A stretch of DNA of 64,000 nucleotides. It comes from a phage. Location of the stretch: the sequence record MZ956761.1; one strand, given 5' to 3'. This document shows, piece after piece, positions 1 through 64,000 of the stretch. The notes beneath the pieces are model-generated. The model saw only the letters and a program-made list of their open reading frames with translations, did no database searches and was not told the origin of the DNA. Positions within the stretch are counted from its first letter, which is position 1. Each line of letters opens with the position of its first letter. Both the position numbers and the translations under genes were made by a program.

Positions 1-1
1 C

Positions 2-415
2 GTTCTTTTCGTTACAGGTTGTTTGCATAAATGCGAAGGGTGTTATAATAAATCAACATGGAATGCTAGAAACGGTGTTCCATTCACTGGTGAAACGCTG
101 GAACAATTAATTGAATGTTTGAATAATGATTATATAGAAGGATTAACTATAACTGGAGGAGACCCTCTCTATCCTGATAACCGAGATGTTGTTCATTGCA
201 TTGTTCAAACAGTAAAAAATCTTTATCCCAATAAAAGCATTTGGTTGTGGACAGGATATAAGTTTGAAGATATTAAACAACTAGAAATGCTTAAATATGT
301 TGATGTTATTATTGATGGGAAGTATGAGAAAAATCTTCCGACTAAAAAGCTGTGGCGAGGATCAGATAATCAGCGACTTTGGTCAAATACCGATGGGGTG
401 TGGAAACATGATTAA
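2..415 (+). CDS. nrdG: anaerobic ribonucleotide reductase activating protein NrdG (5' end truncated by window edge)
   Basis: Open frame runs from window start; Cx3Cx2C radical-SAM motif (CLHKCEGC); T4 synteny upstream of nrdH and 55. Confidence 0.85.
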   Translation, partial: VLFVTGCLHKCEGCYNKSTWNARNGVPFTGETLEQLIECLNNDYIEGLTITGGDPLYPDNRDVVHCIVQTVKNLYPNKSIWLWTGYKFEDIKQLEMLKYVDVIIDGKYEKNLPTKKLWRGSDNQRLWSNTDGVWKHD

Positions 416-530
416 ATTGAATTATATTATGGACACTATAAATGATATGATTTTTCATTTTGGTCCAGAATTTTATTCGCAATATAGTTTAGTGCTTATC
501 AATGCTTGGTTAATCAATTAAGGGTAAAAT

Positions 531-743
531 ATGTATAAATTTCGCAAAGGTTTAGCTGATTTTCTTACAACTGTAACATTCTTTCTGTTTATGGCAGTTG
601 GAGCTATTTTCCTTATTCCTTTTATTGCTATATTTTTCGTGATTAGTTTGATTTCTCCAGAAAAAGGACTGTCTTCTAGCGAGTTCAATGAGCGTCTGGA
701 TAAAATTACTAATAAGCTGAATGCTGCTCTTAGTAAGGAATAG
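531..743 (+). CDS. hypothetical small membrane protein
   Basis: 70 aa ORF with ATG and upstream AGGG; hydrophobic core. Confidence 0.5.
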   Translation: MYKFRKGLADFLTTVTFFLFMAVGAIFLIPFIAIFFVISLISPEKGLSSSEFNERLDKITNKLNAALSKE

Positions 744-745
744 TT

Positions 746-1054
746 GTGAAACAAAACAAGATTGAAGTCTATGGAATTCCAGATGAAGTAGGTCGTTGTC
801 CTGGATGTCAATCAGTTACAAAACTTCTAAAGGAGCTCAATGCTCCTTTTACTTTCTATAAAGTTCTTACAAATAATGGTAAGATTGAGTATGATCGTCC
901 ACTGATTGTATCTCTTGCTAAACGCGCTGGATTCACATCTCTTAACATTCGTTATCCAGTCATTTTCATTAATGATTCTAGACAAAAGAACATTAAACAC
1001 TTCAAAGAAACTCTCATTTCACTCGGATATGATAGAGATATCATAGAAGACTAA
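746..1054 (+). CDS. nrdH: glutaredoxin-like protein NrdH
   Basis: 102 aa, GTG start after AAGGAA; CPGC redox motif; adjacent to nrdG. Confidence 0.8.
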   Translation: MKQNKIEVYGIPDEVGRCPGCQSVTKLLKELNAPFTFYKVLTNNGKIEYDRPLIVSLAKRAGFTSLNIRYPVIFINDSRQKNIKHFKETLISLGYDRDIIED

Positions 1055-1056
1055 GA

Positions 1057-1080
1057 CGGGCCCTCTGGGCCTTTCTTTCT
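1057..1080 (+). terminator. rho-independent terminator candidate
   Basis: GGCCC-TCT-GGGCC hairpin followed by TTTCTTTCT. Confidence 0.5.
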
Positions 1081-1149
1081 CACATTCTGTATATTACCAT
1101 TCTAAGCTATCGTTCCCTTCTTATCGTTCCCTAAAATAATTTTCACAAA

Positions 1150-1183
1150 GTTGTTTACAAGAAGTTCAAACTGTGGTATTATT
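1150..1183 (+). promoter_or_regulatory. T4 early promoter
   Basis: GTTTACA -35 (1153-1159), 17-nt spacer, extended -10 TGgTATTAT (1174-1182). Confidence 0.7.
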
Positions 1184-1212
1184 AACATATGAATTGCCTT
1201 TGAGGATTTGAT

Positions 1213-1389
1213 ATGGTTGATAAAGAGATTAAAAGGGATCAGTATTATCGTGTTAACGGACATATTGTTATTGTTACAGCAGTAGATGATCTAGATGTTC
1301 ATTATACTGTACTTAAATGGAATAAACAGATGATTTGCGATCGTGCTGTATTTAGTTCAGCTGCTAAGGAAATTAAACTCCATGGGTAA
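1213..1389 (+). CDS. hypothetical protein (58 aa)
   Basis: ATG ORF downstream of early promoter; below ORF-track size cutoff. Confidence 0.35.
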   Translation: MVDKEIKRDQYYRVNGHIVIVTAVDDLDVHYTVLKWNKQMICDRAVFSSAAKEIKLHG

Positions 1390-1675
1390 AACGTATCGTC
1401 GTAAAGACTTGAAAGTTCGTGATTATGACTATTTCGGAAAGCGTAAAGCTCCTGATGGTGTAAGTCATAAAGATATGGTTGAAAACATTTTTCGCTCAGA
1501 TAAATGGCGTAGAATGAAAGGCATTGATTCAGAAGTTAAAGATGAGCTAAATCGCCAATTACGTGGTGAAGTAAGAAAGTTGAAAAAATCAGTTTACATT
1601 GACGATGATTTTGATTACAATACTTCTCAACGAGTTGCTAAGCGTAAATCAAACGAGTGCTATCGTTACAGCTGA
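1382..1675 (+). CDS. hypothetical basic protein
   Basis: 97 aa from ATG 1382 (ATGGGTAA overlap with upstream ORF); Lys/Arg-rich. Confidence 0.45.
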   Translation: MGKTYRRKDLKVRDYDYFGKRKAPDGVSHKDMVENIFRSDKWRRMKGIDSEVKDELNRQLRGEVRKLKKSVYIDDDFDYNTSQRVAKRKSNECYRYS

Positions 1676-1682
1676 GGAAAAT

Positions 1683-1814
1683 ATGAATATCAAACGCATG
1701 CTTTTTAAACAAGGATTATACACTTTAAATGTTGCTCCAAAAGGCGATACGACTAAGTGGTCAGTAAATGACTGGATTAAATTTATTGATGAAAATGGTA
1801 ACTGGAAAATTTAA
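1683..1814 (+). CDS. hypothetical small protein (43 aa)
   Basis: ATG preceded by GAGGAAAAT. Confidence 0.3.
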   Translation: MNIKRMLFKQGLYTLNVAPKGDTTKWSVNDWIKFIDENGNWKI

Positions 1815-2015
1815 ATGAATCCTGAATCTAAATTATCGCAACGAATTGCTGAAGCTCGTCGTCAGTTCTTTGAAAATATGATAGCCCAAGGTATTGATGA
1901 CGAAGTTTTTCTAAACTGGTTTTGGAATCACAAATATTCAAGTTGCTCAGGAGCAATATTAATATCAGCTGCAATGATGTACGAAGGCTGGAAGGGTGCC
2001 AAACAGTTTAGCTAA
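1815..2015 (+). CDS. hypothetical protein
   Basis: 66 aa ORF, ATG start, followed by terminator hairpin. Confidence 0.45.
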   Translation: MNPESKLSQRIAEARRQFFENMIAQGIDDEVFLNWFWNHKYSSCSGAILISAAMMYEGWKGAKQFS

Positions 2016-2033
2016 GGGCTTCGGCCCTTTTTG
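2015..2033 (+). terminator. rho-independent terminator
   Basis: AGGGC-TTCG-GCCCT hairpin + TTTTT. Confidence 0.75.
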
Positions 2034-2067
2034 GATAATAAAATTTTAACGCAATTGAGGATAATGT

Positions 2068-2394
2068 ATGACTATTCAAATTAAAAACGCCATCAATTCT
2101 TATGCATATGATAAAGTAGTCTCTTTGCTAGAAAAAGGCAATATTGTAACTCCTCAAATTTTGGATAAATGGGAAAAAGAGCTTCATCAGACGATGAAAC
2201 AGAATGATCAGAAAATTGGGCGCAATACTGTCCGCGAATTGTTAGTTCAATATATCTTGTCAGAATTTGATGTTAAAGCTTTTGGTGTAGAATCTAAAGC
2301 TTATCAAAAGCATGAAATTTCCGATAAAACTATTCGTCGCATGAAAAATCAACGCAAGAAAAAATTTGCTGACCTGAAAATTGCTAAGGTATGA
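2068..2394 (+). CDS. hypothetical protein
   Basis: 108 aa ORF, ATG after GAGGATAA. Confidence 0.5.
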   Translation: MTIQIKNAINSYAYDKVVSLLEKGNIVTPQILDKWEKELHQTMKQNDQKIGRNTVRELLVQYILSEFDVKAFGVESKAYQKHEISDKTIRRMKNQRKKKFADLKIAKV

Positions 2395-2612
2395 ATATGA
2401 ACGAAGCTCTTATTAACGATTTACGTCTTGCCGGATATGAAGTAAATACAAATAGCATTGGTTTAACTCAAATTGAAGGAAATGGATTCATCCTTGAGTA
2501 TGAATTTAGCCAATGGTGGTTATACGCTAATTATGGCGAATTGATTGAATACGTTGACCAGTTTGATTCACTAGATGCAGCTCTTGAAGCGGCTAAGTTG
2601 ATGAATGCATGA
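2391..2612 (+). CDS. hypothetical protein
   Basis: 73 aa, ATGA start/stop overlap with upstream ORF. Confidence 0.5.
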   Translation: MNMNEALINDLRLAGYEVNTNSIGLTQIEGNGFILEYEFSQWWLYANYGELIEYVDQFDSLDAALEAAKLMNA

Positions 2613-2878
2613 AATTTATTAATATTTCTATTACTATTGAAAATTATGGCATTTTCTATGTTGATCAATACATGAAAATTTCATTTTTCCCAAATAAGAC
2701 TGGTGTTGGATATTGGGAAAGCCATGTTTCTGAATTAAATGAAAGTGAATATGCTAGCACACATGAAAAGTTTTTAGACTTTTTATATCATGCTGATTTA
2801 ACTAGTCATTATATAGATATTCATGAATTTAAAAAGATGATGGAGAAAGTGTTCCAAGCATACTGCTTACTTAGATAA
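2609..2878 (+). CDS. hypothetical protein
   Basis: 89 aa, ATGA overlap coupling. Confidence 0.5.
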   Translation: MKFINISITIENYGIFYVDQYMKISFFPNKTGVGYWESHVSELNESEYASTHEKFLDFLYHADLTSHYIDIHEFKKMMEKVFQAYCLLR

Positions 2879-2956
2879 CTAATATCCTCTATGCTTTAAG
2901 ATAGATCTTCAAATATTATGATATAATAGATCTATGAATTGAGCTAAGAGGTGAAA

Positions 2957-3514
2957 ATGTCAGAAACTAAGCCTAAATATAATTACGTAAACAATAAAGA
3001 GCTTTTACAAGCTATTATTGATTGGAAAACAGAATTAGCAAATAATAAAGACCCAAATAAAGTAGTTCGTCAGAATGATACTATCGGATTAGCCATTATG
3101 CTTATTGCAGAAGGCTTATCTAAACGTTTCAACTTTTCAGGATACACCCAATCCTGGAAACAAGAAATGATTGCAGATGGTATAGAAGCTTCTATTAAGG
3201 GGCTTCATAATTTTGATGAAACGAAATATAAAAACCCACATGCATATATAACTCAAGCTTGTTTTAATGCATTCGTCCAACGTATTAAAAAAGAACGTAA
3301 GGAAGTTGCAAAGAAATACAGTTACTTCGTTCACAATGTCTATGACAGTCGTGACGACGATATGGTTGCGTTAGTAGATGAAACTTTTATTCAAGACATC
3401 TACGATAAAATGACGCATTACGAAGAATCAACCTATAGAACACCGGGGGCTGAAAAGAAAAGTGTTGTAGACGATTCTCCTAGTTTGGATTTTTTATATG
3501 AGGCTAACGATTAA
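2957..3514 (+). CDS. 55: late-transcription sigma factor gp55
   Basis: 185 aa from ATG 2957; matches recalled T4 gp55 ([23 protein letters not shown]...). Confidence 0.95.
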
Positions 3515-3716
3515 CCTCTCCGGATTCTTGGAAGAAATACCTGAAGTTGAAGCTATTCCCTATTTACTTAAAATGTATCTCAGGGAAGTTTTAGCTCTTG
3601 ACATTGATATTGATCCAGAAAATCCGTATGATACCGCTTTTAAATCTAATGGTGTAGAATTAAACTATCGGTATCATTTAACAGATGATGATTTTTATTT
3701 TATATTAGAGAAATAA
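3498..3716 (+). CDS. hypothetical protein
   Basis: 72 aa ORF overlapping gene 55 3' end. Confidence 0.45.
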
Positions 3717-3717
3717 T

Positions 3718-4035
3718 ATGACTGATAAACCCGAAATTAATGATGAAGTGGAAAAGCTTATTTCTTCTATTGAAGAAAAGAACCGTCTTGAAGCAGAAAG
3801 AAAAGCAAATAAGTTATTGTCTAAAAACAAACGCGAACTGAACCGTCTTTATAAGCACGCTCAGATTGCAGCTGAAAACAATAATTTTGCTCAATACGAA
3901 TATGCTATCAAGAAAAGTCGGGATATTCTAAAACAGCCATATAACGATGAACTCATTAGTATTCTTTGGAAGACTACTAGATCGCAGATTGAGGATATGA
4001 TTGATGCTTACACATGTAAAATTCAAGCGTCTTAA
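3718..4035 (+). CDS. hypothetical protein
   Basis: 105 aa, ATG after GAGAAATAAT. Confidence 0.5.
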   Translation: MTDKPEINDEVEKLISSIEEKNRLEAERKANKLLSKNKRELNRLYKHAQIAAENNNFAQYEYAIKKSRDILKQPYNDELISILWKTTRSQIEDMIDAYTCKIQAS

Positions 4036-4207
4036 AATTAATGCAGGATTTACTGAATCTTTGAATGGTCATCTTTGTGTGAAAATTTCTGAAAAAGAAT
4101 ACCATGATAGTTCAATTAAAGAAGTTAATCCTCCTATTGTAAGAGCAGACCCTAATATGAAAGTGTGGGTTGATTCTTATCAAGTCAAAAAATGGTGGCA
4201 ACTGTGA
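4004..4207 (+). CDS. hypothetical protein
   Basis: about 67 aa ORF, first ATG in frame. Confidence 0.4.
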   Translation: MLTHVKFKRLKINAGFTESLNGHLCVKISEKEYHDSSIKEVNPPIVRADPNMKVWVDSYQVKKWWQL

Positions 4208-4210
4208 AAG

Positions 4211-4384
4211 ATGAACGCCCAGACTTGTGAAATAGATTATAATAAAATTCGTTCCTCTAAAGTAGAAATGATGAGGCGCTTTAAAGAGTCTCATGATAAA
4301 GCTAAAGCAGAAGGAACTATAACATATAAGCGCATAAAATTTAGAAGCTCTAATGAGCCTCTGTATGGTGTATTATGCGGATAG
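4211..4384 (+). CDS. hypothetical protein (57 aa)
   Basis: ATG ORF ending at GGAGC-TTCG-GCTCC hairpin. Confidence 0.3.
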   Translation: MNAQTCEIDYNKIRSSKVEMMRRFKESHDKAKAEGTITYKRIKFRSSNEPLYGVLCG

Positions 4385-4450
4385 GAGCTTCGGCTCCTAT
4401 ATTGCTTTATAAATTTTTGGTAAAATAAACCAAAACAATGAGGATATTAA

Positions 4451-5653
4451 ATGAAAGTATGCATTTTTATGGCTCGAGGTCTTGAAGGTTGTGGTGTAAC
4501 TAAATTTTCTCTTGAGCAACGTGATTGGTTTATTAAAAATGGTCATGAAGTAACTTTGGTTTATGCTAAAGATAAATCATTTACTCGTAACTGCGCGCAC
4601 GATTATAAATCATTTTCAATTCCGGTTTTATTGGCAAAAGAATACGATAAAACACTTAAGCTGGTAAATGATTGTGATATTCTAATTATCAATTCAGTTC
4701 CTGCTACTTCAGTTGAAGAAGACACTATTAATAACTATAAAAAAATTATTGATAACATTAAACCTTCGGTTCGTGTTGTAGTTTATCAACATGACCATTC
4801 TTCTCTTTCTTTGCGACGAAATTTGGGATTAGAAGAAACTGTTCGTCGAGCTGATGTTATTTTTAGCCATTCTGATAATGGTGATTTTAATAAAGTTCTG
4901 ATGAAAGAATGGTATCCAGAAACTGTTTCTCTGTTTGATGATATTGAAGAAGCGCCGACAGTATATAACTTTCAGCCTCCTATGGATATTGCGAAGGTTC
5001 GGTCAACCTACTGGAAAGATGTTTCTGAAATTAACATGAATGTCAACCGTTGGATTGGTCGTACGACTACATGGAAGGGTTTTTATCAGATGTTTGATTT
5101 TCACGAAAAACATCTTAAACCTGCAGGACTAAGTACTATTATGGAAGGTCTGGAACGTTCTCCAGCATTCATTCCTATTAAAGAAAAAGGAATTCCATAC
5201 GAGTATTATCGTCTTCATCAAGTAGACCAAATTAAAATTGCTCCTAATTTGCCAACGCAAATTCTTGACCGTTATGTAAATAGCGAAATGCTTGAGCGTA
5301 TGAGTAAATCCGGATTTGGTTATCAGTTGAGTAAGTTGGATAAAAAATATCTACAACGTTCTTTAGAATATACTCATCTCGAGCTTGGTGCATGTGGAAC
5401 AATTCCGGTATTTTGGAAATCTACTGGCGAAAATTTAAAATTCCGTGTTGATAATACTCCTTTGACCTCACATGATAGCGGTATCATTTGGTTTGATGAA
5501 AATGATATGGAATCAACATTCGAGCGTATTAAAGAACTGTCATCTGACCGAGCTCTTTATGACCGTGAGCGAGAAAAAGCGTATGAATTTTTGTATCAGC
5601 ATCAAGATTCAAGCTTCTGCTTTAAAGAACAGTTTGACATTATTACAAAATAA
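4451..5653 (+). CDS. agt: DNA alpha-glucosyltransferase
   Basis: 400 aa; N-terminus matches recalled T4 alpha-gt; strong SD GAGGA. Confidence 0.92.
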   Translation: MKVCIFMARGLEGCGVTKFSLEQRDWFIKNGHEVTLVYAKDKSFTRNCAHDYKSFSIPVLLAKEYDKTLKLVNDCDILIINSVPATSVEEDTINNYKKIIDNIKPSVRVVVYQHDHSSLSLRRNLGLEETVRRADVIFSHSDNGDFNKVLMKEWYPETVSLFDDIEEAPTVYNFQPPMDIAKVRSTYWKDVSEINMNVNRWIGRTTTWKGFYQMFDFHEKHLKPAGLSTIMEGLERSPAFIPIKEKGIPYEYYRLHQVDQIKIAPNLPTQILDRYVNSEMLERMSKSGFGYQLSKLDKKYLQRSLEYTHLELGACGTIPVFWKSTGENLKFRVDNTPLTSHDSGIIWFDENDMESTFERIKELSSDRALYDREREKAYEFLYQHQDSSFCFKEQFDIITK

Positions 5654-5676
5654 AGGGCTTCGGCCCTTTAGCTTTA
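5653..5676 (+). terminator. rho-independent terminator candidate
   Basis: AAGGGC-TTCG-GCCCTT hairpin then T-rich. Confidence 0.6.
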
Positions 5677-5692
5677 TACGGAGTTTGATATA

Positions 5693-5833
5693 ATGATATT
5701 TCTTGGATATGTGATACTTTTTCTAGCGTTTTATCTATTCGCCAGAGCATGTTGGATTGGGTTCTTTAGCACTCCAGATGGATTTATTTCAATAATTTTA
5801 TTTTGCATTTCAATGACGGTTCTTGATATATGA
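5693..5833 (+). CDS. hypothetical small hydrophobic protein (46 aa)
   Basis: ATG after GGAG; stop overlaps gene 47 ATG. Confidence 0.35.
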   Translation: MIFLGYVILFLAFYLFARACWIGFFSTPDGFISIILFCISMTVLDI

Positions 5834-6849
5834 AAATTTTAAATTTAGGTGATTGGCATTTAGGTGTTAAAGCCGATGATGAGTGGGTTCAATCTATTCA
5901 GCTGGATGGAATTAAACAAGCAATAGAATATTCTAAGAAAAACGGAATTACTACATGGATTCAATACGGCGATATTTTTGATGTGCGAAAAGCAATCACG
6001 CATAAAACTATGGAGTTCGCTCGTGAAATAGTTCAAATGCTTGATGATGCTGGTATTACCCTACATACTGTTGTAGGAAACCATGATATGCACTTTAAAA
6101 ATACTTTAACTCCAAATGCTTCTACTGAGCTTTTGGCTAAATATCCTAATGTTAAAGTATATGATAAGCCTACTACAGTAGATTTTGACGGATGTTTAAT
6201 TGATTTAATTCCTTGGATGTGTGAAGAAAATACTGGTGAAATTCTTGAACACATCAAAACTTCATCTGCTTCTTTTTGCGTTGGTCACTGGGAACTGAAT
6301 GGATTTTATTTTTATAAAGGAATGAAATCTCACGGTCTTGAACCTGATTTCCTTAAGACTTATAAGGAAGTGTGGTCTGGTCACTTCCATACTATCTCTG
6401 AGGCTGCTAACGTCAGATATATTGGGACACCATGGACACTAACTGCAGGTGACGAGAATGACCCTCGTGGGTTCTGGATGTTTGATACAGAAACAGAACG
6501 AATGGAATTTATTCCAAACAACACCACCTGGCATCGTCGAATTCAATATCCATTTAAGGGAAAAATTGACTATAAAGATTTTACAAATCTATCAGTACGT
6601 GTTATAGTAACTGAGGTAGACAAAAATCTAACGAAGTTCGAATCTGAACTAGAAAAAGTTGTGCATTCATTACGAGTTGTGTCAAAGATTGATAACTCTG
6701 TCGAGTCAGATGATAGTGAAGAAGTTGAAGTTCAATCTCTTCAGACATTGATGGAAGAATACATTAATGCAATTCCAGACATCACTGATTCTGATCGCGA
6801 AGCACTTATTCAATATGCAAATCAGTTATATGTAGAGGCAACACAATGA
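5830..6849 (+). CDS. 47: recombination endonuclease subunit gp47 (Mre11-like)
   Basis: 339 aa; phosphoesterase motifs (GDWHLG, GNHD); T4 synteny. Confidence 0.93.
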   Translation: MKILNLGDWHLGVKADDEWVQSIQLDGIKQAIEYSKKNGITTWIQYGDIFDVRKAITHKTMEFAREIVQMLDDAGITLHTVVGNHDMHFKNTLTPNASTELLAKYPNVKVYDKPTTVDFDGCLIDLIPWMCEENTGEILEHIKTSSASFCVGHWELNGFYFYKGMKSHGLEPDFLKTYKEVWSGHFHTISEAANVRYIGTPWTLTAGDENDPRGFWMFDTETERMEFIPNNTTWHRRIQYPFKGKIDYKDFTNLSVRVIVTEVDKNLTKFESELEKVVHSLRVVSKIDNSVESDDSEEVEVQSLQTLMEEYINAIPDITDSDREALIQYANQLYVEATQ

Positions 6850-7109
6850 CTTTTGATGAATTTAAAAATGTTATGATGAGTCAGCATTTTGAATGCGAAG
6901 TAAAAGATGATATTGGGCATAAAGAAATTATTGAATATTGGTTTGAACCGCTAGAGGTTGAAGATAATTGTATTAAAAAGGTTACGGTCTGCACTGACTG
7001 GGCTGTATCTTTTAACTTCAACATTTTAGATAATGATACACCTAAATCATTACAAGATATGGCTGTATCTTGTATTAAGGATGCATACTGTGAAGTTTTC
7101 GACATTTGA
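6846..7109 (+). CDS. hypothetical protein
   Basis: 87 aa, ATGA overlap with gene 47 stop. Confidence 0.5.
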   Translation: MTFDEFKNVMMSQHFECEVKDDIGHKEIIEYWFEPLEVEDNCIKKVTVCTDWAVSFNFNILDNDTPKSLQDMAVSCIKDAYCEVFDI

Positions 7110-7296
7110 CATTAATGATGAATTCATAGCAAATATTGATTACACCGAAGAAGATTCTAGATATGTTGGAATAATTTATATCACATCAAAAGCAGCACAA
7201 GGCGTTGTTTGCATGGCTGAATTTGATGAATACTTTTTAGATTATGATGATATGATAGAATGGTCTAAAAGATACATTAAAAGGAATCTTTTGTGA
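7081..7296 (+). CDS. hypothetical protein (start uncertain)
   Basis: ORF ends in overlap with gene 46 start; start codon ambiguous. Confidence 0.3.
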   Translation: MHTVKFSTFDINDEFIANIDYTEEDSRYVGIIYITSKAAQGVVCMAEFDEYFLDYDDMIEWSKRYIKRNLL

Positions 7297-8981
7297 AGAA
7301 TTTTAAACTAAACCGAGTTAGGTATCAAAATATAATGTCAGTAGGTGGAAATCCTATTGACATTCAACTAGATAAGGTTCAAAAAACTCTTATTACTGGA
7401 CGAAATGGCGGTGGTAAGTCTACTATGTTAGAAGCCATCACATTTGGGCTTTTTGGCAAGCCATTTCGTGATGTAAAGAAAGGTCAATTAATAAACAGCA
7501 CAAATAAGAAAGAACTTTTAGTTGAACTGTGGATGGAATATGATGAGAAAAAGTACTATATCAAAAGAGGACAAAAACCAAACGTTTTCGAAATCACCGT
7601 TAACGGTACACGTCTTAATGAATCTGCCAGCAGTAAAGATTTCCAAGCAGAATTTGAACAGCTTATCGGAATGTCATATGCCAGTTTCAAGCAGATTGTT
7701 GTCCTTGGTACAGCAGGGTATACCCCTTTCATGGGTTTGTCGACCCCTGCACGAAGAAAGCTTGTGGAAGACCTGCTCGAGGTAGGAACATTAGCTGAAA
7801 TGGATAAGCTTAATAAAGCACTAATACGTGAATTAAATTCACAAAACCAAGTGCTTGATGTTAAAAAAGATAGTATTATCCAACAAATTAAAATATATAA
7901 TGATAACGTTGAACGCCAGAAAAAATTAACTGGTGATAACCTTACTCGTCTACAGAATATGTATGATGATTTGGCAAAAGAAGCTAGAACGTTAAAATCG
8001 GAAATAGAAGAAGCTAATGAAAGATTAGTTAATATTGTTTTGGATGAAGACCCGACTGATGCATTTAATAAAATCGGTCAAGAAGCATTTTTAATTAAAT
8101 CAAAAATTGACTCGTATAATAAAGTCATTAATATGTATCACGAAGGTGGATTATGTCCAACCTGTTTGTCACAATTAAGTTCCGGTGATAAAGTTGTTTC
8201 TAAAATTAAAGATAAAGTTTCTGAATGCACGCATTCGTTTGAACAGCTTTCAACNCNNCNNGNNNNNNNNNNAGTATNTCGTTNNTNANTNNNGNGATNN
8301 TNNNAANNNCNANNNGTNNGTTGCTTGCNNNTNNTNTGTNNCNNTNNAAANCANTNNNTNNNCACGACTGTAGATAAAGCTAAAANAGTTAAAGCAGCTA
8401 TAGAANAAGCATCATCTGAGTTTATTGNCCATGCTGATNAAATNGCNCTGCTTNAAGANGAACTTGATAAAATTGTTAAGNCAAANACTAATTTNNTAAT
8501 GGAAAAATNCCACNGAGGAATTTTGACTGATATGCTCAAAGATTCTGGTATTAANGGTGCTATTATTAAAAAGTACATTCCATTATTTAATAAGCAGATT
8601 AACCATTATCTTAAAATAATGGAAGCGGATTATGTGTTTACATTAGATGAAGAATTTAATGAGACAATTAAATCCCGTGGTCGTGAAGATTTTAGTTATG
8701 CTTCATTCAGTCAAGGCGAAAAAGCACGAATTGATATTGCTCTTCTATTTACTTGGCGTGATATTGCTGAAAAAGTTTCAGGTGTTAAAATAAACACACT
8801 AATTCTCGATGAAGTTTTTGATTCAGCAACTGATGTTGAAGGTGTAAAAGCTATTTCAACTATTTTAGATAGTTTAAAAAATACTAATGTTTTTGTTATT
8901 TCACATAGAGACCACGACCCGCAAGCATATGGTCAGCATCTTCAAATGAAGAAAGTTGGTCGATTTACTGTAATGGTTTAA
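7293..8981 (+). CDS. 46: recombination endonuclease subunit gp46 (Rad50-like ATPase); internal tract of ambiguous bases
   Basis: 562 codons, GTG start; Walker A GRNGGGKST; N-containing tract 8255-8540 gives X residues but frame stays open. Confidence 0.9.
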   Translation: MKNFKLNRVRYQNIMSVGGNPIDIQLDKVQKTLITGRNGGGKSTMLEAITFGLFGKPFRDVKKGQLINSTNKKELLVELWMEYDEKKYYIKRGQKPNVFEITVNGTRLNESASSKDFQAEFEQLIGMSYASFKQIVVLGTAGYTPFMGLSTPARRKLVEDLLEVGTLAEMDKLNKALIRELNSQNQVLDVKKDSIIQQIKIYNDNVERQKKLTGDNLTRLQNMYDDLAKEARTLKSEIEEANERLVNIVLDEDPTDAFNKIGQEAFLIKSKIDSYNKVINMYHEGGLCPTCLSQLSSGDKVVSKIKDKVSECTHSFEQLSXXXXXXXVXRXXXXXXXXXXXXXCLXXXCXXXXXXXXTTVDKAKXVKAAIEXASSEFIXHADXXXLLXXELDKIVKXXTNXXMEKXHXGILTDMLKDSGIXGAIIKKYIPLFNKQINHYLKIMEADYVFTLDEEFNETIKSRGREDFSYASFSQGEKARIDIALLFTWRDIAEKVSGVKINTLILDEVFDSATDVEGVKAISTILDSLKNTNVFVISHRDHDPQAYGQHLQMKKVGRFTVMV

Positions 8982-9036
8982 TTTATAAGAGATTATGCTT
9001 TAATTTATTAGAGTATAATCTCTATGGAGGAAAAAC

Positions 9037-9225
9037 ATGGAATATTCAACTGGACAGCATCTATTAACTATTCCTGAAATAAAACGATATATTCTGAGAA
9101 ATAATTTTTCTAATGAAGAGCATATAGTTACTGAATCTATGCTTAAGAATGCATTTAAAGCAGAATATACAAAAATAATGTCCAATAGAAATGAAGCTTG
9201 GACTGTTACTGATTATTATGACTAA
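9037..9225 (+). CDS. hypothetical protein
   Basis: 62 aa, ATG after GGAGGAAAAAC. Confidence 0.55.
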   Translation: MEYSTGQHLLTIPEIKRYILRNNFSNEEHIVTESMLKNAFKAEYTKIMSNRNEAWTVTDYYD

Positions 9226-9234
9226 AGGTGTATT

Positions 9235-9624
9235 ATGACTAAAATTACTGTGAATTATACTGTTGATGTAAAAGATATTCAGCCAAAACACGTGCGTTCT
9301 GAATCAAATCCACAAAACCAAAATAAAATTCGTCGAGCATGGGTTTTGTCTCTTTCTGATAACGCGATGGAAGTTATTCAGAGCAAAATTAAATCTGCAC
9401 CTGCTCGTCATGCGTATTATGAAGCTATCGATCGTGAAGTAAGTAATAAATGGATTGAACTAATGCGCAAACATACGACAGAATCTTTAAATGCTGGTGC
9501 TAAATTTATTATGACTTCATGCGGTGAACGCCTTGAAGACGATTATTGTGGTAATGCAGATGAACGCCTAATTGTTGCTGCTCAAATTGTTGCGGAAACA
9601 ATTGCTGCCGATTTTAATCGTTAA
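9235..9624 (+). CDS. rpbA: RNA polymerase-binding protein RpbA
   Basis: 129 aa, position between 46 and 45 as in T4. Confidence 0.8.
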
Positions 9625-9625
9625 T

Positions 9626-9648
9626 TGCTTTATTAAATTAGTTATAAA
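9626..9648 (+). promoter_or_regulatory. candidate MotA-dependent middle promoter for gene 45
   Basis: MotA-box-like TTGCTTTA (9625-9632), 12-nt spacer, TATAAA (9643-9648). Confidence 0.4.
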
Positions 9649-9679
9649 ATTAAATCTCATTTGAATTGAAGGAAATTAC

Positions 9680-10366
9680 ATGAAACTGTCTAAAGATACT
9701 ACTGCTCTGCTCAAAAATTTCGCTACTATTAACTCTGGCATTATGCTTAAATCCGGTCAATTTATTATGACTCGTGCAGTTAATGGTACAACTTACGCGG
9801 AAGCAAATATTTCTGACGTTATTGATTTTGATGTAGCAATTTACGATTTGAACGGTTTTCTCGGTATTCTGTCCCTAGTTAATGACGATGCAGAAATTTC
9901 CCAGTCAGAAGATGGAAATATTAAAATTGCTGATGCTCGTTCAACAATTTTTTGGCCAGCAGCCGATCCGAGTACAGTAGTTGCTCCTAATAAACCAATT
10001 CCATTCCCGGTAGCATCTGTTGTTACTGAAATTAAAGCTGAAGACCTTCAACAGCTGTTGCGTGTATCTCGCGGTCTGCAGATTGATACAATTGCTATCA
10101 CAGTAAAAGAAGGTAAAATCATAATTAACGGTTTTAATAAAGTAGAAGATTCTGCTTTGACCCGCGTTAAATATTCTTTGACTCTTGGTGATTATGATGG
10201 TGAAAATACATTTAATTTCATTATCAATATGGCAAATATGAAAATGCAACCAGGAAATTATAAACTTCTGCTCTGGGCAAAAGGTAAACAAGGTGCTGCT
10301 AAATTTGAAGGTGAACACGCAAATTATGTAGTAGCTCTTGAAGCTGATTCTACCCACGATTTTTAA
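9680..10366 (+). CDS. 45: sliding clamp gp45
   Basis: 228 aa; matches recalled T4 gp45. Confidence 0.96.
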   Translation: MKLSKDTTALLKNFATINSGIMLKSGQFIMTRAVNGTTYAEANISDVIDFDVAIYDLNGFLGILSLVNDDAEISQSEDGNIKIADARSTIFWPAADPSTVVAPNKPIPFPVASVVTEIKAEDLQQLLRVSRGLQIDTIAITVKEGKIIINGFNKVEDSALTRVKYSLTLGDYDGENTFNFIINMANMKMQPGNYKLLLWAKGKQGAAKFEGEHANYVVALEADSTHDF

Positions 10367-10368
10367 TA

Positions 10369-10388
10369 GAGGGCTTCGGCCCTTTATA
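10369..10388 (+). terminator. terminator/attenuator hairpin
   Basis: AGGGC-TTCG-GCCCT hairpin then TTTAT. Confidence 0.55.
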
Positions 10389-10417
10389 ATTTACACTAAA
10401 ACTTGAATGAGGAAATT

Positions 10418-11377
10418 ATGATTACCGTAAATGAAAAAGAACACATTCTTGAACAGAAATATCGTCCATCTACTATCGATGAATGTATTCTTCCCGCCTT
10501 TGATAAAGAAACCTTTAAATCTATTACAAGTAAAGGTAAGATTCCACATATTATTCTTCATTCTCCTTCTCCAGGAACAGGTAAAACAACTGTAGCAAAA
10601 GCATTGTGTCATGATGTAAATGCTGATATGATGTTTGTGAATGGATCAGATTGTAAAATTGATTTTGTTCGTGGTCCTTTGACTAATTTTGCCAGCGCCG
10701 CTTCATTTGATGGTCGTCAAAAAGTAATCGTTATTGATGAATTTGACCGTTCAGGGCTAGCAGAGTCTCAGCGACATCTTCGTTCCTTTATGGAAGCTTA
10801 TAGTTCAAACTGTAGTATTATTATTACTGCTAACAATATTGATGGTATTATTAAACCGCTTCAGTCGCGCTGTCGAGTTATTACATTCGGTCAACCGACT
10901 GATGAAGATAAAATTGAAATGATGAAGCAGATGATTCGTCGATTGACTGAAATCTGCAAGCATGAAGGAATTGCTATAGCTGATATGAAAGTTGTAGCAG
11001 CTTTGGTTAAAAAGAATTTTCCTGATTTTCGTAAAACTATTGGTGAGCTCGATAGTTATTCATCTAAAGGTGTTTTGGATGCTGGTATTTTATCACTGGT
11101 TACTAACGATCGTGGTGCTATTGATGATGTTCTTGAGTCTCTCAAAAATAAAGATGTTAAACAGCTCAGAGCTTTAGCGCCAAAATATGCAGCTGATTAT
11201 TCGTGGTTCGTAGGTAAACTTGCCGAAGAAATTTATACACGCGTAACTCCGCAAAGTATTATTCGTATGTATGAAATTGTTGGTGAAAATAACCAGTATC
11301 ATGGAATTGCGGCTAATACGGAATTACATTTAGCATATCTTTTCATTCAATTAGCATGCGAAATGCAGTGGAAGTGA
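10418..11377 (+). CDS. 44: clamp loader large subunit gp44
   Basis: 319 aa from ATG 10418 (SD GAGGAAA); Walker A GTGKTT; ORF-track start at 10403 is a TTG extension. Confidence 0.95.
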
Positions 11378-11378
11378 T

Positions 11379-11942
11379 ATGAGCTTATTTGAAGATGATA
11401 TTCAATTAAACGAGCATCAAGTTGCTTGGTATTCAAAAGATTGGACAGCTGTCCAATCTGCTGCTGATTCTTTTAAGGAAAAAGCTGAAAATGAATTTTT
11501 TGAAATAATTGGAGCTATTAATAATAAAACTAAATGCTCTATTGCTCAAAAAGATTATTCAAAATACATGGTTGAGAATGCATTATCACAATTTCCTGAA
11601 TGCATGCCAGCTGTATATGCTATGAATTTAATTGGATCAGGTTTAAGCGATGAAGCACATTTTAATTATCTGATGGCTGCTGTTCCTCGGGGTAAAAGAT
11701 ATGGTAAATGGGCAAAACTGGTCGAAGATTCTACCGAAGTATTGATTATTAAGTTACTTGCTAAGCGGTATCAAGTTAATACAAATGATGCAATTAACTA
11801 TAAATCAATTCTTACTAAAAATGGAAAACTTCCTTTAGTATTAAAAGAACTAAAAGGTTTAGTCACGGATGATTTTTTAAAAGAAGTGACTAAGAACGTA
11901 AAAGAACAGAAACAACTCAAAAAACTAGCATTGGAATGGTAA
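11379..11942 (+). CDS. 62: clamp loader small subunit gp62
   Basis: 187 aa; T4 synteny and size. Confidence 0.93.
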
Positions 11943-11943
11943 A

Positions 11944-12312
11944 ATGATTGAAATTACTCTTAAAAAACCTGAAGATTTTCTGAAAGTAAAAGAAACTTTG
12001 ACTCGTATGGGAATTGCTAATAATAAAGATAAAGTTCTGTATCAGTCCTGCCACATTCTTCAGAAAAAAGGACTATACTATATCGTTCATTTTAAAGAAA
12101 TGCTTCGTATGGATGGCCGTCAGGTTGAAATGACAGAAGAAGATGAAGTTCGTCGTGATTCGATTGCGTGGCTGTTAGAAGATTGGGGACTGATTGAAAT
12201 CGTTCCTGGTCAAAGAACTTTTATGAAAGATTTAACCAATAACTTCCGAGTTATTTCTTTTAAACAAAAACATGAGTGGAAACTCGTTCCTAAATATACG
12301 ATTGGTAATTAA
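11944..12312 (+). CDS. regA: translational repressor RegA
   Basis: 122 aa; matches recalled T4 RegA. Confidence 0.93.
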   Translation: MIEITLKKPEDFLKVKETLTRMGIANNKDKVLYQSCHILQKKGLYYIVHFKEMLRMDGRQVEMTEEDEVRRDSIAWLLEDWGLIEIVPGQRTFMKDLTNNFRVISFKQKHEWKLVPKYTIGN

Positions 12313-12313
12313 T

Positions 12314-12535
12314 ATGACTGCTATAACTCCACAAGAATACATGGCGTCTCTTAAAGAAAAATATAATCTTTCTGCAACAGAAACACTTTTTGATTTACCA
12401 GAAAACCTCCAACTAAAATTTCAGGTAGAATTTCAAAAATTAGTTCACCCAGAACAAAAACACTTTACCGCAGTGGTTAAGTCAATTAATGCAGATGGAT
12501 TAACAATTTTTCACCGACAACTGGTATTAATTTAA
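12314..12535 (+). CDS. hypothetical protein
   Basis: 73 aa from ATG 12314 right after regA stop. Confidence 0.5.
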   Translation: MTAITPQEYMASLKEKYNLSATETLFDLPENLQLKFQVEFQKLVHPEQKHFTAVVKSINADGLTIFHRQLVLI

Positions 12536-12537
12536 GC

Positions 12538-12560
12538 AAGGGGCTTCGGCCCCTTATTTG
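12538..12560 (+). terminator. rho-independent terminator candidate
   Basis: GGGGC-TTCG-GCCCC hairpin + TTATTTG. Confidence 0.6.
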
Positions 12561-12576
12561 GAGTATAATATATCAA

Positions 12577-12613
12577 GAGCCTAATAACTCGGGCTATAAA
12601 CTAAGGAATATCT
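12577..12613 (+). promoter_or_regulatory. gene 43 translational operator (gp43 autoregulatory hairpin + RBS)
   Basis: GAGCC-UAAUAACUC-GGGCU hairpin just 5' of SD AAGGAA and ATG; matches recalled T4 gene 43 operator. Confidence 0.55.
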
Positions 12614-15310
12614 ATGAAAGAATTTTATATCTCTATCGAAACAGTCGGAAATAACATTGTTGAGCGTTATATTGATGAAAATGGAAAGGAACGTACTCGT
12701 GAAGTAGAATATCTTCCGACTATGTTTAGGCATTGTAAGGAAGAGTCAAAATACAAAGACATTTATGGTAAAAACTGTGCTCCTCAAAAATTTCCATCAA
12801 TGAAAGATGCACGAGACTGGATGAAGCGAATGGAAGACATCGGTCTCGAAGCTCTCGGTATGAACGATTTTAAACTCGCTTATATCAGTGATACATATGG
12901 TTCAGAAATTGTTTATGACCGAAAATTTGTTCGTGTAGCTAACTGTGACATTGAGGTTACTGGTGATAAATTTCCTGACCCAATGAAAGCAGAATATGAA
13001 ATTGATGCTATCACTCATTATGATTCAATTGACGACCGTTTTTACGTCTTTGATTTGTTGAATTCAATGTACGGTTCAGTATCAAAATGGGACGCAAAGT
13101 TAGCTGCTAAGCTTGACTGTGAAGGTGGTGATGAAGTTCCTCAAGAAATTCTTGACCGAGTAATTTATATGCCATTTGATAATGAGCGTGATATGCTCAT
13201 GGAATATATTAATCTCTGGGAACAGAAACGACCTGCTATTTTTACTGGTTGGAATATTGAGGGATTTGACGTTCCGTATATCATGAATCGCGTTAAAATG
13301 GTTCTCGGCGAACGTAGTATGAAACGCTTCTCTCCAATCGGTCGAGTAAAATCTAAACTAATTCAAAATATGTACGGTAGCAAAGAAATTTATTCTATTG
13401 ATGGCGTATCTATTCTTGATTATTTAGATTTATACAAGAAGTTTGCATTTACTAATTTGCCATCGTTCTCTTTGGAATCAGTTGCTCAACATGAAACCAA
13501 AAAAGGTAAATTGCCGTACGATGGTCCTATTAATAAACTTCGTGAGACTAATCATCAACGATACATTAGTTATAACATCATTGACGTAGAATCAGTTCAA
13601 GCAATTGATAAAATTCGTGGGTTTATCGATCTAGTTTTAAGTATGTCTTATTACGCTAAAATGCCTTTTTCTGGTGTAATGAGTCCTATTAAAACTTGGG
13701 ATGCTATTATTTTTAACTCACTGAAAGGTGAACATAAGGTTATTCCTCAACAAGGTTCGCACGTTAAACAGAGTTTTCCAGGTGCATTTGTGTTTGAACC
13801 TAAACCGATTGCTCGTCGATACATTATGAGTTTTGACTTGACGTCTCTGTATCCTAGCATTATTCGTCAGGTTAACATTAGTCCTGAGACTATTCGCGGG
13901 CAGTTTAAAGTTCATCCAATTCATGAATATATCGCAGGAACAGCTCCTAAGCCAAGTGATGAATATTCTTGCTCTCCGAATGGATGGATGTATGATAAGC
14001 ACCAAGAAGGTATCATTCCAAAGGAAATCGCTAAAGTATTTTTCCAGCGTAAAGATTGGAAAAAGAAAATGTTCGCGGAAGAAATGAATGCCGAAGCTAT
14101 TAAAAAGATTATTATGAAAGGTGCAGGGTCTTGCTCAACTAAACCAGAAGTTGAACGATATGTTAAGTTCAGTGATGATTTCTTAAACGAATTATCGAAT
14201 TACACCGAATCTGTTCTTAACAGTCTGATTGAAGAATGTGAAAAAGCGGCTACACTTGCTAACACAAATCAGCTGAACCGTAAAATTCTTATTAACAGTC
14301 TTTATGGTGCTCTTGGTAATATTCATTTCCGCTACTATGATTTGCGAAATGCTACTGCTATCACAATTTTCGGTCAAGTTGGTATTCAGTGGATTGCTCG
14401 TAAAATTAATGAATATCTGAATAAAGTATGTGGAACTAATGGTGAAGATTTCATCGCAGCAGGTGATACTGATTCGGTATATGTTTGTGTAGATAAAGTA
14501 ATTGAAAAAGTAGGTCTTGACCGCTTTAAAGAACAAAATGATTTAGTTGAATTCATGAATCAGTTTGGTAAGAAAAAGATGGAACCTATGATTGATGTTG
14601 CATATCGTGAGTTATGTGATTATATGAATAACCGCGAGCATCTGATGCATATGGACCGTGAAGCTATTTCTTGCCCTCCGCTTGGTTCAAAGGGTGTTGG
14701 TGGATTTTGGAAAGCGAAAAAACGTTATGCTCTGAACGTTTATGATATGGAAGATAAGCGATTTGCTGAACCGCATCTAAAAATCATGGGTATGGAAACT
14801 CAGCAGAGTTCAACACCAAAAGCAGTACAAGAAGCTCTCGAAGAAAGTATTCGTCGTATTCTTCAGGAAGGTGAAGAGTCTGTCCAAGAATACTACAAGA
14901 ACTTTGAGAAAGAATATCGTCAACTTGATTATAAAGTTATTGCTGAAGTAAAAACTGCGAACGATATAGCGAAATATGATGATAAAGGTTGGCCAGGATT
15001 TAAATGTCCGTTCCATATTCGTGGGGTGCTAACTTATCGTCGAGCTGTTAGTGGTTTAGGTGTAGCTCCAATTTTGGATGGAAATAAAGTAATGGTTCTT
15101 CCATTACGTGAAGGAAATCCATTTGGTGACAAGTGCATTGCTTGGCCGTCGGGCACAGAACTTCCAAAAGAAATTCGTTCTGACGTACTGTCTTGGATTG
15201 ACTACTCAACTTTGTTCCAAAAATCGTTTGTTAAACCGCTTGCGGGCATGTGTGAATCGGCTGGTATGGACTATGAAGAAAAAGCTTCGTTAGACTTCCT
15301 GTTTGGCTGA
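12614..15310 (+). CDS. 43: DNA polymerase gp43 (family B)
   Basis: 898 aa; exo and pol motifs; matches recalled T4 gp43. Confidence 0.97.
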   Translation: MKEFYISIETVGNNIVERYIDENGKERTREVEYLPTMFRHCKEESKYKDIYGKNCAPQKFPSMKDARDWMKRMEDIGLEALGMNDFKLAYISDTYGSEIVYDRKFVRVANCDIEVTGDKFPDPMKAEYEIDAITHYDSIDDRFYVFDLLNSMYGSVSKWDAKLAAKLDCEGGDEVPQEILDRVIYMPFDNERDMLMEYINLWEQKRPAIFTGWNIEGFDVPYIMNRVKMVLGERSMKRFSPIGRVKSKLIQNMYGSKEIYSIDGVSILDYLDLYKKFAFTNLPSFSLESVAQHETKKGKLPYDGPINKLRETNHQRYISYNIIDVESVQAIDKIRGFIDLVLSMSYYAKMPFSGVMSPIKTWDAIIFNSLKGEHKVIPQQGSHVKQSFPGAFVFEPKPIARRYIMSFDLTSLYPSIIRQVNISPETIRGQFKVHPIHEYIAGTAPKPSDEYSCSPNGWMYDKHQEGIIPKEIAKVFFQRKDWKKKMFAEEMNAEAIKKIIMKGAGSCSTKPEVERYVKFSDDFLNELSNYTESVLNSLIEECEKAATLANTNQLNRKILINSLYGALGNIHFRYYDLRNATAITIFGQVGIQWIARKINEYLNKVCGTNGEDFIAAGDTDSVYVCVDKVIEKVGLDRFKEQNDLVEFMNQFGKKKMEPMIDVAYRELCDYMNNREHLMHMDREAISCPPLGSKGVGGFWKAKKRYALNVYDMEDKRFAEPHLKIMGMETQQSSTPKAVQEALEESIRRILQEGEESVQEYYKNFEKEYRQLDYKVIAEVKTANDIAKYDDKGWPGFKCPFHIRGVLTYRRAVSGLGVAPILDGNKVMVLPLREGNPFGDKCIAWPSGTELPKEIRSDVLSWIDYSTLFQKSFVKPLAGMCESAGMDYEEKASLDFLFG

Positions 15311-15322
15311 TAGAATAAATCT

Positions 15323-15346
15323 AGGGACCTCCGGGTCCCTTTTTCA
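15323..15346 (+). terminator. rho-independent terminator
   Basis: AGGGACC-TCCG-GGTCCCT hairpin + TTTTT. Confidence 0.8.
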
Positions 15347-15423
15347 TACAAGTAATATAAATCTATACTTATGAAAAACAGATGATTCTGGACCTTTAGA
15401 ATTCCCCAAAAAATTTTCACAAA

Positions 15424-15457
15424 ACTGTTTACAAGACTGTTCTTCCATGGTACTATA
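15424..15457 (+). promoter_or_regulatory. T4 early promoter
   Basis: GTTTACA -35, 17-nt spacer, TGgTACTAT -10. Confidence 0.7.
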
Positions 15458-15493
15458 CAACTATCAACTAATACGGATTTGGAGAATAAAATG
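15448..15493 (+). repeat. 46-nt promoter/leader repeat, identical to 42647-42692
   Basis: TGGTACTATACAACTATCAACTAATACGGATTTGGAGAATAAAATG, exact second copy elsewhere. Confidence 0.9.
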
Positions 15494-15727
15494 AAAATTG
15501 TTATGGGATGCTTAGCAGTTTGTTTAGTTGCATTAGCAGCTGTTCCATTTATTGATATTGAAAATGATACTCAGAATGTGATTGAATCTAATACTGTTAT
15601 TCACATGAATGGTAAAGTATCAACAAAAATTGATGATAATCTTCATATGAATACTAATGGAACGCTGGGTGTTCAATTAGGTAATACCTGTGTAAGCACT
15701 ACTGGAGTAATTACTACTTGTATTTGA
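15491..15727 (+). CDS. hypothetical secreted/membrane protein
   Basis: 78 aa from ATG after GGAG; N-terminal hydrophobic signal-like segment. Confidence 0.5.
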   Translation: MKIVMGCLAVCLVALAAVPFIDIENDTQNVIESNTVIHMNGKVSTKIDDNLHMNTNGTLGVQLGNTCVSTTGVITTCI

Positions 15728-15737
15728 GGAAATTATT

Positions 15738-16118
15738 ATGAAAATCGCTATTTTGGTTATTGCATTAGGTCTTACTGGTTGTGTAGCTCAAGGACCGGTA
15801 GTAAATCAGTCTGATGTAGGAAAAATTGTAAACTGTTCAAGCAAATTTTATAATCCTAATGTCAAGTGTTATAAAGAAGCTCCAAAACAGACAGTAGAAC
15901 AAATGCAGGCGAATTTTGACGAAGCTATTCGTCCAGATGAATCTGCTCAAGCATATCGTAATTCGGATGTAATTACACGCGAAGAAAAAATTGAAAACTA
16001 CTGCGCTGAACTTTGGGCTAATTGGGCTAATAATTACCAATGGCGTACTGGTAAAAATGCTCCGATGGAGTATGTAGTGAATTCTTATAATTCATGTGTA
16101 AAAAATTTGACTAAGTGA
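15738..16118 (+). CDS. hypothetical lipoprotein
   Basis: 126 aa; signal peptide with lipobox LTGC. Confidence 0.55.
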   Translation: MKIAILVIALGLTGCVAQGPVVNQSDVGKIVNCSSKFYNPNVKCYKEAPKQTVEQMQANFDEAIRPDESAQAYRNSDVITREEKIENYCAELWANWANNYQWRTGKNAPMEYVVNSYNSCVKNLTK

Positions 16119-16125
16119 GGAAAAC

Positions 16126-16377
16126 ATGGAAACTTTAGTAGCAGGTTCAATTTTTATGGTTTTAGTTTCAGGTGTGTTGGCTATTATTATATACATGCTT
16201 CCATGGTTTATCGCCTTGATGCGTGGGTCAAAATCGACAGTAGGAATCTTTTTCACATCTTTACTGTTTAACTGGTCAATTATTGGTTGGTTTATTACAT
16301 TTATTTGGTCAATTGCGGGTGAAACTAAAAAGTCTGCACAACCAAATCAGGTAATTATCATCAGAGAGAAGGAATGA
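16126..16377 (+). CDS. imm: superinfection immunity membrane protein Imm
   Basis: 83 aa, two hydrophobic helices, located between 43 and 42 as T4 imm. Confidence 0.7.
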   Translation: METLVAGSIFMVLVSGVLAIIIYMLPWFIALMRGSKSTVGIFFTSLLFNWSIIGWFITFIWSIAGETKKSAQPNQVIIIREKE

Positions 16378-16523
16378 AAAGCAAAATTATAGCAGTGTTG
16401 CTTTTAATCTTGATGATTATAATAAGTATATACTATAGTGTAACGGTTCCTCTTATGATTCCAACTATTATTTTAGGTTGGGGTTTATTACTGTTACAAG
16501 TTAAATATGAATGTATCAATTGA
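16374..16523 (+). CDS. hypothetical small membrane protein (49 aa)
   Basis: ATGA overlap with imm stop; strongly hydrophobic. Confidence 0.4.
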   Translation: MKSKIIAVLLLILMIIISIYYSVTVPLMIPTIILGWGLLLLQVKYECIN

Positions 16524-16530
16524 GGTTTAA

Positions 16531-17271
16531 ATGATTAGTGACTCTATGACAGTTGAAGAAATCCGTCTTCATTTGGGGCTTGCATTAAAAGAAAAAGATT
16601 TCGTAGTTGATAAAACCGGTGTTAAAACTATTGAAATTATTGGTGCATCATTTGTAGCAGATGAACCGTTTATTTTTGGCGCTCTTAATGATGAATACAT
16701 TCAACGTGAACTTGAATGGTATAAATCTAAAAGTTTGTTTGTTAAAGATATTCCGGGTGAAACACCGAAGATTTGGCAGCAGGTAGCATCTTCTAAAGGC
16801 GAAATTAACTCGAATTATGGTTGGGCCATCTGGTCAGAAGATAACTATGCCCAGTATGATATGTGTTTAGCTGAACTTGGTCAAAATCCTGATTCTCGGC
16901 GTGGTATCATGATTTATACTCGTCCATCCATGCAATTTGACTATAATAAAGATGGTATGTCAGATTTCATGTGCACGAATACAGTACAGTACCTGATTCG
17001 TGATAAGAAAGTTAATGCAGTAGTAAGCATGCGTTCAAATGACGTGGTCTTCGGATTCCGTAATGATTATGCATGGCAAAAATACGTACTAGATAAATTA
17101 GTATCTGATTTGAATGCAGGTGATTCAACTCGTCAGTATAAAGCAGGTTCTATTATATGGAATGTTGGAAGTCTTCATGTATATTCTCGTCATTTTTACT
17201 TGGTTGATCATTGGTGGAATACTGGCGAAACTCATATTGTGAAAAAAGATTATAAAGGTGAGTGGAAATGA
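16531..17271 (+). CDS. 42: dCMP hydroxymethylase gp42
   Basis: 246 aa; matches recalled T4 gp42. Confidence 0.95.
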   Translation: MISDSMTVEEIRLHLGLALKEKDFVVDKTGVKTIEIIGASFVADEPFIFGALNDEYIQRELEWYKSKSLFVKDIPGETPKIWQQVASSKGEINSNYGWAIWSEDNYAQYDMCLAELGQNPDSRRGIMIYTRPSMQFDYNKDGMSDFMCTNTVQYLIRDKKVNAVVSMRSNDVVFGFRNDYAWQKYVLDKLVSDLNAGDSTRQYKAGSIIWNVGSLHVYSRHFYLVDHWWNTGETHIVKKDYKGEWK

Positions 17272-18110
17272 TTCAATTCGTAATTCCAAGCTATCAACGC
17301 GTAGGGGCAGTTTCTGCCCTTGATATGTTTCCGACTGATTATGAACCTCATATTGTAGTACGTGAACACGAAGAAAAAGCTTATTATGACGCTTACGGGT
17401 CTAGAGCTAAAATTATAACTATTCCTGATGATGTTAACGGAATTGCTGGTACTCGTAAAGCAATTACTGATATGTATGCAGGTCAACGAATTTGGATGAT
17501 TGATGATGATACTACTATTCGTATGAGTTCAATGCGAAAGAAAGATGATCGTCGCTGCGTAGATAAAATTAATCAATTAACTCGTGAACAGTTCTATGAA
17601 TTGATTCAATACGTTGAAGATGCCATGGATTGCGGGTATTATCATGGTCATGCTCGTTTACCAATTTTTAAAATTACTTCATCTTGGGGTAATTATCGTG
17701 AAAATTCATATGGATTCACGAATACTTGGTATGACCTCGGGAAACTTACAACAGAACAAATTGGGTATGGAAAAATTGATTTATGCGAAGATATGTATGC
17801 ATTTCTCAATTTAATTAATCAAGGTTATCCGCATTTGGCCTTGTTCAAATATCTGGTTGTATCTGGAAAAGCACAGGCTCCAGGCGGATGTAGTTCAATT
17901 CGTAGTAATTCAAAACATAATAGAGCTCTTGAGCAAATCAATAGAGAGTTTCCAGAGCAAGCTCGTTGGAAAACATCGAATATCGAAAAGAGAAAATCGT
18001 TGGGTGAAGAAGACGAGCCATTAAAAGTTCTTCGCATGTGTGTTTCGCGCAAAGAAAAATCAGAAGCATTTCATAAGTTTAATGCTATTCATCCAATAGC
18101 AGTTGATTAA
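17268..18110 (+). CDS. putative DNA glycosyltransferase (GT-A-like, DxD motif) at the beta-gt locus
   Basis: 280 aa from ATG 17268 (ATGA overlap with gene 42); IWMIDDDTT DxD-like motif; does not match recalled T4 beta-gt. Confidence 0.6.
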   Translation: MIQFVIPSYQRVGAVSALDMFPTDYEPHIVVREHEEKAYYDAYGSRAKIITIPDDVNGIAGTRKAITDMYAGQRIWMIDDDTTIRMSSMRKKDDRRCVDKINQLTREQFYELIQYVEDAMDCGYYHGHARLPIFKITSSWGNYRENSYGFTNTWYDLGKLTTEQIGYGKIDLCEDMYAFLNLINQGYPHLALFKYLVVSGKAQAPGGCSSIRSNSKHNRALEQINREFPEQARWKTSNIEKRKSLGEEDEPLKVLRMCVSRKEKSEAFHKFNAIHPIAVD

Positions 18111-18134
18111 TGCCTAAATTTATTGTGTTATAAT
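18111..18134 (+). promoter_or_regulatory. candidate middle promoter for uvsX
   Basis: imperfect MotA box TGCCTAAA, then extended -10 TGtTATAAT (18126-18134). Confidence 0.3.
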
Positions 18135-18187
18135 TACTCTATCTTTAACCAGTGAGGAAAATATAATGTTGCCTATGGAAAAAATGA

Positions 18188-19369
18188 ATGTCTATTGCAG
18201 ATTTAAAATCCCGTTTGATTAAAGCTTCCACTTCTAAAATGACTGCTGAACTGACTACATCTAAATTCTTTAATGAAAAGGATGTAATCCGTACAAAAAT
18301 CCCAATGCTTAATATCGCTATTTCTGGTGCGATTGATGGTGGTATGCAGTCTGGTTTAACCATTTTTGCAGGTCCTTCTAAACACTTTAAATCAAATATG
18401 TCTTTGACTATGGTTGCAGCGTATTTGAACAAATATCCTGACGCGGTATGTCTATTCTATGATAGCGAATTTGGTATTACTCCTGCTTATTTGCGATCCA
18501 TGGGAGTTGACCCGGAACGAGTAATTCATACGCCAATTCAGTCAGTTGAACAGCTGAAAATTGATATGGTGAATCAGCTTGAAGCTATTGAGCGTGGTGA
18601 AAAAGTTATTGTATTCATCGACTCAATTGGTAATATGGCTTCTAAGAAAGAAACGGAAGATGCCTTGAATGAAAAATCTGTGGCAGATATGACTCGTGCT
18701 AAATCACTGAAGTCATTATTCCGTATTGTTACTCCTTATTTTAGTATTAAAAACATTCCGTGCGTTGCGGTTAACCATACAATTGAAACAATTGAAATGT
18801 TTAGTAAAACCGTGATGACAGGTGGTACAGGCGTAATGTATTCGGCTGATACTGTATTCATTATCGGTAAGCGCCAGATTAAAGATGGTTCTGATCTTCA
18901 GGGGTATCAATTTGTTCTAAATGTAGAAAAATCTCGTACCGTTAAAGAAAAAAGTAAATTCTTTATTGATGTTAAATTTGACGGTGGCATCGATCCTTAT
19001 TCTGGATTGTTAGATATGGCTCTAGAATTAGGATTTGTGGTAAAACCTAAAAATGGCTGGTATGCTCGTGAATTTCTTGATGAAGAAACCGGCGAGATGA
19101 TTCGCGAAGAAAAATCTTGGCGTGCAAAAGATACCAACTGTACTACATTCTGGGGTCCTTTATTTAAGCATCAACCATTCCGAGATGCTATTAAACGTGC
19201 TTATCAGTTAGGTGCTATTGATAGTAATGAAATTGTTGAAGCTGAGGTTGATGAATTGATTAACTCAAAGGTTGAAAAATTTAAATCTCCAGAAAGTAAA
19301 AGTAAATCAGCAGCTGATTTAGAAACTGACCTAGATCAGTTAAGTGATATGGAAGAATTTAATGAATAA
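18188..19369 (+). CDS. uvsX: recombinase UvsX (RecA-like)
   Basis: 393 aa; Walker A GPSKHFKS; matches recalled T4 UvsX. Confidence 0.95.
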   Translation: MSIADLKSRLIKASTSKMTAELTTSKFFNEKDVIRTKIPMLNIAISGAIDGGMQSGLTIFAGPSKHFKSNMSLTMVAAYLNKYPDAVCLFYDSEFGITPAYLRSMGVDPERVIHTPIQSVEQLKIDMVNQLEAIERGEKVIVFIDSIGNMASKKETEDALNEKSVADMTRAKSLKSLFRIVTPYFSIKNIPCVAVNHTIETIEMFSKTVMTGGTGVMYSADTVFIIGKRQIKDGSDLQGYQFVLNVEKSRTVKEKSKFFIDVKFDGGIDPYSGLLDMALELGFVVKPKNGWYAREFLDEETGEMIREEKSWRAKDTNCTTFWGPLFKHQPFRDAIKRAYQLGAIDSNEIVEAEVDELINSKVEKFKSPESKSKSAADLETDLDQLSDMEEFNE

Positions 19370-19706
19370 AGATGATTTAGATTTAGATCTAGAAATTATC
19401 GATGAATCCCCCTCTTCGGAGGGGGAAGAAGAAAGAAAAGAACGTCTTTTTAATGAATCTCTTAAGATAATTAAATCTGCTATGGAAAATGTTATCCAGG
19501 AGATTGTCATTAAACTAGAAGACGGTTCTACACACATTGTGTATGTGACAAAATTAGATTGGGTTGATGGAAAAGTCGTAATGGACTTTGCTGTTCTTGA
19601 CCAAGAAAGAAAAGCTGAGTTAGCTCCTCATGTAGAAAAATGTATTACAATGCAACTGCAAGATGCATTTAATAAAAGGTCAAAGAAAAAATTTAAATTC
19701 TTTTAA
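19362..19706 (+). CDS. 40: head vertex assembly chaperone gp40
   Basis: 114 aa from ATG 19362 overlapping uvsX stop; T4 synteny. Confidence 0.75.
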   Translation: MNKDDLDLDLEIIDESPSSEGEEERKERLFNESLKIIKSAMENVIQEIVIKLEDGSTHIVYVTKLDWVDGKVVMDFAVLDQERKAELAPHVEKCITMQLQDAFNKRSKKKFKFF

Positions 19707-19715
19707 GGAGTAAGT

Positions 19716-21143
19716 GTGGTAGAAATTATTCTTTCTCATCTCATATTTGATCAAGCTTATTTTTCAAAAGTTTGGCCATATATGGATTCAGAATATTTTG
19801 AAAGTGGTCCAGCTAAAAATACATTCAAATTAATTAAATCTCATGTTAATGAGTACCATAGCGTTCCATCTATTAATGCGTTAAATGTTGCATTAGAAAA
19901 TAGTTCATTTACTGAAACAGAATATTCTGGTGTAAAAACACTTATTTCAAAACTAGCTGATTCTCCGGAAGACCACAGTTGGTTAATAAAAGAAACAGAA
20001 AAATATGTTCAGCAAAGGGCGATGTTTAATGCTACGTCTAAAATAATCGAAATTCAAACTAATGCTGAGCTTCCTCCGGAAAAACGAAATAAGAAAATGC
20101 CGGACGTTGGTGCTATTCCTGACATCATGCGTCAAGCATTATCTATTTCATTTGATAGCTACGTTGGTCATGATTGGATGGATGACTACGAAGCACGCTG
20201 GCTATCTTATATGAATAAAGCTCGTAAAGTTCCATTTAAACTTCGTATTTTGAATAAAATTACAAAAGGCGGAGCTGAAACAGGAACACTGAACGTTTTA
20301 ATGGCTGGTGTTAACGTTGGTAAGTCATTAGGATTGTGTTCATTAGCAGCAGATTATTTGCAGCTCGGACATAATGTTCTTTACATTTCCATGGAAATGG
20401 CAGAAGAAGTTTGTGCTAAGCGTATTGACGCTAATATGCTTGATGTTTCTCTTGATGACATTGATGATGGGCATATTTCTTACGCTGAGTATAAAGGAAA
20501 AATGGAAAAATGGCGTGAGAAATCTACTCTCGGTCGTTTAATCGTTAAGCAATATCCCACTGGTGGAGCAGACGCTAATACATTTCGATCGCTTTTAAAC
20601 GAATTGAAGCTCAAGAAGAATTTTGTTCCAACAATCATTATTGTTGACTATCTAGGTATTTGTAAATCTTGCCGCATCAGAGTTTATTCAGAAAATAGTT
20701 ACACAACTGTTAAAGCTATCGCAGAGGAATTGCGTGCTCTGGCTGTTGAAACCGAAACTGTTCTTTGGACTGCAGCGCAGGTTGGTAAGCAAGCTTGGGA
20801 TTCTTCTGATGTTAACATGAGCGATATTGCAGAATCTGCCGGTCTTCCAGCAACAGCCGATTTTATGCTTGCGGTCATTGAAACCGAGGAGCTAGCAGCT
20901 GCTGAACAACAACTCATTAAGCAAATCAAATCACGATATGGTGATAAGAATAAATGGAATAAGTTTTTGATGGGTGTTCAAAAAGGAAATCAGAAATGGG
21001 TAGAAATTGAACAAGATTCTACTCCAACTGAAGTAAGTGAAGTAGCAGGTTCACAGCAGATTCAGGCTGAACAGAATCGCTATCAAAGAAACGAATCTGC
21101 TCGAGCCCAGTTAGATGCTTTAGCGAATGAATTAAAATTTTAG
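19716..21143 (+). CDS. 41: replicative DNA helicase gp41
   Basis: 475 aa, GTG start; Walker A GVNVGKS; matches recalled T4 gp41. Confidence 0.95.
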   Translation: MVEIILSHLIFDQAYFSKVWPYMDSEYFESGPAKNTFKLIKSHVNEYHSVPSINALNVALENSSFTETEYSGVKTLISKLADSPEDHSWLIKETEKYVQQRAMFNATSKIIEIQTNAELPPEKRNKKMPDVGAIPDIMRQALSISFDSYVGHDWMDDYEARWLSYMNKARKVPFKLRILNKITKGGAETGTLNVLMAGVNVGKSLGLCSLAADYLQLGHNVLYISMEMAEEVCAKRIDANMLDVSLDDIDDGHISYAEYKGKMEKWREKSTLGRLIVKQYPTGGADANTFRSLLNELKLKKNFVPTIIIVDYLGICKSCRIRVYSENSYTTVKAIAEELRALAVETETVLWTAAQVGKQAWDSSDVNMSDIAESAGLPATADFMLAVIETEELAAAEQQLIKQIKSRYGDKNKWNKFLMGVQKGNQKWVEIEQDSTPTEVSEVAGSQQIQAEQNRYQRNESARAQLDALANELKF

Positions 21144-21173
21144 TTTACAAGCCGACAAGACTATGGTATAGTA
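21140..21173 (+). promoter_or_regulatory. T4 early promoter with flanking inverted repeat
   Basis: GTTTACA -35, TGgTATAGT -10; CAAGACT/AGTCTTG inverted repeat around -10. Confidence 0.7.
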
Positions 21174-21201
21174 GTCTTGTTGGTTAAATGAGGAGATTGT
21201 T

Positions 21202-21384
21202 ATGGAATTGGTAAAGGTAGTTTTTATGGGGTGGTTTAAGAACGAAAGCATGTTTACTAAAGAAATCACAATGATGAAAGATGACGTTCAATGGGCTACT
21301 AATCAATATGCTGAAGTTAATAAAGCACTAGTTAAAGCTTTCATTGATGACAAGAAAGTATGCGAAGTGGATTGCCGAGGATAA
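21202..21384 (+). CDS. dmd: Dmd, antitoxin against RnlA/LsoA
   Basis: 60 aa; near-identical to recalled T4 Dmd (MELVKVVFMGWFKNESMF...). Confidence 0.9.
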   Translation: MELVKVVFMGWFKNESMFTKEITMMKDDVQWATNQYAEVNKALVKAFIDDKKVCEVDCRG

Positions 21385-21385
21385 T

Positions 21386-21643
21386 ATGCATATCGTTTTA
21401 TTTAAACCTACTCCGTATAACGTCAGGAAAAATACTCAATTCAAAGCACTTATCGCAGATACGTGGGAATTGGTATTAGATATTCCAGCAGAAGAAAGCC
21501 CTCCATTTGGTCGAGTGGAATTTATTAAGTTTGCTGTGCGCCCTACAAAGCGGCAGATTCGCCAATGCAAAAGATACTTTCGTAAAATCGTCAAGTTAGA
21601 GAAACAGTTTGTAACATGTGATTATACAGAAGTTTTAAAATAG
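21386..21643 (+). CDS. tifA: 61.4-position protein, likely TifA (ToxN inhibitor)
   Basis: 85 aa ORF immediately downstream of dmd; assignment by synteny and size from memory. Confidence 0.5.
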   Translation: MHIVLFKPTPYNVRKNTQFKALIADTWELVLDIPAEESPPFGRVEFIKFAVRPTKRQIRQCKRYFRKIVKLEKQFVTCDYTEVLK

Positions 21644-21676
21644 CTGTTTACAAGCTGATAGAGTTGTGTTATAGTA
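21643..21676 (+). promoter_or_regulatory. T4 early promoter with inverted repeat
   Basis: GTTTACA -35, TGtTATAGT -10; GCTGATAGA/TCTATCAGC inverted repeat spans -10. Confidence 0.7.
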
Positions 21677-21706
21677 ATTCTATCAGCTAATCGCGGAGAA
21701 AAGAAA

Positions 21707-21961
21707 ATGATGCTAGTTAATAGAGAATATCAGTTTAAATCAGAAGAAGATTTGGAAAAATTCGCGAGTGGTTGTGAACTGAATAGACGCACAGCTAAAG
21801 TCATAGGATTAAAACCCTTTACAGTTCTAGATTGTGAAGTTTCTAAATTCCGCAGAGGGTGTTCTATTAGCGGTCATGCTCTGGTTGATGGGAACACATT
21901 TTTCTTTGTTTTTAGCGTCAGAGAACTTTTATTGATTAACGAACTTGAGGAAATAAAATAG
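21707..21961 (+). CDS. hypothetical protein
   Basis: 84 aa, ATG after GAGAAAAGAAA. Confidence 0.5.
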   Translation: MMLVNREYQFKSEEDLEKFASGCELNRRTAKVIGLKPFTVLDCEVSKFRRGCSISGHALVDGNTFFFVFSVRELLLINELEEIK

Positions 21962-22025
21962 TTTACTTTTGTTTTAAACATGTTATTATAGACTTATCAA
22001 AACAAACGAGTAAATGGAGAACAAA

Positions 22026-22208
22026 ATGTCTAAAGTATCAGGTTATCAATTATTAACACAAGAACAACGTTCAGAGATGGATTCTTTACAAGAACGGTGT
22101 CAGCATAGAAATAACGCACTTGATTCATTTTTATTAGTTGAATATGAAAACTTGTGCTCTAGACTTGAAAAAGAATATGTTCATCAACATGAAGGAGGAG
22201 AAGAATGA
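22026..22208 (+). CDS. hypothetical protein
   Basis: 60 aa from ATG 22026 after GGAGA (an in-frame ATG at 22014 is also possible). Confidence 0.45.
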   Translation: MSKVSGYQLLTQEQRSEMDSLQERCQHRNNALDSFLLVEYENLCSRLEKEYVHQHEGGEE

Positions 22209-22282
22209 AACTGAAATCACCAATTATTGCAATTTGTCTGTTTGCTTCTACTAGTGTTTACTTTTGTTGAAAATTGAGATAC

Positions 22283-22290
22283 TATAAATA
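22283..22290 (+). promoter_or_regulatory. candidate late promoter (TATAAATA) upstream of sp
   Basis: exact TATAAATA about 20 nt upstream of the sp start. Confidence 0.4.
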
Positions 22291-22311
22291 TAAACTACTG
22301 AGGAGATTATC

Positions 22312-22605
22312 ATGAAAAAATTTGTTTTTGCTGCAATTTTTGCTTTGGCTTCTTGTACTGCTCAGCCTGCTATGGCGGGTTATGATAAAGATTTGTGTGA
22401 ATGGTCTATGACTGCAGATCAGACTGAGGTTGAAACTCAAATTGAAGCAGATATTATGAATATCGTTGAGCGTGATCGTCCTGAAATGAAAGCTGAAGTG
22501 CAAAAACAGCTTAAGTCTGGTGGTGTAATGCAGTATAATTATGTTCTGTATTGCGATAAAAACTTTAATAATAAAAATATCATCGCTGAAGTGGTAGGTG
22601 AGTAA
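22312..22605 (+). CDS. sp: Spackle periplasmic protein Sp
   Basis: 97 aa; signal peptide ...AQPAMA; matches recalled T4 Sp. Confidence 0.9.
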   Translation: MKKFVFAAIFALASCTAQPAMAGYDKDLCEWSMTADQTEVETQIEADIMNIVERDRPEMKAEVQKQLKSGGVMQYNYVLYCDKNFNNKNIIAEVVGE

Positions 22606-22617
22606 TTAGAGGTTAGT

Positions 22618-22974
22618 ATGTATAGTTCTGAATTTTCATATTTAAAAATGGAAAAAATTTCATACGATTTTATAGATGAAAAGGTTTATTACAGCTTCCA
22701 TGAACCACGTTTTAATAGTGAGGTTGGGTTTATTGTAGTAAAAGACAATTTCATTTTAAAAATATATTCGGCATTAAAGGATTTTCACTACGAAAATATT
22801 AACCTAAAATTTGATAAAGAAAACGTTCGTAATTGTGCAGTAACAATTACAGGAAATAAAGGTACATGCGTTATGCTATCTGATGAAATTAATGATTTGC
22901 TAAATGATGCCGAAAAGGTTGTTGTTCCATCGATTGATGACCAAATTTTTAATGCTTTTATGAATAGAGGTTAA
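22618..22974 (+). CDS. hypothetical protein
   Basis: 118 aa, ATG after GAGGTTAGT. Confidence 0.5.
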   Translation: MYSSEFSYLKMEKISYDFIDEKVYYSFHEPRFNSEVGFIVVKDNFILKIYSALKDFHYENINLKFDKENVRNCAVTITGNKGTCVMLSDEINDLLNDAEKVVVPSIDDQIFNAFMNRG

Positions 22975-22975
22975 T

Positions 22976-23140
22976 ATGAAAACATATAAAGAATTTATTA
23001 AAGAAGATATGGTCGCTGGAGATTCAGGTGGTAATCCTGAAAATATCTCCACTGGAACAACGTCAGGCGCTGTAGTAAATAAAGGTCCTGAACAGATTCC
23101 TAAAAAGAAAAAAGAGGAATCTAAAGAAAAAGAAGAGTAA
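22976..23140 (+). CDS. hypothetical small acidic/lysine-rich protein (54 aa)
   Basis: ATG right after upstream stop; below ORF-track cutoff. Confidence 0.35.
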   Translation: MKTYKEFIKEDMVAGDSGGNPENISTGTTSGAVVNKGPEQIPKKKKEESKEKEE

Positions 23141-23142
23141 AA

Positions 23143-24171
23143 ATGTCATCAATACCTTGGATTGATAATGAGTTTGCATACCGTGCATTAGCTCATTTAC
23201 CTAAATTCGCACAAGTAAATAATAGTTCAACTTTTAAATTACGGTTTAGATGTCCTGTTTGTGGAGATTCAAAAACCGATCAAAATAAAGCCCGTGGATG
23301 GTATTATGGTGATAATAATGAAGGAAATATTCATTGTTATAACTGTAACTATCATGCACCAATCGGAATATATTTAAAGGAGTTTGAACCTGATTTATAT
23401 CGTGAGTATATCTTTGAAATAAGAAAAGAAAAAGGTAAAAGTCGTCCAGTAGAAAAACCTAAAGAACTTCCTAAACAACCTGAGAAGAAAATAATTAAAT
23501 CTCTTCCGTCATGCATTAGATTAGATAAACTGGCGGAAGACCATCCAATTATAAAATATGTAAAAGCTCGTTGTATTCCAAAGGATAAATGGAAATATCT
23601 TTGGTTTACAACTGAATGGCCTAAATTAGTTAATAGCATAGCACCCGGAACATATAAAAAGGAAATACCTGAGCCTCGTCTTGTTATTCCAATTTATAAT
23701 GCTAATGGAAAAGCTGAGTCTTTTCAAGGACGTGCATTAAAGAAAGATGCTCCTCAAAAATATATCACCATCAAAGCTTATCCCGAGGCAACAAAAATCT
23801 ATGGAGTCGAACGAGTCAAAGATGGTGATGTATATGTTCTAGAAGGACCTATAGATTCACTTTTTATTGAAAATGGTATAGCTATTACGGGTGGTCAATT
23901 AGACCTAGAAGTTGTTCCATTTAAAGATAGACGTGTGTGGGTCTTAGATAATGAACCTCGTCACCCTGACACTATTAAACGAATGACTAAATTAGTTGAT
24001 GCAGGAGAAAGGGTTATGTTTTGGGATAAATCTCCCTGGAAATCAAAAGATGTTAATGATATGATTAGAAAGGAAGGTGCAACCCCTGAACAAATTATGG
24101 AATATATGAAAAATAATATTGCCCAAGGGTTGATGGCTAAAATGCGGCTATCTAAATATGCTAAGATTTAA
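23143..24171 (+). CDS. 61: DNA primase gp61
   Basis: 342 aa; zinc-ribbon CPVCGD...CYNC; matches recalled T4 gp61. Confidence 0.95.
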   Translation: MSSIPWIDNEFAYRALAHLPKFAQVNNSSTFKLRFRCPVCGDSKTDQNKARGWYYGDNNEGNIHCYNCNYHAPIGIYLKEFEPDLYREYIFEIRKEKGKSRPVEKPKELPKQPEKKIIKSLPSCIRLDKLAEDHPIIKYVKARCIPKDKWKYLWFTTEWPKLVNSIAPGTYKKEIPEPRLVIPIYNANGKAESFQGRALKKDAPQKYITIKAYPEATKIYGVERVKDGDVYVLEGPIDSLFIENGIAITGGQLDLEVVPFKDRRVWVLDNEPRHPDTIKRMTKLVDAGERVMFWDKSPWKSKDVNDMIRKEGATPEQIMEYMKNNIAQGLMAKMRLSKYAKI

Positions 24172-24368
24172 ATTAACCCAACCAAAGCAAATGCTAAATC
24201 TACGAATGTATCAAGAGTAATTACTGGAATATTAACACCATGAGCAATAGCAATTGGTGATAAAACAAAATTCCAGAGTAAAATTCCTACCGTAGCAGAA
24301 ATAGTAAAAGCTATACGCTTTTTATTACCTTTGATGGCATTAACAAGTGCCATTAATTTTTGTACCAT
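24168..24368 (-). CDS. hypothetical small membrane protein, convergent with gene 61
   Basis: 66 aa minus-strand ORF; strong SD TAAGGAGG 4 nt before ATG; two hydrophobic segments. Confidence 0.5.
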   Translation of the reverse strand: MVQKLMALVNAIKGNKKRIAFTISATVGILLWNFVLSPIAIAHGVNIPVITLDTFVDLAFALVGLI

Positions 24369-24439
24369 ATGTCCTCCTTATTGCTTTATATATTTATTGT
24401 ATAATTAATCTACTAACCCATGAATTGAAAGGAAAAATA

Positions 24440-24958
24440 ATGGCTCACTTTAATGAATGTGCTCATTTGATCGAAGGTGTTGATAAAGCAAATCGTGCAT
24501 ATGCTGAGTATATTATGCACAGTATTGACCCATTGCAGGTTATGCTTGACATGCAGCGGCATTTACAGATTCGTTTGGCTAATGATAAACCAGAAACAAA
24601 TCGTCATCCTGATTCACTTGAAACTGCAGGAGAAGTTCTTGCTTGGTTGCGAAACCAAGACGATTATATCGCAGACGAAACTCGCGAGCTATATACTTCT
24701 CTTGGTGGTATGAGTAATGGTGAAAAAGAAGCTTCTGCTGTATGGAAACCTTGGAAGAAACGTTATTCTGAAATGCAATCCAAGAAAATTCAAGATTTAT
24801 CTCCTGAAGATCAACTTGAAATTAAATTTGAACTAATTGACCAATTTCACTTTTTCATGAATAAATTTATTGCTCTTGGAATGTCAGCTGAAGAAATCTT
24901 TAAACTTTATTATCTGAAAAATGCTGAAAACTTCGCTCGTCAAGACCGAGGCTATTAA
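24440..24958 (+). CDS. 56: dCTP pyrophosphatase gp56
   Basis: 172 aa from ATG 24440; matches recalled T4 gp56 (MAHFNECAHLIEGVDKA...). Confidence 0.9.
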   Translation: MAHFNECAHLIEGVDKANRAYAEYIMHSIDPLQVMLDMQRHLQIRLANDKPETNRHPDSLETAGEVLAWLRNQDDYIADETRELYTSLGGMSNGEKEASAVWKPWKKRYSEMQSKKIQDLSPEDQLEIKFELIDQFHFFMNKFIALGMSAEEIFKLYYLKNAENFARQDRGY

Positions 24959-25161
24959 TGGCTCGTTTAAATAAACGTCAGCTTAAGAAAGCCCACAAGA
25001 AACGTATTGACCAGCTATTTAAAAATTATGACAAGGAGCTCACATACGAGCTCTTATCTAATCAGCTCCACAAAGCTTACACAATTAAAACTGGACATAT
25101 ACCATTAGGTAAGTGGGTACATGAAGAAGCCTTAAAATTAATTGTAGAGCATTCAAAATGA
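24958..25161 (+). CDS. hypothetical basic protein
   Basis: 67 aa, TAATG overlap with gene 56. Confidence 0.45.
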   Translation: MARLNKRQLKKAHKKRIDQLFKNYDKELTYELLSNQLHKAYTIKTGHIPLGKWVHEEALKLIVEHSK

Positions 25162-25367
25162 AATTTGATTTTTATGCATGGCAAAAAGCCGGGCGACCGG
25201 CTAGTCGAGCATTTGGTTCTGATGGATATAATATTAGAGCCCATTGGAAGTTTAATGCTCCAGCCGATTATTCTCCGGTAATTATTAACGGTGATGTTGT
25301 TATATTAACTAAAATTGGGTATTTTAACGTTCCGCAAGAATTTATTATAAATAGTCATGTAATTTAA
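25158..25367 (+). CDS. hypothetical protein
   Basis: 69 aa, ATGA overlap. Confidence 0.45.
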   Translation: MKFDFYAWQKAGRPASRAFGSDGYNIRAHWKFNAPADYSPVIINGDVVILTKIGYFNVPQEFIINSHVI

Positions 25368-25383
25368 ATAAAAGGAGAATTAC

Positions 25384-25629
25384 ATGGCTAGTACTCGCGG
25401 TTATGTTAATATTAAAACATTTGAGCAAAAATTAGATGGAAATAAGAAAATTGAAGGAAAGGAAATTTCTGTAGCTTTCCCTCTTTATTCTGACGTTCAC
25501 AAAATTTCTGGTGCTCATTACCAGACATTCCCTTCAGAAAAAGCAGCATATTCTACAGTATATGAAGAAAATCAACGTGATGCATGGATTACTGCAAACG
25601 AAGATTTGTGGAAAGTAACTGGTGAATAA
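25384..25629 (+). CDS. soc: small outer capsid protein Soc
   Basis: 81 aa; matches recalled T4 Soc (MASTRGYVNIKTFEQKLDG...). Confidence 0.93.
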   Translation: MASTRGYVNIKTFEQKLDGNKKIEGKEISVAFPLYSDVHKISGAHYQTFPSEKAAYSTVYEENQRDAWITANEDLWKVTGE

Positions 25630-25633
25630 ATTC

Positions 25634-25660
25634 AAGGACTCCTTTGGGAGTCCTTTTTTC
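25634..25660 (+). terminator. rho-independent terminator
   Basis: AAGGACTCC-TTTG-GGAGTCCTT hairpin + TTTTT. Confidence 0.85.
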
Positions 25661-25666
25661 ATTTTA

Positions 25667-25700
25667 CCGGTTTACTTTCCACAATGAGTATGGTATAATA
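25667..25700 (+). promoter_or_regulatory. T4 early promoter
   Basis: GTTTACT -35, 17-nt spacer, TGgTATAAT. Confidence 0.7.
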
Positions 25701-25725
25701 GAATTATCTTATAGAGGAGATCACT

Positions 25726-25932
25726 ATGTTAAATCGCTGGATTAAACCAAATGAAGATTTAGATATTATCATTTCACGGCATGTAATGAAAAAATATGAA
25801 CTACAGCCATGGTCTACAGAAGTTGTTGTGCATTCATTTATGATGTATGCAGATGGTTCTGTCGAATTTAATGCAGAGATTCGATATGATTATGGCGAAA
25901 AGCAAGTTGAATTCAAAAGAGGCTTTTTGTAA
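25726..25932 (+). CDS. hypothetical protein
   Basis: 68 aa, ATG after AGAGGAGA. Confidence 0.5.
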   Translation: MLNRWIKPNEDLDIIISRHVMKKYELQPWSTEVVVHSFMMYADGSVEFNAEIRYDYGEKQVEFKRGFL

Positions 25933-26270
25933 TGTTTATCTTTAATTGGTTTAAAAGTTTCTTTACGGATTTTTTCTCTACAACTCCTGGGGAAGGTGTA
26001 GTTCCTATTTCAAACGATTACCTTCCTTTAACTGTAGTTGAATATGTTTATATGGGAGATGGAACAGTAGAAGCAGTTACTATGACTTATGAAGAAGCCC
26101 AAGAATATTATAAAAATCCTTGGCGCTGGTCAACACCTACATCATCTAATACGCAGAATACACAGTCTAGTTCTGATTCATATGATACCAATGTTCCTGT
26201 TCATGTATGGACAGGCGATTCATGTGGAAGTTCTTGTGATTCTAGTTGTTCATCTACATCTTGTGATTGA
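25932..26270 (+). CDS. hypothetical protein with Cys/Ser-rich C-terminal tail
   Basis: 112 aa; C-terminus [18 protein letters not shown]. Confidence 0.5.
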
Positions 26271-26278
26271 GGAAAATT

Positions 26279-26764
26279 ATGGAAGCGATTTTGTTTGAAA
26301 TGTATATTAGCAGTAATAGTTTGTCGTTTGCTAAAGACGTTCCAATTACCGTAGCGGTAATGATTGATAAGGGTTATTGTGACCCAATGTATCTCGTAGA
26401 AAATTTCGTTTCAATGCCAGTTCCAGAAGATGCTGAAATAAAACTTAAAAAGATTGGTATTATTGAAACTGTACCAAATATTCCATTTAGAGCAATTGAA
26501 GCATTTACTAAATCAGAATACATTAATGTTAACACAGAAAAATATAATGATGAACCTTTATCTTTTTATTCGTACGATTCAGTATATAGTTGGAAAATAG
26601 ATAAAGGAAATAAATTTATAATTGTGGACGAAGATGCTTTATCATACTTTATTTCTTCTGTATGGAATAGTTTACATCCAAATTTGCTAAAAATTCATGA
26701 ATTTGATGATGCTCCTACTGTTGTTTTAGGTAAAACAAATGAAAGTTCTGAAGAAAATGCTTGA
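26279..26764 (+). CDS. hypothetical protein
   Basis: 161 aa from ATG 26279 after GAGGAAA. Confidence 0.5.
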
Positions 26765-26942
26765 ATGGTTCAGTAGACCAAACTCAATGTACATTGATGA
26801 TGGTTGGGTTGAACAGGCAAATAAAGAAATGCAGAACGAATCAGAAGAATGGATGAAATCAATGATTAGCGTTGAGAAAGAAAAGAAATTAGAACGCTCA
26901 GCGCTTAAATTGATGAGAGACATCTATGGTGATAAATCGTGA
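26739..26942 (+). CDS. hypothetical protein (start uncertain)
   Basis: 67 aa ORF overlapping upstream gene 3' end. Confidence 0.35.
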
Positions 26943-26950
26943 ACAGAGAT

Positions 26951-27103
26951 ATGACGTTAGAAGAGGCTAAAGCTAAAGCAAATGAAGCAATGGATTTGCT
27001 TCTTAAAATTGGCAGTAAAATGATGGAAGAAAATGAGAAATATATCCAGGAAAACAAAATTCCTGACGGTCCATTAGTAGGCAAAAGGAAATCATATGAT
27101 TGA
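26951..27103 (+). CDS. hypothetical small protein (50 aa)
   Basis: ATG ORF, overlaps next gene start. Confidence 0.3.
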
Positions 27104-27566
27104 AGTAGCAAAACATTATTCAATAGAATTTATGTCTAAAGAAGGTAAATCAGTAAATACACTTGATAAAAAGTGCTCATTAATTATTCCTTTAGCAGAA
27201 AATCCGGATATTTTAATTAAAGATATAAAAGAAAGAAAATATCCAGAAAATGTTATTCTAATTATAAAGCATACTGAAGATATTTTGCAGAATACTGATT
27301 CACCGTTTTCTTCTTCTGAAGCTTTAACTATTAAAGGCTATAAAAGAGCTCATGAATATGGTCTTTTTGACCTGTTTGAAGACGATAAAGTTAAATTAGC
27401 TAGTCAACCTTCTAAAAGTAAAACATTCATTATTGAAGATATTAAAGATATAAATGCATTTGTTAAGATGGTCTGGGCTCATTTTGATGTTGGACTACGC
27501 TGGAGAATGTCCGAAGAAGAAAGAAAGATTATTGAAACTAATCGTCGGTTTGGTTTTTATCGCTAG
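27096..27566 (+). CDS. hypothetical protein (positional equivalent of T4 mrh region)
   Basis: 156 aa, ATG after AAGGAAATC. Confidence 0.5.
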
Positions 27567-27574
27567 GAATTAAT

Positions 27575-27757
27575 ATGGATTTATTTGAGATGTTAGAAGA
27601 TAATCATTCTACGAATATCCAGAATGATTCTAGTGATTATAAGAAAGAGTACCGTATAGTATTACAGAATTATGGAATTGAAGCCCCAGATGCTCTTCTA
27701 GAAGAACTAGCTTCATACCATCTTGACCCTCCGCCCTGGGCTCCCTGGGCAAAATAA
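27575..27757 (+). CDS. hypothetical protein
   Basis: 60 aa ORF. Confidence 0.4.
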   Translation: MDLFEMLEDNHSTNIQNDSSDYKKEYRIVLQNYGIEAPDALLEELASYHLDPPPWAPWAK

Positions 27758-27765
27758 TTCAAAAA

Positions 27766-27799
27766 GTTGTTTACTTTCCTTCCTAACAATGATATGATA
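27766..27799 (+). promoter_or_regulatory. T4 early promoter
   Basis: GTTTACT -35, 17-nt spacer, TATGAT -10. Confidence 0.6.
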
Positions 27800-27824
27800 G
27801 CTTCTGAAGTATACGGAGGCTATC

Positions 27825-28448
27825 ATGATTATTAATCTTGCAGATGTTGAACAGTTATCTATAAAAGCTGAAAGCGTCGATTTTCAATATGATATGTATA
27901 AAAAGGTCTGTGAAAAATTTACTGACTTTGAACAGTCAGTTCTTTGGCAATGTATGGAAGCCAAAAAGAATGAAGCTCTTCATCAGCAGTTGAATAAAAT
28001 CGTTAAAAAGCATTTAACTAAATCACCTTATCAGCTATATCGTGGTATATCAAAATCGACAAAAGAACTCATTAAAGATTTACAAGTCGGAGAAGTGTTT
28101 TCAACGAACAGAGTAGATTCATTTACTACTAGTTTGCATACAGCGTGTTCTTTTTCTTATGCCGAATATTTCACTGACACAATACTTCGCTTAAAAACTG
28201 ATAAAGCTTTTAATTACTCTGACCATATCAGCGATATTATACTTTCTTCTCCTAATACTGAGTTTAAGTATACATATGAAGATACTGATGGATTAGATTC
28301 AGAACGTACTGATAACTTAATGATGATTGTACGTGAACAAGAATGGATGATTCCAATTGGAAAGTATAAAATAACTTTTATTTCAAAAGAAAAATTACAC
28401 GATTCGTTTGGAACATTTAAAGTGTATGATATTGAGGTAGTTGAATGA
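27825..28448 (+). CDS. modB: ADP-ribosyltransferase ModB
   Basis: 207 aa; size and position as T4 ModB. Confidence 0.7.
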   Translation: MIINLADVEQLSIKAESVDFQYDMYKKVCEKFTDFEQSVLWQCMEAKKNEALHQQLNKIVKKHLTKSPYQLYRGISKSTKELIKDLQVGEVFSTNRVDSFTTSLHTACSFSYAEYFTDTILRLKTDKAFNYSDHISDIILSSPNTEFKYTYEDTDGLDSERTDNLMMIVREQEWMIPIGKYKITFISKEKLHDSFGTFKVYDIEVVE

Positions 28449-29047
28449 AATATTCAGCAATGCAATTAAAAGATTTTAAAATCAAATCAATGGATGCATC
28501 TGTGCGTGCTTCTATTCGTGAAGAATTACTTTCTGAAGGATTTAATTTATCCGAAATTGAACTTTTAATTCATTGTATTACTAATAAGCCAGACGATCAT
28601 TCTTGGTTAAATGAAATAATCAAATCTCGTTTGGAACCAAACGATAAACCTCTTTGGAGAGGTGTTCCAGTTGAGACTAAACAGGTGTTAAATCAAGGAA
28701 TTGATATTATTACATTTGATAAAGTAGTATCAGCTTCATATGATAAAAATATAGCTCTACATTTTGCTTCTGGATTAGAATACAACACACAAGTTATTTT
28801 TGAATTCAAAGCTCCTATGGTATTTAATTTCCAGGAGTATGCTATAAAAGCTCTACGTTGTAAAGAATACAGCCCGAGTTTTAAATTTCCGGATAGCCAT
28901 CGCTATCGTAATATGGAATTAGTTTCAGATGAACAAGAAGTAATGATACCAGCTGGAAGTGTATTTAGAATTGCAGATAGATATGAGTATAAAAAGTATT
29001 CAACATACACTATCTATACTCTTGAATTTGAAGGATTTAATCTATAA
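28445..29047 (+). CDS. modA: ADP-ribosyltransferase ModA
   Basis: 200 aa; paralog of upstream ORF (shared PxWRGV/EVMIP motifs); T4 synteny. Confidence 0.7.
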   Translation: MKYSAMQLKDFKIKSMDASVRASIREELLSEGFNLSEIELLIHCITNKPDDHSWLNEIIKSRLEPNDKPLWRGVPVETKQVLNQGIDIITFDKVVSASYDKNIALHFASGLEYNTQVIFEFKAPMVFNFQEYAIKALRCKEYSPSFKFPDSHRYRNMELVSDEQEVMIPAGSVFRIADRYEYKKYSTYTIYTLEFEGFNL

Positions 29048-29100
29048 TGGAAGGACTTAGATTCATTATACCATGAAAGTTTTAAAGCATTTTTCATAAA

Positions 29101-29134
29101 GTTGTTTACAAGCTGAAGTAAAAATGTTATAGTA
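29101..29134 (+). promoter_or_regulatory. T4 early promoter
   Basis: GTTTACA -35, 17-nt spacer, TGtTATAGT. Confidence 0.7.
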
Positions 29135-29163
29135 TAAGTAGTTAACCCGTCCGTGAGAAAAAT

Positions 29164-29910
29164 ATGAAACTGACTAATAATCAAATTCGTAAAATTAAAC
29201 GTCGTCTAGAGCATACTCAGGCATCTGCTAAAAGACGTTCTAAAGATTTTAACTTAGACTTCAATTACATTAAGAACATTTTAGATCAGAAAGTTTGCGC
29301 TTACTCAGGAGAACCTTTTGATAATCGTATTGAAGGAGAGAAATTATCATTAGAACGTTTTGATAATAACGTTGGATACATTAAAGGGAATGTTATTGCA
29401 GTAAAGAAAAAGTATAATACATTTCGTTCTGATTATACTTTAGAAGAGTTGATTGAAAAGCGTGATTTATTTGCTTTGCGAATTGGTCGTTCATCTGCGA
29501 AAAAAGTTCATAAACTAAATTTAGATGAAAAGAAATGGGCTAAAATCAAAAAGATTTATAATCAAATTAAAGCTATACAGAAAAAACGTGAAAACCGAAT
29601 TGAACACATTTCTCAGCTTTCTAAATCAAAACAAACCTCTGATATTAAGCTAACGATTGTAGCACTCAAAGCTCGTATTGATGGTTCTCGCATAGCTGAA
29701 GGCGCTGAAGTTGTTAAATTGAACGTTCTTCTTAAAGGCTCGGATTGGAAAACTGTGAAAAAGTTGTCAGAAGCAGAAATGCAATATGATATGTGTGATA
29801 AAATTATTCAAGGTGTAGAGCGGTATCAAAACTTGTCTTTTATTGATAAACTTAAACTGAAAAGAGGATATCCGCTAAATTGTTCAATTTTTAAACTTAT
29901 CCGAGGATAA
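29164..29910 (+). CDS. hypothetical protein, positional equivalent of T4 Srd
   Basis: 248 aa, Lys-rich; lies between modA and dda as T4 srd. Confidence 0.5.
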   Translation: MKLTNNQIRKIKRRLEHTQASAKRRSKDFNLDFNYIKNILDQKVCAYSGEPFDNRIEGEKLSLERFDNNVGYIKGNVIAVKKKYNTFRSDYTLEELIEKRDLFALRIGRSSAKKVHKLNLDEKKWAKIKKIYNQIKAIQKKRENRIEHISQLSKSKQTSDIKLTIVALKARIDGSRIAEGAEVVKLNVLLKGSDWKTVKKLSEAEMQYDMCDKIIQGVERYQNLSFIDKLKLKRGYPLNCSIFKLIRG

Positions 29911-29911
29911 T

Positions 29912-30223
29912 ATGGTTTATGTATATGCGATAGTTTACCGAGACAAAGACGGATTTACGGCGCCAGTTCCGCTTGATGAACATCGTCCTGCTGTATTTTT
30001 TGAATGGAAGATTGCTGATAAAGTATTTACCACTCTTAAAGAGCAGTATCAACTAGCTTTAGGTAAGGGAATTCCAAGATTAGTTGAGACTCCACGCAAG
30101 TTTTGGTTTAATAAAATAGAAGTTAAACATGTTAAGCCTGACGTAGACACGCAAAGATTATATCAGCGAATTTTAGATACTGGGCGTATTGTTAGTATAC
30201 CAATTGCAGGGAATTTACGATGA
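29912..30223 (+). CDS. hypothetical protein (dda.1 position)
   Basis: 103 aa ORF, ATGA overlap with dda. Confidence 0.5.
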   Translation: MVYVYAIVYRDKDGFTAPVPLDEHRPAVFFEWKIADKVFTTLKEQYQLALGKGIPRLVETPRKFWFNKIEVKHVKPDVDTQRLYQRILDTGRIVSIPIAGNLR

Positions 30224-31539
30224 CATTTGATGATTTGACCGAAGGCCAGAAAAATGCCTTTAACATTGTTATGAAGGCTATTAAAGAAAAGAAACACCAT
30301 GTAACTATTAATGGACCTGCCGGTACCGGTAAGACTACTCTTACTAAGTTCATCATTGAAGCCTTAATATCTACGGGCGAAACTGGCATTATTTTAGCAG
30401 CTCCTACTCATGCAGCTAAAAAGATTCTTTCAAAACTGTCAGGGAAAGAAGCGAGTACTATTCACAGTATTCTCAAAATTAACCCGGTAACATATGAAGA
30501 AAACGTTCTTTTTGAACAAAAAGAAGTACCGGATTTAGCTAAATGCAGAGTATTAATCTGCGACGAAGTGTCAATGTATGATAGAAAGCTATTCAAAATT
30601 CTGCTTTCAACTATCCCGCCGTGGTGTACTATAATTGGAATAGGCGATAATAAGCAAATTAGACCTGTTGACCCAGGAGAAAACACCGCTTATATCAGTC
30701 CGTTCTTTACACATAAAGATTTTTATCAGTGTGAACTCACTGAAGTTAAACGCAGTAATGCTCCTATTATTGATGTAGCTACTGATGTTCGCAACGGTAA
30801 GTGGATTTATGATAAAGTTGTTGACGGGCATGGAGTACGTGGATTTACTGGTGATACCGCTTTACGCGATTTTATGGTAAATTATTTTTCAATTGTAAAA
30901 TCACTAGATGATTTGTTTGAAAATCGCGTAATGGCATTTACGAATAAATCTGTCGACAAGTTAAATAGCATTATTCGCAAAAAGATTTTTGAAACTGATA
31001 AAGATTTTATCGTTGGCGAAATTATTGTAATGCAGGAACCATTAATTAAAACATATAAAATTGACGGAAAGCCTGTGTCAGAAATTATTTTTAATAACGG
31101 ACAATTAGTTCGTATTATAGAAGCAGAGTATACATCAACATTTGTTAAAGCTCGCGGTGTTTCTGGAGAATATCTAATTCGTCATTGGGATTTAACAGTA
31201 GAAACTTACGGCGATGATGAATATTATCGTGAAAAGATTAAAATAATTTCATCTGATGAAGAGCTGTATAAGTTTAACTTATTTTTAGGTAAAACAGCAG
31301 AAACTTATAAAAATTGGAATAAAGGTGGAAAAGCTCCGTGGAGTGATTTTTGGGATGCTAAATCACAGTTTAGTAAAGTGAAAGCACTTCCTGCATCAAC
31401 ATTCCACAAAGCTCAGGGCATGTCTGTAGACCGTGCTTTCATCTATACGCCTTGTATTCATTATGCAGACGCTGAATTGGCTCAGCAGCTTCTTTATGTT
31501 GGTGTCACTCGTGGTCGTTATGATGTGTTTTATGTGTGA
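30220..31539 (+). CDS. dda: Dda DNA helicase (SF1)
   Basis: 439 aa; Walker A GPAGTGKTT; T4 synteny. Confidence 0.92.
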   Translation: MTFDDLTEGQKNAFNIVMKAIKEKKHHVTINGPAGTGKTTLTKFIIEALISTGETGIILAAPTHAAKKILSKLSGKEASTIHSILKINPVTYEENVLFEQKEVPDLAKCRVLICDEVSMYDRKLFKILLSTIPPWCTIIGIGDNKQIRPVDPGENTAYISPFFTHKDFYQCELTEVKRSNAPIIDVATDVRNGKWIYDKVVDGHGVRGFTGDTALRDFMVNYFSIVKSLDDLFENRVMAFTNKSVDKLNSIIRKKIFETDKDFIVGEIIVMQEPLIKTYKIDGKPVSEIIFNNGQLVRIIEAEYTSTFVKARGVSGEYLIRHWDLTVETYGDDEYYREKIKIISSDEELYKFNLFLGKTAETYKNWNKGGKAPWSDFWDAKSQFSKVKALPASTFHKAQGMSVDRAFIYTPCIHYADAELAQQLLYVGVTRGRYDVFYV

Positions 31540-31545
31540 GGATAT

Positions 31546-31806
31546 ATGATTAACATCAATTCAAAATATTTAAATCGTCTAATAGATGGTATAAAGAAGC
31601 ATACTAATAAGCAAGATAACCTCAGTGTTATGGTAACAGGAGCTGAGCTCCTTTATAAGCTTAATCTTATAAGTGATACTATACTAGCAATTAAACGAAT
31701 TGAAAAACAATCATATCACAGTAATACAGATACGGTAATTACATTAGATGAAAGTGTCTGTAAGCTGCTGATTAAATTTGAGGAAGCTATTCGTGGAAAT
31801 AACTAA
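31546..31806 (+). CDS. hypothetical protein
   Basis: 86 aa ORF. Confidence 0.45.
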   Translation: MININSKYLNRLIDGIKKHTNKQDNLSVMVTGAELLYKLNLISDTILAIKRIEKQSYHSNTDTVITLDESVCKLLIKFEEAIRGNN

Positions 31807-32038
31807 AGACCAGTTTTATCTGCTTCAAGATAAAGTGAGCGAAATTTATGAAATAGCTTATAGTAAAAATCGCAAAAACGTGAAAATTGAATCAGGCAAG
31901 TTAATGCTTCAATTGGAAGAAATTGAACGAGATTTGATTGCATTAGAATTCTTTTGCGGCGAAGTGAAAACTGTTACAATCAGTGATTATGTTTTAGGTG
32001 AAATTAGCCATCTTTATAAGGCGGTTATTAATGATTGA
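31793..32038 (+). CDS. hypothetical protein, member of a tandem paralog pair
   Basis: about 81 aa from GTG 31793; C-terminus VTISDYVLGEISHLYKAV resembles next ORF. Confidence 0.45.
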   Translation: MEITKDQFYLLQDKVSEIYEIAYSKNRKNVKIESGKLMLQLEEIERDLIALEFFCGEVKTVTISDYVLGEISHLYKAVIND

Positions 32039-32273
32039 ATTAAGTTTGCATCAGTTTAAATCTCTTATGACAAATGTTAAAGCTGTCATTCAAGAAAATC
32101 CAGGACCTGATAATGTTACTATTCGTGAAAAAGCTTTAAAGATAGTATACAGTCTTGAAGAGATGCAAAAAGATATTGAATCTATGGCAAAATTTATTGA
32201 TGAGCCCATTAATAAAGTTTATATCCAAGATTATACTGTAGGTCAAATTCGCGATTTAGCGAGGAAAGTTTAA
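32031..32273 (+). CDS. hypothetical protein, member of a tandem paralog pair
   Basis: 80 aa from ATG 32031; C-terminus VYIQDYTVGQIRDLARKV. Confidence 0.45.
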   Translation: MIELSLHQFKSLMTNVKAVIQENPGPDNVTIREKALKIVYSLEEMQKDIESMAKFIDEPINKVYIQDYTVGQIRDLARKV

Positions 32274-32956
32274 TGTTTGATTTTATTATAGATTTTGAAA
32301 CAATGGGAAGCGGTGAAAAGGCAGCTGTTATTGATTTGGCTGTTATTGCCTTTGACCCTAATCCAGAAGTAGTTGAAACATTTGATGAATTAGTTTCACG
32401 TGGCATTAAAATCAAGTTTGATTTAAAAAGCCAAAAAGGACATCGTCTTTTTACTAAAAGCACTATCGAATGGTGGAAAAATCAATCTCCTGAAGCTCGA
32501 AAAAATATTGCACCATCAGATGAAGATGTAAGCACTATCGATGGTATTGCAAAATTTAATGATTACATCAATGCGCATAATATCGATCCTTGGAAATCTC
32601 AAGGCTGGTGCCGTGGAATGTCGTTTGATTTTCCAATTTTAGTCGATCTCATTCGCGATATTCAACGTCTTAACGGCGTTTCCGAGAATGAGCTTGATAC
32701 ATTTAAGTTAGAACCTTGTAAATTTTGGAATCAGCGCGATATTCGTACCAGAATTGAAGCACTTCTGCTTGTTCGTGATATGACCACATGCCCTCTTCCA
32801 AAAGGAACCTTAGATGGATTTGTTGCGCATGATTCTATTCATGACTGTGCGAAAGACATCCTGATGATGAAGTATGCTTTGCGATATGCTATGGGTCTTG
32901 AAGATGCTCCGTCAGAGGAAGAATGCGATCCTCTATCTCTTCCAACAAAACGATAA
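32273..32956 (+). CDS. dexA: exonuclease A DexA
   Basis: 227 aa; DEDD-type 3'-5' exonuclease motifs; T4 synteny. Confidence 0.85.
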   Translation: MFDFIIDFETMGSGEKAAVIDLAVIAFDPNPEVVETFDELVSRGIKIKFDLKSQKGHRLFTKSTIEWWKNQSPEARKNIAPSDEDVSTIDGIAKFNDYINAHNIDPWKSQGWCRGMSFDFPILVDLIRDIQRLNGVSENELDTFKLEPCKFWNQRDIRTRIEALLLVRDMTTCPLPKGTLDGFVAHDSIHDCAKDILMMKYALRYAMGLEDAPSEEECDPLSLPTKR

Positions 32957-32959
32957 AAA

Positions 32960-32993
32960 GTTGTTTACTTCCTCGGTTAGTTGTGGTATTATA
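32960..32993 (+). promoter_or_regulatory. T4 early promoter
   Basis: GTTTACT -35, 17-nt spacer, TGgTATTAT. Confidence 0.7.
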
Positions 32994-33019
32994 ACACCAT
33001 AGCTACTGAGGATAATAAA

Positions 33020-33523
33020 ATGAAAATTTATCGTGTTGAATCATCGTTTAGTATTCTTAATTGTGAAGATGCTATAACAATACGTCGAAATCTTTGTGTT
33101 CAAATAACGCCATACAGGAGTATAATAGATTCATGGAGCGAAGAGTGGTTATTACACGTAGGTTATGATAGACCTAATTTTATGCATCATAGTAATGATA
33201 ACAAAAGAATTCCTCTTCCGCGCGAAGACAAATTATTAGTTAAAAATGCTAATATAGCAATTAATACTAACTTTGAGAAAGAAGAATATGTAGGCGTAGA
33301 TCATTATATTCCCGGATGGTTTATAGCTATTTATCATTTTGCTTTCGCTAGTGAATATGATATGATGAGATGGTTCACACGAGAAGAGCGTGAAGAATTA
33401 TCTTCTAAAGGATTTTATCTTGCTGTATACGAAGTGCCAGATGACCAAGTTATCATTGGCGGACACCAAGTAATGTTCCGCAAATCGCATGCTGAACTCG
33501 TAGATTTTATTGAAATGAGATAA
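33020..33523 (+). CDS. hypothetical protein
   Basis: 167 aa from ATG 33020 after GAGGATAA. Confidence 0.5.
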   Translation: MKIYRVESSFSILNCEDAITIRRNLCVQITPYRSIIDSWSEEWLLHVGYDRPNFMHHSNDNKRIPLPREDKLLVKNANIAINTNFEKEEYVGVDHYIPGWFIAIYHFAFASEYDMMRWFTREEREELSSKGFYLAVYEVPDDQVIIGGHQVMFRKSHAELVDFIEMR

Positions 33524-33525
33524 TT

Positions 33526-34065
33526 ATGAAATTTAATTATAATCCTGAGTACATACCAAATCCGGTAGCTAAACTGATTGATTTTGATGTTGTAAGCACT
33601 TATGTATGCCCTGTTAAACCACTGGAAATTAAGGAAACTACTATGACTACCGCTATTGAAATCGGCAAAACCTACAAACTGGTTGAAACTGAAATTAAAA
33701 CTACTGAACTAGATTTGGGTTATAAAGCATTGACCAGTGTTTTTGGTGAAGGCGAGTTTGTGGTTAAAAGTTTTTCAAAAAGTAATTGGTATGATAAGAA
33801 TAAAGCTTACGTGATTCGAGCACATCGCTTAGATAATGATGAAGTAATTAAAACTATGGCCTTTGAAGCAGAGCTTATCCTCTTCAAAGAAGTTGATCCT
33901 ACTGACCTTTTGACTCATGCAGTAGCTATTAAGACCCCATTTATTTCGGTCTGTGGTTGGGTAACAGACCAATGGATTGAAGATGGTGTTGAACTTCTGA
34001 ACGTTGTTCATGCAGGTGATTTTAGCGTAGTACCTCGTAGTGCAGTGGTAGCTATTTTGAATTAA
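33526..34065 (+). CDS. hypothetical protein, paralog of 34142-34639
   Basis: 179 aa; shares C-terminal domain (TDQWIEDGVELLN...) with downstream ORF. Confidence 0.55.
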   Translation: MKFNYNPEYIPNPVAKLIDFDVVSTYVCPVKPLEIKETTMTTAIEIGKTYKLVETEIKTTELDLGYKALTSVFGEGEFVVKSFSKSNWYDKNKAYVIRAHRLDNDEVIKTMAFEAELILFKEVDPTDLLTHAVAIKTPFISVCGWVTDQWIEDGVELLNVVHAGDFSVVPRSAVVAILN

Positions 34066-34098
34066 TAGTTTACAAACTCTTGGGACCAGAGTATAATG
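34065..34098 (+). promoter_or_regulatory. T4 early promoter with -10 inside a hairpin
   Basis: GTTTACA -35, TATAAT at 34092-34097 flanked by GGGACCA/TGGTCCC inverted repeat. Confidence 0.7.
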
Positions 34099-34141
34099 GT
34101 CCCGTGGAGTATAAAATCTTTTTAACAAGTGAGAGATAACT

Positions 34142-34639
34142 ATGATTATTAATATTGGTGAATTAGCTCGTGTATCTGATAAATCCCGCTCTAAAGCAGC
34201 AGGAAAATTGGTCGAAATTGTAAGCATTCAGCTTAAACACGGCGTTAAAGATGAAGATTCTGAAGTAAAAGTGCGTATCATTCCTAAAGATGGAAAGTCT
34301 AAACCTCAGTTTGGTTATGTTCGCGCGAAATTTCTTGAATCTGCATTTTTGAAAGCTGTTCCCGCTAAAGGAATTGAAACGATTGATACTTCGCATGTAG
34401 GTGTAGACTTTAAGTGGAAACTCGGTCAAGCTATCAAGTTCGTTGCTCCTTATGAATTCGAATTTACTGAAGATGAGGAAGGGGTTGTTCAAAAACACCG
34501 TACTCGCGCTATGTGTGCATACATTACTGATCAATGGGTAGAAGATGGCGTTAAGTTATACAACGCGGTATTTTTAGGAACATACAAAGTCATTCCTGAA
34601 AGTTGGATTAAACACTACAGCAAAGCTCGCTATGCATAA
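34142..34639 (+). CDS. hypothetical protein, paralog of 33526-34065 (possible MotB-family)
   Basis: 165 aa; position between dexA and cef/39. Confidence 0.5.
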   Translation: MIINIGELARVSDKSRSKAAGKLVEIVSIQLKHGVKDEDSEVKVRIIPKDGKSKPQFGYVRAKFLESAFLKAVPAKGIETIDTSHVGVDFKWKLGQAIKFVAPYEFEFTEDEEGVVQKHRTRAMCAYITDQWVEDGVKLYNAVFLGTYKVIPESWIKHYSKARYA

Positions 34640-34663
34640 AGTTTAAAATTTTTCATAAAACTA

Positions 34664-34708
34664 TATACATCAGTAGTTGATTATGGTACTATATCAATAT
34701 CAACTACT
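34664..34708 (+). promoter_or_regulatory. early-promoter-like element with stem-loop (diverged copy of the repeat family)
   Basis: TGGTACTAT -10 enclosed by 10-bp inverted repeat AGTAGTTGAT/ATCAACTACT; weak -35. Confidence 0.45.
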
Positions 34709-34735
34709 GATACAGAAAATAACTTGGAGAATAAA

Positions 34736-35005
34736 ATGGAAAACTTAATTATCATCGAGCAATCTTTCAATGATTATGGTATGGCTTATGGTTATCGTGC
34801 GATAATGGAAGATTCTCGTGGATGTGTTATCGATATTGCTGAATGTAAAGATTTACTGCAGCTTTTGAAGATTGTTCGTAAAAATTGGGATTGTGAAAAC
34901 ATTAAAGCTCGTGTTGTAACGGAAGAAGAAACTGTTTTTCATGATGTAAAATTCGCTAAAGGTGCTGCTACTCTTCTGAAACGTATCGCTCCACTGTTTA
35001 ATTAA
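34736..35005 (+). CDS. hypothetical protein
   Basis: 89 aa from ATG 34736 after GGAGAATAAA. Confidence 0.5.
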   Translation: MENLIIIEQSFNDYGMAYGYRAIMEDSRGCVIDIAECKDLLQLLKIVRKNWDCENIKARVVTEEETVFHDVKFAKGAATLLKRIAPLFN

Positions 35006-35018
35006 TGAGGAAATTGTA

Positions 35019-35234
35019 ATGAAACGTAAAATTGTTCAGAATTGCACTAATGACGAATTTGAAGATGTATTATTTGATCCAGATTTGGTAGTGGTTCAAA
35101 AGGAACATACCGTTAAGTTTACTCACTTGACTTCGGTTTATGTGTATGAAAAGATTGGTGATAAACAACCGATTTATGGTGTATTCCGTGAAATCACTGA
35201 AGACGGTACAACTTACTGGAAGGAAATTTATTAA
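35019..35234 (+). CDS. hypothetical protein (possible Cef by synteny and size)
   Basis: 71 aa, ATG after GAGGAAATTG. Confidence 0.45.
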
Positions 35235-35659
35235 TGGCTATTAAATTTGAAGTTAATAAATGGTATCAATTTAAAAATAAACAAGCTCAAGAAAATTTTA
35301 TTAAAGACCATACTGATAACGGAATCTATGCACGTCGTTTAGGTATGCATCCTTTTAAAATTTTAGATGTTGACCATCTTGGTCGTCCTACTAAAATTGT
35401 GACATCTGCTGGCACAGTTGGATATGCAACACATGGTGATATCCTTGACGAAAACTTTATCTGGCTTTCTACTAACGAAGCTGGGTTCTTTGATGAAGTG
35501 GAAAATCCATATCAGGCAGCTGAAGAGCAAGAGCAGGAAGAGAAAGAGCAAGAACAAATAGAAGATTTCACAGAATTCCCGGTCATGAAAGTTACTATTG
35601 AAAATAATGAACAGGCATGGTCCTTGTATCAGATGTTGAAAGCTCACTTTAAGGAATAA
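35234..35659 (+). CDS. hypothetical protein (possible GoF/ComC-alpha by synteny and size)
   Basis: 141 aa; acidic Glu/Gln-rich segment. Confidence 0.45.
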
Positions 35660-35661
35660 TT

Positions 35662-35838
35662 ATGCCAATGTATGATTATAAATGCCAATCCGAAGATTGC
35701 GGGCATGAATATGAAAAAATTAAAAAGATTTCTGAACGAGAAAATGATGTTTGCCCTAAATGTCATCGTCTGTCTACTCGTCGGCCTTCTGCTCCTAAGC
35801 ATGTGAATGGTGGATTTTACGACTTACTTAAAGGGTAA
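35662..35838 (+). CDS. small zinc-ribbon protein (CxxC...CxxC)
   Basis: 58 aa; CQSEDC...CPKC; ATG after AAGGAATAAT. Confidence 0.45.
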   Translation: MPMYDYKCQSEDCGHEYEKIKKISERENDVCPKCHRLSTRRPSAPKHVNGGFYDLLKG

Positions 35839-35840
35839 TT

Positions 35841-36212
35841 ATGTTTAAAATCGGTAAAAAATATCGCATTCGTGAAGGTGAAGAACAGAAATATCTACTT
35901 TCTGCTAGTAATAGGAATAGTTCTATTAATGCTGTAATATTGACTAGTGAATTTATCGTTGAAGATATGAAAGGTCATAATGTTACAATGATTAGTACAG
36001 CATCTGGAAATGATGGAAAAATTCTTCATAGTTGTCAGAGTAATGTTCTAATTTATGATGAAGAATTTGACTTCTTCAAAGAAGTTTCCGAAGATTTTGA
36101 TTTTGAATGTACTATTACTATGAAATCTGGTGACCCTCTTTCTTTTACAGTTAAAGATGAAAGAAGTCGCTTGAGAATTATTAGTCTTCTTCAAGCCATT
36201 AAATTTAAGTGA
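35841..36212 (+). CDS. hypothetical protein
   Basis: 123 aa ORF directly following. Confidence 0.5.
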   Translation: MFKIGKKYRIREGEEQKYLLSASNRNSSINAVILTSEFIVEDMKGHNVTMISTASGNDGKILHSCQSNVLIYDEEFDFFKEVSEDFDFECTITMKSGDPLSFTVKDERSRLRIISLLQAIKFK

Positions 36213-36478
36213 AAATTATGAAATATATTAATCGTTCTATCGCAGCATTAGTATTAGCAGTGTCTTTAGCAGGATGTACTGATGCTGATAATGCAACCAA
36301 AGTTTTGTCTTCAAGTGGTTTTACTAATATTGAAATCACTGGATACAATTGGTTTGGTTGCTCTGAAAATGATTTCCAACACACTGGATTTCGTGCTATT
36401 GGACCTACCGGGCAGAAAGTAGAAGGAACAGTATGTTCTGGTCTATTCTTCAAGGATTCGACTATCCGTTTTAAATAA
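36209..36478 (+). CDS. hypothetical lipoprotein
   Basis: 89 aa; signal peptide with lipobox LAGC. Confidence 0.55.
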   Translation: MKIMKYINRSIAALVLAVSLAGCTDADNATKVLSSSGFTNIEITGYNWFGCSENDFQHTGFRAIGPTGQKVEGTVCSGLFFKDSTIRFK

Positions 36479-36501
36479 AAGGCCTTCGGGCCTTTAGCTT
36501 T
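36479..36501 (+). terminator. rho-independent terminator candidate
   Basis: AAGGCC-TTCG-GGCCTT hairpin then T-rich. Confidence 0.6.
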
Positions 36502-36547
36502 ATGATTATTGGAGTATAATATTCCCGAAACCAAACGAGGATAAGTG

Positions 36548-38365
36548 ATGATTAAGAATGAAATTAAAATTCTGAGCGATATTGAACATATCAAAAAGCG
36601 TAGTGGCATGTACATTGGCTCTTCAGCTAATGAAATGCATGAGCGCTTTCTGTTTGGTAAATGGGAAAGTGTTCAGTATGTACCTGGTCTTGTTAAGCTT
36701 ATTGATGAAATTATCGATAACTCAGTAGATGAAGGTATTCGTACTAAGTTTAAATTCGCAAATAAAATTAATGTTACTATTAAAAACAATCAAGTAACAG
36801 TTGAAGATAACGGTCGCGGTATTCCACAAGCGATGGTTAAAACACCTACCGGTGAAGAAATTCCTGGTCCAGTTGCTGCTTGGACTATTCCAAAAGCGGG
36901 TGGTAACTTTGGTGATGATAAAGAACGTGTCACCGGTGGTATGAATGGTGTTGGTTCTAGTTTAACTAACATTTTTTCTGTGATGTTTGTCGGTGAAACT
37001 GGCGATGGTCAAAATAATATTGTAGTTCGTTGTTCAAATGGCATGGAAAATAAATCCTGGGAAACTATTCCTGGAAAATGGAAAGGAACTCGTGTTACTT
37101 TCATTCCAGATTTTATGTCATTTGAAACTAATGAGCTGTCCCAAGTTTATCTTGACATTACACTAGATCGTCTCCAGACACTTGCTGTTGTTTATCCCGA
37201 TATTCAATTTACCTTTAATGGTAAAAAGGTTCAAGGCAATTTTAAGAAATATGCACGCCAATATGATGAGCATGCTATTGTTCAAGAACAAGAAAACTGT
37301 TCTATTGCAGTTGGTCGTTCACCGGATGGTTTTCGTCAATTAACTTATGTGAATAACATTCACACTAAGAATGGTGGCCATCACATTGACTGTGTTATGG
37401 ATGATATTTGTGAAGACTTTATTCCACAAATCAAACGTAAGTTCAAAATTGATGTAACTAAAGCACGTGTTAAAGAATGTTTGACTATCGTTATGTTTGT
37501 TCGTGATATGAAAAACATGCGATTTGATTCTCAAACTAAAGAGCGTTTGACTTCTCCATTTGGTGAAATCCGTAGTCATATTCAGCTTGATGCTAAAAAG
37601 ATTTCACGCGCTATTCTAAATAATGAAGCAATTCTAATGCCGATTATCGAAGCTGCTTTGGCTCGTAAATTGGCGGCAGAAAAAGCAGCAGAAACTAAAG
37701 CAGCTAAAAAGGCTTCTAAAGCTAAGGTTCATAAACATATCAAAGCGAATCTTTGTGGTAAAGATGCTGACACTACTCTTTTCTTGACTGAGGGTGATTC
37801 TGCTATCGGATATCTTATTGATGTTCGTGATAAAGAACTTCATGGTGGTTATCCATTACGTGGTAAAGTTCTCAACAGTTGGGGTATGTCTTATGCAGAT
37901 ATGCTTAAAAACAAAGAACTATTTGATATTTGCGCAATCACTGGTCTAGTTCTCGGTGAAAAAGCTGAAAACTTGAATTATCATAATATTGCTATTATGA
38001 CCGATGCTGACCACGATGGTCTAGGAAGCATTTATCCTTCTCTGCTCGGATTTTTTAGTAATTGGCCAGAACTGTTTGAACAAGGAAGAATTCGCTTTGT
38101 CAAAACTCCTGTAATCATCGCTCAGGTCGGTAAAAAACAAGAATGGTTTTATACAGTCGCTGAATATGAGAGTGCCAAAGATGCTCTACCTAAACATAGC
38201 ATCCGTTATATTAAGGGACTTGGCTCTTTGGAAAAATCTGAATATCGTGAGATGATTCAAAACCCAGTATATGATGTTGTTAAACTTCCTGAGAACTGGA
38301 AAGAGCTTTTTGAAATGCTCATGGGAGATAACGCTGACCTTCGTAAAGAATGGATGAGCCAGTAG
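36548..38365 (+). CDS. 39: DNA topoisomerase II large subunit gp39, uninterrupted (39+60 fused form)
   Basis: 605 aa from ATG 36548; GyrB-like ATPase and Toprim motifs; no gene 60 split. Confidence 0.93.
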   Translation: MIKNEIKILSDIEHIKKRSGMYIGSSANEMHERFLFGKWESVQYVPGLVKLIDEIIDNSVDEGIRTKFKFANKINVTIKNNQVTVEDNGRGIPQAMVKTPTGEEIPGPVAAWTIPKAGGNFGDDKERVTGGMNGVGSSLTNIFSVMFVGETGDGQNNIVVRCSNGMENKSWETIPGKWKGTRVTFIPDFMSFETNELSQVYLDITLDRLQTLAVVYPDIQFTFNGKKVQGNFKKYARQYDEHAIVQEQENCSIAVGRSPDGFRQLTYVNNIHTKNGGHHIDCVMDDICEDFIPQIKRKFKIDVTKARVKECLTIVMFVRDMKNMRFDSQTKERLTSPFGEIRSHIQLDAKKISRAILNNEAILMPIIEAALARKLAAEKAAETKAAKKASKAKVHKHIKANLCGKDADTTLFLTEGDSAIGYLIDVRDKELHGGYPLRGKVLNSWGMSYADMLKNKELFDICAITGLVLGEKAENLNYHNIAIMTDADHDGLGSIYPSLLGFFSNWPELFEQGRIRFVKTPVIIAQVGKKQEWFYTVAEYESAKDALPKHSIRYIKGLGSLEKSEYREMIQNPVYDVVKLPENWKELFEMLMGDNADLRKEWMSQ

Positions 38366-38395
38366 TTTACTTTACCACAAGGATGTGGTATAATT
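38362..38395 (+). promoter_or_regulatory. T4 early promoter
   Basis: GTTTACT -35, 17-nt spacer, TGgTATAAT; CCACA/TGTGG inverted repeat. Confidence 0.7.
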
Positions 38396-38419
38396 AATTG
38401 GGCAAATGAGGATATTGAA

Positions 38420-38623
38420 ATGAAATCATATAAAGTAAATTTAGAGCTTTTTGATAAAGCAGTTCATCGAGAATATAGAATCATTCAGCGCTTTTTCGAT
38501 ATGGGAGAAGCCGAAGAATTTAAAAACCGCTTTAAAGATATTAGAGATAAAATTCAATCCGACACCGCAACTAAAGATGAACTACTAGAAGTTGCTGAAG
38601 TTATTAAGCGTAATATGAATTAA
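38420..38623 (+). CDS. hypothetical protein
   Basis: 67 aa, ATG after GAGGATATTG. Confidence 0.5.
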
Positions 38624-38633
38624 TGAGGAAATT

Positions 38634-40811
38634 ATGATTATCACCACTGAAAAAGAAACAATTCTTGGTAATGGTTCTAAATCAAAAGCATTTAGCATCG
38701 CAGCAAATCCTAAAGTATTTAAAATTCTATCATCTGATTTGTATACAAACAAGATTCGCGCAGTAGTCCGTGAATTGATTACTAACATGATTGATGCCCA
38801 TGCACTTAATGGAAATCCTGAAAAATTTATCATACAAGTTCCTGGACGTTTAGACCCACGATTTGTTTGTCGAGATTTTGGTCCGGGTATGAGTGATTTT
38901 GATATTCAGGGTGATGATAATTCTCCTGGACTGTATAATTCATACTTCAGTTCATCTAAGGCTGAATCTAACGATTTCATTGGCGGATTTGGTTTAGGTT
39001 CTAAATCTCCATTTAGTTATACTGATACGTTTAGTATTACTTCGTATCATAAAGGTGAAATTCGTGGTTATGTAGCTTACATGGATGGTGATGGCCCACA
39101 GATTAAACCTACATTCGTAAAAGAAATGGGTCCAGATGATAAAACTGGTATTGAAATCGTAGTTCCAGTTGAAGAAAAAGACTTTAGAAACTTTGCTTAT
39201 GAAGTTTCTTATATCATGCGACCGTTCAAAGATTTGGCTATCATTAATGGTCTTGACCGCGAAATTGATTATTTTCCGGATTTTGATGATTATTATGGCG
39301 TAAATCCAGAAAGATACTGGCCAGATCGTGGTGGATTATATGCTATCTATGGCGGTATTGTTTATCCTATCGATGGTGTTATTAGAGACCGTAACTGGTT
39401 AAGCATTCGCAATGAAGTGAATTACATTAAGTTTCCAATGGGTTCACTTGATATTGCTCCATCTCGCGAGGCTCTTTCACTGGATGATCGTACTCGTAAA
39501 AATATTATTGAGCGTGTTAAAGAGCTTAGTGAGAAGGCATTCAATGAAGATGTAAAACGATTTAAAGAATCCACATCTCCCCGTCATACATATCGTGAAT
39601 TGATGAAGATGGGATATTCTGCTCGAGATTATATGATTAGTAATTCAGTCAAATTTACGACTAAAAATCTGTCATATAAGAAGATGCAAAGCATGTTTGA
39701 ACCTGATAGTAAGTTATGTAATGCAGGAGTTGTGTATGAAGTAAATCTTGACCCTCGACTGAAGCGCATTAAGCAAAGTCATGAAACTTCAGCCGTTGCA
39801 TCAAGTTATCGTCTGTTTGGTATTAATGCAACAAAGATTAATATCGTTATTGATAATATTAAAAATCGTGTTAATATTGTCCGTGGATTAGCACATGCGT
39901 TAGATGATAGTGAATTTAATAACACTTTGAATATTCATCACAACGAACGCCTTCTGTTTATTAATCCAGAAGTAGAATCGCAGATTGATTTGCTTCCTGA
40001 TATTATGGCGATGTTTGAAAGTGATGAAGTTAACATTCATTATTTGTCAGAAATTGAAGCTTTAGTTAAAAGCTATATTCCAAAGGTAGTTAAAAGTAAA
40101 GCTCCTCGTCCTAAAGCTGCTACAGCATTTAAGTTTGAAATTAAAGACGGGCGCTGGGAAAAAGAGGAATTATTTACGCTCACATCAGAAGCAGATGAAA
40201 TTACTGGGTATGTAGCGTATATGCATCGTTCTGATATTTTCTCTATGGATGGTACTACATCTCTTTGTCATCCATCTATGAATATTTTGATTCGTATGGC
40301 TAATCTTATTGGCATTAATGAATTTTATGTTATTCGTCCGCTTTTGCAGAAAAAGGTAAAAGAACTCGGTCAGTGCCAATGTATTTTTGAAACTCTGCGT
40401 GATTTATATGTAGATGCTTTTGATGATGTAGATTATGATAAGTATGTAGGTTATTCAAGTTCAGCTCAACGATATATTGATAAAATTATCAAGTATCCTG
40501 AACTAGATTTTATGATGAAGTACTTCAGTACAGATGAAGTTTCTGAAGAATATACACGACTCGCTAATATAGTTAGTTCATTGCGCGGCGTATATTTTAA
40601 TGGTGGAAAAGATACCATCGGTCATGACATCTGGACAGTAACTAATCTTTTTGATGTATTATCAAATAATGCTTCAAAAAACAGTGATAAAATGGTTGCT
40701 GAGTTTACCAAGAAATTCCGTATTGTTTCCGACTTCATCGGATATCGCAACTCTTTAAGCGATGATGAAGTTTCCCAAATCGCTAAAACTATGAAGGCCC
40801 TTGCGGCCTAA
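38634..40811 (+). CDS. rIIA: rIIA membrane-associated protein
   Basis: 725 aa; size and synteny with rIIB; GHKL-like N-terminal motifs. Confidence 0.9.
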
Positions 40812-40822
40812 TAAGGAAAATT

Positions 40823-41761
40823 ATGTACAATATTAAATGCCTGACCAAAAACGAACAAGCTGAAATTGTTAAACTGTATTCAAGTGGTAATTACACCCAA
40901 CAGGAATTGGCTTATTGGAAGGATGTATCGGTTGATACAATCCGTCGTGTTTTGAAAAATGCTGAAGAAGCTAAACGCCCTAAAGTTACTATTAGCGGTG
41001 ATATTACAGTTAAAGTTAATAGCGATGCAGTTATTGCTCCAGTTGCTAAATCTGACATTATTTGGAATGCATCTAAAAAATTCATTTCAATTACTGTTGA
41101 CGGTGTAACTTATAACGCAACTCCTAATACTCATTCAAACTTCCAGGAAATTCTTAATCTGCTTGTAGCAGATAAGTTGGAAGAAGCGGCACAAAAAATT
41201 AATGTTCGTCGCGCTGTTGAAAAATATATTTCCGGCGATGTTCGAATTGAAGGCGGAAGCTTGTTCTATCAAAATATCGAATTACGGTCTGGTTTAGTTG
41301 ATCGTATTCTCGATTCGATGGAAAAAGGTGAAAACTTTGAATTTTATTTTCCGTTCTTGGAAAATCTGCTGGAAAACCCAAGCCAGAAAGCGGTATCTCG
41401 ACTCTTTGATTTCTTGGTAGCAAACGATATTGAAATTACAGAAGATGGTTACTTCTATGCTTGGAAAGTAGTTCGTGACAACTACTTTGACTGTCACTCA
41501 AACACCTTTGATAACAGTCCTGGTAAAGTAGTTAAAATGCCGCGTACTCGTGTGAATGACGATGATACACAAACTTGTTCTCGTGGTCTGCATGTGTGTT
41601 CTAAATCTTATATTCGTCACTTTGGCAGTTCAACCAGCCGAGTTGTAAAAGTTAAAGTACATCCACGTGATGTAGTATCAATTCCGATTGATTACAACGA
41701 TGCTAAAATGCGTACCTGCCAATACGAAGTAGTTGAAGACGTTACTGAACAATTTAAATAA
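40823..41761 (+). CDS. rIIB: rIIB protein
   Basis: 312 aa immediately downstream of rIIA. Confidence 0.9.
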   Translation: MYNIKCLTKNEQAEIVKLYSSGNYTQQELAYWKDVSVDTIRRVLKNAEEAKRPKVTISGDITVKVNSDAVIAPVAKSDIIWNASKKFISITVDGVTYNATPNTHSNFQEILNLLVADKLEEAAQKINVRRAVEKYISGDVRIEGGSLFYQNIELRSGLVDRILDSMEKGENFEFYFPFLENLLENPSQKAVSRLFDFLVANDIEITEDGYFYAWKVVRDNYFDCHSNTFDNSPGKVVKMPRTRVNDDDTQTCSRGLHVCSKSYIRHFGSSTSRVVKVKVHPRDVVSIPIDYNDAKMRTCQYEVVEDVTEQFK

Positions 41762-41780
41762 GGGCTTCGGCCCTTATCAT
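41761..41780 (+). terminator. terminator/attenuator hairpin
   Basis: AGGGC-TTCG-GCCCT hairpin; weak T tract. Confidence 0.45.
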
Positions 41781-41793
41781 ATTAAGGAAAATT

Positions 41794-41988
41794 ATGTTAG
41801 GTTATCAAGCACGAGTAAAAGAAGAATACGATCAATTAATGCTCAAAATTAATGCACTGAGCAAATTTTTAGAAAGCACAAAGTTTCTAACGGTTAGTGC
41901 AGTTGAGCAAGAACTGCTGCTTTCACAGTTCATCTCAATGAAATCTTATGCTGAGTGTCTAGAGAAAAGAATCGCACAATTCAAATAA
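41794..41988 (+). CDS. hypothetical protein
   Basis: 64 aa, ATG after AAGGAAAAT. Confidence 0.5.
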   Translation: MLGYQARVKEEYDQLMLKINALSKFLESTKFLTVSAVEQELLLSQFISMKSYAECLEKRIAQFK

Positions 41989-41991
41989 AAT

Positions 41992-42015
41992 AAGGGCTTC
42001 GGCCCTTTTGTTTTA
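41992..42015 (+). terminator. rho-independent terminator
   Basis: AAGGGC-TTCG-GCCCTT hairpin + TTGTTTT. Confidence 0.75.
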
Positions 42016-42051
42016 AGAGAAATTATGATTCCGACATAAAGGAAAGTTTAA

Positions 42052-42609
42052 ATGCAGAAAACGAATCCGGGTTTGCAGAGACTATTTCAGATTCCGTCAT
42101 TTACCCTATCGAACAGTGACTTGACTAGTGAAATGAAGGCCAAAATTGCTGATACTGCAAGATATTCTTTAAAGCAAAATCCAAATCAGGATAAGGCAGA
42201 AGTTATCGAAAGATGCCGTATCGCTGTGTACGCAGAGTTTTTTGTGGCAGATTGGCTGAGCGGATATGTCAATAAAGGCCAAGAAGATGTCGATGATCCG
42301 TACACATATGCATGGGATGTTTTAGCACATCCAAAATACTGCGGGCTTCGTGTAGAAGTTAAGACACATCAAACTGACTCACGTTGGATTTCGGTGACAA
42401 CAGGATGCAGCGGAGAGTATCCATATGGTTCTGGAATAAATCTAGGGCCCATTCTAAATCATCAAGTCGCTGACTGTATAATTATATTCAACACTAAAGA
42501 AATTCATCCAGGTGTCATCCAGTACACTCCGAAGTTCATCGGTGACAGAGAAGACCTTCGTAAAGTTGTAAGAAAAAGCAACTACAACGGATGGTATCTT
42601 TCCATTTAA
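42052..42609 (+). CDS. denB: endonuclease IV DenB
   Basis: 185 aa; size and position downstream of rIIB as in T4. Confidence 0.75.
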   Translation: MQKTNPGLQRLFQIPSFTLSNSDLTSEMKAKIADTARYSLKQNPNQDKAEVIERCRIAVYAEFFVADWLSGYVNKGQEDVDDPYTYAWDVLAHPKYCGLRVEVKTHQTDSRWISVTTGCSGEYPYGSGINLGPILNHQVADCIIIFNTKEIHPGVIQYTPKFIGDREDLRKVVRKSNYNGWYLSI

Positions 42610-42622
42610 AAAATTTCACAAA

Positions 42623-42656
42623 ATGGTTTACATACCACAAGGACCGTGGTACTATA
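42623..42656 (+). promoter_or_regulatory. T4 early promoter
   Basis: GTTTACA -35, 17-nt spacer, TGgTACTAT. Confidence 0.7.
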
Positions 42657-42692
42657 CAACTATCAACTAATACGGATTTGGAGAATAAAATG
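42647..42692 (+). repeat. 46-nt promoter/leader repeat, identical to 15448-15493
   Basis: exact 46-nt identity including -10, leader, SD and ATG. Confidence 0.9.
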
Positions 42693-42896
42693 TTTACTAC
42701 AGCTGAATTAAAACGAGCAAAAGCTAAGAAAGGGCAAGGGAAATATAAAGCTGAACTAGTTAAAGAACTTCAATTTGCTGAGGCTGAGTTGAATTCGATG
42801 ATTATTCAAAATGCTCCAGAAACTGAAATTGCTCTTAAACGTATTGCGAATAAGTGTCTTCGTGATGCAATCGTTGATCTTTTAGCGGATTATTGA
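42690..42896 (+). CDS. hypothetical protein
   Basis: 68 aa from ATG after GGAGAATAAA. Confidence 0.5.
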   Translation: MFTTAELKRAKAKKGQGKYKAELVKELQFAEAELNSMIIQNAPETEIALKRIANKCLRDAIVDLLADY

Positions 42897-42901
42897 GTAA
42901 A

Positions 42902-43165
42902 ATGAAATTTAAATTTTATTATGCTAAGCATAAAATAACTGATGAGTTTGTGTCAGTTGAATATTCTAGCGATGATGAAGGTATGATTTATACTCGCTTA
43001 GGATTATCGCATTGGGAGTCTGATCAGCCTTATTTTTCAACTCCTGAAGAAATTACACGCTTAGTTAATGGTCATATGAATGATCACTGGAATGTAATTC
43101 TTTCAGATAGTCTTAAAGCGGCTATTAATAGTAATGAAATGAAAATCGCTGAGATTGAACTATGA
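42902..43165 (+). CDS. hypothetical protein
   Basis: 87 aa from ATG 42902. Confidence 0.45.
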   Translation: MKFKFYYAKHKITDEFVSVEYSSDDEGMIYTRLGLSHWESDQPYFSTPEEITRLVNGHMNDHWNVILSDSLKAAINSNEMKIAEIEL

Positions 43166-43347
43166 GTTCATTATGGTGGTGTTTTGTTTGGTTAATTAGT
43201 ATTCCATTAATTTGTTTAACATTTACTTTTGTAATGAGGTTATTATGAAAATTTTGAATTCTGTGCTTATTGCTTGTGCGTGGTGGGTTGCGCAAGTTTC
43301 AGCGGTAGTAGTTGGTATTCACATTTATTACGAATATTTTTAAAAAA

Positions 43348-43381
43348 GTTGTTTACAAGACTGTTCCTCTGTGGTATTATT
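43348..43381 (+). promoter_or_regulatory. T4 early promoter (member of the repeat family)
   Basis: GTTTACAAGACTGTTC as at 15427; TGgTATTAT -10; 9-bp inverted repeat CTGTTCCTC/GAGGAACAG bridges the promoter and the SD. Confidence 0.7.
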
Positions 43382-43408
43382 ACCCTATCAACTACGGAGG
43401 AACAGAAA

Positions 43409-43522
43409 ATGAAAAAGATTGTTAAAGCTATATGGAATGTAGTTATAATACTAGTAGTTTTGAGTATATTCCCAATCGTTTTAATGATTGATGTATTAAA
43501 CGCTTACTTTGGATTTATGTGA
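43409..43522 (+). CDS. hypothetical small membrane peptide (37 aa)
   Basis: ATG after GGAGGAACAG; hydrophobic. Confidence 0.35.
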   Translation: MKKIVKAIWNVVIILVVLSIFPIVLMIDVLNAYFGFM

Positions 43523-43529
43523 GGAAAAT

Positions 43530-43727
43530 ATGAAGCGTAAACGCGGTGCTTTTACATTTATTGAATGGTTTTTCGATAATATTTTTCCAGCTTTATTCAT
43601 TTTCATGCTGATTTTCGCCTTAGGTTCAGTTGTAGTTGGAATCTATTTGATGGCAGTTGTCGGAATGGACATTCATCAAAATGGCTTAAAATCTGTAGTT
43701 GAAACAATTTGGAATGGTGTAAAATGA
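43530..43727 (+). CDS. hypothetical small membrane protein
   Basis: 65 aa from ATG after GAGGAAAAT; two hydrophobic segments. Confidence 0.45.
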   Translation: MKRKRGAFTFIEWFFDNIFPALFIFMLIFALGSVVVGIYLMAVVGMDIHQNGLKSVVETIWNGVK

Positions 43728-43842
43728 TGAATTTGCTGAGTGGTTGGTTTTATATTCTCATGTTTTACATTGGTGCAAATTTCCCATATTGGATGGGATG
43801 GTCAACAACTGCATTCGGATTTTATACTCCTTGAGGTGAATT

Positions 43843-44058
43843 ATGAAAATCTTTAAAGATGTAAAAGTTGGTGAAATTTTCTGTTTAGATAACGGTGATC
43901 AGTTAATTCGTATTTCACCTCTTAAGAGCACTAGCGAGAAACCGACAGTTAATGCTACTTTAGCAAATAACAGTAATGAACGTTTCTGTATTGAAAATGA
44001 TACTGAAACTTATACCGTAGAAGAGTTTTGGAAATTGAGCGTCGACTGCGACGATTAA
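43843..44058 (+). CDS. hypothetical protein
   Basis: 71 aa, ATG after GAGGTGAATT. Confidence 0.5.
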   Translation: MKIFKDVKVGEIFCLDNGDQLIRISPLKSTSEKPTVNATLANNSNERFCIENDTETYTVEEFWKLSVDCDD

Positions 44059-44118
44059 TTTATCGGCCGTGTGTATTCATGCGGCCTTGGAGTAGAAAAT
44101 AATTTAGAGGAAATTAAT

Positions 44119-44577
44119 ATGAAATATATGACTGTTACTGATCTGAATGATGCAGGTGCTACTGTTATTGGTACAATCAAGGGTGGTGAGTGGTTTTTGG
44201 GAACTCCGCACAAAGACATTTTGTCTAAACCTGGATTTTACTTTTTAGTAAGTAAATTAGATGGTCGTCCATTTAGTAATCCATGTGTGTCTGCACGATT
44301 TTATGTAGGTAATCAGCGTTCTAAGCAAGGATTCAGTGCAGTTCTAAGTCATATTCGTCAACGTCGGTCTCAGCTTGCACGTACTATTGCAAATAACAAT
44401 ATGGTATACACGGTGTTTTATCTGCCTGCTTCTAAGATGAAACCTCTGACGACGGGATTTGGAAAAGGTCAGTTAGCTTTGGCGTTTACTCGTAATCATC
44501 ATTCTGAGTATCAAACACTTGAAGAAATGAACCGTATGTTGGCTGATAACTTTAAATTTGTTTTGCAGGCATATTAA
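44119..44577 (+). CDS. ndd: nucleoid disruption protein Ndd
   Basis: 152 aa from ATG 44119; matches recalled T4 Ndd ([10 protein letters not shown]...). Confidence 0.88.
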
Positions 44578-44657
44578 TGAGTAATTTCCATAACGAACAT
44601 GTGATGCAGTTCTATCGTAACAATCTTAAAACCAAAGGCGTCTTCGGACGCCAGTGA
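44577..44657 (+). CDS. stp: Stp peptide (activator of host PrrC anticodon nuclease)
   Basis: 26 aa [26 protein letters not shown], matches recalled T4 Stp; TAATG overlap with ndd. Confidence 0.85.
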
Positions 44658-44664
44658 GGAAAAT

Positions 44665-44820
44665 ATGAAATTTGTTCACGGTATAGCCTTTTTCTGTTGG
44701 TTCTTTTTATGCATCGGAACAGTAATAACTGGAGAAACTTCAGTATTTTTGCAAGCATCAGCTCAGGGCGTATTAGCGATTTTATCATTATTCGCGTACA
44801 TTGGTTCTAAAAATAGTTGA
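44665..44820 (+). CDS. ac: small membrane protein Ac (acriflavine sensitivity)
   Basis: 51 aa hydrophobic ORF after GAGGAAAAT; size and position as T4 ac. Confidence 0.6.
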   Translation: MKFVHGIAFFCWFFLCIGTVITGETSVFLQASAQGVLAILSLFAYIGSKNS

Positions 44821-44830
44821 GGAGAATATT

Positions 44831-44989
44831 ATGAATATCGCAAAATTATTAGGAGTTATTTCATTTATTTGTTGGATAGTAGCATGTGTTTTAACTATCT
44901 GTATCGATGCTAGCAGTGTGTTTTCACAAGCTTTAGCNCAGGGTATGTGTNNATATTTNANNTTTGTGTTGTTATCTNCTAATGNTTAA
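44831..44989 (+). CDS. hypothetical small membrane protein (3' end in ambiguous-base tract)
   Basis: ATG after GGAGAATATT; hydrophobic; stop uncertain because of Ns. Confidence 0.35.
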   Translation: MNIAKLLGVISFICWIVACVLTICIDASSVFSQALXQGMCXYXXFVLLSXNX

Positions 44990-45126
44990 GAAAATCTTNG
45001 GCTANTCANTANCCCNTGCTACTTTANTGGTAGCACTANANTANGGAGTAANGNTCNGANTAANTCAAGTCGTGCNTTTCATTTCNGANGTTATTATGGC
45101 ACTACATTCACTAGTATGGTAAATTT

Positions 45127-46455
45127 ATGCAACTGAATAATCGCGATTTAAAAAGTATCATTGATAATGAAGCATTGGCTTATGCTATGTACACGGTTGA
45201 AAATCGTGCTATTCCAAATATGATTGATGGATTTAAGCCAGTTCAACGATTTGTTATTGCTCGAGCTCTTGATTTGGCACGAGGAAATAAAGATAAGTTT
45301 CACAAACTCGCTTCTATCGCAGGTGGTGTAGCGGACCTTGGATATCACCATGGCGAAAACTCTGCACAAGACGCAGGTGCTTTGATGGCTAACACTTGGA
45401 ATAATAACTTTCCTCTGTTAGATGGTCAAGGAAACTTTGGTTCTCGTACCGTTCAAAAAGCAGCAGCAAGTCGTTATATTTTTGCTCGTGTAAGTAAAAA
45501 TTTCTATAACGTATATAAAGATACTGAATATGCTCCGGTACATCAAGATAAAGAACACATTCCGCCTGCTTTTTATTTGCCTATTATTCCTACTGTTCTT
45601 CTTAATGGTGTTTCCGGTATTGCAACTGGTTATGCAACTTACATTCTTCCTCATAGTGTTTCTTCTGTCAAGAAAGCTGTACTGCAAGCTCTTCAAGGAA
45701 AGAAAGTAACTAAACCGAAGGTAGAATTCCCAGAATTTCGTGGTGAAGTCGTTGAAATTGATGGGCAGTATGAAATTCGTGGAACATATAAGTTTACTTC
45801 ACGAACTCAAATGCATATCACTGAGATTCCATATAAGTATGATCGTGAAACTTATGTGAGTAAAATCTTAGACCCACTTGAAGATAAAGGCTTCATTACA
45901 TGGGATGATGCTTGCGGTGAGCACGGTTTTGGATTCAAAGTTAAATTCCGTAAAGAATATTCTTTGAGCGATAATGAAGAAGAACGCCATGCAAAAATTA
46001 TGAAAGACTTCGGGTTGATTGAGCGTCGTTCTCAGAATATTACCGTCATTAATGAGAAAGGAAAGCTGCAAGTTTACGATAACGTAGTTGATTTAATTAA
46101 AGACTTCGTTGAAGTTCGTAAAACTTATGTCCAAAAACGAATTGATAACAAAATTAAAGAAACTGAGTCAGCCTTTCGTTTAGCCTTTGCCAAGGCACAT
46201 TTCATTAAGAAAGTAATTTCAGGTGAAATTGTTGTACAGGGTAAAACTCGTAAAGAACTGACCGAAGAACTTTCGAAAATCGATATGTATTCTTCTTATG
46301 TTGATAAACTAGTTGGAATGAATATTTTTCATATGACTTCCGACGAAGCAAAGAAACTTGCTGAAGAAGCTAAAGCTAAAAAAGAAGAAAACGAATATTG
46401 GAAAACTACTGATGTAGTTACCGAATACACCAAAGATTTAGAGGAAATCAAATGA
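45127..46455 (+). CDS. 52: DNA topoisomerase II medium subunit gp52
   Basis: 442 aa; GyrA-like N-terminus; matches recalled T4 gp52. Confidence 0.93.
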   Translation: MQLNNRDLKSIIDNEALAYAMYTVENRAIPNMIDGFKPVQRFVIARALDLARGNKDKFHKLASIAGGVADLGYHHGENSAQDAGALMANTWNNNFPLLDGQGNFGSRTVQKAAASRYIFARVSKNFYNVYKDTEYAPVHQDKEHIPPAFYLPIIPTVLLNGVSGIATGYATYILPHSVSSVKKAVLQALQGKKVTKPKVEFPEFRGEVVEIDGQYEIRGTYKFTSRTQMHITEIPYKYDRETYVSKILDPLEDKGFITWDDACGEHGFGFKVKFRKEYSLSDNEEERHAKIMKDFGLIERRSQNITVINEKGKLQVYDNVVDLIKDFVEVRKTYVQKRIDNKIKETESAFRLAFAKAHFIKKVISGEIVVQGKTRKELTEELSKIDMYSSYVDKLVGMNIFHMTSDEAKKLAEEAKAKKEENEYWKTTDVVTEYTKDLEEIK

Positions 46456-46601
46456 GTCCATTCATTGGTATTACAAGCGCCGCATTAGTATCCGGTGGCA
46501 TTTTACTGGCGGGTTTAGGTGTTGTTCCTGCCGTAGCAGGAGGTCTTCTTGCATTCGGAATTCAACGTGTTATCATGACAGTTATCACAGTCATGCAGTA
46601 A
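46452..46601 (+). CDS. hypothetical small membrane protein (49 aa)
   Basis: ATGA overlap with gene 52; Gly/Ala-rich hydrophobic. Confidence 0.4.
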   Translation: MSPFIGITSAALVSGGILLAGLGVVPAVAGGLLAFGIQRVIMTVITVMQ

Positions 46602-46605
46602 TTTT

Positions 46606-46633
46606 AGGGAGAGCCTCGGCTCTCCCTTTTTTA
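46606..46633 (+). terminator. rho-independent terminator
   Basis: AGGGAGAGC-CTCG-GCTCTCCCT hairpin + TTTTTT. Confidence 0.85.
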
Positions 46634-46653
46634 TTTCAAAAATTTTTTCACAA

Positions 46654-46687
46654 AACGGTTTACAACCAAAGCATACTGTGGTACTAT
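46654..46687 (+). promoter_or_regulatory. T4 early promoter (motA)
   Basis: GTTTACA -35, 17-nt spacer, TGgTACTAT; followed by diverged copy of the leader repeat. Confidence 0.7.
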
Positions 46688-46728
46688 ACAACTATCAACT
46701 ACTGATACAGAATTACGGAGATTAGAAA

Positions 46729-47364
46729 ATGTCTAAAGTAACTTACATCATCAAAGCTTCTAACGATGTTCTGAATGAAAAAACTGCTGCGATTTTAATT
46801 ACCATTGCTAAGAAAGATTTCATTACAGCTGCAGAAGTTCGTGAGGTGCATCCAGATTTAGGTAACGCAGTAGTTAATAGTAATATTGGGGTATTGATTA
46901 AAAAAGGCCTGGTGGAGAAATCTGGTGATGGATTAATCATTACAGGCGAAGCTCAGGATATTATTTCAAATGCAGCAACTTTATATGCGCAGGAAAATGC
47001 TCCTGAACTACTGAAAAAACGAGCAACTCGTAAAGCTCGTGAGATTACTTCCGATATGGAAGAAGATAAAGACTTCATGTTAAAACTTTTAGATGAAAAT
47101 GGATTTGTTCTTAAAAAGGTTGAAACTTACCGCAGTAACTATCTTGCTATTTTAGAAAAACGCACTCACGGAATTCGTAATTTTGAAATTAACAACAATG
47201 GAAATATGCGAATTTTTGGATACAAAATGATGGAACATCATATTCAGAAATTTACTGACATCGGAATGTCATGTAAAATCGCTAAAAACGGTAATGTGTA
47301 TCTTGACATTAAACGCTCGGCAGAAAACATTGAAGCAGTAATCACCGTAGCATCTGAACTGTGA
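46729..47364 (+). CDS. motA: middle-transcription activator MotA
   Basis: 211 aa; size and position as T4 MotA. Confidence 0.88.
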   Translation: MSKVTYIIKASNDVLNEKTAAILITIAKKDFITAAEVREVHPDLGNAVVNSNIGVLIKKGLVEKSGDGLIITGEAQDIISNAATLYAQENAPELLKKRATRKAREITSDMEEDKDFMLKLLDENGFVLKKVETYRSNYLAILEKRTHGIRNFEINNNGNMRIFGYKMMEHHIQKFTDIGMSCKIAKNGNVYLDIKRSAENIEAVITVASEL

Positions 47365-47374
47365 GGAATAAATA

Positions 47375-47704
47375 ATGAACAAGTTAGAAATTGTTAATGA
47401 ACTTCGTCGTTGCGCAGAACCTACTCAAGAGGGTTGGGATATTTGGTACCATGGAGCTTATCTTGGAACTATTGTAAAGATTAAGACTGGTAAATACATG
47501 ATTATTCGTGAAAGTAAAGATGCTCCAGTAGGTATTCGTAATAATTTTATGGCAGCGATAAGTTCATTTACTGATGCAGCTTACGAAATTTACCTTGCCG
47601 ATTATAAAGAATTCCAGGAATCTCAACCAGTTATTCGTTCAATTGGTGTTAACAAAGCTCAACAGAAAACTTTGTGGCAACGTATTAAAGGATGGTTTAA
47701 ATGA
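47375..47704 (+). CDS. hypothetical protein
   Basis: 109 aa, ATG after GAGGAATAAAT. Confidence 0.5.
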
Positions 47705-48162
47705 ACCCATTTATCAATCGTTTAAAAATGTTGAATGTTCCTTTATCTCGTGAAACTCCAGAAAGTCTTGTTGAAAAATTTAAAGCACATGGTTATAAAT
47801 GCACAGAAGAAGATATTCTGAAAGAAGTTCCTGAAATCTGTTGGCAGACTGCGTATTGGGATGAAAACCAAAAGTATCAACGACGAATTGTCTGTGCGGC
47901 CAACCGTTTTAAATTAAAAGATGGACGAACTCTTATTATTCCAGGTGCTCGTCATTATTCTAAAGATATGGCAGAAGTTTTAGATGTAGTTAAACCTCAA
48001 TTAGTTACTCAACAAGTTTGTGATGATGACCAAGGGTTTATTGACCAATATAGTAATTATTGGACACGTGAAGAAGCAATGATTATTGCAACTTACGCTG
48101 GGCAAGTACGTATTGAACGTGGTGGTAATGAAAAAGAACTTTACTCTGAGGACCTTTACTAA
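47701..48162 (+). CDS. hypothetical protein
   Basis: 153 aa, ATGA overlap. Confidence 0.5.
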
Positions 48163-48458
48163 TGAATATTAAAAAGTTTCAAATTGATGGAATTATGAAT
48201 CAAATCCAGGCACTGGAATATGCTAATAAAATGATGTCAACTAATTGGGGAATTTATACCAATGAGCCGGGATTTAAGTTCTGTGATATGGAATTCGCCA
48301 AAAAGCTTGTAGGAAAAGATTATGTATGTCCATTTAGTTCTCCGGTAAATGGAATGCTAAAACCTGCTTTACGTGATCTTTATATTGCGATGAACGAAGA
48401 GATGATAAAAGAGCTAAAACGTCAACTGAAGGTGATTCAATTTGGCCAGGGAAATTAA
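48162..48458 (+). CDS. hypothetical protein
   Basis: 98 aa, TAATG overlap. Confidence 0.5.
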   Translation: MNIKKFQIDGIMNQIQALEYANKMMSTNWGIYTNEPGFKFCDMEFAKKLVGKDYVCPFSSPVNGMLKPALRDLYIAMNEEMIKELKRQLKVIQFGQGN

Positions 48459-48660
48459 TTCAAAATCTGATTATTTTAATTCTCTTAATGATAAAGATAA
48501 AAATCTAATACGGCATTTTATCGTTGAGATGGGATATACTGATACACGTGATTTAAGAGAACACATATTTGAATGTGGTGTAGCTAAAAAGTTTTCATTC
48601 ACATGCAAATGCTTGAGAGAGGTAATTCAGCACTATGAACAATTTAGTCGCAAAGCATAA
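48442..48660 (+). CDS. hypothetical protein (start uncertain)
   Basis: ORF-track frame, non-ATG start; first in-frame ATG gives only 43 aa. Confidence 0.3.
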   Translation: MAREINSKSDYFNSLNDKDKNLIRHFIVEMGYTDTRDLREHIFECGVAKKFSFTCKCLREVIQHYEQFSRKA

Positions 48661-48743
48661 TTTTAATAAAGCTTCTGTTCATAAGGATAAGAAGAAAGCG
48701 TTTAAAGAATCTAATCGCAAACAGAAACATAAGGGGAAGGTCT

Positions 48744-49022
48744 ATGATTATTGATTCTCAGTCTGTGGTTCAATACACAATCAAAATTGATATTCTAGAA
48801 AAGCTATATAAGTTTCTACCAAATTTATACCACTCAATTGTTAATGAATTAGTTGAAGAACTACATCTCGAGAATAATGATTTCTTGGTTGGAACTTATA
48901 AAGACCTCTCAAAAGCAGGATATTTTTACGTAATTCCAGCTCCAGGAAAAAGTATTGATGATGTATTAAAAACTATAATGATTTATGTCCATGATTATGA
49001 AATTGAAGATTATTTCGAATGA
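48744..49022 (+). CDS. arn: anti-restriction nuclease Arn
   Basis: 92 aa; matches recalled T4 Arn; ATG after AAGGGGAAGG. Confidence 0.75.
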   Translation: MIIDSQSVVQYTIKIDILEKLYKFLPNLYHSIVNELVEELHLENNDFLVGTYKDLSKAGYFYVIPAPGKSIDDVLKTIMIYVHDYEIEDYFE

Positions 49023-49171
49023 GTCATAATCTTGAAAAGGTAATCGAGCATAATGTAGCTCAGGAACGTAAGTCGTTCAAGGAATTCGTAGAAAAAATTT
49101 TTGAAGAAAATAACACAGACCAGTTTACAAATCACGCGTCTGATGATATTATAACAAAGTCAACTAATTGA
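49019..49171 (+). CDS. hypothetical small protein (50 aa)
   Basis: ATGA overlap with arn; contains asiA promoter-like sequence. Confidence 0.3.
   Translation: MSHNLEKVIEHNVAQERKSFKEFVEKIFEENNTDQFTNHASDDIITKSTN
49120..49153 (+). promoter_or_regulatory. T4 early promoter candidate for asiA
   Basis: GTTTACA -35, 17-nt spacer, TGaTATTAT. Confidence 0.6.
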
Positions 49172-49183
49172 GTGGTATAGTTA

Positions 49184-49456
49184 ATGAATAAAAACATTGA
49201 TACAGTTCGTGAAATTATTACTATTGCATCTATTTTGATTAAATTTTCCAGAGAAGATATTGTTGAAAATCGTGCTAATTTTATTGCATTTCTGAATGAG
49301 ATTGGAGTAACGCATGAAGGTAGAAAATTAAATCAGAATTCATTCCGTAAAATTGTTTCTGAATTAACTCAAGAAGATAAGAAAACCCTCATCGACGAAT
49401 TCAACGAGGGTTTTGAGGGTGTATATCGATATCTAGAGATGTATACGAACAAATAA
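49184..49456 (+). CDS. asiA: anti-sigma70 factor AsiA
   Basis: 90 aa; matches recalled T4 AsiA (MNKNIDTVREIIT...). Confidence 0.95.
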   Translation: MNKNIDTVREIITIASILIKFSREDIVENRANFIAFLNEIGVTHEGRKLNQNSFRKIVSELTQEDKKTLIDEFNEGFEGVYRYLEMYTNK

Positions 49457-50113
49457 TTATTTAGCCCTTCCTAATATTCTGGCCGCCTGAGCACATATTG
49501 ATTCAAGGCGGTCATTACTTATATGATCATTTCTATACCAGTACATGGTTATCGTTCCAGCATAGATATTATCCAAATTAAAATATGGACAACTGTACAT
49601 GTAGTTTATTTCGGGAGTAGGCTTTTTAGTTGGTAAAAAAGCAAATTTTGAGTCAGAATAATAATGACGTCCATTTAAATGAACTGTATATTCATCCATA
49701 GTTTTATCAACAGGATATCCTCCAAGTGATTTTTCAGTTATTGTTGAAGGTAATCTTCCTTCGTATGCTATAATATCAACAAAATAGTTTAAGTTTTTAG
49801 GGCGGAAAGAATACACCGCACTAAAGTCTGCCTCAGATGATATATGAACTATCTGGAGTTGTTCCAGGGCGACAGATTCAAAGCGTGCATTTCTTTCCTT
49901 TTCAATAATTTCACTGTATGTTTCATACTTTGATTGCTTATAGTACTCAAAGAAACTATCTCCCCTATACCAAACAATCGCCATCATAAATAAAAGAATT
50001 ACGACAGCTACCCGGGAAGCAAGAACATTCCCGGTAGCGTTATCTTTGAACAAGCGATCTAGAACACCAAACAGAATATCAGAGGGCGAAAATGATATTC
50101 TAGGTGCTGCCAT
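49457..50113 (-). CDS. t: holin T
   Basis: 218 aa; matches recalled T4 holin (MAAPRISFSPSDILFGVLDRLF...); SD AAGGAGG. Confidence 0.95.
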   Translation of the reverse strand: MAAPRISFSPSDILFGVLDRLFKDNATGNVLASRVAVVILLFMMAIVWYRGDSFFEYYKQSKYETYSEIIEKERNARFESVALEQLQIVHISSEADFSAVYSFRPKNLNYFVDIIAYEGRLPSTITEKSLGGYPVDKTMDEYTVHLNGRHYYSDSKFAFLPTKKPTPEINYMYSCPYFNLDNIYAGTITMYWYRNDHISNDRLESICAQAARILGRAK

Positions 50114-50143
50114 AGACCCTCCTTTTAAGGATATTTATTCAAA

Positions 50144-50935
50144 TTATACTCTTGCACCATATATTGTACCAACTTTAGTCCAAGTTGGAGCATTACCAGT
50201 AACAGCTTTACCTGCTGCGCCACCCGAGTGAACAGTTCCTCCAGTACCACCTTGAATATATGAAGATTTGCCCGCAGCCCCCAAATCTCCACCATCTCCT
50301 CCATGGTGAACCCCAGAAACAGTACCTTTACCAGGAGCAGAAATTGTAGCGGCAGATGCTGCCGCTGCGCCGCCGCCTGCTGCACCCGCTGCACCAAATG
50401 GACGACCTCCGCCGCCACCAAATATCATATCCATCTGGGGGAAAGGATGATATCTAGCACCAGCGCCACCACCACCTCCACCACCGATAATACCATTATT
50501 GTTTATTCTTAAACGAGTTCCAATTCCGTTATTTATTGCAGTTCCTCCTGCTCCACCAGCAGAGTTACTTCCGCCATTTCCTCCTCGACCCAATACATGA
50601 ACACCACTATTAATATTTAAGGTAACATATGCATTAGTTAATGAGCTAGGAAAATCTAAGCATGGTTGACCTGTCGATGAAGAAACGATATTGCCTGTAA
50701 TAGTAATAACAACAGGAGTACTTCCTTGGGCTTTTATCCAATTTATTAGTGTGTCTTTATTATAAGAATTGCTAGCACCAATGCTGTAATATACTTCTTT
50801 AGATTGTCCGGCCATTGAGCTCATCCAACCAGGAACTGAAACACGAACTGCTCTCATCGCAGCATCCATCCAGCGTTGTCCAGTTTCATTCACGGCAGAT
50901 TCACCAATCCAGCCAGGAACACCTACAATTGCCAT
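50144..50935 (-). CDS. 38: long tail fibre adhesin gp38 (T2/T6-type, glycine-rich)
   Basis: 263 aa; poly-Gly motifs between variable segments; directly downstream of gene 37. Confidence 0.85.
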   Translation of the reverse strand: MAIVGVPGWIGESAVNETGQRWMDAAMRAVRVSVPGWMSSMAGQSKEVYYSIGASNSYNKDTLINWIKAQGSTPVVITITGNIVSSSTGQPCLDFPSSLTNAYVTLNINSGVHVLGRGGNGGSNSAGGAGGTAINNGIGTRLRINNNGIIGGGGGGGAGARYHPFPQMDMIFGGGGGRPFGAAGAAGGGAAAASAATISAPGKGTVSGVHHGGDGGDLGAAGKSSYIQGGTGGTVHSGGAAGKAVTGNAPTWTKVGTIYGARV

Positions 50936-50964
50936 TAAAAATCCTTAGAGGGCCGAAGCCCTCT
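50936..50964 (-). terminator. minus-strand terminator/attenuator between genes 37 and 38
   Basis: AGAGGGC-TTCG-GCCCTCT hairpin followed by U-tract on the minus strand. Confidence 0.55.
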
Positions 50965-50965
50965 T

Positions 50966-53900
50966 TTACATAAGTTTAGATTCGAGTTCTTTTACACGAG
51001 AAGAAAGTGTTTTCACAGCTTCAACCAGAAGAGCAATCTGGGCTTGAGAAGAAACAGTGAGTATTTTATTACCCTTGCTATCTTCTGTTTCATGGACGGC
51101 TTCTGGTAAAACGTCTTGCAACGTTTGAGCTATAATACCCGCTTCGGTTTGAACAGGTTCACCGCCTATATATTCAGCTTTGTCATAGATTAAACCATCA
51201 AGTTGCTCAACCCTTTCGAGCGCATTTTTAATAGGTTTAAAATTAGATTTCAAGCGAACATCAGAACGAATATAAACGTTAGGAGCATTGACGTTTTTCT
51301 CGGAATAAACTTCACTTGAGGTGAATCTAACAACTTTAACGTTGTTCGCCCACGCTTCTAAAAGCCCATCGCCTACTTGTCTAAAACCAGTATCACTATC
51401 ACCAATTGCAATGGAGTTACCACCCCAACCGTTGGAGGTATTTACACCAAATGCTCTCGCAGATCCGCATGATAGTATAGGAGCATAAAATGTTCCGTCC
51501 ATATCAAAAGTCCAACGAGCCTGTTGCCCCGATGGGTTGTCGCCACGCATGCGAATAATACCTTGACGCCAAGTACCAGAAACACCTAACCATCCAAATT
51601 CAAATGATTGACGATAGCCCGCGTCAGTTAAAAAACTGTATCCAGAAAATAGCGGGTAATAAGCTTGACTTGTCTTGGAAATGCCACCCGTATTCGCTAA
51701 GAATGCAGAATTGTCGCGAGTCACATCTGAAATAGCAGAAAAGCTAACACTCCATTGTCCGGCAGCTTTAACTCGTGAATTAATGTTTCCATTAATAGTA
51801 ATATCTTTATCAAAAGAAGTATTTTCGCCAAGACGAACAGTACCAGCAGTCATATCGATTGAAAACGGTCGTTTTCCATTCCAATCGCCTTCAGTTGCTT
51901 TATTATCGCCGTCTGAAGAGTTTTTGTCAGTCAGTAAAATATAGAAGTTTCCACCGTCATTTCGAAATAAAACGGAATTAGAACCTGATCTATCAGAATT
52001 ACTCGTAATACGAATACCGGTTTGGTTATTAATAGCAATTTCCGACTCTGCTACATAACGCTTAGAACCATTAGGCGTTTTTTGCAAGTTGTTAAGAACA
52101 CTAGCAACCTGTCCTTGAATAGCCGTCTCAGGAAGTTCAACCGCAGTTTCTGTTGCACCCGGTTGGTCCGTTGCAAATACCTGGTTAATGGTAGCATTAG
52201 GAGTAGCATAATAAGAAACTGCTAGCGCTTGAGCATAAGTACCAACGTTTACATAGATGTCATAAACATCGCCTGATGTATTAACCGTTGCAACATTCTT
52301 AATACCCTGATCGGTATCCATCGACCAAACAACAGCGTTAATACCTTTCGGGTTATTGTTCGAAGTTCTTAAAACAATTTTCGAAGTAACGCATTGGTGT
52401 GGGGTGTTGACATTATAGCCATTACCACCAGCAATTTCGAATGTGACGGTTGAAGTGGATTGTGGCATTGTCACCGTTGCTAATTTGTACCAACCGCCAG
52501 TACCTGAATAAGAAACCATTCGGGTATTGACTTTACGATCTAATGTCGAGTTCAAGTTAGCAAAGTTAGGTAATGAACCACCCGTGATATTACCATCAGT
52601 ACCAATACGAACATTACCAGCACCTAATTTACCAGGAGAGTAAAAATCACCATTTTTATTAAATTCCCAACCTAAATCCTTTATAATTGCGCCAGTAGAA
52701 CCGCCATCGCCACCTTCGTGATAATGAACTCTAAAGTTACCACCATTAATTAAAGTACCAATAGAATAGCAACTATTATTTTGAACGTATCTTTGTTTCA
52801 CAATAGGAACATAAGTGCTTGTATCGGTTCTATCTATATTCATGTAGAACGGAGCACGAACGTTTTCATTATTTTGTGAAGCAAATGAACCTGCACCGGC
52901 TGGGCGAACAGCATCAGTACATTCTGCATCAATGTATGCCGACTGACCTATCTGCATACGGTAATTAGGAGAAATACGACTATGACTAGTAACAACAACA
53001 AGTTTGTTATCATTGTCTACAGTAATCATATTGCCGCCTCTGCCATCATCGCCTAATGTGACAGAATGACGCATGGTGACTTTACCATCACTTAATGCAA
53101 TATAGAACGGGCGTAAATTAGAAATACCACCTGATTCACCAACATTCTGTGGAGTTGGAATAATATAAAGCTTATCTTCAGAACGTCGGAAAATAGCACC
53201 GTATTCAGCATTCCAAATTCTTAATGCATCAGCCGTTCCACCAAATTTAGCTTGTCCGTTTACAGATAATCCATTATTAACATTTAAAGAAGATTCAGTT
53301 GTAATAGAACCAGAAGCAACAATACTACCTGAAGTTAATAAACCACCATTAACTCGAAATTGAATAGGTCCGACAGTAGAACCTGATCCGGGAGCAACTC
53401 GCTGAGAATAAAAATGGTAACCTTGCCCATCTGATACTTCAAAAACTGTTTCACGGGAACGATCTCCAGATGTGTTAAATGAATTACCCCACGCTTTAAC
53501 AGTTACATAGCTTTTATTCTGCCCAGCACGCTTACCACCTTCCCACAAAATTTGCTTAGTGCCGTCAATTGTAGTAGTTGGAGCGAATGTTAGCCCAGCA
53601 GTAGAATTATTAGCTGCTAAATATATGCCGTTATATATTGAAAGCTGCTTAACAGATGTAATACCGCCATCAGCATAAAACATTACATTATTAGAGCCAG
53701 TTACTAGTTTAAGAATACCAGGGTTAACTTCCATGCCTTCTTGGGTATTAATATTAGTTTTGCCTTTACCACGGAAATAGTGGTTCATTTTTCCGCCTGA
53801 GTTATAGCCAATATGTGTCTGACCGTCTCCAGCAGTGTTTTCATCAGCTTGTGTTTGAACTGATAAAAATGCAGCGTTCGTTCCAGGCATAATCCATGTT

Positions 53901-54949
53901 GTACCTTGGTCTTCTGAGCGTCCAAATATTGCTTTGCGAGTACTACGGAAACTATCAGGTGTAATAGATGCCAAAGATAAACCAGAACCAACAAAATCAA
54001 ATACGCCGGTTTTTCTATAAACTAGACCAGTTCCATTATCACCTAAAGCAAGAAATATATTTCCTAGTGCCCCAACATTTCCATAATCGCTTGACGGAAA
54101 CCCTTGCGTCACAGTACCAATGGCCAAGCTATTGCGAATAATCATTCTACCGTCGTTACGAATACCATATAGTTTAAATAACGGTATATTACCAGTCCAC
54201 CAAGAAACTTCATCAGCCAGGCCTGTTTGGGCAGTAACAATTTCATGATAAATTGTACCACCGGACTTAGCGCGAACTTTACGAAGATAGTTTACGCCAT
54301 TTGTTTCACCGGTTCCAGGATAAACATAGTTAACCAAAGATTGTGAATCGTATTGTCCAAATGATTTAGAATCATGATTAATTAAATTAACACTAATAGT
54401 TGGTGTACTAATAGAAGTTAAAGCAGTTAATTTGCGTGCCTGGAAGATACCACCATCGGTAGAAATGAAATGAAATTCTGAATTTTGAGCTCCCGCAGCG
54501 GTTCCTTGACGAACACGCATTGTAATTACGCCTTCATTTTCAGACTGCGGTTTTGAATATAAAACGCCACGTTCTGAGCCATTTGTATTTTCAAACCAAA
54601 GATGGGCATTTGCAGTATCGTTTGTTGCTCTTGCATAAAATGAACCCTGTGTAGATCTGAAAACTTTTGCAGTTACGCCATCAGTAGAACCAATAGGTCC
54701 ATTTATAGTCATTCCACCTGTTTGTACATAATCGCCGTTTAACCTCAAAAGACCATTGATAGTTACATTTCCATCAATTTGACCGCCTTTAGCAATACCT
54801 AGATCAATGATATTTCCTGAATCATCTTTAGTAAAAATTGTTCTATCTTTTAAGTTTATAGCCAATTCACCTTCGGCTAATACTGAAGCAGCAGGACGTG
54901 CACCTGCGGTTTTGCTTCTTTTAAATTGTATTTGTTTTAAAGTAGCCAT
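50966..54949 (-). CDS. 37: long tail fibre distal subunit gp37
   Basis: 1327 aa; conserved N-terminus [16 protein letters not shown]; SD AGAGGA. Confidence 0.93.
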
Positions 54950-54957
54950 AAGTCCTC

Positions 54958-55623
54958 TTAATAATAGCCGAAATCTTGAACAGAATCCTTAATTACGATT
55001 TGATCAAATCGTGGAACGTGTGAGGGTTGAGATGCGGGATTCTGTGAGAAAAAGTTTGGCGCTGTTAAATTACCTATCATAGTGTCGCCAGAACGCAACA
55101 CTCTAGAGTTCGCATTTGCCGTAACAGTATTTATTGCTCCATCAACATAGTCCTTTCTAGTAAGGTCATTCGCTGCTATAGGAGCAGCCGCATCACTTCT
55201 TACTTGACCAGCTGCCGATACAACACCTTTTGTGTTAATATCACCATTACGTGCATTAATTACAACAGTTCGAGCTGCTGAACCTTGCGATGATTTAAAA
55301 CCAATACCATTCCACGAAACAATATCGATATTTGCTACAGCAAAAGTAGCATTATCACCGTTACCTGGATAAATACCGCATGGGTTTGTGTTGTTTACAG
55401 CATATGGGACTTGGACGCCGCCGTTAAATGTTACCTTTGATGCATAAGTACCACCATTAGCTTTAGAAACGAAATCGTTATCAGCAGCTTGTGGTTTATT
55501 ATATTCTGAATATATTTTAAATGATTTATAGAGTACATCGTCACCGGCTGGATTCAATGGAAAATTTCCTTGATGCCAAATGACAGAGCCTCCAGTTGTT
55601 GAACCTACTTTTAAATCAGCCAT
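54958..55623 (-). CDS. 36: long tail fibre hinge subunit gp36
   Basis: 221 aa; T4 size and synteny. Confidence 0.9.
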
Positions 55624-55646
55624 TGTATGCCCCTTTATTTTAATAG

Positions 55647-55654
55647 TATTTATA
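55647..55654 (-). promoter_or_regulatory. late promoter (TATAAATA) for gene 36
   Basis: exact TATAAATACTATT on minus strand about 24 nt upstream of gene 36 ATG. Confidence 0.75.
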
Positions 55655-55660
55655 AAGAAA

Positions 55661-55685
55661 AAGGGAGCCCGAAGGCTCCCTCAAT
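55661..55685 (-). terminator. minus-strand rho-independent terminator after gene 35
   Basis: GGGAGCC-TTCG-GGCTCCC hairpin followed by U-tract on the minus strand. Confidence 0.7.
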
Positions 55686-56801
55686 TTATACTTCTCTAAA
55701 TTCTTGCCCAAACACTTTACCAGTTTTAGACGATGCTTGTGTAGGAAGTACCATTATATCCGGAGGTGAAGCAGATTCACAGATATAATTAACTCGAATA
55801 CCGTTGACGCCAAATTCAGCGGGTTTTGAAATGCCGCCATTTCTTGATACTTCAGAAAAGCTTAAATTTCTCATGCCACCTTGGCCAGCTTGTGCAGTTC
55901 TCTGTGCGTATATCGTAAATCCTACTGCGTTTTCTGGAACAACTACATAATCTTCCTTTAATTCCCATGACCCAGCTTGCCCAGTAAATTCAGCTTGTGT
56001 CGAGGAAATATATCCATTTGATGCATTATAAAATCGAATGGATATATTCGTAGTTCCAAGAGCAAGTAAATCGGCATCAGCATATAACTGAGCTTTAAGA
56101 TAAAGAACATCACCAGGAATTAAATTATAATCAGATAATTTACTTATAGCAGCTGAAGTTGGTAGACGCGCAATTTCGTTATTAGTTCCACCAACAGCTG
56201 ACATAAATTGCTCAACGCTTTCATACGTTCTTCTTGGAAACCCGGTAGCTCCGACATCTTCTAAACTGTCAAATACTACATCTAAAATAGTTTGATAATC
56301 ATCTGTGCTTTTTCTATTACTCAGTTTAACATGCTCTAATGCAATAGCTCTTTTAGAAGAAGTATAAAAAGCAGCATATGATACGTCGAATCTTGACAAT
56401 ATAGAGTCAGATGGAAAAGCAGACGTTCCGGCGGTTCTTAACCAAGATACTACTTCAGGAGGAAAATTAACCTTTCCGTTAGTTAATATAGCAACAATTC
56501 GATTATTCGTCAAAGAATTCATGAAACTAACAAAAGCAGCTGATGTAGTATCATTTGAAGTAGAAAAAGCATATGACTTACTATCAACTAATGCTCCTGT
56601 GGAAGGGTCAAAAACTCTTAAATGAAGACCTGTGCTAAATGTTTGACTTCCTACAGGATTATCTTGAAATTTAACGTATGGCCCTGCAGTAGAAAGCGGG
56701 CAAGAACCCGCTATGCTTATTTTATATCTTACTGAATTGCTTTCCGATAAAAACGGCGTTTGGACATATCCTTGTCCAAACTCTGCCATAAATTTTTCCA
56801 T
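55686..56801 (-). CDS. 35: long tail fibre hinge connector gp35
   Basis: 371 aa; T4 size and synteny. Confidence 0.9.
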   Translation of the reverse strand: MEKFMAEFGQGYVQTPFLSESNSVRYKISIAGSCPLSTAGPYVKFQDNPVGSQTFSTGLHLRVFDPSTGALVDSKSYAFSTSNDTTSAAFVSFMNSLTNNRIVAILTNGKVNFPPEVVSWLRTAGTSAFPSDSILSRFDVSYAAFYTSSKRAIALEHVKLSNRKSTDDYQTILDVVFDSLEDVGATGFPRRTYESVEQFMSAVGGTNNEIARLPTSAAISKLSDYNLIPGDVLYLKAQLYADADLLALGTTNISIRFYNASNGYISSTQAEFTGQAGSWELKEDYVVVPENAVGFTIYAQRTAQAGQGGMRNLSFSEVSRNGGISKPAEFGVNGIRVNYICESASPPDIMVLPTQASSKTGKVFGQEFREV

Positions 56802-56809
56802 AATACCTC

Positions 56810-59800
56810 TTATTCAACCCATTCAAATTTAACCGTTTTATTCACTGGGTCAGGAACAATGCGAACATTACCAATTCGCAAGAAATCACGAATAGTAAGA
56901 TTCCCCATTGTAGCATTATCAGATGGTAAAGCACCGATATCAGATGGTTGAGGAGGGTTACCTCCGTCAAATACCTGAACAAAACTTGACCAAGAGTTTT
57001 TGGTTTTCTGCCATGTACGTGTCCAGCGAGTGGTACGCGCTTCTGGCGTCGTTGGATAAGTAATCCAATCTTGGTAAAGCGAATCAAGTGTGTTACCAAA
57101 CTGAGTCAGTGTACCAGGAGATTTAACTTCTTCACCACGCTCTAAGTATGGAAGTCCAGTCACTTCATTAGTTTTTTCAACCATTTTAAAATAACCCGGG
57201 AACTGGTTATAAGTGGCTGAATCGTTAATATCGATTGACCAGAATCCTACTGTATCAGATGTTGGCGCACGGGTATATAAGTCAGATGTTTTAGTGCCCT
57301 GAGAACGAATTCTCGAGTTAACAGTCAAACCACCTGAATTTATAGTAGCACCTTTGGCAATTATTAAGCTTTCACCAATCGTTACTTGGCCAGATGCATT
57401 ATTAATAGCCAAAGGACGTAATCCATTAAATCCGCCAGTCTGATCACCGGATGCAGTGAGCATAAAATAGGTATTAGCAGCATCATTGCGAATAAAGAAT
57501 CCATAATCACCACTAATTGCTCTAAATGCATTTGCAGACTTACTAATGAATTCACCATTGGCTGTAACTGAACGACCGAATGTTGCAACGCCATTCACAT
57601 TCATCAAACCGGAAGCATTAATGTTTATTGGCATTACAGTACCATTAATGCTAAACGCTATATTCCCATCTTTATTACGTTGAGAATAAAAATGATTAGA
57701 CGTTTCATCACCAACTTCAAATACAGTAGAACGTGTTGTATCTGAACCGCCACCAAACTGATTTCCCCAAACTCTGATAGTCATCGTCTGTACTGGGTTA
57801 GTTCCAGTTTGAGGTCCTTTCTCAAAAATCAGACGAGTTGCCGTTCCAGTATTAGAAATAGTTAATGTGCTGTTTGCCGAAACTGAACCACCAAACGTAG
57901 CAGTACTAGATGATACAAGAGGGGCACTCAGATTCGTTTGCTGGGTTAAGGTTAGTGAACCATTAACCGTCTGTGCAATATCCCTACGAATGAACTGAGA
58001 TGAATCTAGACCATCAAATAAATTTGTATCAGCAGCTTTTGCTTTTAACGGCAAATAATTTGCTAATACACGGTTTAATTCATATGGTGATACTGCATAG
58101 CTATTTTTCTCGTATAGCTCTAAGTCCTGCGTAGAACCAGCTGTATCATTACCAACGAATGTAATTGAACCAGATGAAGTTTTAACAAAACCTCTTATCG
58201 CAGTAGTAGCTGCCCAAGTAGGTTCACTCTGCACAATCCATTTTAAATTTTTTGGAGATACAGCAGTATTTGCCGACATTCCAGCCACAGTTTCAGACTG
58301 AGTTGCAACTTTAATAACACCTTCTTGCGATTCGGTAGATTTAGTACCTAAAAGCTTTTTAGGAGTTATTAAAACATTATCTAATGTTCCTGCAGCAGCT
58401 TCAACTTGTGTAGCTACACGAAGTGTACCACGCTGTGTCTCATTTGCTTCAAGAATATTAAGGGTATAATGGTCCCAGAGAGTTCCTGATTCAACTAATC
58501 CAGATAGAGCAACAACAGAAGTACGATCAGTACTATTAAATCTAGTTTTAATTTTTAATGGTGTAGAAATACGAGTATCGTCGACGCCTGCGTCGAATTC
58601 AACTTGTGTAGCAATTTCAGCTATACCACTTAAACTTTCAGTTGCTCTACGGTCATTTAAAGTTTTAGGAGTGACTGCACGAGTATAATCAGTTCCTGTA
58701 TTAACTTCACTTTGCGTAGCAATTTCAATTAAACCAATTCTTCCATCAGTTGATGTCTTTTTATGCAACGTTTCTGGAGTTACAACCGCATTTGCCCATC
58801 CTTCTTGACTCTGTCCAGCAATTACTTCACTTTCAACTGCTAAAATTACTGCACCTTGCTGCGTTGGAGTAGCTTTATACTGATCCAAAGCTTTAGGTGA
58901 AACAACTAAATTATTAGTGTTTTTATTATAAACATTCGTACCATTTAATTCACGGCTAGAAGCTGGAGTAGCACCTGCAGTAGATACAAAAGTTACAATA
59001 CCAGATAATGATTCAGAACCTTGACGAGCTTGAAGCTTTTTAGGAGTGATGATTGTAGTGTCATCGGTTCCTGCATTAGTTTCTTGCTGCGTAGCAATTT
59101 CAGCAACACCTCTACGAGTTTCAGTAGCCGTTCTTTCATTCAGCTTTTTAGGAGTGATGATAATATCATCAGCAAAAGAGAATGTGGTGTTCTGATTCAC
59201 TTGAGCAGTAGTTGCTATTCTTGCGATACCTCTACGAGTTTCTGTAGCAGTACGGTTAGCTAATGTTTCTGGAGTAATTGCTAATTCTTTTTGCGGAGAA
59301 TTTTCTAAATCGACATTAGCTTGCGCTTGTGTAGCTAAAGCAATTACGCCTAATCTTGCTCTAGTAGAATCATTTAAAGAATCTACTCTTTCTACAGTTG
59401 GAACATTTTGTTGCACAACCCAGTATTTTCCATCAGAATCTTCTATATAAGCAAGCTCTAAAACTGGAACATAGTTAGTTTCACCGTTAAAAACTAATTC
59501 TTGGACTGTAACCCACTCAGCTTCAGGCGGATATTCTGAGCGTTTTGGGAATTGCAGCAATTGAACTGAAGAAGCAATTTTATCTTCACCGGCAGCTTTG
59601 ATTTTAACCGTTTGTCCTTTTCTCATGTAATTCATGGAAATTTTAACAGTATCACCAACAGAAATATCAGTCGGAAGCTGAAGCTCAATTGTCTGAGTTG
59701 TTCCGTTATTCGCACCAAATACCATAACTTCTTCATTTGGACGAATGTTTGAATTAGTCGTTATGATACGTAAACGCGCTTTACTATCCCCGTCAAACAA

Positions 59801-60679
59801 TCTCCACAATTTCTCATTATCATCAAACATCAAGAAACCGTCAATCGATGTACGGCCTTCAATGGAATGAGTTCCAACTTCTTGTACTGAAGTCGTTTCA
59901 TCGTATGTAGTAACAATTGTATGATAAAGTGGATTTAGTTTATCTAAATCGACGAAATTAATAATATCGCCATGATTAGCAAATCTTGGAAGTTTGACAT
60001 TAATTGGTGCAGCAGAAGTAAATCTACGCACGATAAAATCATTAGATTGCGCTTGATAAGTATTCGCTGGTGTTACAACTACAGCTTCTCTACTATAATC
60101 AGCAACATACATTTGCCACAGACGATTACTAAAAATTAAAACTAGCTGTGACTTTGGATGAGTCATTAGTACTGAACGTACTTGTTCACCTCTAAAGTTT
60201 ACAATACTTTGCACTGGAGCTACAATTAAAACTTGGTTAACTCCAGGTTTTCCTCCAATATCTTGGAGAACGATAGTATCACCGTCAATTGGGGTAGATG
60301 GTAAAGTAAATGTAATATCATTACCAGCTGCGGTGTTAACCGAAATAGCTTCACCAGATTTTAATTGATATGAACCAGATGAGACTGTAATCCAGTTAGC
60401 ATCGGTACGTAATGCTCTCCAGCGTCCGCTATTAAAAGCTCCTGCCGGTTTTGGAATATCATTTATAGCAGCCCAAAAGCGGTTATCATAAATGATTACA
60501 AAATCTTTTAAATATCCACGAGTTGGATCGTATTGTTGAACTGTGTTTTCTTGAATTAGGTAATCAACGTTAACACCGTCAGTTCCTACGGCACGATCAG
60601 CTAAAGCTACGTTGATTATTTTATCGCCACCTGCGTCCAGACCATCTTCTGCTCTGAACTTTCTTTTAATCTCGGCCAT
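56810..60679 (-). CDS. 34: long tail fibre proximal subunit gp34
   Basis: 1289 aa, same length as T4 gp34; internal repeated motifs; SD AGGAG. Confidence 0.93.
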   Translation of the reverse strand: MAEIKRKFRAEDGLDAGGDKIINVALADRAVGTDGVNVDYLIQENTVQQYDPTRGYLKDFVIIYDNRFWAAINDIPKPAGAFNSGRWRALRTDANWITVSSGSYQLKSGEAISVNTAAGNDITFTLPSTPIDGDTIVLQDIGGKPGVNQVLIVAPVQSIVNFRGEQVRSVLMTHPKSQLVLIFSNRLWQMYVADYSREAVVVTPANTYQAQSNDFIVRRFTSAAPINVKLPRFANHGDIINFVDLDKLNPLYHTIVTTYDETTSVQEVGTHSIEGRTSIDGFLMFDDNEKLWRLFDGDSKARLRIITTNSNIRPNEEVMVFGANNGTTQTIELQLPTDISVGDTVKISMNYMRKGQTVKIKAAGEDKIASSVQLLQFPKRSEYPPEAEWVTVQELVFNGETNYVPVLELAYIEDSDGKYWVVQQNVPTVERVDSLNDSTRARLGVIALATQAQANVDLENSPQKELAITPETLANRTATETRRGIARIATTAQVNQNTTFSFADDIIITPKKLNERTATETRRGVAEIATQQETNAGTDDTTIITPKKLQARQGSESLSGIVTFVSTAGATPASSRELNGTNVYNKNTNNLVVSPKALDQYKATPTQQGAVILAVESEVIAGQSQEGWANAVVTPETLHKKTSTDGRIGLIEIATQSEVNTGTDYTRAVTPKTLNDRRATESLSGIAEIATQVEFDAGVDDTRISTPLKIKTRFNSTDRTSVVALSGLVESGTLWDHYTLNILEANETQRGTLRVATQVEAAAGTLDNVLITPKKLLGTKSTESQEGVIKVATQSETVAGMSANTAVSPKNLKWIVQSEPTWAATTAIRGFVKTSSGSITFVGNDTAGSTQDLELYEKNSYAVSPYELNRVLANYLPLKAKAADTNLFDGLDSSQFIRRDIAQTVNGSLTLTQQTNLSAPLVSSSTATFGGSVSANSTLTISNTGTATRLIFEKGPQTGTNPVQTMTIRVWGNQFGGGSDTTRSTVFEVGDETSNHFYSQRNKDGNIAFSINGTVMPININASGLMNVNGVATFGRSVTANGEFISKSANAFRAISGDYGFFIRNDAANTYFMLTASGDQTGGFNGLRPLAINNASGQVTIGESLIIAKGATINSGGLTVNSRIRSQGTKTSDLYTRAPTSDTVGFWSIDINDSATYNQFPGYFKMVEKTNEVTGLPYLERGEEVKSPGTLTQFGNTLDSLYQDWITYPTTPEARTTRWTRTWQKTKNSWSSFVQVFDGGNPPQPSDIGALPSDNATMGNLTIRDFLRIGNVRIVPDPVNKTVKFEWVE

Positions 60680-60713
60680 TCTCCCGGGCTCCTATTGTGT
60701 TTTCAATAATAAG

Positions 60714-60721
60714 TATTTATA
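60714..60721 (-). promoter_or_regulatory. late promoter (TATAAATA) for gene 34
   Basis: exact TATAAATACTTATT on minus strand about 35 nt upstream of gene 34 ATG. Confidence 0.75.
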
Positions 60722-60755
60722 CTTGTTTACTTTAAGATTCGGATGGTATATAATA
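60722..60755 (+). promoter_or_regulatory. T4 early promoter for rnh, back to back with the gene 34 late promoter
   Basis: GTTTACT -35, 17-nt spacer, TATAAT at 60749-60754. Confidence 0.65.
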
Positions 60756-60783
60756 GAAATCTCACTAATTGAACGAGGTTCAT

Positions 60784-61701
60784 ATGGATTTAGAAATGAT
60801 GCTGGATGAAGATTACAAAGAAGGAATCTGCTTAATTGACTTTAGTCAAATTGCGCTTTCAACTGCTTTAGTAAACTTCCCAGATAAAGAAAAAATTAAT
60901 TTATCAATGGTTCGTCATTTGATATTGAACTCAATTAAGTTTAATGTCAAAAAAGCAAAAGCTCTTGGATACACTAAAATTGTATTGTGTATTGATAACG
61001 CGAAATCTGGATACTGGCGCCGTGATTTTGCTTATTATTATAAGAAAAACCGTGGAAAAGCACGAGAAGAATCTACTTGGGACTGGGAAGGTTATTTTGA
61101 ATCCAGTCATAAAGTTATAGATGAATTGAAAGCTTATATGCCATACATTGTTATGGATATTGATAAGTATGAAGCAGATGACCACATTGCTGTTCTTGTT
61201 AAAAAGTTCTCTTTAGAAGGACATAAGATTTTAATCATTTCGTCGGATGGTGACTTTACTCAACTTCACAAATACCCAAATGTTAAGCAATGGTCACCGA
61301 TGCATAAGAAATGGGTTAAAATTAAAAGCGGTTCTGCTGAAATTGACTGTATGACTAAAATCCTTAAAGGCGACAAAAAGGATAACGTTGCTTCAGTTAA
61401 AGTACGATCTGACTTTTGGTTTACCAGAGTTGAAGGTGAACGAACTCCTTCAATGAAAACATCTATTGTTGAAGCTATTGCTAATGACCGCGAGCAAGCT
61501 AAGGTGCTTCTCACTGAGTCTGAATATAATCGATATAAAGAAAATTTAGTTCTAATTGATTTTGATTATATTCCTGCTAATATTGCTTCAAACATTGTGA
61601 ATTACTATAATTCATATAAATTACCACCGCGTGGCAAAATTTATTCATATTTTGTAAAAGCGGGTCTTTCTAAATTAACTAATAGCATTAATGAATTTTG
61701 A
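60784..61701 (+). CDS. rnh: RNase H (5'-3' exonuclease, FEN-like)
   Basis: 305 aa from ATG 60784; matches recalled T4 RNase H (MDLEMMLDEDYKEGICLIDF...). Confidence 0.93.
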   Translation: MDLEMMLDEDYKEGICLIDFSQIALSTALVNFPDKEKINLSMVRHLILNSIKFNVKKAKALGYTKIVLCIDNAKSGYWRRDFAYYYKKNRGKAREESTWDWEGYFESSHKVIDELKAYMPYIVMDIDKYEADDHIAVLVKKFSLEGHKILIISSDGDFTQLHKYPNVKQWSPMHKKWVKIKSGSAEIDCMTKILKGDKKDNVASVKVRSDFWFTRVEGERTPSMKTSIVEAIANDREQAKVLLTESEYNRYKENLVLIDFDYIPANIASNIVNYYNSYKLPPRGKIYSYFVKAGLSKLTNSINEF

Positions 61702-61709
61702 GGTGAATA

Positions 61710-61979
61710 ATGGCTAAAAAAGAAATGGTTGAATTTGATGAAGCTATCCATGGCGAAGACTTGGCTAAATTTATTAAAGAAGCATCTGATCATAAACTGA
61801 AAATTTCCGGTTATAATGAACTGATTAAAGATATTCGAATTCGTGCTAAAGATGAACTTGGCGTTGATGGTAAGATGTTTAATCGTCTATTAGCTTTGTA
61901 TCATAAAGATAACCGTGATGTGTTTGAAGCTGAAACTGAAGAGGTAGTTGAACTTTATGACACAGTTTTCTCTAAATGA
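61710..61979 (+). CDS. dsbA: dsDNA-binding protein DsbA
   Basis: 89 aa; size and position between rnh and 33. Confidence 0.75.
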   Translation: MAKKEMVEFDEAIHGEDLAKFIKEASDHKLKISGYNELIKDIRIRAKDELGVDGKMFNRLLALYHKDNRDVFEAETEEVVELYDTVFSK

Positions 61980-62295
61980 TATTCGTCCGGTCGATGAGAC
62001 CGGTCTTTCAGAAAAAGAACTTTCAATTAAGAAAGAAAAGGATGAAATAGCAAAGCTTCTTGACCGTCAAGAAAATGGATTTATTATTGAAAAAATGGTA
62101 GAAGAGTTTGGAATGAGTTATCTTGAAGCTACAACAGCATTCTTAGAAGAAAATTCTATTCCTGAAACTCAATTTGCTAAATTTATTCCTTCGGGTATAA
62201 TTGAAAAAATTCAGTCAGAAGCTATCGACGAAAATCTTTTACGTCCTTCTGTTGTTCGTTGTGAAAAAACTAATACATTAGATTTTCTACTATGA
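61957..62295 (+). CDS. 33: late transcription co-activator gp33
   Basis: 112 aa from ATG 61957; matches recalled T4 gp33 (MTQFSLNDIRPVDETGLSEKE...). Confidence 0.9.
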   Translation: MTQFSLNDIRPVDETGLSEKELSIKKEKDEIAKLLDRQENGFIIEKMVEEFGMSYLEATTAFLEENSIPETQFAKFIPSGIIEKIQSEAIDENLLRPSVVRCEKTNTLDFLL

Positions 62296-62945
62296 TTAAA
62301 CTCCGCATGCCTGCTGGTGGTGAAAGATATATTGATGGTAAATCAGTTTATAAATTATACTTAATGATAAAACAACATATGAATGGAAAGTATGATGTAA
62401 TTAAGTATAATTGGTGCATGCGGGTGTCTGATGCCGCTTATCAAAAGCGAAGGGATAAGTATTTTTTCCAGAAGTTATCAGAAAAATATAAATTAAAGGA
62501 ACTTGCTTTAATCTTTATAAGCAATCTGGTTGCTAACCAAGATGCTTGGATTGGTGACATCTCTGACGCTGATGCACTTGTGTTTTATCGTGAATATATC
62601 GGACGCTTAAAGCAAATTAAATTTAAGTTTGAAGAAGATATTCGCAACATTTATTATTTTAGTAAAAAAGTTGAAGTTTCTGCTTTTAAAGAAATCTTTG
62701 AGTATAATCCAAAAGTTCAATCAAGTTATATTTTTAAACTACTTCAATCGAATATAATTTCGTTTGAGACGTTTATCTTGCTTGATTCGTTTTTAAATAT
62801 AATCGATAAACATGATGAACAGACTGATAATTTAGTCTGGAATAATTATTCTATAAAGTTAAAGGCTTATAGAAAAATTTTAAATATTGATTCACAGAAA
62901 GCTAAAAGTGTTTTCATTGAAACTGTGAAATCTTGCAAGTATTAA
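62292..62945 (+). CDS. 59: helicase loader gp59
   Basis: 217 aa; T4 size and synteny. Confidence 0.9.
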   Translation: MIKLRMPAGGERYIDGKSVYKLYLMIKQHMNGKYDVIKYNWCMRVSDAAYQKRRDKYFFQKLSEKYKLKELALIFISNLVANQDAWIGDISDADALVFYREYIGRLKQIKFKFEEDIRNIYYFSKKVEVSAFKEIFEYNPKVQSSYIFKLLQSNIISFETFILLDSFLNIIDKHDEQTDNLVWNNYSIKLKAYRKILNIDSQKAKSVFIETVKSCKY

Positions 62946-62953
62946 TTGCTTAT

Positions 62954-62961
62954 TATAAATA
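62954..62961 (+). promoter_or_regulatory. late promoter (TATAAATA) for gene 32
   Basis: exact TATAAATAGATT upstream of the gene 32 leader. Confidence 0.7.
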
Positions 62962-62974
62962 GATTATAATTATC

Positions 62975-63044
62975 TCACTGACCAGCTATGAGGTCATACA
63001 TCGTCATAGCACCAACTGTTAATTAAATTAAAAAGGAAATAAAA
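62975..63044 (+). promoter_or_regulatory. gene 32 translational operator (pseudoknot + A/U-rich unstructured site)
   Basis: CUGACCAGCUAUGAGGUCAUACAUCGUCAUAGC element followed by UUAAAUUAAAAAGGAAAUAAAA before the ATG; matches recalled T4 gene 32 autoregulatory leader. Confidence 0.6.
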
Positions 63045-63953
63045 ATGTTTAAACGTAAATCTACTGCTGAACTCGCTGCACAAATGGCTAAACTGGCTGG
63101 AAATAAAGGTGGTTTTTCTTCTGAAGATAAAGGCGAGTGGAAACTGAAACTCGATAATGCGGGTAACGGTCAAGCAGTAATTCGTTTTCTTCCGTCTAAA
63201 AATGATGAACAAGCACCATTCGCAATTCTTGTAAATCACGGTTTCAAGAAAAATGGTAAATGGTATATTGAAAACTGTTCATCTACCCACGGTGATTACG
63301 ATTCTTGTCCAGTATGTCAGTACATCAGTAAAAATGATTTGTATAACACTGACAATAAAGAGTACGGTCTTGTTAAACGTAAAACTTCTTACTGGGCTAA
63401 CATTCTTGTAGTAAAAGACCCAGCTGCTCCAGAAAATGAAGGTAAAGTATTTAAATACCGCTTCGGTAAGAAAATCTGGGATAAAATCAATGCAATGATT
63501 GCAGTTGATGTTGAAATGGGTGAAACTCCGGTTGATGTAACTTGTCCGTGGGAAGGTGCTAACTTTGTACTGAAAGTTAAACAAGTTTCTGGTTTTAGTA
63601 ACTACGACGAATCTAAATTCCTGAATCAATCTGCGATTCCAAACATTGATGATGAATCTTTCCAGAAAGAACTGTTCGAACAAATGGTTGACCTTTCTGA
63701 AATGACTTCTAAAGATAAATTCAAATCGTTTGAAGAACTGAGCACTAAGTTCAGTCAAGTTATGGGAACTGCTGCTATGGGTGGTGCAGCAGCGACTGCC
63801 GCTAAGAAAGCTGATAAAGTTGCTGATGATTTGGATGCATTCAATGTTGATGACTTCAATACAAAAACTGAAGATGATTTTATGAGCTCAAGCTCTGGCA
63901 GTTCATCTAGTGCTGATGACACGGACCTGGATGACCTTTTGAATGACCTTTAA
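63045..63953 (+). CDS. 32: ssDNA-binding protein gp32
   Basis: 302 aa; matches recalled T4 gp32; acidic Ser/Asp-rich C-terminus. Confidence 0.96.
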
Positions 63954-63975
63954 TAGATTATATTACTAATTAATT

Positions 63976-64000
63976 GGGGACCTCTAGGGTCCCCTTTTTT
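63976..64000 (+). terminator. rho-independent terminator
   Basis: GGGGACC-TCTAG-GGTCCCC hairpin + TTTTTT. Confidence 0.85.

Follow-up and report, generated by a model that had tools for sequence, protein, structure and literature searches.

Tandem genes of the T4-like Escherichia phage ADUt, very probably motB.1 and motB, share a C-terminal domain and flank an early promoter whose -10 hexamer lies in a predicted hairpin

MotB of phage T4 is an abundant and toxic early protein that binds DNA tightly and non-specifically, co-purifies with H-NS/StpA on DNA and alters H-NS footprints (PMC6070864, PMC7827196), and the literature also describes an improvement of phage fitness by MotB. The conserved C-terminal domain that MotB has in common with MotB.1, in addition to the difference between their N-terminal domains, was described by Patterson-West et al. 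in 2021, in a study that placed 102 homologues in four categories, suggested a duplication and assigned the N-terminal domain of MotB to the KOW type (PMC7827196). The N-terminal domain of T4 MotB.1 (residues 1-82) belongs to an LSm-like family of SH3 topology together with GoF and Frd.2 (Kim et al. 2025, PMC12152347), a delta-motB.1 T4 displays no laboratory phenotype (PMC12152347), and published work on MotB.1 quotes a 13.8-kDa form of 119 aa. The T4 motB promoter has been seen by primer extension (PMC1702504), and the T4 motB leader serves as a model substrate of RegB (PMC1702504; Durand et al. 2006). The main finding reported here is thus already known: the relationship within the pair was published in 2021 (PMC7827196), and the promoter/RegB leader is known from T4.

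The window analysed here, a stretch of 64,000 nucleotides, is from Escherichia phage ADUt, a T4-like Tequatrovirus (100% identity), and is 93-96% identical to hundreds of T4-like phages. The local gene order is dda, two small ORFs, dexA, a motB.2 homologue, ORF A, ORF B, a 93-aa ORF, cef, goF and gene 39. The original prediction described ORF A and ORF B as a paralogous pair with related C-terminal ends; both ORFs are present at the predicted coordinates, and the two peptides on which the relationship was based are found at residues 144-170 of ORF A and 127-152 of ORF B.

33526-34065, + strand: ORF A, an allele of motB.1, 179 aa (from the ORF list)
34142-34639, + strand: ORF B, motB, 165 aa (by PF17613 and identity to T4 MotB)

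ORF B matches the Pfam motB family (PF17613) over its full length (residues 1-165 against model positions 1-162, 333 bits, E 3e-100), is 90% identical to T4 MotB and occupies the genomic position of T4 motB, as had been proposed for the second copy. The motif VSxxSRSKAAG, which is invariant in 54 homologues, is present in ORF B. Neither this motif nor the KOW-like N-terminal barrel that carries it is found in ORF A by BLASTP or hhalign, and for this reason ORF A is not an orthologue of MotB; it shares only the C-terminal domain with the T4 protein. ORF A matches phrog_2333 over its full length (E 4.5e-80), the same PHROG that contains T4 MotB.1, and is placed between the motB.2 homologue and motB, as in the T4 annotation. 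Its homologues form approximately 197 clusters, all with PF17613 at the C-terminus. Additionally, ORF A has a C-terminal core of the MotB.1 type (GWVTDQWIEDGVELLNVVHAG…VVPRS), and over its last 37 residues it departs from the C-terminal domain of resequenced T4 MotB.1 at only three positions. On the basis of identity and architecture, the pair very probably represents two early genes of a T4-like phage arranged in tandem, with motB.1 at 33526-34065 and motB at 34142-34639. ORF A is the commonest allele of motB.1; the ADUt type of N-terminal domain occurs in 387 phage records, versus 160 for the T4 type. The annotation of ORF A as a 'transcriptional regulator' has no support. For ORF B, the DNA binding, H-NS/StpA co-purification and toxicity of T4 MotB are assumed from the 90% identity. 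The motB.2 homologue (32981-33523), which is also a 'transcriptional regulator' in the ADUt record, matches only PHROG 1106, a family of unknown function, and displays no Pfam match and no MotB C-terminal domain.

The relationship between the two C-terminal ends is far above chance in a BLASTP comparison of ORF A with ORF B (16/32 identities, E 4e-11). PF17613 matches ORF A at residues 141-174 (model positions 120-153, 34.1 bits against a cut-off of 25 bits), in the C-terminal module only, and PHROG 1671 (MotB-like) matches residues 116-177 (E 5e-17), which places the shared module in the MotB family, as originally suggested. A profile-profile comparison by hhalign (29 relatives of ORF A, 54 of MotB) aligns residues 128-178 of ORF A with residues 93-160 of ORF B, with an insertion in MotB (probability 98.6%, E 5.5e-16). 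Because the profile alignments span it, the shared module is a whole domain of approximately 50-68 residues that extends beyond the 27-residue motif first noted.

33907-34059, + strand: shared C-terminal domain of ORF A, residues 128-178 (hhalign, AF2)
34418-34621, + strand: shared C-terminal domain of MotB with an extra beta-hairpin insertion, residues 93-160 (hhalign, AF2 pLDDT ~90)

Among the 933 six-frame ORFs of the 64-kb window, the core HMM matches only ORF A and ORF B, and among 1.84 billion representative proteins the C-terminal-domain profile finds only 31 representatives, nearly all of which are small and carry the domain at the same C-terminal position. A few large tail-repeat proteins weakly and repeatedly match the core of the profile, as might be expected of a coincidental similarity or of a widespread low-complexity motif, but the BLASTP E-value of 4e-11, the hhalign probability of 98.6% and the rarity of the domain (31 matches in 1.84 billion proteins, two in the window) leave that explanation of the similarity with practically no probability. 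The segment aligns significantly and is not a low-complexity motif, and the chance reading is refuted by the statistics. Several large tail-repeat and LRR proteins (P0256, P0260 and P0263-P0265), each with several core matches, were set aside as repeat artefacts after Pfam scans.

Structure prediction, which had been proposed as a check on the shared domain, gives an all-beta barrel in both proteins. The AF2 model of MotB (mean pLDDT 80) contains a barrel at residues 8-67 and, beyond a disordered segment at 70-83, a C-terminal domain at 97-159 that is all-beta (pLDDT ~90), and the model of ORF A (mean pLDDT 72.5) contains disorder at residues 1-41, a barrel with one helix at 45-123 and a five-stranded C-terminal domain at 132-178. 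The two models agree in having a 3-10 turn ahead of the last strand and no helix between strands 3 and 4. Sequence and profile searches of the PDB with both proteins and the family alignments reveal no relative with a solved structure. From the whole-protein models and searches, we infer a five-stranded SH3/Tudor-like barrel for the shared module in preference to an OB fold; the fold searches used whole two-domain models, and their hits are not assignable to either domain.

The distribution of charge also bears on the role of the module. For the conserved core of 36 residues, the net charge is between -2 and -5 in the relatives of ORF A, in those of MotB and in the distant representatives alike; a single family reaches 0. 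ORF A as a whole is acidic (pI 4.9, net charge -8), and MotB has a pI of 9.2, with its positive charge located in the N-terminal domain.

34142-34345, + strand: basic KOW-like N-terminal barrel of MotB, residues 1-68 (AF2 strands at 8-67)

This KOW-like domain has a net charge of +5 and a pI of 9.8, and a distant relative (P0262) displays a Pfam KOW match. Because its core is acidic, the shared module is unlikely to be a DNA-binding surface, and the DNA-binding role envisaged in the original prediction is doubtful. A tentative reading, to which we give somewhat less than an even chance, is that the C-terminal domain constitutes a common scaffold or protein-protein module and that the N-terminal barrels provide the contact with nucleic acid. 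The shared domain would then act in self-association or bind a shared partner, the basic KOW domain of MotB would contact DNA, and the LSm-like domain of the acidic MotB.1 would possibly contact RNA or another ligand. However, the insertion in the C-terminal domain of MotB carries K/R residues (VVQKHRTR), and Patterson-West et al. placed this domain in the cold-shock OB fold by HHpred (PMC7827196). If the shared domain were a nucleic-acid-binding OB fold, as proposed in that 2021 paper, MotB.1 would be a second DNA/RNA-binding protein that uses the module of MotB, which is rather unlikely. The SH3/Tudor-like acidic reading changes which domain should be tested for the nucleoid activity of MotB.

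The N-terminal halves of the two proteins were originally described as unrelated. This description holds for the sequences, which neither BLASTP nor hhalign can align, and does not hold for the predicted folds, in that both N-terminal domains are predicted to be small SH3-like beta-barrels. ORF A consists of an N-terminal extension with a short motif, a predicted barrel, a linker and the C-terminal domain, and its N-terminal part contains the following features.

33568-33633, + strand: short conserved motif AKLIDFDVVSTYVCPVKPLEIK (also given as LIDFDVVSTYVCPVKPLEIK), residues 15-36 of ORF A, in the N-terminal extension
33643-33894, + strand: variable, predicted LSm-like/SH3-like N-terminal barrel of ORF A, residues 40-123 (AF2, Foldseek)

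The barrel of ORF A is predicted with moderate confidence (pLDDT 76-88) as strands with one helix at residues 60-73. A Foldseek search of BFVD with the whole model returns T4 MotB.1 (P39415; E 4e-6, TMt 0.61), and within phrog_2333 the region from approximately residue 40 onwards aligns with residues 1-116 of T4 MotB.1, although there is no BLAST-level similarity between the N-terminal domain of ORF A and T4 MotB.1. Compared with the window protein, members of the ORF A family are on average 93.5% identical in the N-terminal extension (residues 1-39), 71% in the fast-evolving barrel (40-123), which is the least conserved part, and 98.6% in the C-terminal core (141-172). The short motif is predicted to be disordered and displays a mean identity of 96.7% across 119 homologues. 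Its consensus, hhDxD[VIT]xx[MT]YxxPhxPh, occurs in eight other 50%-identity representatives at three positions relative to the other domains, namely ahead of the LSm-like barrel, behind it, or between the KOW and C-terminal domains. From its sequence distribution, the segment looks like a movable linear motif with a putative partner.

The conservation of the extension also bears on the start of ORF A. An internal ATG at 33643 (Met40) would yield a protein of 140 aa and leave the 39-codon extension untranslated. This ATG is preceded by the Shine-Dalgarno-like sequence AAGGA 7 nt upstream, a better one than that of 33526, and AF2 predicts disorder at residues 1-41; one database cluster (P0112) is annotated as the 140-aa form, and T4-type MotB.1 proteins lack such an extension. 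However, the extension is open in all long homologues and, at 93.5% mean identity, more conserved than the barrel that follows, which favours the start at 33526; its motif is internal in other family members and hence translated there, and 2 nt separate the upstream stop codon from the ATG at 33526, a spacing that fits translational coupling. The internal start is therefore very unlikely, and 33526 is retained as the start of ORF A.

The original prediction interpreted the pair as the result of domain shuffling onto a common module, and the wider family bears this out, because in other proteins the same C-terminal domain is preceded by a KOW-like domain, by a single LSm-like domain or a pair of them, or by additional leading domains. 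Five architectures are found: a KOW-like domain immediately followed by a MotB.1-type C-terminal domain; KOW, short motif and C-terminal domain; motif, LSm-like barrel and C-terminal domain, as in ORF A; LSm, motif and C-terminal domain; and motif, two LSm-like barrels and C-terminal domain. Some intermediates contain a MotB-like hairpin insertion inside a MotB.1-type C-terminal domain. At the DNA level, the C-terminal-domain sequences of motB.1 and motB are 55% identical, with 34% identity at third codon positions, which indicates that the duplication is old and that the domain was kept by protein-level selection. Recent gene conversion between the two C-terminal domains was considered and rejected at this nucleotide identity, the longest exact run being 8 nt, and a full-length duplication with a diverged N-terminus is unsupported at the sequence level, in that hhalign aligns no N-terminal domains. 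These sequence comparisons show that motB.1 and motB go back to an old duplication, after which the N-terminal domain was exchanged.

33512-33952, + strand: cassette without DNA similarity to T4 (blastn of the window against T4; flanks 93-94% identical)

The cassette encodes residues 1 to approximately 142 of ORF A, and its right-hand boundary lies at the GWVTDQW core. As shown by the same DNA comparison, the motB.1 segment encoding the N-terminal domain has undergone allelic replacement.

The C-terminal domain of MotB.1 is obscured in two reference genomes. The T4 reference (NC_000866/AF158101) reads ATTGGAAGATGG, whereas ADUt and the resequenced T4 genomes MT984581 and KJ477684 read ATTGAAGATGG. 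The extra G of the reference, at about 7290-7300 of NC_000866 (homologous to 33975-33985 of the window), shortens the reference MotB.1 to 119 aa (…GGWVTDQWIGRWR*), and the two resequenced records without it encode a 143-aa MotB.1 with the full C-terminal domain. The 531-nt query aligns over only 530 nt with the other resequenced T4 records and with RB55 and RB59, as expected if these genomes have the same one-base difference; a relative of 144 aa also exists (P0245). The MotB.1 studied so far (119 aa, 13.8 kDa) thus appears to derive from the extra reference base and to be without most of the shared domain. In RB69 (AY303349; segment positions 1580-2080), the C-terminal domain of MotB.1 is readable only with two frame changes, which explain the 29-aa 'Category 3' peptide. 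The annotated 29-aa ORF012c of RB69 corresponds to the tail of the MotB.1 C-terminal domain, and phage SP1 is similarly split.

Between the two genes, the predicted early promoter with its -10 hexamer inside a hairpin is indeed found, and it provides motB with a strong promoter of its own.

34069-34097, + strand: sigma-70-type early promoter of motB, TTTACA-17-TATAAT, 11/12 consensus positions
34081-34104, + strand: conserved hairpin with the -10 hexamer in its 10-nt loop (7-bp stem, 34081-34087 with 34098-34104)
34106-34116, + strand: RegB/S1 endoribonuclease target GGAGTATAAAA in the motB leader, known from T4, 10/11 positions of the consensus GGAGRAYARAA

In a consensus scan, the hexamers TTTACA (34069-34074) and TATAAT (34092-34097) are the best match in the region, and the record of phage wV7 annotates a promoter at the motB promoter position. 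The whole 76-nt intergenic spacer is identical in T4. The hairpin region folds as RNA with an energy of -26 kcal/mol (z -4.2), and the RegB site is single-stranded in transcripts from the motB promoter. Comparison of the hairpin in eight phages of Tequatrovirus, Dhakavirus and Gaprivervirus reveals standard pairs in all of the 56 pair cells, and five of the seven pairs are changed on both sides, with G-U intermediates on the sense strand. The observed covariation score is attained by none of 500 shuffles, and slid registers are only 32-55% paired. The hairpin is not found in Mosigvirus and phiE142.

From these alignments, the hairpin is a structure under selection, and the simplest reading makes it an RNA element of read-through transcripts; this interpretation is favoured because RNA initiated at the promoter starts at the 3' edge of the hairpin. 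The hairpin is GC-rich and lies 16 nt past the motB.1 stop codon, with a U-rich run approximately 12-15 nt later, and it is absent from Mosigvirus relatives that retain the gene pair, features that could point to an intrinsic terminator of motB.1 or to an accidental palindrome without function. However, a terminator scan of 32900-35100 finds no site, and no U-run directly follows the stem, and an accident is excluded by the covariation (five of seven pairs changed on both sides, all cells paired and G-U intermediates on the sense strand); together, these two alternatives are unlikely. A canonical intrinsic terminator at the hairpin was rejected, with no site in the scan and the U-rich run beginning approximately 12 nt past the stem.

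An element of read-through transcripts could be combined with the acidity of the shared domain in a broader proposal, in which the hairpin would be a functional RNA element and the acidic C-terminal domain a hetero-association module; the combination is speculative and, as a whole, improbable. The hairpin would mark or stabilise the 3' end of the motB.1 mRNA, and an extra CUCU/GGAG pairing would mask the RegB site in read-through RNA, whereas transcripts initiated at the promoter would expose it. At the protein level, the MotB.1 alleles would be interchangeable partners or modulators of the nucleoid-binding MotB. The extended CUCU/GGAG pairing is not conserved in Dhakavirus, which makes that part of the hairpin proposal weak.

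Several other features are present in the vicinity. Just downstream of motB, a perfect 13-bp inverted repeat at 34669-34711 (RNA fold z -4.85), which T4 shares, might represent another structured intergenic element. Between motB and cef, a 200-bp segment absent from T4 (34744-34943) gives rise to a gene of approximately 90 aa (34724/34736-35005), which matches phrog_3720 and no Pfam family and whose Shine-Dalgarno sequence (GGAGAATAAAA, 34726-34736) fits the RegB consensus at every position. Exact matches to the RegB/S1 consensus GGAGRAYARAA occur at 15481, 22016, 34726 and 42680, all on the + strand, that is, four matches versus 0.33 expected. Additionally, GoF (35234-35659) and a 123-aa ORF at 35841-36212 both match phrog_622. 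The latter (E 3.5e-30), with weak matches to phrog_2333 and Pfam FRD2, is an extra GoF/Frd.2-like paralogue of the LSm family, and T4 has no gene at its position.

In comparison with known systems, the SH3-like small beta-barrels (Tudor, PWWP, chromo, KOW and EF-P domain I) display 8-23% sequence identity, a likeness in fold class only. The LSm-like proteins GoF and Frd.2, with which the N-terminal barrel of MotB.1 is grouped (PMC12152347), have other C-terminal domains, without a MotB-type barrel. Relative to T4 MotB, ORF B is of similar length (165 versus 162 aa), has the same position, promoter and leader, and differs by three inserted residues and a few substitutions within the C-terminal-domain hairpin. 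ORF A has no KOW-like N-terminal domain and, unlike the basic T4 MotB, is acidic. T4 MotB.1 (P39415; the 'Category 2-4' group) is encoded at the same locus as ORF A, belongs to the same PHROG 2333 and resembles it in the predicted N-terminal fold; the C-terminal domains are nearly identical (…GWVTDQWIEDGVELLNVVHAG…VVPRSAVVAILN), and ORF A is longer by an extension of 39 residues that contains a conserved motif. The intergenic sequence is the same throughout as that of the T4 motB leader, with its RegB/S1 site and early promoter. The literature on that leader, as far as accessible, describes no role for the -10 hairpin, and the covariation of this hairpin across three genera, which is shown here, is unusually clean.

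Follow-up and report, generated by a model that had tools for sequence, protein, structure and literature searches.

Gene Content of the denB-ndd Interval

The window, a stretch of 64,000 nucleotides of phage DNA (MZ956761.1), belongs to a Tequatrovirus and carries five tandem ORFs on the + strand at 43162-43834, with 28, 32, 37, 65, and 36 codons and each encoding a hydrophobic product. Judged by their sequences, these ORFs are the T4 genes ndd.6, ndd.5, ndd.4, ndd.3/ndd.2a, and ndd.2. Across the ndd.6-ndd.2 stretch the DNA is 100% identical to phage ADUt, and identity of the cluster to other Tequatrovirus genomes, T4 included, is about 95-97%. The T4 reference (NC_000866) annotates every one of the genes from ndd.6 to ndd.2 (T4p275-T4p270), with the same lengths and gene order as in this phage. 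The position of the cluster between denB and ndd, on one strand and in the order ndd.6, ndd.5, ndd.4, ndd.3/2a, ndd.2, and ndd.1, is colinear with the annotated genomes of T4, RB14, T2, and ADUt. In addition, a PHROG search matches each peptide solely to its own family, over the full length, with E-values from 3e-17 to 2e-29. An earlier note on this DNA had reported at least four tandem small ORFs and presented the cluster as a discovery. Five such ORFs exist, but they are named T4 genes; since the T4 annotation already lists them, the cluster was known beforehand and noticing it discovers nothing new.

The first of the five genes, ndd.6 (43162-43248, + strand; phrog_8851, E=3e-17; annotated in T4), encodes 28 residues, MSSLWWCFVWLISIPLICLTFTFVMRLL, with one hydrophobic helix. 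Its start overlaps the stop of the upstream gene as ATGA, a coupling that takes the form TTGA in VR7-like phages. ndd.5 (43245-43343, + strand; phrog_5011, E=4e-26) follows with 32 residues and one hydrophobic helix, is preceded by the Shine-Dalgarno sequence GAGG, and overlaps ndd.6 through a further ATGA. The 37 residues of ndd.4 (43409-43522, + strand; phrog_3098, E=3e-21) comprise a Lys-rich N-terminus and then one transmembrane helix. ndd.3/ndd.2a (43530-43727, + strand; phrog_2401, E=2e-29) is present at its full length of 65 residues and belongs to the Pfam family DUF7248 (PF23906). The last gene, ndd.2 (43724-43834, + strand; phrog_4135, E=2e-24), encodes 36 residues, or 35 from a start at 43727; its product is rich in aromatic residues and has no charged residue at all, and its start overlaps the preceding stop (ATGA).

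Two genes for soluble proteins lie between denB and ndd.6 in this phage and are absent from T4. An RB32ORF266c-like gene (42691-42896, + strand; 68 residues; phrog_4535) and an RB69ORF270c-like gene (42902-43165, + strand; 87 residues) are both annotated in ADUt and RB14, the latter also being identified by the PHROG search, and the synteny from orf270 to ndd.6 is retained in RB69, JS98, and VR7-like phages. Downstream, ndd.1 (43843-44058, + strand; 71 residues, soluble; phrog_2183) closes the promoter-proximal unit ahead of ndd, the nucleoid disruption gene (44119-44577, + strand; annotated in ADUt, RB14, and T4), which forms the downstream boundary of the cluster. The denB-ndd interval that holds the cluster is part of the 'D region', which is hyperplastic and non-essential. 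A search for the locus with Ndd returned just five near-identical viral contigs, and a word-indexed protein search returned close relatives alone.

Small membrane proteins are regularly missed by gene callers and proteomics, and the earlier note had counted these ORFs among those routinely overlooked. This applies to ndd.6, which is omitted from the annotations of ADUt, RB14, T6, RB69, and VR7, but not to T4, where all are listed. Many GenBank records also give wrong product names to ORFs of the cluster. The other tiny ORFs that had been pointed out in the window (44831-44989, 46452-46601, 16374-16523, and 5693-5833) likewise exist and are hydrophobic; three of the four have apparent CDS counterparts in ADUt, with an offset of 6 nt for that near 5693, and the remaining ORF matches T4 motA.1 in position and length.

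Evidence for Coding and Purifying Selection

The five hydrophobic ORFs cover 86% of the interval 43150-43845. In 2000 shuffles of this interval that kept its dinucleotide composition, one strand carried on average 1.85 ATG-initiated ORFs of 27 codons or more, with 30% coverage. A coverage of 85% or higher arose in 0.05% of shuffles, and at least five hydrophobic ORFs arose equally rarely (0.05%). The strand is 40% T, and each shuffle gives about 1.2 hydrophobic ORFs, so that composition explains the hydrophobicity in part but not the tiling.

Variable sites among Tequatrovirus genomes fall at third codon positions in 48 of 72 cases when all five genes are taken together (P=8e-9). Variation is mostly synonymous in this comparison, and replacements are conservative. 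Individually, third positions account for 9 of 10 variable sites in ndd.5 (P=4e-4), 20 of 29 in ndd.3/2a, and 14 of 22 in ndd.2 (P=0.0035), while ndd.6 has six variable sites in total within Tequatrovirus and so offers thin evidence of coding at this distance. Across genera, protein identity is 37-61% although synonymous sites are saturated. ndd.6 has homologues in RB69, JS98, and VR7 that share the pattern SSKxWxxIWxxxIPxICxxF, with dN/dS mostly 0.06-0.54 and about 1 in one cross-genus pair; for ndd.4, amino acid identity to VR7-like phages and JS98 is still 58-61%, and dN/dS is 0.09-0.16. The order of ndd.6, ndd.4, and ndd.2a is kept in Gaprivervirus and partly in Dhakavirus and Mosigvirus. 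No homologue of ndd.2 was detected among the non-Tequatrovirus loci examined. Conservation across T4-like genomes, which the earlier note named as a check, is found for ndd.4, ndd.6, and ndd.2a. Each gene start has a Shine-Dalgarno site or overlaps the preceding stop as ATGA, and both the Shine-Dalgarno sites and the ATGA/TTGA coupling are conserved.

An opposing view would be that the ORFs are untranslated: the region would be T-rich and non-coding, either a spacer or a regulatory cassette, and its hydrophobic 'ORFs' would simply follow from base composition. The T content, the yield of hydrophobic ORFs in shuffled DNA, the lack of peptides in mass spectrometry, and the promoter and hairpin elements described below agree with this view, but the third-position bias, the protein conservation across genera, the rarity of such tiling among shuffles, and the conserved Shine-Dalgarno sites and start coupling all speak against it, as does an Rfam scan of 42000-45200, which returned no RNA family. 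It is scarcely credible given this balance. On comparative sequence grounds, the five ORFs are real coding genes under purifying selection.

Membrane Character and Topology

The five products have GRAVY values of 0.58-1.80, and in each a single stretch of 19 or more residues is hydrophobic. The maximal Kyte-Doolittle means over 19 residues are 2.31, 2.17, 3.05, 2.71, and 1.17 for ndd.6, ndd.5, ndd.4, ndd.3/2a, and ndd.2, respectively, the last being the weakest. Each protein is thus predicted to have one membrane-spanning helix. The hydrophobic membrane peptides proposed in the earlier note are in line with hydropathy for all five proteins and with an AlphaFold model for the 65-residue protein. 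Double-pass topology, which had also been proposed, finds no counterpart in that model, where the 65-residue protein forms one long helix at residues 19-51. By the positive-inside rule alone, ndd.5, ndd.4, and ndd.2a, whose N-termini are basic, would be oriented N-in, C-out, with the conserved GLKSVVExIWxG helix of ndd.2a at the periplasmic face.

The product names in T4 and RefSeq imply something different, namely that ndd.6, ndd.5, and ndd.2 are outer-membrane and ndd.2a periplasmic, so that the products would be exported and processed peptides or lipopeptides. Beyond the names themselves, the feature that agrees with export is a lipobox-like LIAC at residues 8-11 of ndd.5, with a conserved Cys. 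A lipobox was defined as [LVI][ASTVI][GAS]C terminating a signal peptide some 15-25 residues long. The segment that precedes the Cys of ndd.5, and would have to serve as its signal, has just 10 residues, and known lipoprotein signals are longer than 10 residues. The corresponding site of ndd.6 (IPLIC) has no small residue at position -1 and fails the lipobox. Each peptide also contains little beyond a single hydrophobic helix (about 20-30 residues), which means that cleavage would leave almost nothing, and the modelled helix of Ndd.2a is continuous over 33 residues with no break resembling a cleavage site. These product names seem to go back to old predictions of localisation, for which no experimental support was found, and we regard export as highly improbable.

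Searches of NCBIfam, PADLOC, and PDB gave no informative match for any of the five peptides, and Pfam gave just DUF7248. A match of ndd.4 to KwaA (E=0.0085) was rejected as one of transmembrane composition.

Ndd.3/2a and the DUF7248 Family

The 65-residue protein matches PF23906 over residues 13-63 with 70.5 bits (gathering threshold 27; E=1e-19). Members of DUF7248 are 47-76 residues long and share a plan of a basic N-terminus (KRKR here), one transmembrane helix, and a C-terminal motif, which reads NGLKSVVETIWNG in Ndd.2a. An alignment of 23 members gives this motif as GLKxV(V/I)ExIWxG, with G52, K54, W61, and G63 invariant. The AlphaFold model (pLDDT 86.8) has helices at residues 5-17, 19-51, and 53-62, the single 33-residue helix being followed by a short amphipathic one. 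A 1-nt deletion in the T4 reference, a sequencing error, divides the gene into separate ndd.3 and ndd.2a; the intact ORF of 198 nt is present in resequenced T4 (MT984581) and in T4T. T2 has a nonsense codon within ndd.2a. A literature search found no paper that mentions DUF7248 or PF23906, and queries with ndd.2a and the T4p27x tags gave nothing relevant.

DUF7248 appears to be essentially a family of phage and metagenomic contigs; a survey of 185,579 species genomes of bacteria and archaea gave only three convincing matches, all of them on MAG contigs. The strict motif had no match in bacterial genomes. A relaxed pattern had 43 matches against about 35 expected by chance (a hand estimate), of which three are real and the others belong to an unrelated recurrent frame, 'HGFKVVVEHVWLG'. 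ndd.4 is a frequent upstream partner of the DUF7248 gene, and the distant members have no consistent neighbour gene.

A profile search through 1.84 billion proteins matched, beyond the small-protein family, only four tape-measure proteins, each of them 5-10 times by the C-terminal motif. Alignment of 'WNGLKSIVDTIWGG' from the tape-measure protein P0016 with 'NGLKSVVETIWNG' from Ndd.2a has an hhalign E-value of 6e-5 over 18 columns. Tape-measure proteins contain 11-residue repeats marked by W/F beside hydrophobic segments (PMC8616913). One unit of the siphophage tape-measure hendecads (…ETIWNG(I/L)KS…) is nearly identical to the DUF7248 motif, and both come after hydrophobic, membrane-like segments; however, Ndd.2a has a single unit in 65 residues, whereas the tape-measure proteins have 9-20 units in 800-1000 residues. 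Among 3055 records, tape-measure proteins with this repeat are encoded almost entirely by phages that infect Gram-positive hosts such as Lactococcus, Staphylococcus, and Mycobacterium. The likeness between DUF7248 and tape-measure proteins may be convergent.

Two forms of mimicry were considered and set aside. Ndd.2a as a mimic of T4 gp29 was rejected, as gp29 lacks the motif and gives no HMM match (BLASTP E=0.14 with a single sequence). Mimicry of the tape-measure proteins of competitors is unlikely because the repeat sits in phages of Gram-positive hosts.

A broader proposal would make Ndd.3/2a a membrane-anchored tape-measure repeat that blocks entry of a superinfecting genome, and the cluster an exclusion battery of the Imm/Sp type. 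It could draw on the four tape-measure proteins being the only outside matches in so large a search, and on T4 encoding early membrane or periplasmic exclusion proteins (PMC7677548). Nonetheless, the match extends over 12-18 residues and is insignificant alone in a library of this size, the phages that carry the repeat are no competitors of T4, gp29 has no significant similarity, and a Pfam search found no PF10145 domain in the 65-residue protein. This makes the proposal very doubtful. A related and still decidedly unlikely possibility is that DUF7248 combines a transmembrane helix with one hendecad that would dock onto a periplasmic coiled-coil or membrane partner, for example a genome-entry or defence complex, and that together with ndd.4 it would form a two-component device that blocks or gates DNA entry or an immune sensor embedded in the membrane.

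Early Promoters and the ndd.4 Leader Hairpin

The earlier note had the whole cluster driven by an early promoter. A textbook T4 early promoter is indeed present at 43351-43380 (+ strand), consisting of GTTTACA, a 17-nt spacer, and the extended -10 element TGGTATTAT, but it lies inside the cluster and can serve only ndd.4, ndd.3/2a, ndd.2, and ndd.1. ndd.6 and ndd.5 stand behind another early promoter, GTTTACA...TGGTACTAT at 42626-42655 (+ strand), which probably drives these two genes and the two soluble ORFs that precede them. Both promoters were found by a sigma-70 scan and by a scan for the T4 early pattern, GTTTAC(A/T), a spacer of about 17 nt, and (TG)GTA(T/C)(A/T)AT, which occurs 20 times in the window (4.6 expected).

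An RNA hairpin with a 15-bp stem and a 15-nt loop is predicted at 43361-43405 (+ strand; MFE -23.4 kcal/mol, z=-3.98). Its 5′ arm (43361-43375) is the spacer of the inner promoter, its 3′ arm (43391-43405) covers the ndd.4 Shine-Dalgarno sequence GGAGG (43396-43400), and the -10 element ends at 43380, within the loop; the predicted transcription start is near 43387. The predicted hairpin would thus form only on transcripts begun upstream. Across three genera, 12 of 12 pairs are retained in each lineage, and 5-7 of 12 form when the arms are swapped between lineages; as MAFFT aligned the arms out of register, pairs were counted by script from the base of the stem. The promoter-leader stretch (about 43339-43415) also finds matches elsewhere in T4-like genomes.

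Hairpins that sequester a ribosome binding site are known from the T4 genes e, soc, 49, and I-TevI (PMC3014915). As in those genes, the stem predicted for ndd.4 buries the Shine-Dalgarno sequence in transcripts started upstream, and the proximal promoter lies inside the structure, leaving its own transcripts translatable (a prediction for ndd.4). ndd.4 differs from them in that its internal promoter is early, and so both types of transcript are early. The hairpin would restrict ndd.4 translation to transcripts from its own promoter. A far more speculative and unlikely extension is that hairpins between spacer and leader recur generally at T4 early promoters and make accessory genes depend on their own promoters for translation.

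Expression, Dispensability, and Proposed Function

In T4, the RNAs of ndd.2-ndd.6 are classed as early, and ndd.1 is early as both protein and RNA; in the proteome time course Ndd and Ndd.1 are detected, and peptides from ndd.2 to ndd.6 are not (PMC9697503). Non-detection is expected of peptides this tiny and hydrophobic. Knock-down of each T4 gene by CRISPRi-ART is scored 'Not Fit', i.e., it has no effect on fitness (PMC11879866), and T4 strains with the whole rIIB-52 'D region' deleted are viable (PMC12115623). These negative results are the only functional data found, and they lend no support to the part in host takeover or superinfection exclusion for which the earlier note had put the peptides forward as candidates. 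The locus has also been named as a place where modules are exchanged (PMC4122927), and gene content of the cluster differs among genera. The five genes are dispensable in the laboratory, and the nonsense codon in ndd.2a of T2 likewise favours an accessory role.

From the early RNAs, undetected proteins, neutral knock-down, and viable deletion, we infer that the genes would encode accessory small inner-membrane proteins. Taking all lines together, it is probable, with some reserve, that ndd.6-ndd.2 form a selected early block of small inner-membrane proteins in which ndd.4 is gated by its hairpin and whose products, by analogy, would act as accessory modulators. The peptides would enter the inner membrane of the host during the first minutes after infection and would then modulate host inner-membrane complexes as small-protein partners, much as AcrZ, MgrB, and similar bacterial small membrane proteins tune larger partners. 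The benefit would be conditional and host-specific: the peptides might, for example, counter a membrane-associated defence, alter the permeability of the envelope, or exclude competitors, and they would take no part in core steps of the lytic cycle. Like the ndd peptides, bacterial proteins of the AcrZ/MgrB/MgtS type have fewer than 70 residues and a single transmembrane helix, as do type I toxins of the TisB/Hok type; there is no homology to either group, and the ndd peptides differ in being phage-encoded and early. Within T4, Imm, Sp, and Ac are small, early, non-essential envelope proteins, as is predicted for the ndd peptides. Of these, Imm and Ac are membrane proteins; the ac genes follow the cluster at a distance of about 1 kb. 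PHROG and Pfam searches of the five peptides gave no cross-match to the imm or sp families, and the peptides (28-65 residues) are shorter than Imm (83 residues).

The resemblance to type I toxins raises the alternative that the peptides damage membranes in a toxin- or holin-like manner, depolarising or permeabilising the inner membrane to aid host shut-off. Their very small size, single helix, strong hydrophobicity, and early expression are compatible with this, as are the complete lack of charged residues in ndd.2 and the adjacent ndd, a highly toxic host-takeover gene (PMC12115623). Even so, no toxin or holin family is matched in PHROGs, Pfam, NCBIfam, or PADLOC, and the conserved GLKxxxExxWxG of DUF7248 and IPxIC of ndd.6 argue for specific contacts rather than generic hydrophobicity. 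T4 also requires an energised membrane in early and middle infection, which counts against membrane damage, and phage fitness is unchanged by knock-down (PMC11879866). Membrane damage is accordingly an unlikely function, and the preferred reading remains that of accessory inner-membrane modulators.

Implications for Small Phage Proteins

What is new here is the tracing of the ndd.3/ndd.2a split in T4 to a 1-nt deletion, the architecture of DUF7248 with its likeness to tape-measure proteins, and the covarying hairpin before ndd.4. Five conserved, selected genes illustrate the poor treatment that the smallest phage proteins receive, even in the best-studied phage: such genes are invisible to shotgun proteomics, omitted or absurdly named in records, and split by an error in the reference sequence. 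A clean gene model, the G-K-W-G motif, and the covarying hairpin make it easier to test conditional roles that these genes may have in defence evasion or exclusion.

Genomic Context of the Cluster

Positions 42600–44100 are 100% identical to Escherichia phage ADUt (OQ466432.1) and share 95–97% identity with hundreds of Tequatrovirus genomes, RB14, T2, T6, and T4 among them. In annotated copies of the region, the small-ORF cluster is bordered by denB (42052–42609) on the left and ndd (44119–44577) on the right. The locus is contained in the rIIB-gene 52 interval, the classical non-essential "D region" (PMC12115623), and it serves as an example of T4/PST cassette exchange in the promoter/stem-loop (PeSL) paper (PMC4122927). 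Between denB and the first hydrophobic ORF, ndd.6, lie two genes for soluble proteins (42691–43165), one RB32ORF266c-like (68 aa) and one RB69ORF270c-like (87 aa), neither of which is present in T4. In RB69, JS98, and VR7-like phages, the RB69ORF270c-like gene always directly precedes ndd.6 with a stop-start overlap, an arrangement that suggests a conserved, translationally coupled pair.

Downstream of the cluster, a 26-codon ORF (44577–44657) that overlaps the ndd stop codon occupies the place where T4 and RB14 annotate stp, whose product activates the host anticodon nuclease PrrC; the ADUt record leaves this ORF unannotated. It is followed by tandem small membrane ORFs resembling ac (acridine resistance) at 44665–44820 (51 aa) and 44831–44989 (52 aa). 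One ac gene each is annotated in T4 (51 aa) and RB14 (52 aa), and this phage may carry a tandem pair. The record also contains 98 scattered N characters in two patches (8255–8555 and 44938–45089), which spoil the translations of the second ac-like ORF and 52.1. Since ADUt has ordinary bases at 44938–45089, the Ns there are foreign to that deposited sequence.

Coding Capacity and Conservation of the Five ORFs

The earlier note described at least four tandem small hydrophobic ORFs within 43162–43835, and five are found, all on the + strand: ndd.6 (43162–43248, 28 aa), ndd.5 (43245–43343, 32 aa), ndd.4 (43409–43522, 37 aa), ndd.3/2a (43530–43727, 65 aa), and ndd.2 (43724–43834, 36 aa). All are hydrophobic (GRAVY 0.58–1.80), and each of the five encodes one hydrophobic stretch of membrane-spanning length. 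The 32-aa and 65-aa ORFs have a GAGG Shine-Dalgarno sequence and the 37-aa ORF has GGAGG, while the starts of the 28-aa and 36-aa ORFs overlap the preceding stop codon as ATGA. Together the ORFs cover 86% of the stretch; among 2000 dinucleotide-preserving shuffles, 0.05% reached that coverage or contained five hydrophobic ORFs. The strand is T-rich (40% T) and yields about one hydrophobic ORF per shuffle, thus hydrophobicity alone is unconvincing.

Coding was assessed by codon-position analysis of 12 aligned Tequatrovirus copies. The third codon position holds 9/10 of the variable sites in ndd.5, 20/29 in ndd.3/2a, 14/22 in ndd.2, and 48 of 72 in the five ORFs pooled (P = 8e-9); the other two reading frames lack such a bias. 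Within the genus, ndd.4 and ndd.6 show too few differences for this analysis, but both are conserved across genera. The ndd.4 product retains 58–61% amino acid identity (dN/dS 0.09–0.16) in both JS98 (Dhakavirus) and the VR7-like phages of Gaprivervirus, and ndd.6 is recognizable in RB69, JS98, and VR7 through the pattern SSKxWxxIWxxxIPxICxxF, its stop-start overlap being kept as ATGA, or as TTGA in VR7-like phages. VR7-like phages, Aeromonas phage 65.2, and a further T4-like contig of 175 kb carry homologs of ndd.3/2a (62–87 aa). No homologs of ndd.5 or ndd.2 were detected in the non-Tequatrovirus loci examined, and an Rfam scan of the region returned no family match. Third-position bias and cross-genus conservation make a non-coding reading untenable, and it is given next to no probability.

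The cluster is already known as annotated hypothetical genes, since the ORFs correspond to T4 ndd.6, ndd.5, ndd.4, ndd.3/ndd.2a, and ndd.2 (with ndd.1 coming next), each aligns over its whole length with its own PHROG (E = 3e-17 to 2e-29), and the 65-aa protein belongs to Pfam DUF7248 (70.5 bits against a 27-bit cut-off). Many GenBank records of homologs of 43245–43834 carry clearly wrong propagated product names, such as "naphthalene 1,2-dioxygenase," "chaperone for long tail fiber formation," "baseplate wedge subunit," and "dNMP kinase"; in fPS-90, a nearby ac-like small ORF is mislabeled "sugar ABC transporter permease."

In the T4 reference (NC_000866), the 65-aa ORF is split into "ndd.3" (26 aa, in a different frame) and "ndd.2a" (40 aa, from an internal Met start). 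Of the 12 aligned copies, only the reference is one base short directly behind the start codon, near 43535, and the intact 198-nt ORF is present and annotated in resequenced T4 (MT984581.1) and T4T (HM137666.1). From this comparison of deposited sequences, the spurious pair is an artifact of the T4 reference. Natural variants include a TCA to TAA nonsense codon in T2 ndd.3/2a (43626–43628), an ndd.4::ndd.2a fusion protein in Shigella phage Sf25, and a +2 insertion near 43238 at the 3′ end of ndd.6 in one phage (169,650-bp contig), thus genes of the cluster can be lost or altered naturally.

Promoters and the ndd.4 Leader Hairpin

The cluster had been described as driven by an early promoter. 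T4 early promoters are indeed present, but one (43351–43380) lies inside the cluster and the second (42626–42655) lies ahead of the two soluble ORFs that precede it. The spacer of the internal promoter (43361–43375) is complementary to the ndd.4 leader (43391–43405), including the Shine-Dalgarno GGAGG, and the predicted hairpin (43361–43405) has a 15-bp stem, a 15-nt loop, and an MFE of −23.4 kcal/mol (z = −3.98). Counted from the stem base, 12/12 pairs are canonical in each of the Tequatrovirus, VR7-like, and JS98 leaders, whereas only 5–7/12 remain when a Tequatrovirus arm is combined with one from the VR7/JS98 lineages; the VR7 and JS98 arms are mutually compatible (11/12). Double compensatory changes occur at six positions. 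Judged by this covariation, the predicted hairpin is conserved in Tequatrovirus, Gaprivervirus, and Dhakavirus.

Transcripts initiated at the internal promoter would start within the loop, without the 5′ arm, while in those reading through from the upstream promoter the ndd.4 ribosome-binding site would be buried. The hairpin probably restricts ndd.4 translation to transcripts of its own promoter. The T4 e, soc, 49, and I-TevI hairpins share this design (PMC3014915), whereas the ndd.4 hairpin differs in having an early promoter inside it. The ndd.4 Shine-Dalgarno also contains GGAG, the RegB nuclease motif (PMC3014915). Elsewhere in the window, strong stems connect the leader with the upstream spacer or −10 region of the early promoters at 21143, 21646, 27769, 32963, and 34068 (start plus about 60 nt), the stem at 32963 taking in the Shine-Dalgarno GAGGA. 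Spacer-to-leader stems may be a design that these promoter cassettes generally share.

The DUF7248 Protein and Its Tape-Measure Resemblance

A profile search of 1.84 billion representative proteins recovered about 20 small proteins (47–76 aa) with the plan of Ndd.3/2a: a short basic N-terminus, one hydrophobic helix, and the motif (E/D)xxxxGLK(S/G/N)(V/I)(V/I)ExIW(N/E/D)G, in which G52, K54, W61, and G63 are invariant. The AlphaFold2 model of Ndd.3/2a, built from the family alignment (pLDDT 86.8), contains an N-terminal amphipathic helix (residues 5–17), a long helix (19–51), a break at G52, and a short amphipathic helix (53–62). Large phage contigs carry the family members amid other small genes, and no neighbor gene is constant. 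A scan of 185,579 species genomes of bacteria and archaea gave 0 matches to the strict motif and 3 real matches to a relaxed one, all in metagenome-assembled contigs; DUF7248 is essentially absent from these genomes.

The only other profile matches are four PF10145 tape-measure proteins of 820–976 aa (P0012, P0016, P0020, and P0025), in each of which the C-terminal motif is matched 5–10 times. The repeat unit of these proteins is 11 residues long and has the form …ETVWNGIKS…; for WNGLKSIVDTIWGG, in P0016, hhalign gives E = 6e-5 over 18 columns. The DUF7248 C-terminal motif (residues 51–65, 43680–43727) is almost identical to one such unit. W/F-marked 11-residue repeats beside hydrophobic segments are a known tape-measure feature (PMC8616913). 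Homology is nevertheless discounted because the match is short, the tape-measure proteins with this repeat come overwhelmingly from siphophages of Gram-positive hosts, and the T4 tape-measure protein gp29 has no significant similarity to Ndd.3/2a. Convergence on a membrane-adjacent amphipathic helix is at least as likely as homology, and a tape-measure-like exclusion device is very unlikely.

Expression, Fitness, and Proposed Role

In a T4 time course, the ndd.2,.2a,.3,.4,.5, and.6 RNAs are classed as early and the ndd.2-ndd.6 proteins have no class, i.e., were undetected; Ndd and Ndd.1 are early as both RNA and protein (PMC9697503, supplement 4). In a genome-wide dCas13d knock-down of T4, no cluster gene affected fitness, all of them being scored "Not Fit" (PMC11879866, supplement 15), and T4GT7 is one of the viable T4 strains from which the entire rIIB-52 interval is missing (PMC12115623). 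The cluster comprises five selected, conserved, early-transcribed genes for single-helix hydrophobic peptides that are dispensable in the laboratory.

The observation in the earlier note stands and the ORFs are genuine. Its interpretation is supported only in part, with membrane-targeted host takeover or superinfection exclusion as a hypothetical functional component. The positive-inside rule for ndd.5, ndd.4, and ndd.3/2a points to insertion into the inner membrane; exported or lipoprotein products, as database names imply, are highly improbable. Hydrophobic peptides of this kind could also be generic membrane toxins, which is considered unlikely; sequence-specific conservation argues for specific contacts and, together with the analogy to bacterial small membrane regulators and T4 Imm and Ac, for modulation of host complexes. 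Three minor points are added to what was known: a correction of the gene model, a defined DUF7248 motif, and the leader hairpin with its covariation. That the five ORFs are coding and their products membrane peptides is held with high confidence. The fuller proposal, in which these peptides would enter the inner membrane and modulate membrane complexes of the host, to an advantage that is conditional, is on balance favored.

Follow-up and report, generated by a model that had tools for sequence, protein, structure and literature searches.

A hairpin joining an early-promoter spacer to the Shine-Dalgarno sequence of ndd.4: a candidate translational gate keyed to promoter of origin in T4-like phages

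Translational masks that depend on where a transcript starts are known from phage T4. In the genes soc, e, 49 and I-TevI, a hairpin hides the Shine-Dalgarno sequence (SD) and/or the AUG in transcripts started upstream, while the promoters belonging to these masks give transcripts that start between the two arms and lack the 5′ arm (PMC3014915). For gene e, the mask results in roughly 100-fold repression (review PMC3014915). The title of a report on mobE of phage Aeh1 also names a hairpin that sequesters the ribosome binding site (RBS), and as far as that title goes the element is alike (Gibb & Edgell 2009, cited in PMC3014915).

Early genes of T4-like phages are associated with another type of hairpin. 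In the promoter-early stem-loop (PeSL), a strong early promoter of sigma-70-like type, preceded by an AT-rich region, is combined with a stem-loop, an SD and a start codon (PMC2839356). PeSL cassettes are repeated in hyperplastic regions and are implicated in gene shuffling (Arbiol et al. 2010, PMC2839356; Comeau et al. 2014). The described stem-loops lie 5′ of the -35 box, between the boxes, over the -35 or -10 box, or immediately 5′ of the start site (PMC2839356). They have been read as terminators/attenuators and as recombination sites (Arbiol et al. 2010, PMC2839356; Comeau et al. 2014), and one of them cut read-through into lacZ about as much as rrnB T1 did (Arbiol et al. 2010, PMC2839356). 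Pairing with the SD is not mentioned in Arbiol 2010 or Comeau 2014 (the string 'sequest' has 0 occurrences). Moreover, early promoters are off within minutes (review PMC3014915), and the endonuclease RegB cuts GGAG in early SDs, with the strong-site consensus GG*AGRAYARAA, unless secondary structure blocks the cut (PMC3014915).

Here we discuss a hairpin in front of ndd.4 in Escherichia phage ADUt, a T4-like Tequatrovirus (MZ956761.1; the 64,000 nucleotides analyzed are referred to as the window). As in the masks of T4 e, soc, 49 and I-TevI, the helix holds the SD, and RNAs from a predicted internal promoter would begin between the arms. In those masks, however, the internal promoter is late (gp55) and delays translation, whereas that of ndd.4 is of the early sigma-70 type (GTTTAC, 17 nt, TGnTATTAT). 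Furthermore, the anti-SD strand at ndd.4 is the promoter's own spacer, and translation would be restricted to an immediate-early pulse rather than postponed. The temporal logic is thus unlike that of the textbook cases. A sequence-only reading had proposed a T4-style promoter-dependent switch at this site; folding, statistics and covariation bear out the mask architecture, while the late-promoter feature of the T4 cases is replaced by a promoter of early type. Collectively, the data support a model in which the ndd.4 mask is an early-promoter form of the known T4 masks, set within a PeSL-type cassette, where pairing of the SD is undescribed. The site also resembles the early SDs targeted by RegB in that GGAG is followed by an A-rich tract (GGAGGAACAGAA) and structure would be protective (PMC3014915), but a fit to the strong-site consensus requires the insertion of one nucleotide. 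The searchable literature yielded no report of a mask at any of ndd.4, modB and motB.2, although older T4 papers might contain one, and neither a mapping of T4 start sites at ndd.4 nor an experimental record of read-through RNA, ndd.4 translation or RegB cleavage at this gene; the T4 GenBank records carry only CDS features at ndd.4.

Promoter and hairpin between ndd.5 and ndd.4

The plus strand of the window is equivalent to the minus strand of T4. Listed below are the genes of the neighborhood in their order and the elements of the ndd.4 leader.

40823-41761: rIIB, the start of the local gene order
Between rIIB and denB: denB.1
42052-42609: denB, after denB.1
42627-42655, plus strand: upstream T4-type early promoter (TTTACA, 17 nt, TACTAT; promoter scan)
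After denB and before the ndd.6/ndd.5 homologs: two ORFs without a T4 counterpart
43245-43343, plus strand: ndd.5 homolog, 32 aa (phrog_5011, E = 3.6e-26; named ndd.5 in T4)
43332-43350, plus strand: A/T-rich upstream element of the early promoter (AATATTTTTAAAAAAGTTG; from the sequence)
43352-43357, plus strand: -35 hexamer TTTACA (T4 early consensus GTTTAC; promoter scan and SA21RB annotation)
43361-43375, plus strand: 5′ arm (CUGUUCCUCUGUGGU), the anti-SD strand in the promoter spacer; it overlaps the -10 hexamer by one base, the first T
43375-43380, plus strand: -10 hexamer TATTAT, with a TG extension at 43372-43373 (promoter scan)
43376-43390, plus strand: 15-nt loop with most of the -10 box and the predicted start (fold)
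43391-43405, plus strand: 3′ arm (ACUACGGAGGAACAG) with the complete SD GGAGG at 43396-43400 (fold)
43409-43522, plus strand: ndd.4 homolog, 37 aa, hydrophobic (phrog_3098, E = 3e-21)
Order onward: ndd.6/ndd.5 homologs, ndd.4, ndd.3/2a, ndd.2, ndd.1, ndd, ac, gene 52

No Pfam family matched the ndd.4 homolog; the annotation ndd.4 is carried by T4, RB51, T2, JS10 and SP18. It is this gene whose translation, in the model supported here, would be gated.

T4 and ADUt diverge in the region from denB to ndd. At 42693-43165, between denB and ndd.6, ADUt has two ORFs (about 68 and 90 aa) that are missing from T4; after the common promoter, T4 has just a short MKIAEIEL ORF, and its similarity to ADUt resumes at ~43133. 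This difference, an indel beside a promoter cassette, is in line with what the PeSL model predicts. Another difference concerns annotation. The annotated ndd.4 start in T4 (NC_000866) is an ATG at T4 position 166764 that arises from a C-to-T change within the 3′ arm (CTATGGAGG), while the start in all relatives is the ATG 15 nt downstream, with a GGAGG SD; the T4 annotation probably contains five spurious residues at its start. In addition, 98 scattered N bases occur in coding sequence of the window, at 8255-8555 and at 44938-45089, the latter in the ac / 52.1 region just 5′ of gene 52. The runs are mostly 1-3 nt long (one is 10) and represent masked or ambiguous bases.

The promoter in front of ndd.4 scores 10/12 as an early promoter, with 17 nt between TTTACA and TATTAT, and fits TTTACW-N17-TAYWAT, the consensus given for the T4/PST pair. 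A T4 early promoter is annotated at the corresponding site in SA21RB, a 99.6%-identical relative, and inspection of the sequence within 43340-43410 revealed no late promoter (TATAAATA). On the basis of standard sigma-70 geometry, transcription is predicted to start at an A at ~43387, 7 nt past the -10 box. The sequence-only reading had placed an early promoter with its -10 box between the arms of a 9-bp inverted repeat that overlaps the SD of the ORF starting at 43409, and these elements are all present: CTGTTCCTC (43361-43369) and GAGGAACAG (43397-43405) are exact reverse complements, and both the GGAGG and the ATG at 43409 lie where expected. Only the extent of the repeat was understated. 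The arms are 87% complementary as DNA over 15 positions (43361-43375 and 43391-43405), and as RNA 15 of 15 positions pair, two of them as G·U, to close the 15-nt loop. The stem ends 4 nt short of the AUG, and the GGAGG in its 3′ arm includes GGAG, the RegB-type motif. Since the 5′ arm stops on the first base of the -10 box, no transcript of the ndd.4 promoter has it, as had also been anticipated.

A 71-nt RNA folds into exactly this 15-bp hairpin, with a minimum free energy (MFE) of -23.2 kcal/mol (z = -4.87) that none of 200 shuffles reached, and all five SD bases are paired in both the MFE and the centroid structure. Inverted repeats of 9 nt (gap 3-40 nt) number 53 in the window vs 20.5 +/- 5.9 in dinucleotide shuffles; the bare 9-nt repeat is within chance, while the full stem is beyond it. 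Contiguous stems of at least 15 bp have an expectation of ~1.2 per strand, and among all stems of at least 11 bp on both strands of the 64 kb (66 on the plus strand vs about 40 expected from shuffles, and 38 on the minus strand) that of ndd.4 is the most stable (bare hairpin, -22.1). The sole Rfam match within 42500-44500 was potC, whose score of 20.5 bits (E = 0.76) is below the family's gathering score of 44, and it was rejected as a chance match.

Folding of long and short transcripts agrees with the proposal that read-through RNA occludes the SD. Unpairing of GGAGG costs 12.7-16.4 kcal/mol in RNAs starting at 43358, 43246, 43100 or 43000, in each of which the hairpin is the MFE structure, vs 0.8 kcal/mol in RNA starting at 43386-43388. 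Likewise, opening of the RBS (-15 to +3) costs 17.3 kcal/mol in the long RNA vs 2.9 in the short RNA. This contrast of ~14 kcal/mol should be strongly repressive for ndd.4. The ndd.5 stop codon (43341-43343) lies 17 nt 5′ of the stem, so a ribosome terminating there should leave the hairpin unmelted.

A likely source of read-through transcripts with both arms is the early promoter at 42627, which is also present in T4, 3′ of denB. The terminator scan flagged no terminator-like sites on the plus strand at 42007-44040, and stp, a delayed-early gene according to a review (PMC3014915), lies further downstream on the same strand. The strong upstream promoter, the lack of flagged terminators and the delayed-early gene downstream lead us to expect read-through RNA. 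This nearest upstream promoter is, however, also early, which makes a purely temporal rationale weaker than in the late-promoter cases.

Conservation of the pairing across genera

T4 and five IMG/VR relatives were compared within Tequatrovirus. Three positions in the stem are polymorphic, and pairing is preserved at each: two have C/U facing a G, and at the third C becomes U, again across from G. A single variant disrupts the terminal pair alone. These variants are weak evidence by themselves, because ~57% of random transitions would preserve pairs. The other genera provide strong evidence. In each of them, an early-type promoter precedes the ndd.4 ortholog and its spacer pairs with the SD region. 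The arms are as follows.

Tequatrovirus (ADUt): 5′ arm CUGUUCCUCUGUGGU, 3′ arm ACUACGGAGGAACAG
Gaprivervirus (VR26, SP18): 5′ arm CAUCUCCGGUGG, 3′ arm CUACUGGAGAUG
Dhakavirus (JS10, IME08, WG01, PSD2002): 5′ arm CAUCUCCAUUAG, 3′ arm CUAAUGGAGAUG
Karamvirus (EnA02, CC31, PG7, AS6, Pet-CM3-4): 5′ arm UUCUCCGUUAG, 3′ arm CUAACGGAGAA

Duplexes between cognate spacers and leaders have energies of -19.2 to -23.8 kcal/mol in these four genera (0 of 2000 shuffles in each case), while non-cognate, cross-genus duplexes range from -3 to -18 kcal/mol. Kosakonia phage 305 (Kanagawavirus) forms a weak duplex of -10.5 kcal/mol, which 183 of 2000 shuffles equaled. That four genera keep strong pairing between spacer and SD with different sequences argues for selection on the pairing.

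The Tequatrovirus 5′ arm lies ~4 nt farther from the -35 box than that of the other genera and abuts the -10 box. As MAFFT anchors on the promoter boxes, the Tequatrovirus arms fall out of register in the alignment; the covariation count was for this reason limited to the nine sequences from outside Tequatrovirus, and Tequatrovirus was assessed by duplex energies. Among the nine, 91.7% of cells are paired vs 31-50% with the partner slid. Double compensatory changes occur at three pairs (AU/UA, GC/GU/AU and UA/GC), and the covariation score of 0.264 (vs 0.122) is above that of all 500 shuffles. The lineages behind the covariation are few (4-5 genera). Complementarity was maintained as the 5′ arm moved. 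The SD is paired in the long-form MFE fold of 15 of 15 sequences. In Tequatro- and Gaprivervirus, G·U pairs give the sense strand an advantage of ~7 kcal/mol over the antisense strand, and in the remaining genera the sense strand is never much worse. This asymmetry points to a structure in mRNA-sense RNA and not to a cruciform or an antisense element.

Other early promoters, PeSL cassettes and alternative readings

Masking of the SD as a general property of early promoters was considered and rejected, as only 3 of the 17 early promoters in the window show strong pairing between spacer and cognate SD. These are at 43352 (ndd.4, -26.0), 32964 (motB.2 homolog, -15.9) and 27770 (modB homolog, -15.3). 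Each of the three spacers ranks first among the 17 for its own SD; the others resemble non-cognate pairs. Opening of the RBS costs 16.1 kcal/mol in the long vs 2.5 in the short form at modB and 16.1 vs 6.9 at motB.2, while the long-form cost at twelve other early promoters is 2.4-8.7 kcal/mol. These hairpins, the soc mask used as a positive control and three further hairpins are listed below.

27793-27827: hairpin of the modB (ADP-ribosyltransferase) homolog, 14 bp; promoter at 27770
32970-33012: hairpin of the motB.2 homolog (33020-33523), 17 bp; promoter at 32964
25352-25390: soc mask (Soc, PF16855, E = 8.5e-53)
21150-21185, 21653-21688 and 34669-34711: hairpins of 13-15 bp at early promoters, enclosing or overlapping the -10 box and ending before the SD

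At motB.2, as at ndd.4, the 5′ arm lies in the spacer, the -10 box in the loop and the 3′ arm over the SD. The 5′ arm of the modB hairpin comprises the -10 box (TATGAT) and the first transcribed bases, and its 3′ arm covers the SD GGAGG and the AUG. Both hairpins are identical in T4. Matches to modB beyond Tequatrovirus are mostly 30-45% identical, a level at which ModA/ModB orthology is ambiguous. In the soc mask, which is established by experiment, a late-promoter-like sequence (TTTAAATA) lies in the loop and the AUG (25384) in the 3′ arm; its opening cost, 13.9 in the long vs 4.6 in the short form, gives a smaller contrast than that of ndd.4. The three remaining hairpins look like PeSL-type stem-loops. 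They enclose the -10 box and stop short of the SD, indicating that geometry alone does not force involvement of the SD.

The ndd.4 unit shares with PeSLs an AT-rich upstream region, a sigma-70-like promoter, a stable stem-loop, and the SD and start of a small ORF, and like them it lies in a hyperplastic region and is repeated before different ORFs. A 231-nt query across the ndd.4 region gave 2-5 matches per genome in most relatives, and in EC.W1-1 and in IMG/VR contigs the entire promoter-hairpin-SD unit precedes an unrelated 175-aa ORF (phrog_2274). It is unlike PeSLs in that the stem begins in the spacer, spans the -10 box and the start site and reaches as far as the SD, with no U-tract. Among the 33 distinct IMG/VR cassettes that have the leader CTATCAACTA in common, a masking contrast of at least 8 kcal/mol is seen in the ndd.4 type only, and nine of the 33 have an intermediate contrast.

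Two further sites combine these elements differently. In Klebsiella phage Roth19 (~683-765), an early promoter comes directly after a canonical, GC-rich terminator hairpin (AAAAAGGACCTTCGGGTCCTTT). The spacer of this promoter, UCUUCUGUGGU, and the SD region, ACUACUGGAGA, pair in a weaker version of the ndd.4 mask; the site has the classic PeSL layout plus a weak SD mask. In the window, the spacer of the early promoter at 15428-15493 (AGACTGTTCTTCCATGG) is almost the same as the 5′ arm of T4 ndd.4; the promoter has a -10 box and leader as at 42627 and an SD that is non-complementary (duplex -9.0 kcal/mol). This promoter looks like a recombinant of promoter cassettes.

The resemblance to PeSLs raises the possibility that the hairpin acts as an attenuator or insulator, stopping or pausing polymerases that arrive from upstream so that each small early cassette is transcribed from its own promoter, with pairing of the SD being secondary. 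Such a role has precedent in the early-promoter stem-loops of T4-like phages, including those over the -10 box and the one that reduced lacZ read-through to an extent similar to rrnB T1 (PMC2839356), and PeSLs have been drawn flanking ndd.4/ndd.5 in T4 itself (Comeau et al. 2014). The SA21RB record carries a WebGeSTer 'rho-independent terminator' on the ndd.4 hairpin, and the three window promoters with -10-enclosing hairpins clear of the SD also fit this role. On the other hand, a U-tract is missing behind the stem in each of six orthologs, where the 8 nt that come next contain 1-3 U, and the consensus terminator scan left the ndd.4 hairpin unflagged; an intrinsic terminator was rejected on these grounds. 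Moreover, the 3′ arm of an attenuator need not cover the SD, yet four genera keep the SD paired through changes in sequence and register. We therefore consider attenuation as the main role rather unlikely, while noting that attenuator and translational gate are not mutually exclusive.

It is also conceivable, if decidedly improbable, that the hairpin is an element of RNA processing or stability rather than a gate, protecting the 3′ end of upstream mRNA after endonucleolytic cleavage or serving as an RNase III site or as a shield against RegB. The SD is of the kind that RegB cuts and structure protects (PMC3014915), and GGAGGAACAGAA is near the strong-site consensus. Shielding an RNA whose SD is unusable would bring no obvious gain by itself. 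For RNase III, a stem of 15 bp is short.

Least probable is a feature or by-product at the DNA level (cassette recombination, a protein-binding palindrome or a promoter-modulating cruciform, with the RNA hairpin incidental): the unit before the phrog_2274 ORF in other Tequatroviruses and the 15428 promoter, which joins an ndd.4-like spacer (as in T4) to a leader without a complementary SD, are consistent with cassette shuffling, but the arms diverge among genera while complementarity stays, the opposite of what a protein-binding site would show, the G·U pairs make the structure strand-specific where a cruciform would have C·A mismatches on the other strand, and the shuffles rule out a chance origin, so that a protein-binding palindrome, an antisense-strand structure and a cruciform were all dismissed.

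A candidate translational gate and what it would mean

We consider it probable, with room for doubt, that the hairpin gates translation of ndd.4 according to the promoter from which an RNA originates, with read-through RNA being silent for ndd.4. In this model, the spacer of the early (sigma-70) promoter between ndd.5 and ndd.4 would double as the anti-SD strand. RNAs carrying both arms, from the early promoter at 42627 and from longer delayed-early or middle transcripts, would form the 15-bp hairpin, which buries the ndd.4 SD and keeps 30S subunits off. RNA from the embedded promoter would begin within the loop, without the 5′ arm, and its ribosome site would be open. Translation of ndd.4 would in this way be licensed only for RNAs from its own promoter. 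RegB could plausibly also cut the short RNA at its exposed GGAG, while pairing would protect the GGAG of the long RNA.

On balance, Ndd.4 would be made in a brief immediate-early pulse. If translation is tied to its own promoter, synthesis is confined to the short period in which early promoters are active, independent of genomic context. Because the nearest upstream promoter is also early, control of dosage, or insulation of a mobile cassette from its context, is as plausible a purpose as timing.

A broader version, which we offer tentatively and which may well not hold, is that early cassettes of Tevenvirinae use the spacer of their own promoter, which is free in sequence, as anti-SD, so that only RNA from a cassette's own promoter is translatable and RegB-sensitive and read-through RNA is silent ("promoter-of-origin licensing"). 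If true, licensing would make mobile PeSL cassettes independent of their surroundings in the genome, and potentially harmful proteins at ndd.4, modB and motB.2 in T4 would be limited to the first minutes of infection. It would represent a general, so far undescribed layer of immediate-early vs delayed-early control.

T4 serves as the reference for temporal control of gene expression, and its known masks with a promoter in the hairpin all delay translation to late infection. If the ndd.4 hairpin is functional, the same device also works in reverse, giving translation in an immediate-early pulse and silencing delayed-early/middle read-through. In T4, at least three loci have the architecture of such an early-promoter mask, among them modB, which encodes an ADP-ribosyltransferase. 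Should the gate be real, the stem-loops of PeSLs would gain a translational function besides their proposed roles in attenuation and recombination. The abundance of masked genes in RNA-seq data would then overstate their translation, and annotation and engineering of small early genes would have to consider the promoter from which each transcript originates.

Follow-up and report, generated by a model that had tools for sequence, protein, structure and literature searches.

The genes 37 and 38 at positions 50144-54949 of the window (the whole stretch of 64,000 nucleotides that was analysed) very probably form a standard fibre-tip module of the T2/T6/S16 type, with an adhesin that most likely binds Tsx and an intergenic hairpin that is unlikely to be an attenuator. 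The region is 100% identical to Escherichia phage ADUt (OQ466432.1, Tequatrovirus), and the two genes are its usual pair for the distal tail fibre and the tip adhesin; as such, the module of this published T4-like coliphage is already known. Architecture, structure and receptor logic of these modules have been described since the 1980s, with structures solved in 2018 and 2026, and there is little scientific gain from the ADUt fibre-tip module.

Genes and transcription

The ORF list agrees exactly with the 1327 amino acids for gp37 and the 263 amino acids for gp38 given in the initial annotation and places both on the minus strand, and the T4 sizes used there for comparison (1026 amino acids for gp37, 183 for gp38) are also right. 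Over its full length, gp37 matches PHROG 1699 with E=0, a family named 'long tail fiber protein distal subunit', and it is 100% identical to WFG41953.1 of ADUt. The gene order 36-37-38-t is the same in T2 (AP018813) and T4 (NC_000866). The features of the locus are listed in Table 1.

Table 1. Features of the gene 37-38 locus (positions refer to the window)
Feature	Position	Strand	Basis
Holin t, flanking gene	49457..50113	-	ORF list
Gene 38, tail-fibre tip adhesin, 263 aa	50144..50935	-	ORF list, Pfam, PHROG, PDB matches
gp38 aa 116-247, receptor-specificity domain	50195..50590	-	Per-column entropy, 17 diverse gp38s
gp38 aa 1-46, attachment domain, W9/W22/W37	50798..50935	-	Conserved tryptophans in alignment
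Shine-Dalgarno AAGGA of gene 38, 6 nt ahead of ATG	50942..50946	-	Sequence, fold
C(UUCG)G hairpin, 7 bp	50947..50964	-	Fold, conservation
Gene 37, distal long-tail-fibre subunit, 1327 aa	50966..54949	-	ORF list
gp37 aa 1229-1327, Peptidase_S74 intramolecular chaperone	50969..51265	-	Pfam PF13884
gp37 aa 780-1110, the part of the module that varies most among close relatives	51620..52612	-	Windowed identities
gp37 aa 1-814, shaft in common with T4 gp37	52508..54949	-	70% identity to T4 aa 1-813
gp36, flanking gene	54958..55623	-	ORF list
Late promoter of T4 type ahead of gene 36, TATAAATA	55647..55654	-	Exact consensus match

On the minus strand between 49300 and 61000, the exact late-promoter consensus occurs only at 55647-55654 and at 60714-60721. 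The first of these promoters probably drives transcription of 36-37-38(-t), for which we infer co-transcription. The second one precedes gene 34. A scan for sigma-70 promoters was set aside, because the number of sites was no higher than in shuffled sequence (41 versus 38.3). The GC content is 0.49 at 50000-50499 compared to about 0.35 nearby, which in our reading falls on the part of gp38 that is rich in Gly and Ala.

gp38 as a tip adhesin

The initial annotation had assigned gp38 to the adhesin type of T2 and T6 and not to the chaperone type of T4, and Pfam, PHROG, PDB and BLASTP agree on this assignment, with S16 as a further member of the adhesin type. The Pfam domains Gp38_N (PF21721; 64.6 bits, 8.2e-18) and GP38 (PF05268; 231.6 bits at a cut-off of 25, 1.3e-68) cover amino acids 1-42 and 47-263, respectively, and PHROG 2056 matches amino acids 1-263 with its profile of 267 positions (E 7e-101). 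There are also matches to two solved adhesins, namely S16 gp38 (PDB 6F45_D, E 3.4e-47) and the receptor-binding domain of gp38 from PP01 (PDB 9V85_A, E 1.5e-30), which binds OmpC. The gp38 of T6 (MH550421), an adhesin of 261 amino acids, is 54% identical over the full length, whereas BLASTP found no similarity to T4 gp38 (E=13), an unrelated chaperone. The latter matches phrog_105 (6e-45), to which gp38 of ADUt gave no match. An alignment to the T4 chaperone, which the initial annotation had named as the outcome that would refute it, was thus clearly not obtained.

GenBank labels nevertheless suggest that gp38 is an assembly chaperone of the T4 type and absent from the virion: in ADUt it is annotated as 'tail assembly protein', and the gp38 proteins of several relatives are called 'distal long tail fiber assembly catalyst'. 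Against these labels stand the lack of resemblance to T4 gp38, the different PHROG families (2056 versus 105), the full-length match to the S16 and PP01 adhesins and the fact that gp37 possesses a chaperone domain of its own and lacks the Collar/needle tip of T4. The probability of the T4-type reading is thus negligible, and we regard it as refuted by sequence. The label 'tail assembly protein' is misleading, 'adhesin' fits gp38. Judging from its sequence, gp38 would be located on the virion as a receptor-binding adhesin with a polyglycine-II sandwich fold.

The three tryptophans W9, W22 and W37 are invariant in an alignment with gp38 from T2, T6, S16, Bas43 and SA20RB, and in the S16 structure the domain containing them docks gp38 to the gp37 trimer (PMC6851490). 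Further downstream, conserved Gly-rich motifs (amino acids 116-121, 129-131, 152-158, 173-184, 213-222 and 238-247) enclose four variable segments (approximately amino acids 122-128, 159-172, 185-212 and 223-237). Among 17 diverse gp38 proteins, the Gly-rich blocks have an average entropy of 0.24-0.93 bits compared to 1.9-2.4 bits for the three long variable segments. The expected alternation of Gly-rich motifs and variable segments could therefore be mapped by entropy, and it matches the published gp38 layout, in which such motifs alternate with hypervariable segments (Trojet 2011, Lutz 2025). Glycine accounts for 60 of the 263 residues. The protein is hence indeed Gly-rich, but the description 'several GGGGGG tracts' was slightly overstated, since only one run reaches six or more glycines (a G7 in the region of amino acids 152-158); besides this there are one G5 (173-177) and many GG and GGG.

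S16 gp38 (6F45) aligns at amino acids 8-261 of the ADUt protein and shares the three tryptophans and all Gly-rich motifs. However, the identity is only about 49%, and the variable loops differ and are longer in ADUt (263 versus 249 amino acids in total). In its N-terminal and beta-helix parts, ADUt gp38 is T2-like and not T6-like, with 76% identity to T2 over amino acids 1-148. The variable segments, however, differ between these two phages; the second one reads ASLKNSYPTNGSC in T2 but ARYHPFPQMDMIF in ADUt.

Domains and variability of gp37

The homology between gp37 of ADUt and T4 stops at amino acid 814, where the Collar/needle tip starts in T4. A domain search detected neither a Collar nor a Phage_fiber domain in ADUt gp37, whereas T4 gp37 contains both, terminates in the Collar/needle receptor-binding tip and lacks an S74 domain. 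The shaft of ADUt gp37 includes a Gp34_trimer-like domain at amino acids 492-617.

At the C-terminus, Pfam PF13884 was found at amino acids 1229-1286 (1.6e-13), and the motif SDVRLK starts at position 1229. This part aligns with the C-terminus of S16 gp37 (6F45_A) including its SDRRIK, so that the cleavage motif SD(R/V)R(I/L)K is common to both phages. The motif SDxRxK is located 94-117 amino acids from the C-terminus in all 18 of 18 gp37 proteins encoded beside a Gly-rich gp38. Presumably, the S74 domain is auto-cleaved from the mature gp37 fibre, by analogy with T2, for which the relevant literature is cited in PMC3157838.

The 3' end of gene 37 had been expected to be hypervariable, but its last 99 codons encode the conserved Peptidase_S74 domain. 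Amino acids 1251-1327 are 86-100% identical to T2, Bas43 and SA20RB; T2 has the same C-terminal domain with 86-96% identity over this range. The variable part of gp37 is situated upstream of the S74 domain, at approximately amino acids 800-1100. The initial annotation had also considered the long gp37 as a part of the adhesin architecture. However, the gp37 partners of such adhesins span about 750 to 1341 amino acids (the latter in T2), and the length is not diagnostic, since T6 gp37 and S16-like gp37 (about 750 amino acids, as in the S16-like locus L017) also pair with an adhesin gp38. T6 gp37, which has an S74 domain but is only 31% identical to ADUt gp37, is with 994 amino acids even shorter than that of T4 and still has an adhesin as partner. 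Both the length of gp37 and the 3' end of gene 37 are unreliable markers of the host-range type.

In the arrangement that we propose, a trimer of gp37 would form the distal half-fibre, with the first 814 residues as a T4-like shaft. The T4 needle would be replaced by approximately 415 residues of T2-like distal shaft and the 99-residue Peptidase_S74 chaperone, which presumably folds the trimer and is then auto-cleaved at Ser1229. A single gp38 would cap the exposed tip via its N-terminal three-tryptophan domain, and the loops formed by the variable segments on the Gly-rich scaffold would bind an outer-membrane protein, most likely Tsx.

It is conceivable, although quite unlikely, that gp37 contributes a second host-range determinant at approximately amino acids 800-1100, which acts independently of gp38, for instance by contact to LPS or O-antigen. 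Amino acids 780-1110 are only 68-74% identical in phages with a gp38 at least 95% identical to that of ADUt (the best other match, and the single close relative of the ADUt version, is LH2 with 89.6%), and SA20RB combines a 99.6% identical gp38 with a gp37 that is only 50% identical overall. Furthermore, the distal segment matches fibre modules of Salmonella and Acinetobacter phages. However, the literature cited ascribes the receptor specificity of T2-type phages to gp38, and the variation of the distal shaft may equally be the result of neutral mosaic recombination of shaft repeats.

Receptor of the gp38 allele

From sequence comparison, the most likely receptor for this gp38 allele is the nucleoside channel Tsx of E. 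coli. The allele is common, with at least 95% identity in about 59 phage records. The gp38 proteins of TadeuszReichstein (Bas43, MZ501106) and of AV114/AV115 are 96.6% identical to that of ADUt, which corresponds to nine substitutions each for Bas43 and AV114, and all of these phages were experimentally found to be Tsx-dependent (BASEL supplementary table for Bas43; PMC10844046 for AV114/AV115). The receptor has been reported to be predictable from gp38 phylogeny (PMC12032242). Like ADUt, Bas43 and AV114 possess a gp38 of 263 amino acids. The gp37 of Bas43 is 86% identical overall and 70.5% over amino acids 780-1110, and that of AV114, which belongs to Mosigvirus and thus to a genus other than that of ADUt, is only about 47-50% identical. 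T6 is the classical Tsx-binding phage, and its gp38 shares the motif PFPQM in the second variable segment with ADUt, but the other segments differ and the overall identity is only 54%. T2, in contrast, uses FadL/OmpF as receptors, and amino acids 800-1100 of its gp37 are only 26-54% identical to ADUt.

ADUt differs from both Tsx-verified alleles by the substitutions A196G, H211Y and D214N, which are located in or beside the third variable segment. It is possible, but unlikely, that due to these substitutions the receptor is not Tsx, or that a second receptor (OmpA or LPS) is used in addition to Tsx. Receptors can be gained or exchanged through a few point changes in variable segments two and three (Trojet et al.), as illustrated by the altered specificity of PST compared to T6 and of SV76 compared to T2, and AV108 uses OmpA despite a related gp38 (PMC10844046). 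A different or additional receptor could also explain growth on Shigella; S. dysenteriae and S. flexneri are lysed by ADUt (ADUt paper). However, the second variable segment is identical in ADUt, AV114 and Bas43, and the fourth one is identical to AV114 and differs from Bas43 by only one residue (Q228K). H211 and D214 are also present in RB18 and SA20RB, of which RB18 is not mentioned in Trojet 2011. Moreover, closely related gp38 proteins have the same receptors in three independent collections. A broader alternative, namely that among phages with this nearly identical gp38 allele the distal shaft of gp37 is subject to diversifying exchange and acts as a second determinant (via LPS/O-antigen or the reach of the fibre), or that A196, H211 and D214 extend the specificity beyond Tsx, is very unlikely. 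Tsx therefore remains the preferred receptor, and its prediction is of modest practical value for a phage whose original description left the tail fibres aside.

Hairpin between genes 37 and 38

In the spacer of 30 nt between the two genes, a perfect stem of 7 bp closes a UUCG loop (AGAGGGC-UUCG-GCCCUCU, five GC pairs; -13.4 kcal/mol, z = -3.1 versus shuffles). This hairpin begins 1 nt past the stop codon of gene 37 and ends directly 5' of the Shine-Dalgarno sequence of gene 38, which is unpaired in the predicted fold, as is the AUG. Hairpins with stems of 6 bp or more occupy the same site in 24 of 28 loci, T4 among them, and in T2 spacer and hairpin are identical to ADUt. Five of the seven pairs show compensatory changes among eight tetraloop sequences, which were picked by hairpin scanning and are thus biased to pairing; the counting was restricted to tetraloops, because hairpins with loops of 3 nt and of 4 nt were misaligned by MAFFT. 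An Rfam search of 49000-61500 (E<=1) gave no match at the hairpin and only a chance match to SraG (E 0.91).

The hairpin postulated in the initial annotation is hence real and conserved, but its designation as an attenuator found no support, as the trailing U-run is absent in T6, T4 and S16-like phages, and a function in attenuation of transcription is unlikely. There is a small chance that the hairpin is a partial intrinsic terminator, through which gene 38 (and t) would be transcribed less than gene 37. A 3:1 stoichiometry of gp37 and gp38 would agree with this, and one gp38 per gp37 trimer is present in the S16 structure (PMC6851490). In addition, the GC-rich stem together with the AAGGAUUUUUA that comes after it passes a lenient terminator scan, and there is no exact late promoter between genes 36 and 38. 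However, the U5 run within AAGGAUUUUUA does not follow the stem directly but begins 6 nt past it, and it also serves as the AT-rich spacer that separates Shine-Dalgarno sequence and AUG. Three relatives do not possess any hairpin, and in SA20RB, which has been annotated in detail, terminators are marked elsewhere but not at this site.

We therefore favour the hairpin as a stable structural element, which most likely shields the message upstream of it or leaves the ribosome-binding site of gene 38 exposed. It belongs to the many C(UUCG)G stem-loops that lie between T-even genes: the window contains CTTCGG 33 times compared to 12.5 +/- 3.5 expected, and 13 of these are part of hairpins of at least 5 bp, mostly without U-tails, which also speaks against termination. 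For the homologous C(UUCG)G hairpin ahead of gene 38 in T4, it is documented that it belongs to a split ribosome-binding site by which translation of gene 38 is enhanced, which again does not point to a terminator. The T4 hairpin is located between Shine-Dalgarno sequence and AUG, whereas that of ADUt precedes the Shine-Dalgarno sequence.

Identity of the gene pair

Over all 4806 bases, the segment carrying genes 37 and 38 is 100% identical to Escherichia phage ADUt (OQ466432.1), a Tequatrovirus of 166.9 kb from Turkish hospital wastewater. The sequence is that of a deposited phage genome and the gene pair is already known in every respect; the ADUt genome paper contains no analysis of the tail fibres. 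On the minus strand the genes run 34-35-36-37-38-t, and the ORF list reproduces to the base the gp37 and gp38 frames of the initial annotation, whose lengths for the T4 counterparts (1026 aa and 183 aa, respectively) also agree.

Features of the gene 37-38 module and its surroundings
Feature	Position	Strand	Basis or remark
Gene 38 (gp38)	50144..50935	-	ORF list, 263 aa
Gene 37 (gp37)	50966..54949	-	ORF list, 1327 aa
37-38 hairpin, AGAGGGC-UUCG-GCCCUCU	50964..50947	-	sequence and fold prediction
gp38 conserved glycine-rich blocks	aa 116-121, 129-131, 152-158, 173-184, 213-222, 238-247		entropy profile, 17 gp38s
gp38 variable segments	~aa 122-128, 159-172, 185-212, 223-237		entropy profile, 17 gp38s
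gp37 Peptidase_S74 intramolecular-chaperone domain	aa 1229-1286		begins at motif SDVRLK; near protein end
C(UUCG)G hairpin, 9 bp, GAGGGAGCC-UUCG-GGCUCCCUU	55661-55682	-	after gene 35, followed by U-run
Late promoter of gene 36, TATAAATA	55647-55654	-	directly past U-run of gene 35 hairpin
Terminator-like palindrome, 14 bp, AAAACCCTCG...CGAGGGTTTT	49382-49414	-	within asiA 3' end
CTTCGG examples	2019, 4388, 5658, 10374, 12544, 19414, 36484, 41765, 41997, 44642		window

gp38 is of the adhesin type

The core of the initial annotation, that gp38 is a T2/T6-type adhesin and not a T4-type chaperone, is supported. The protein matches the Pfam families GP38 (231.6 bits) and Gp38_N (64.6 bits) and, from end to end, PHROG 2056 ('tail fiber protein; host specificity', E 7e-101). 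Two solved adhesins are also matched, namely S16 gp38 (6F45_D; ADUt aa 8-261, E 3.4e-47) and the receptor-binding domain of PP01 gp38 (9V85_A, E 1.5e-30). T6 gp38 shares 54% identity over the full length and T2 gp38 76% across aa 1-148. In contrast, T4 gp38 has no similarity to the ADUt protein (E=13) and falls in a separate PHROG (105, 'tail fiber assembly'), so that the alignment to the chaperone that would speak against an adhesin was not found. The GenBank label of the ADUt adhesin (WFG41952.1, OQ466432.1) is nevertheless 'tail assembly protein', and several relatives carry 'distal long tail fiber assembly catalyst'; both labels are taken over from the unrelated T4 gp38.

ADUt gp38 shows the published layout of the family, in which glycine-rich motifs alternate with hypervariable segments, as judged from an entropy profile of 17 diverse gp38 sequences. 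Its glycines number 60; a single G7 run and a single G5 run stand beside many shorter motifs, and we take this Gly/Ala-rich region to be the cause of the local rise in GC content to 0.49. The three tryptophans through which S16 gp38 docks to the trimer of gp37 (PMC6851490) are invariant in the alignment and correspond to W9, W22 and W37 of ADUt.

The shaft protein gp37

Residues 1-814 of gp37 are 70% identical to T4 gp37 1-813. The homology stops at the start of the T4 Collar/needle tip, beyond which ADUt gp37 resembles T2. Its Peptidase_S74 domain aligns with S16 gp37, where the motif reads SDRRIK, and SDxRxK lies 94-117 residues from the C-terminus in all 18 gp37s that adjoin a glycine-rich gp38. 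Since the C-terminus of T2/T6 gp37 is removed proteolytically before gp38 caps the fibre (PMC3157838), we infer that ADUt gp37 would be cleaved likewise.

Two further points of the initial annotation have to be revised. The length of gp37 is not diagnostic, as partners of adhesin-type gp38 span ~750 aa (the S16-like locus L017), 994 aa (T6) and 1341 aa (T2). Moreover, the 3' end of gene 37, which had been expected to be hypervariable, is conserved, with 86-100% identity of residues 1251-1327 to T2, Bas43 and SA20RB. The variable part is found at ~aa 800-1100. Phages with a gp38 identity of 95% or more are only 68-74% identical here, and the best other match to this part is LH2 (89.6%).

Within the shaft, aa 972-1076 (~51722-52036) resemble T4 gp37 aa 572-675 (32% identity), an internal shaft-repeat relationship, and aa 492-617 also match the C-terminal trimerisation domain of gp34. 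Such repeated modules could mediate recombination.

Receptor and exchange of the adhesin

In three studies, including BASEL and PMC10844046, the receptor was predicted by gp38 relatedness. Nine residues separate ADUt gp38 from the allele of Bas43 (TadeuszReichstein), which is Tsx-dependent according to the BASEL supplementary table, and likewise nine from that of AV114, which uses Tsx (PMC10844046). The second variable segment is identical in all three and has the motif PFPQM in common with T6 gp38. Judged by these sequence relationships, the receptor is most probably Tsx. As a caveat, ADUt departs from both Tsx references by A196G, H211Y and D214N, all within or beside variable segment three, and published work shows that a small number of substitutions in segments two and three may be enough to gain or exchange a receptor.

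The predicted hypervariability of gp38 holds across the family, but the ADUt allele itself is common, with ~59 phage records at least 95% identical. One of these records belongs to another genus: gp38 of the Mosigvirus AV114 (L029, OR352944) is 96.6% identical to that of ADUt at the amino acid and 93.4% at the nucleotide level, whereas its gp37 reaches only ~47-50%. A near-identical gp38 beside a divergent gp37 indicates that the adhesin cassette moves independently of the shaft, and points to exchange between the genera. Together with the hairpin and gp38 aa 1-114, the conserved S74 region makes up a shared block.

The compared loci contain other tip variants. In the T6-like gp38 of 277 aa at L009:4501-5331 (IMGVR_UViG_2974787500_000001), a glycine-rich motif together with the second variable segment is duplicated exactly and in tandem (two copies of GGGGG-YYSPFSQMRLTF), a natural duplication within the receptor-binding domain. 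Nine loci (L018-L024, L027, L028) hold short proteins of 155-174 aa at the gp38 position, in which nothing but the N-terminal attachment domain is kept (identity of up to 76-78% over aa 1-45 in L019-L024; Pfam match to Gp38_N only, as checked for L019); the C-terminal remainder is an unrelated domain poor in glycine-rich character. Such proteins resemble an alternative tip module built on a common docking domain.

The intergenic hairpin and transcription signals

The hairpin starts one base past the gene 37 stop codon and abuts the gene 38 Shine-Dalgarno sequence AAGGA. Its predicted fold (-13.4 kcal/mol) leaves Shine-Dalgarno and AUG unpaired. In 24 of the 28 loci, those of T4, T6 and S16-like phages among them, a hairpin of 6 bp or more occupies this position, and a 25th (L027) has only a weak 5-bp stem farther upstream. 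Compensatory changes affect five of seven pairs among eight tetraloop examples, a set chosen by the hairpin scan. The remaining three loci (L008, L018, L025) have no intergenic hairpin, the two genes abutting there, and it is therefore dispensable for the architecture. In these loci the stop codon of gene 37 and the start codon of gene 38 overlap (TAATG), with the Shine-Dalgarno sequence inside gene 37.

While the hairpin proposed in the initial annotation is real, its role as an attenuator is possible but unsupported. A U-run (AAGGAUUUUUA) does follow the stem in ADUt, where it forms the Shine-Dalgarno-AUG spacer, but none follows the homologous hairpin in T6, T4 and S16-like relatives. In T4, this hairpin is placed between Shine-Dalgarno and AUG of gene 38, where it brings the 22-nt spacing down to 5 nt and so enhances initiation (PMC3014915).

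C(UUCG)G hairpins are a well-known class in T-even mRNA (PMC4371310). In the window, CTTCGG occurs 33 times versus 12.5 +/- 3.5 expected (2.6-fold over-represented; reached by 0 of 100 shuffles), with 13 of these within hairpins of 5 bp or more; this excess and context place the 37-38 hairpin in that class.

On this strand, an exact late-promoter consensus is found before genes 34 and 36 only, so genes 36, 37, 38 and possibly t are probably co-transcribed. As a terminator candidate, the hairpin after gene 35 is better than the one between genes 37 and 38, and the late 36-37-38-t transcript may end at the palindrome in asiA, 43 nt downstream of the stop codon of holin t.
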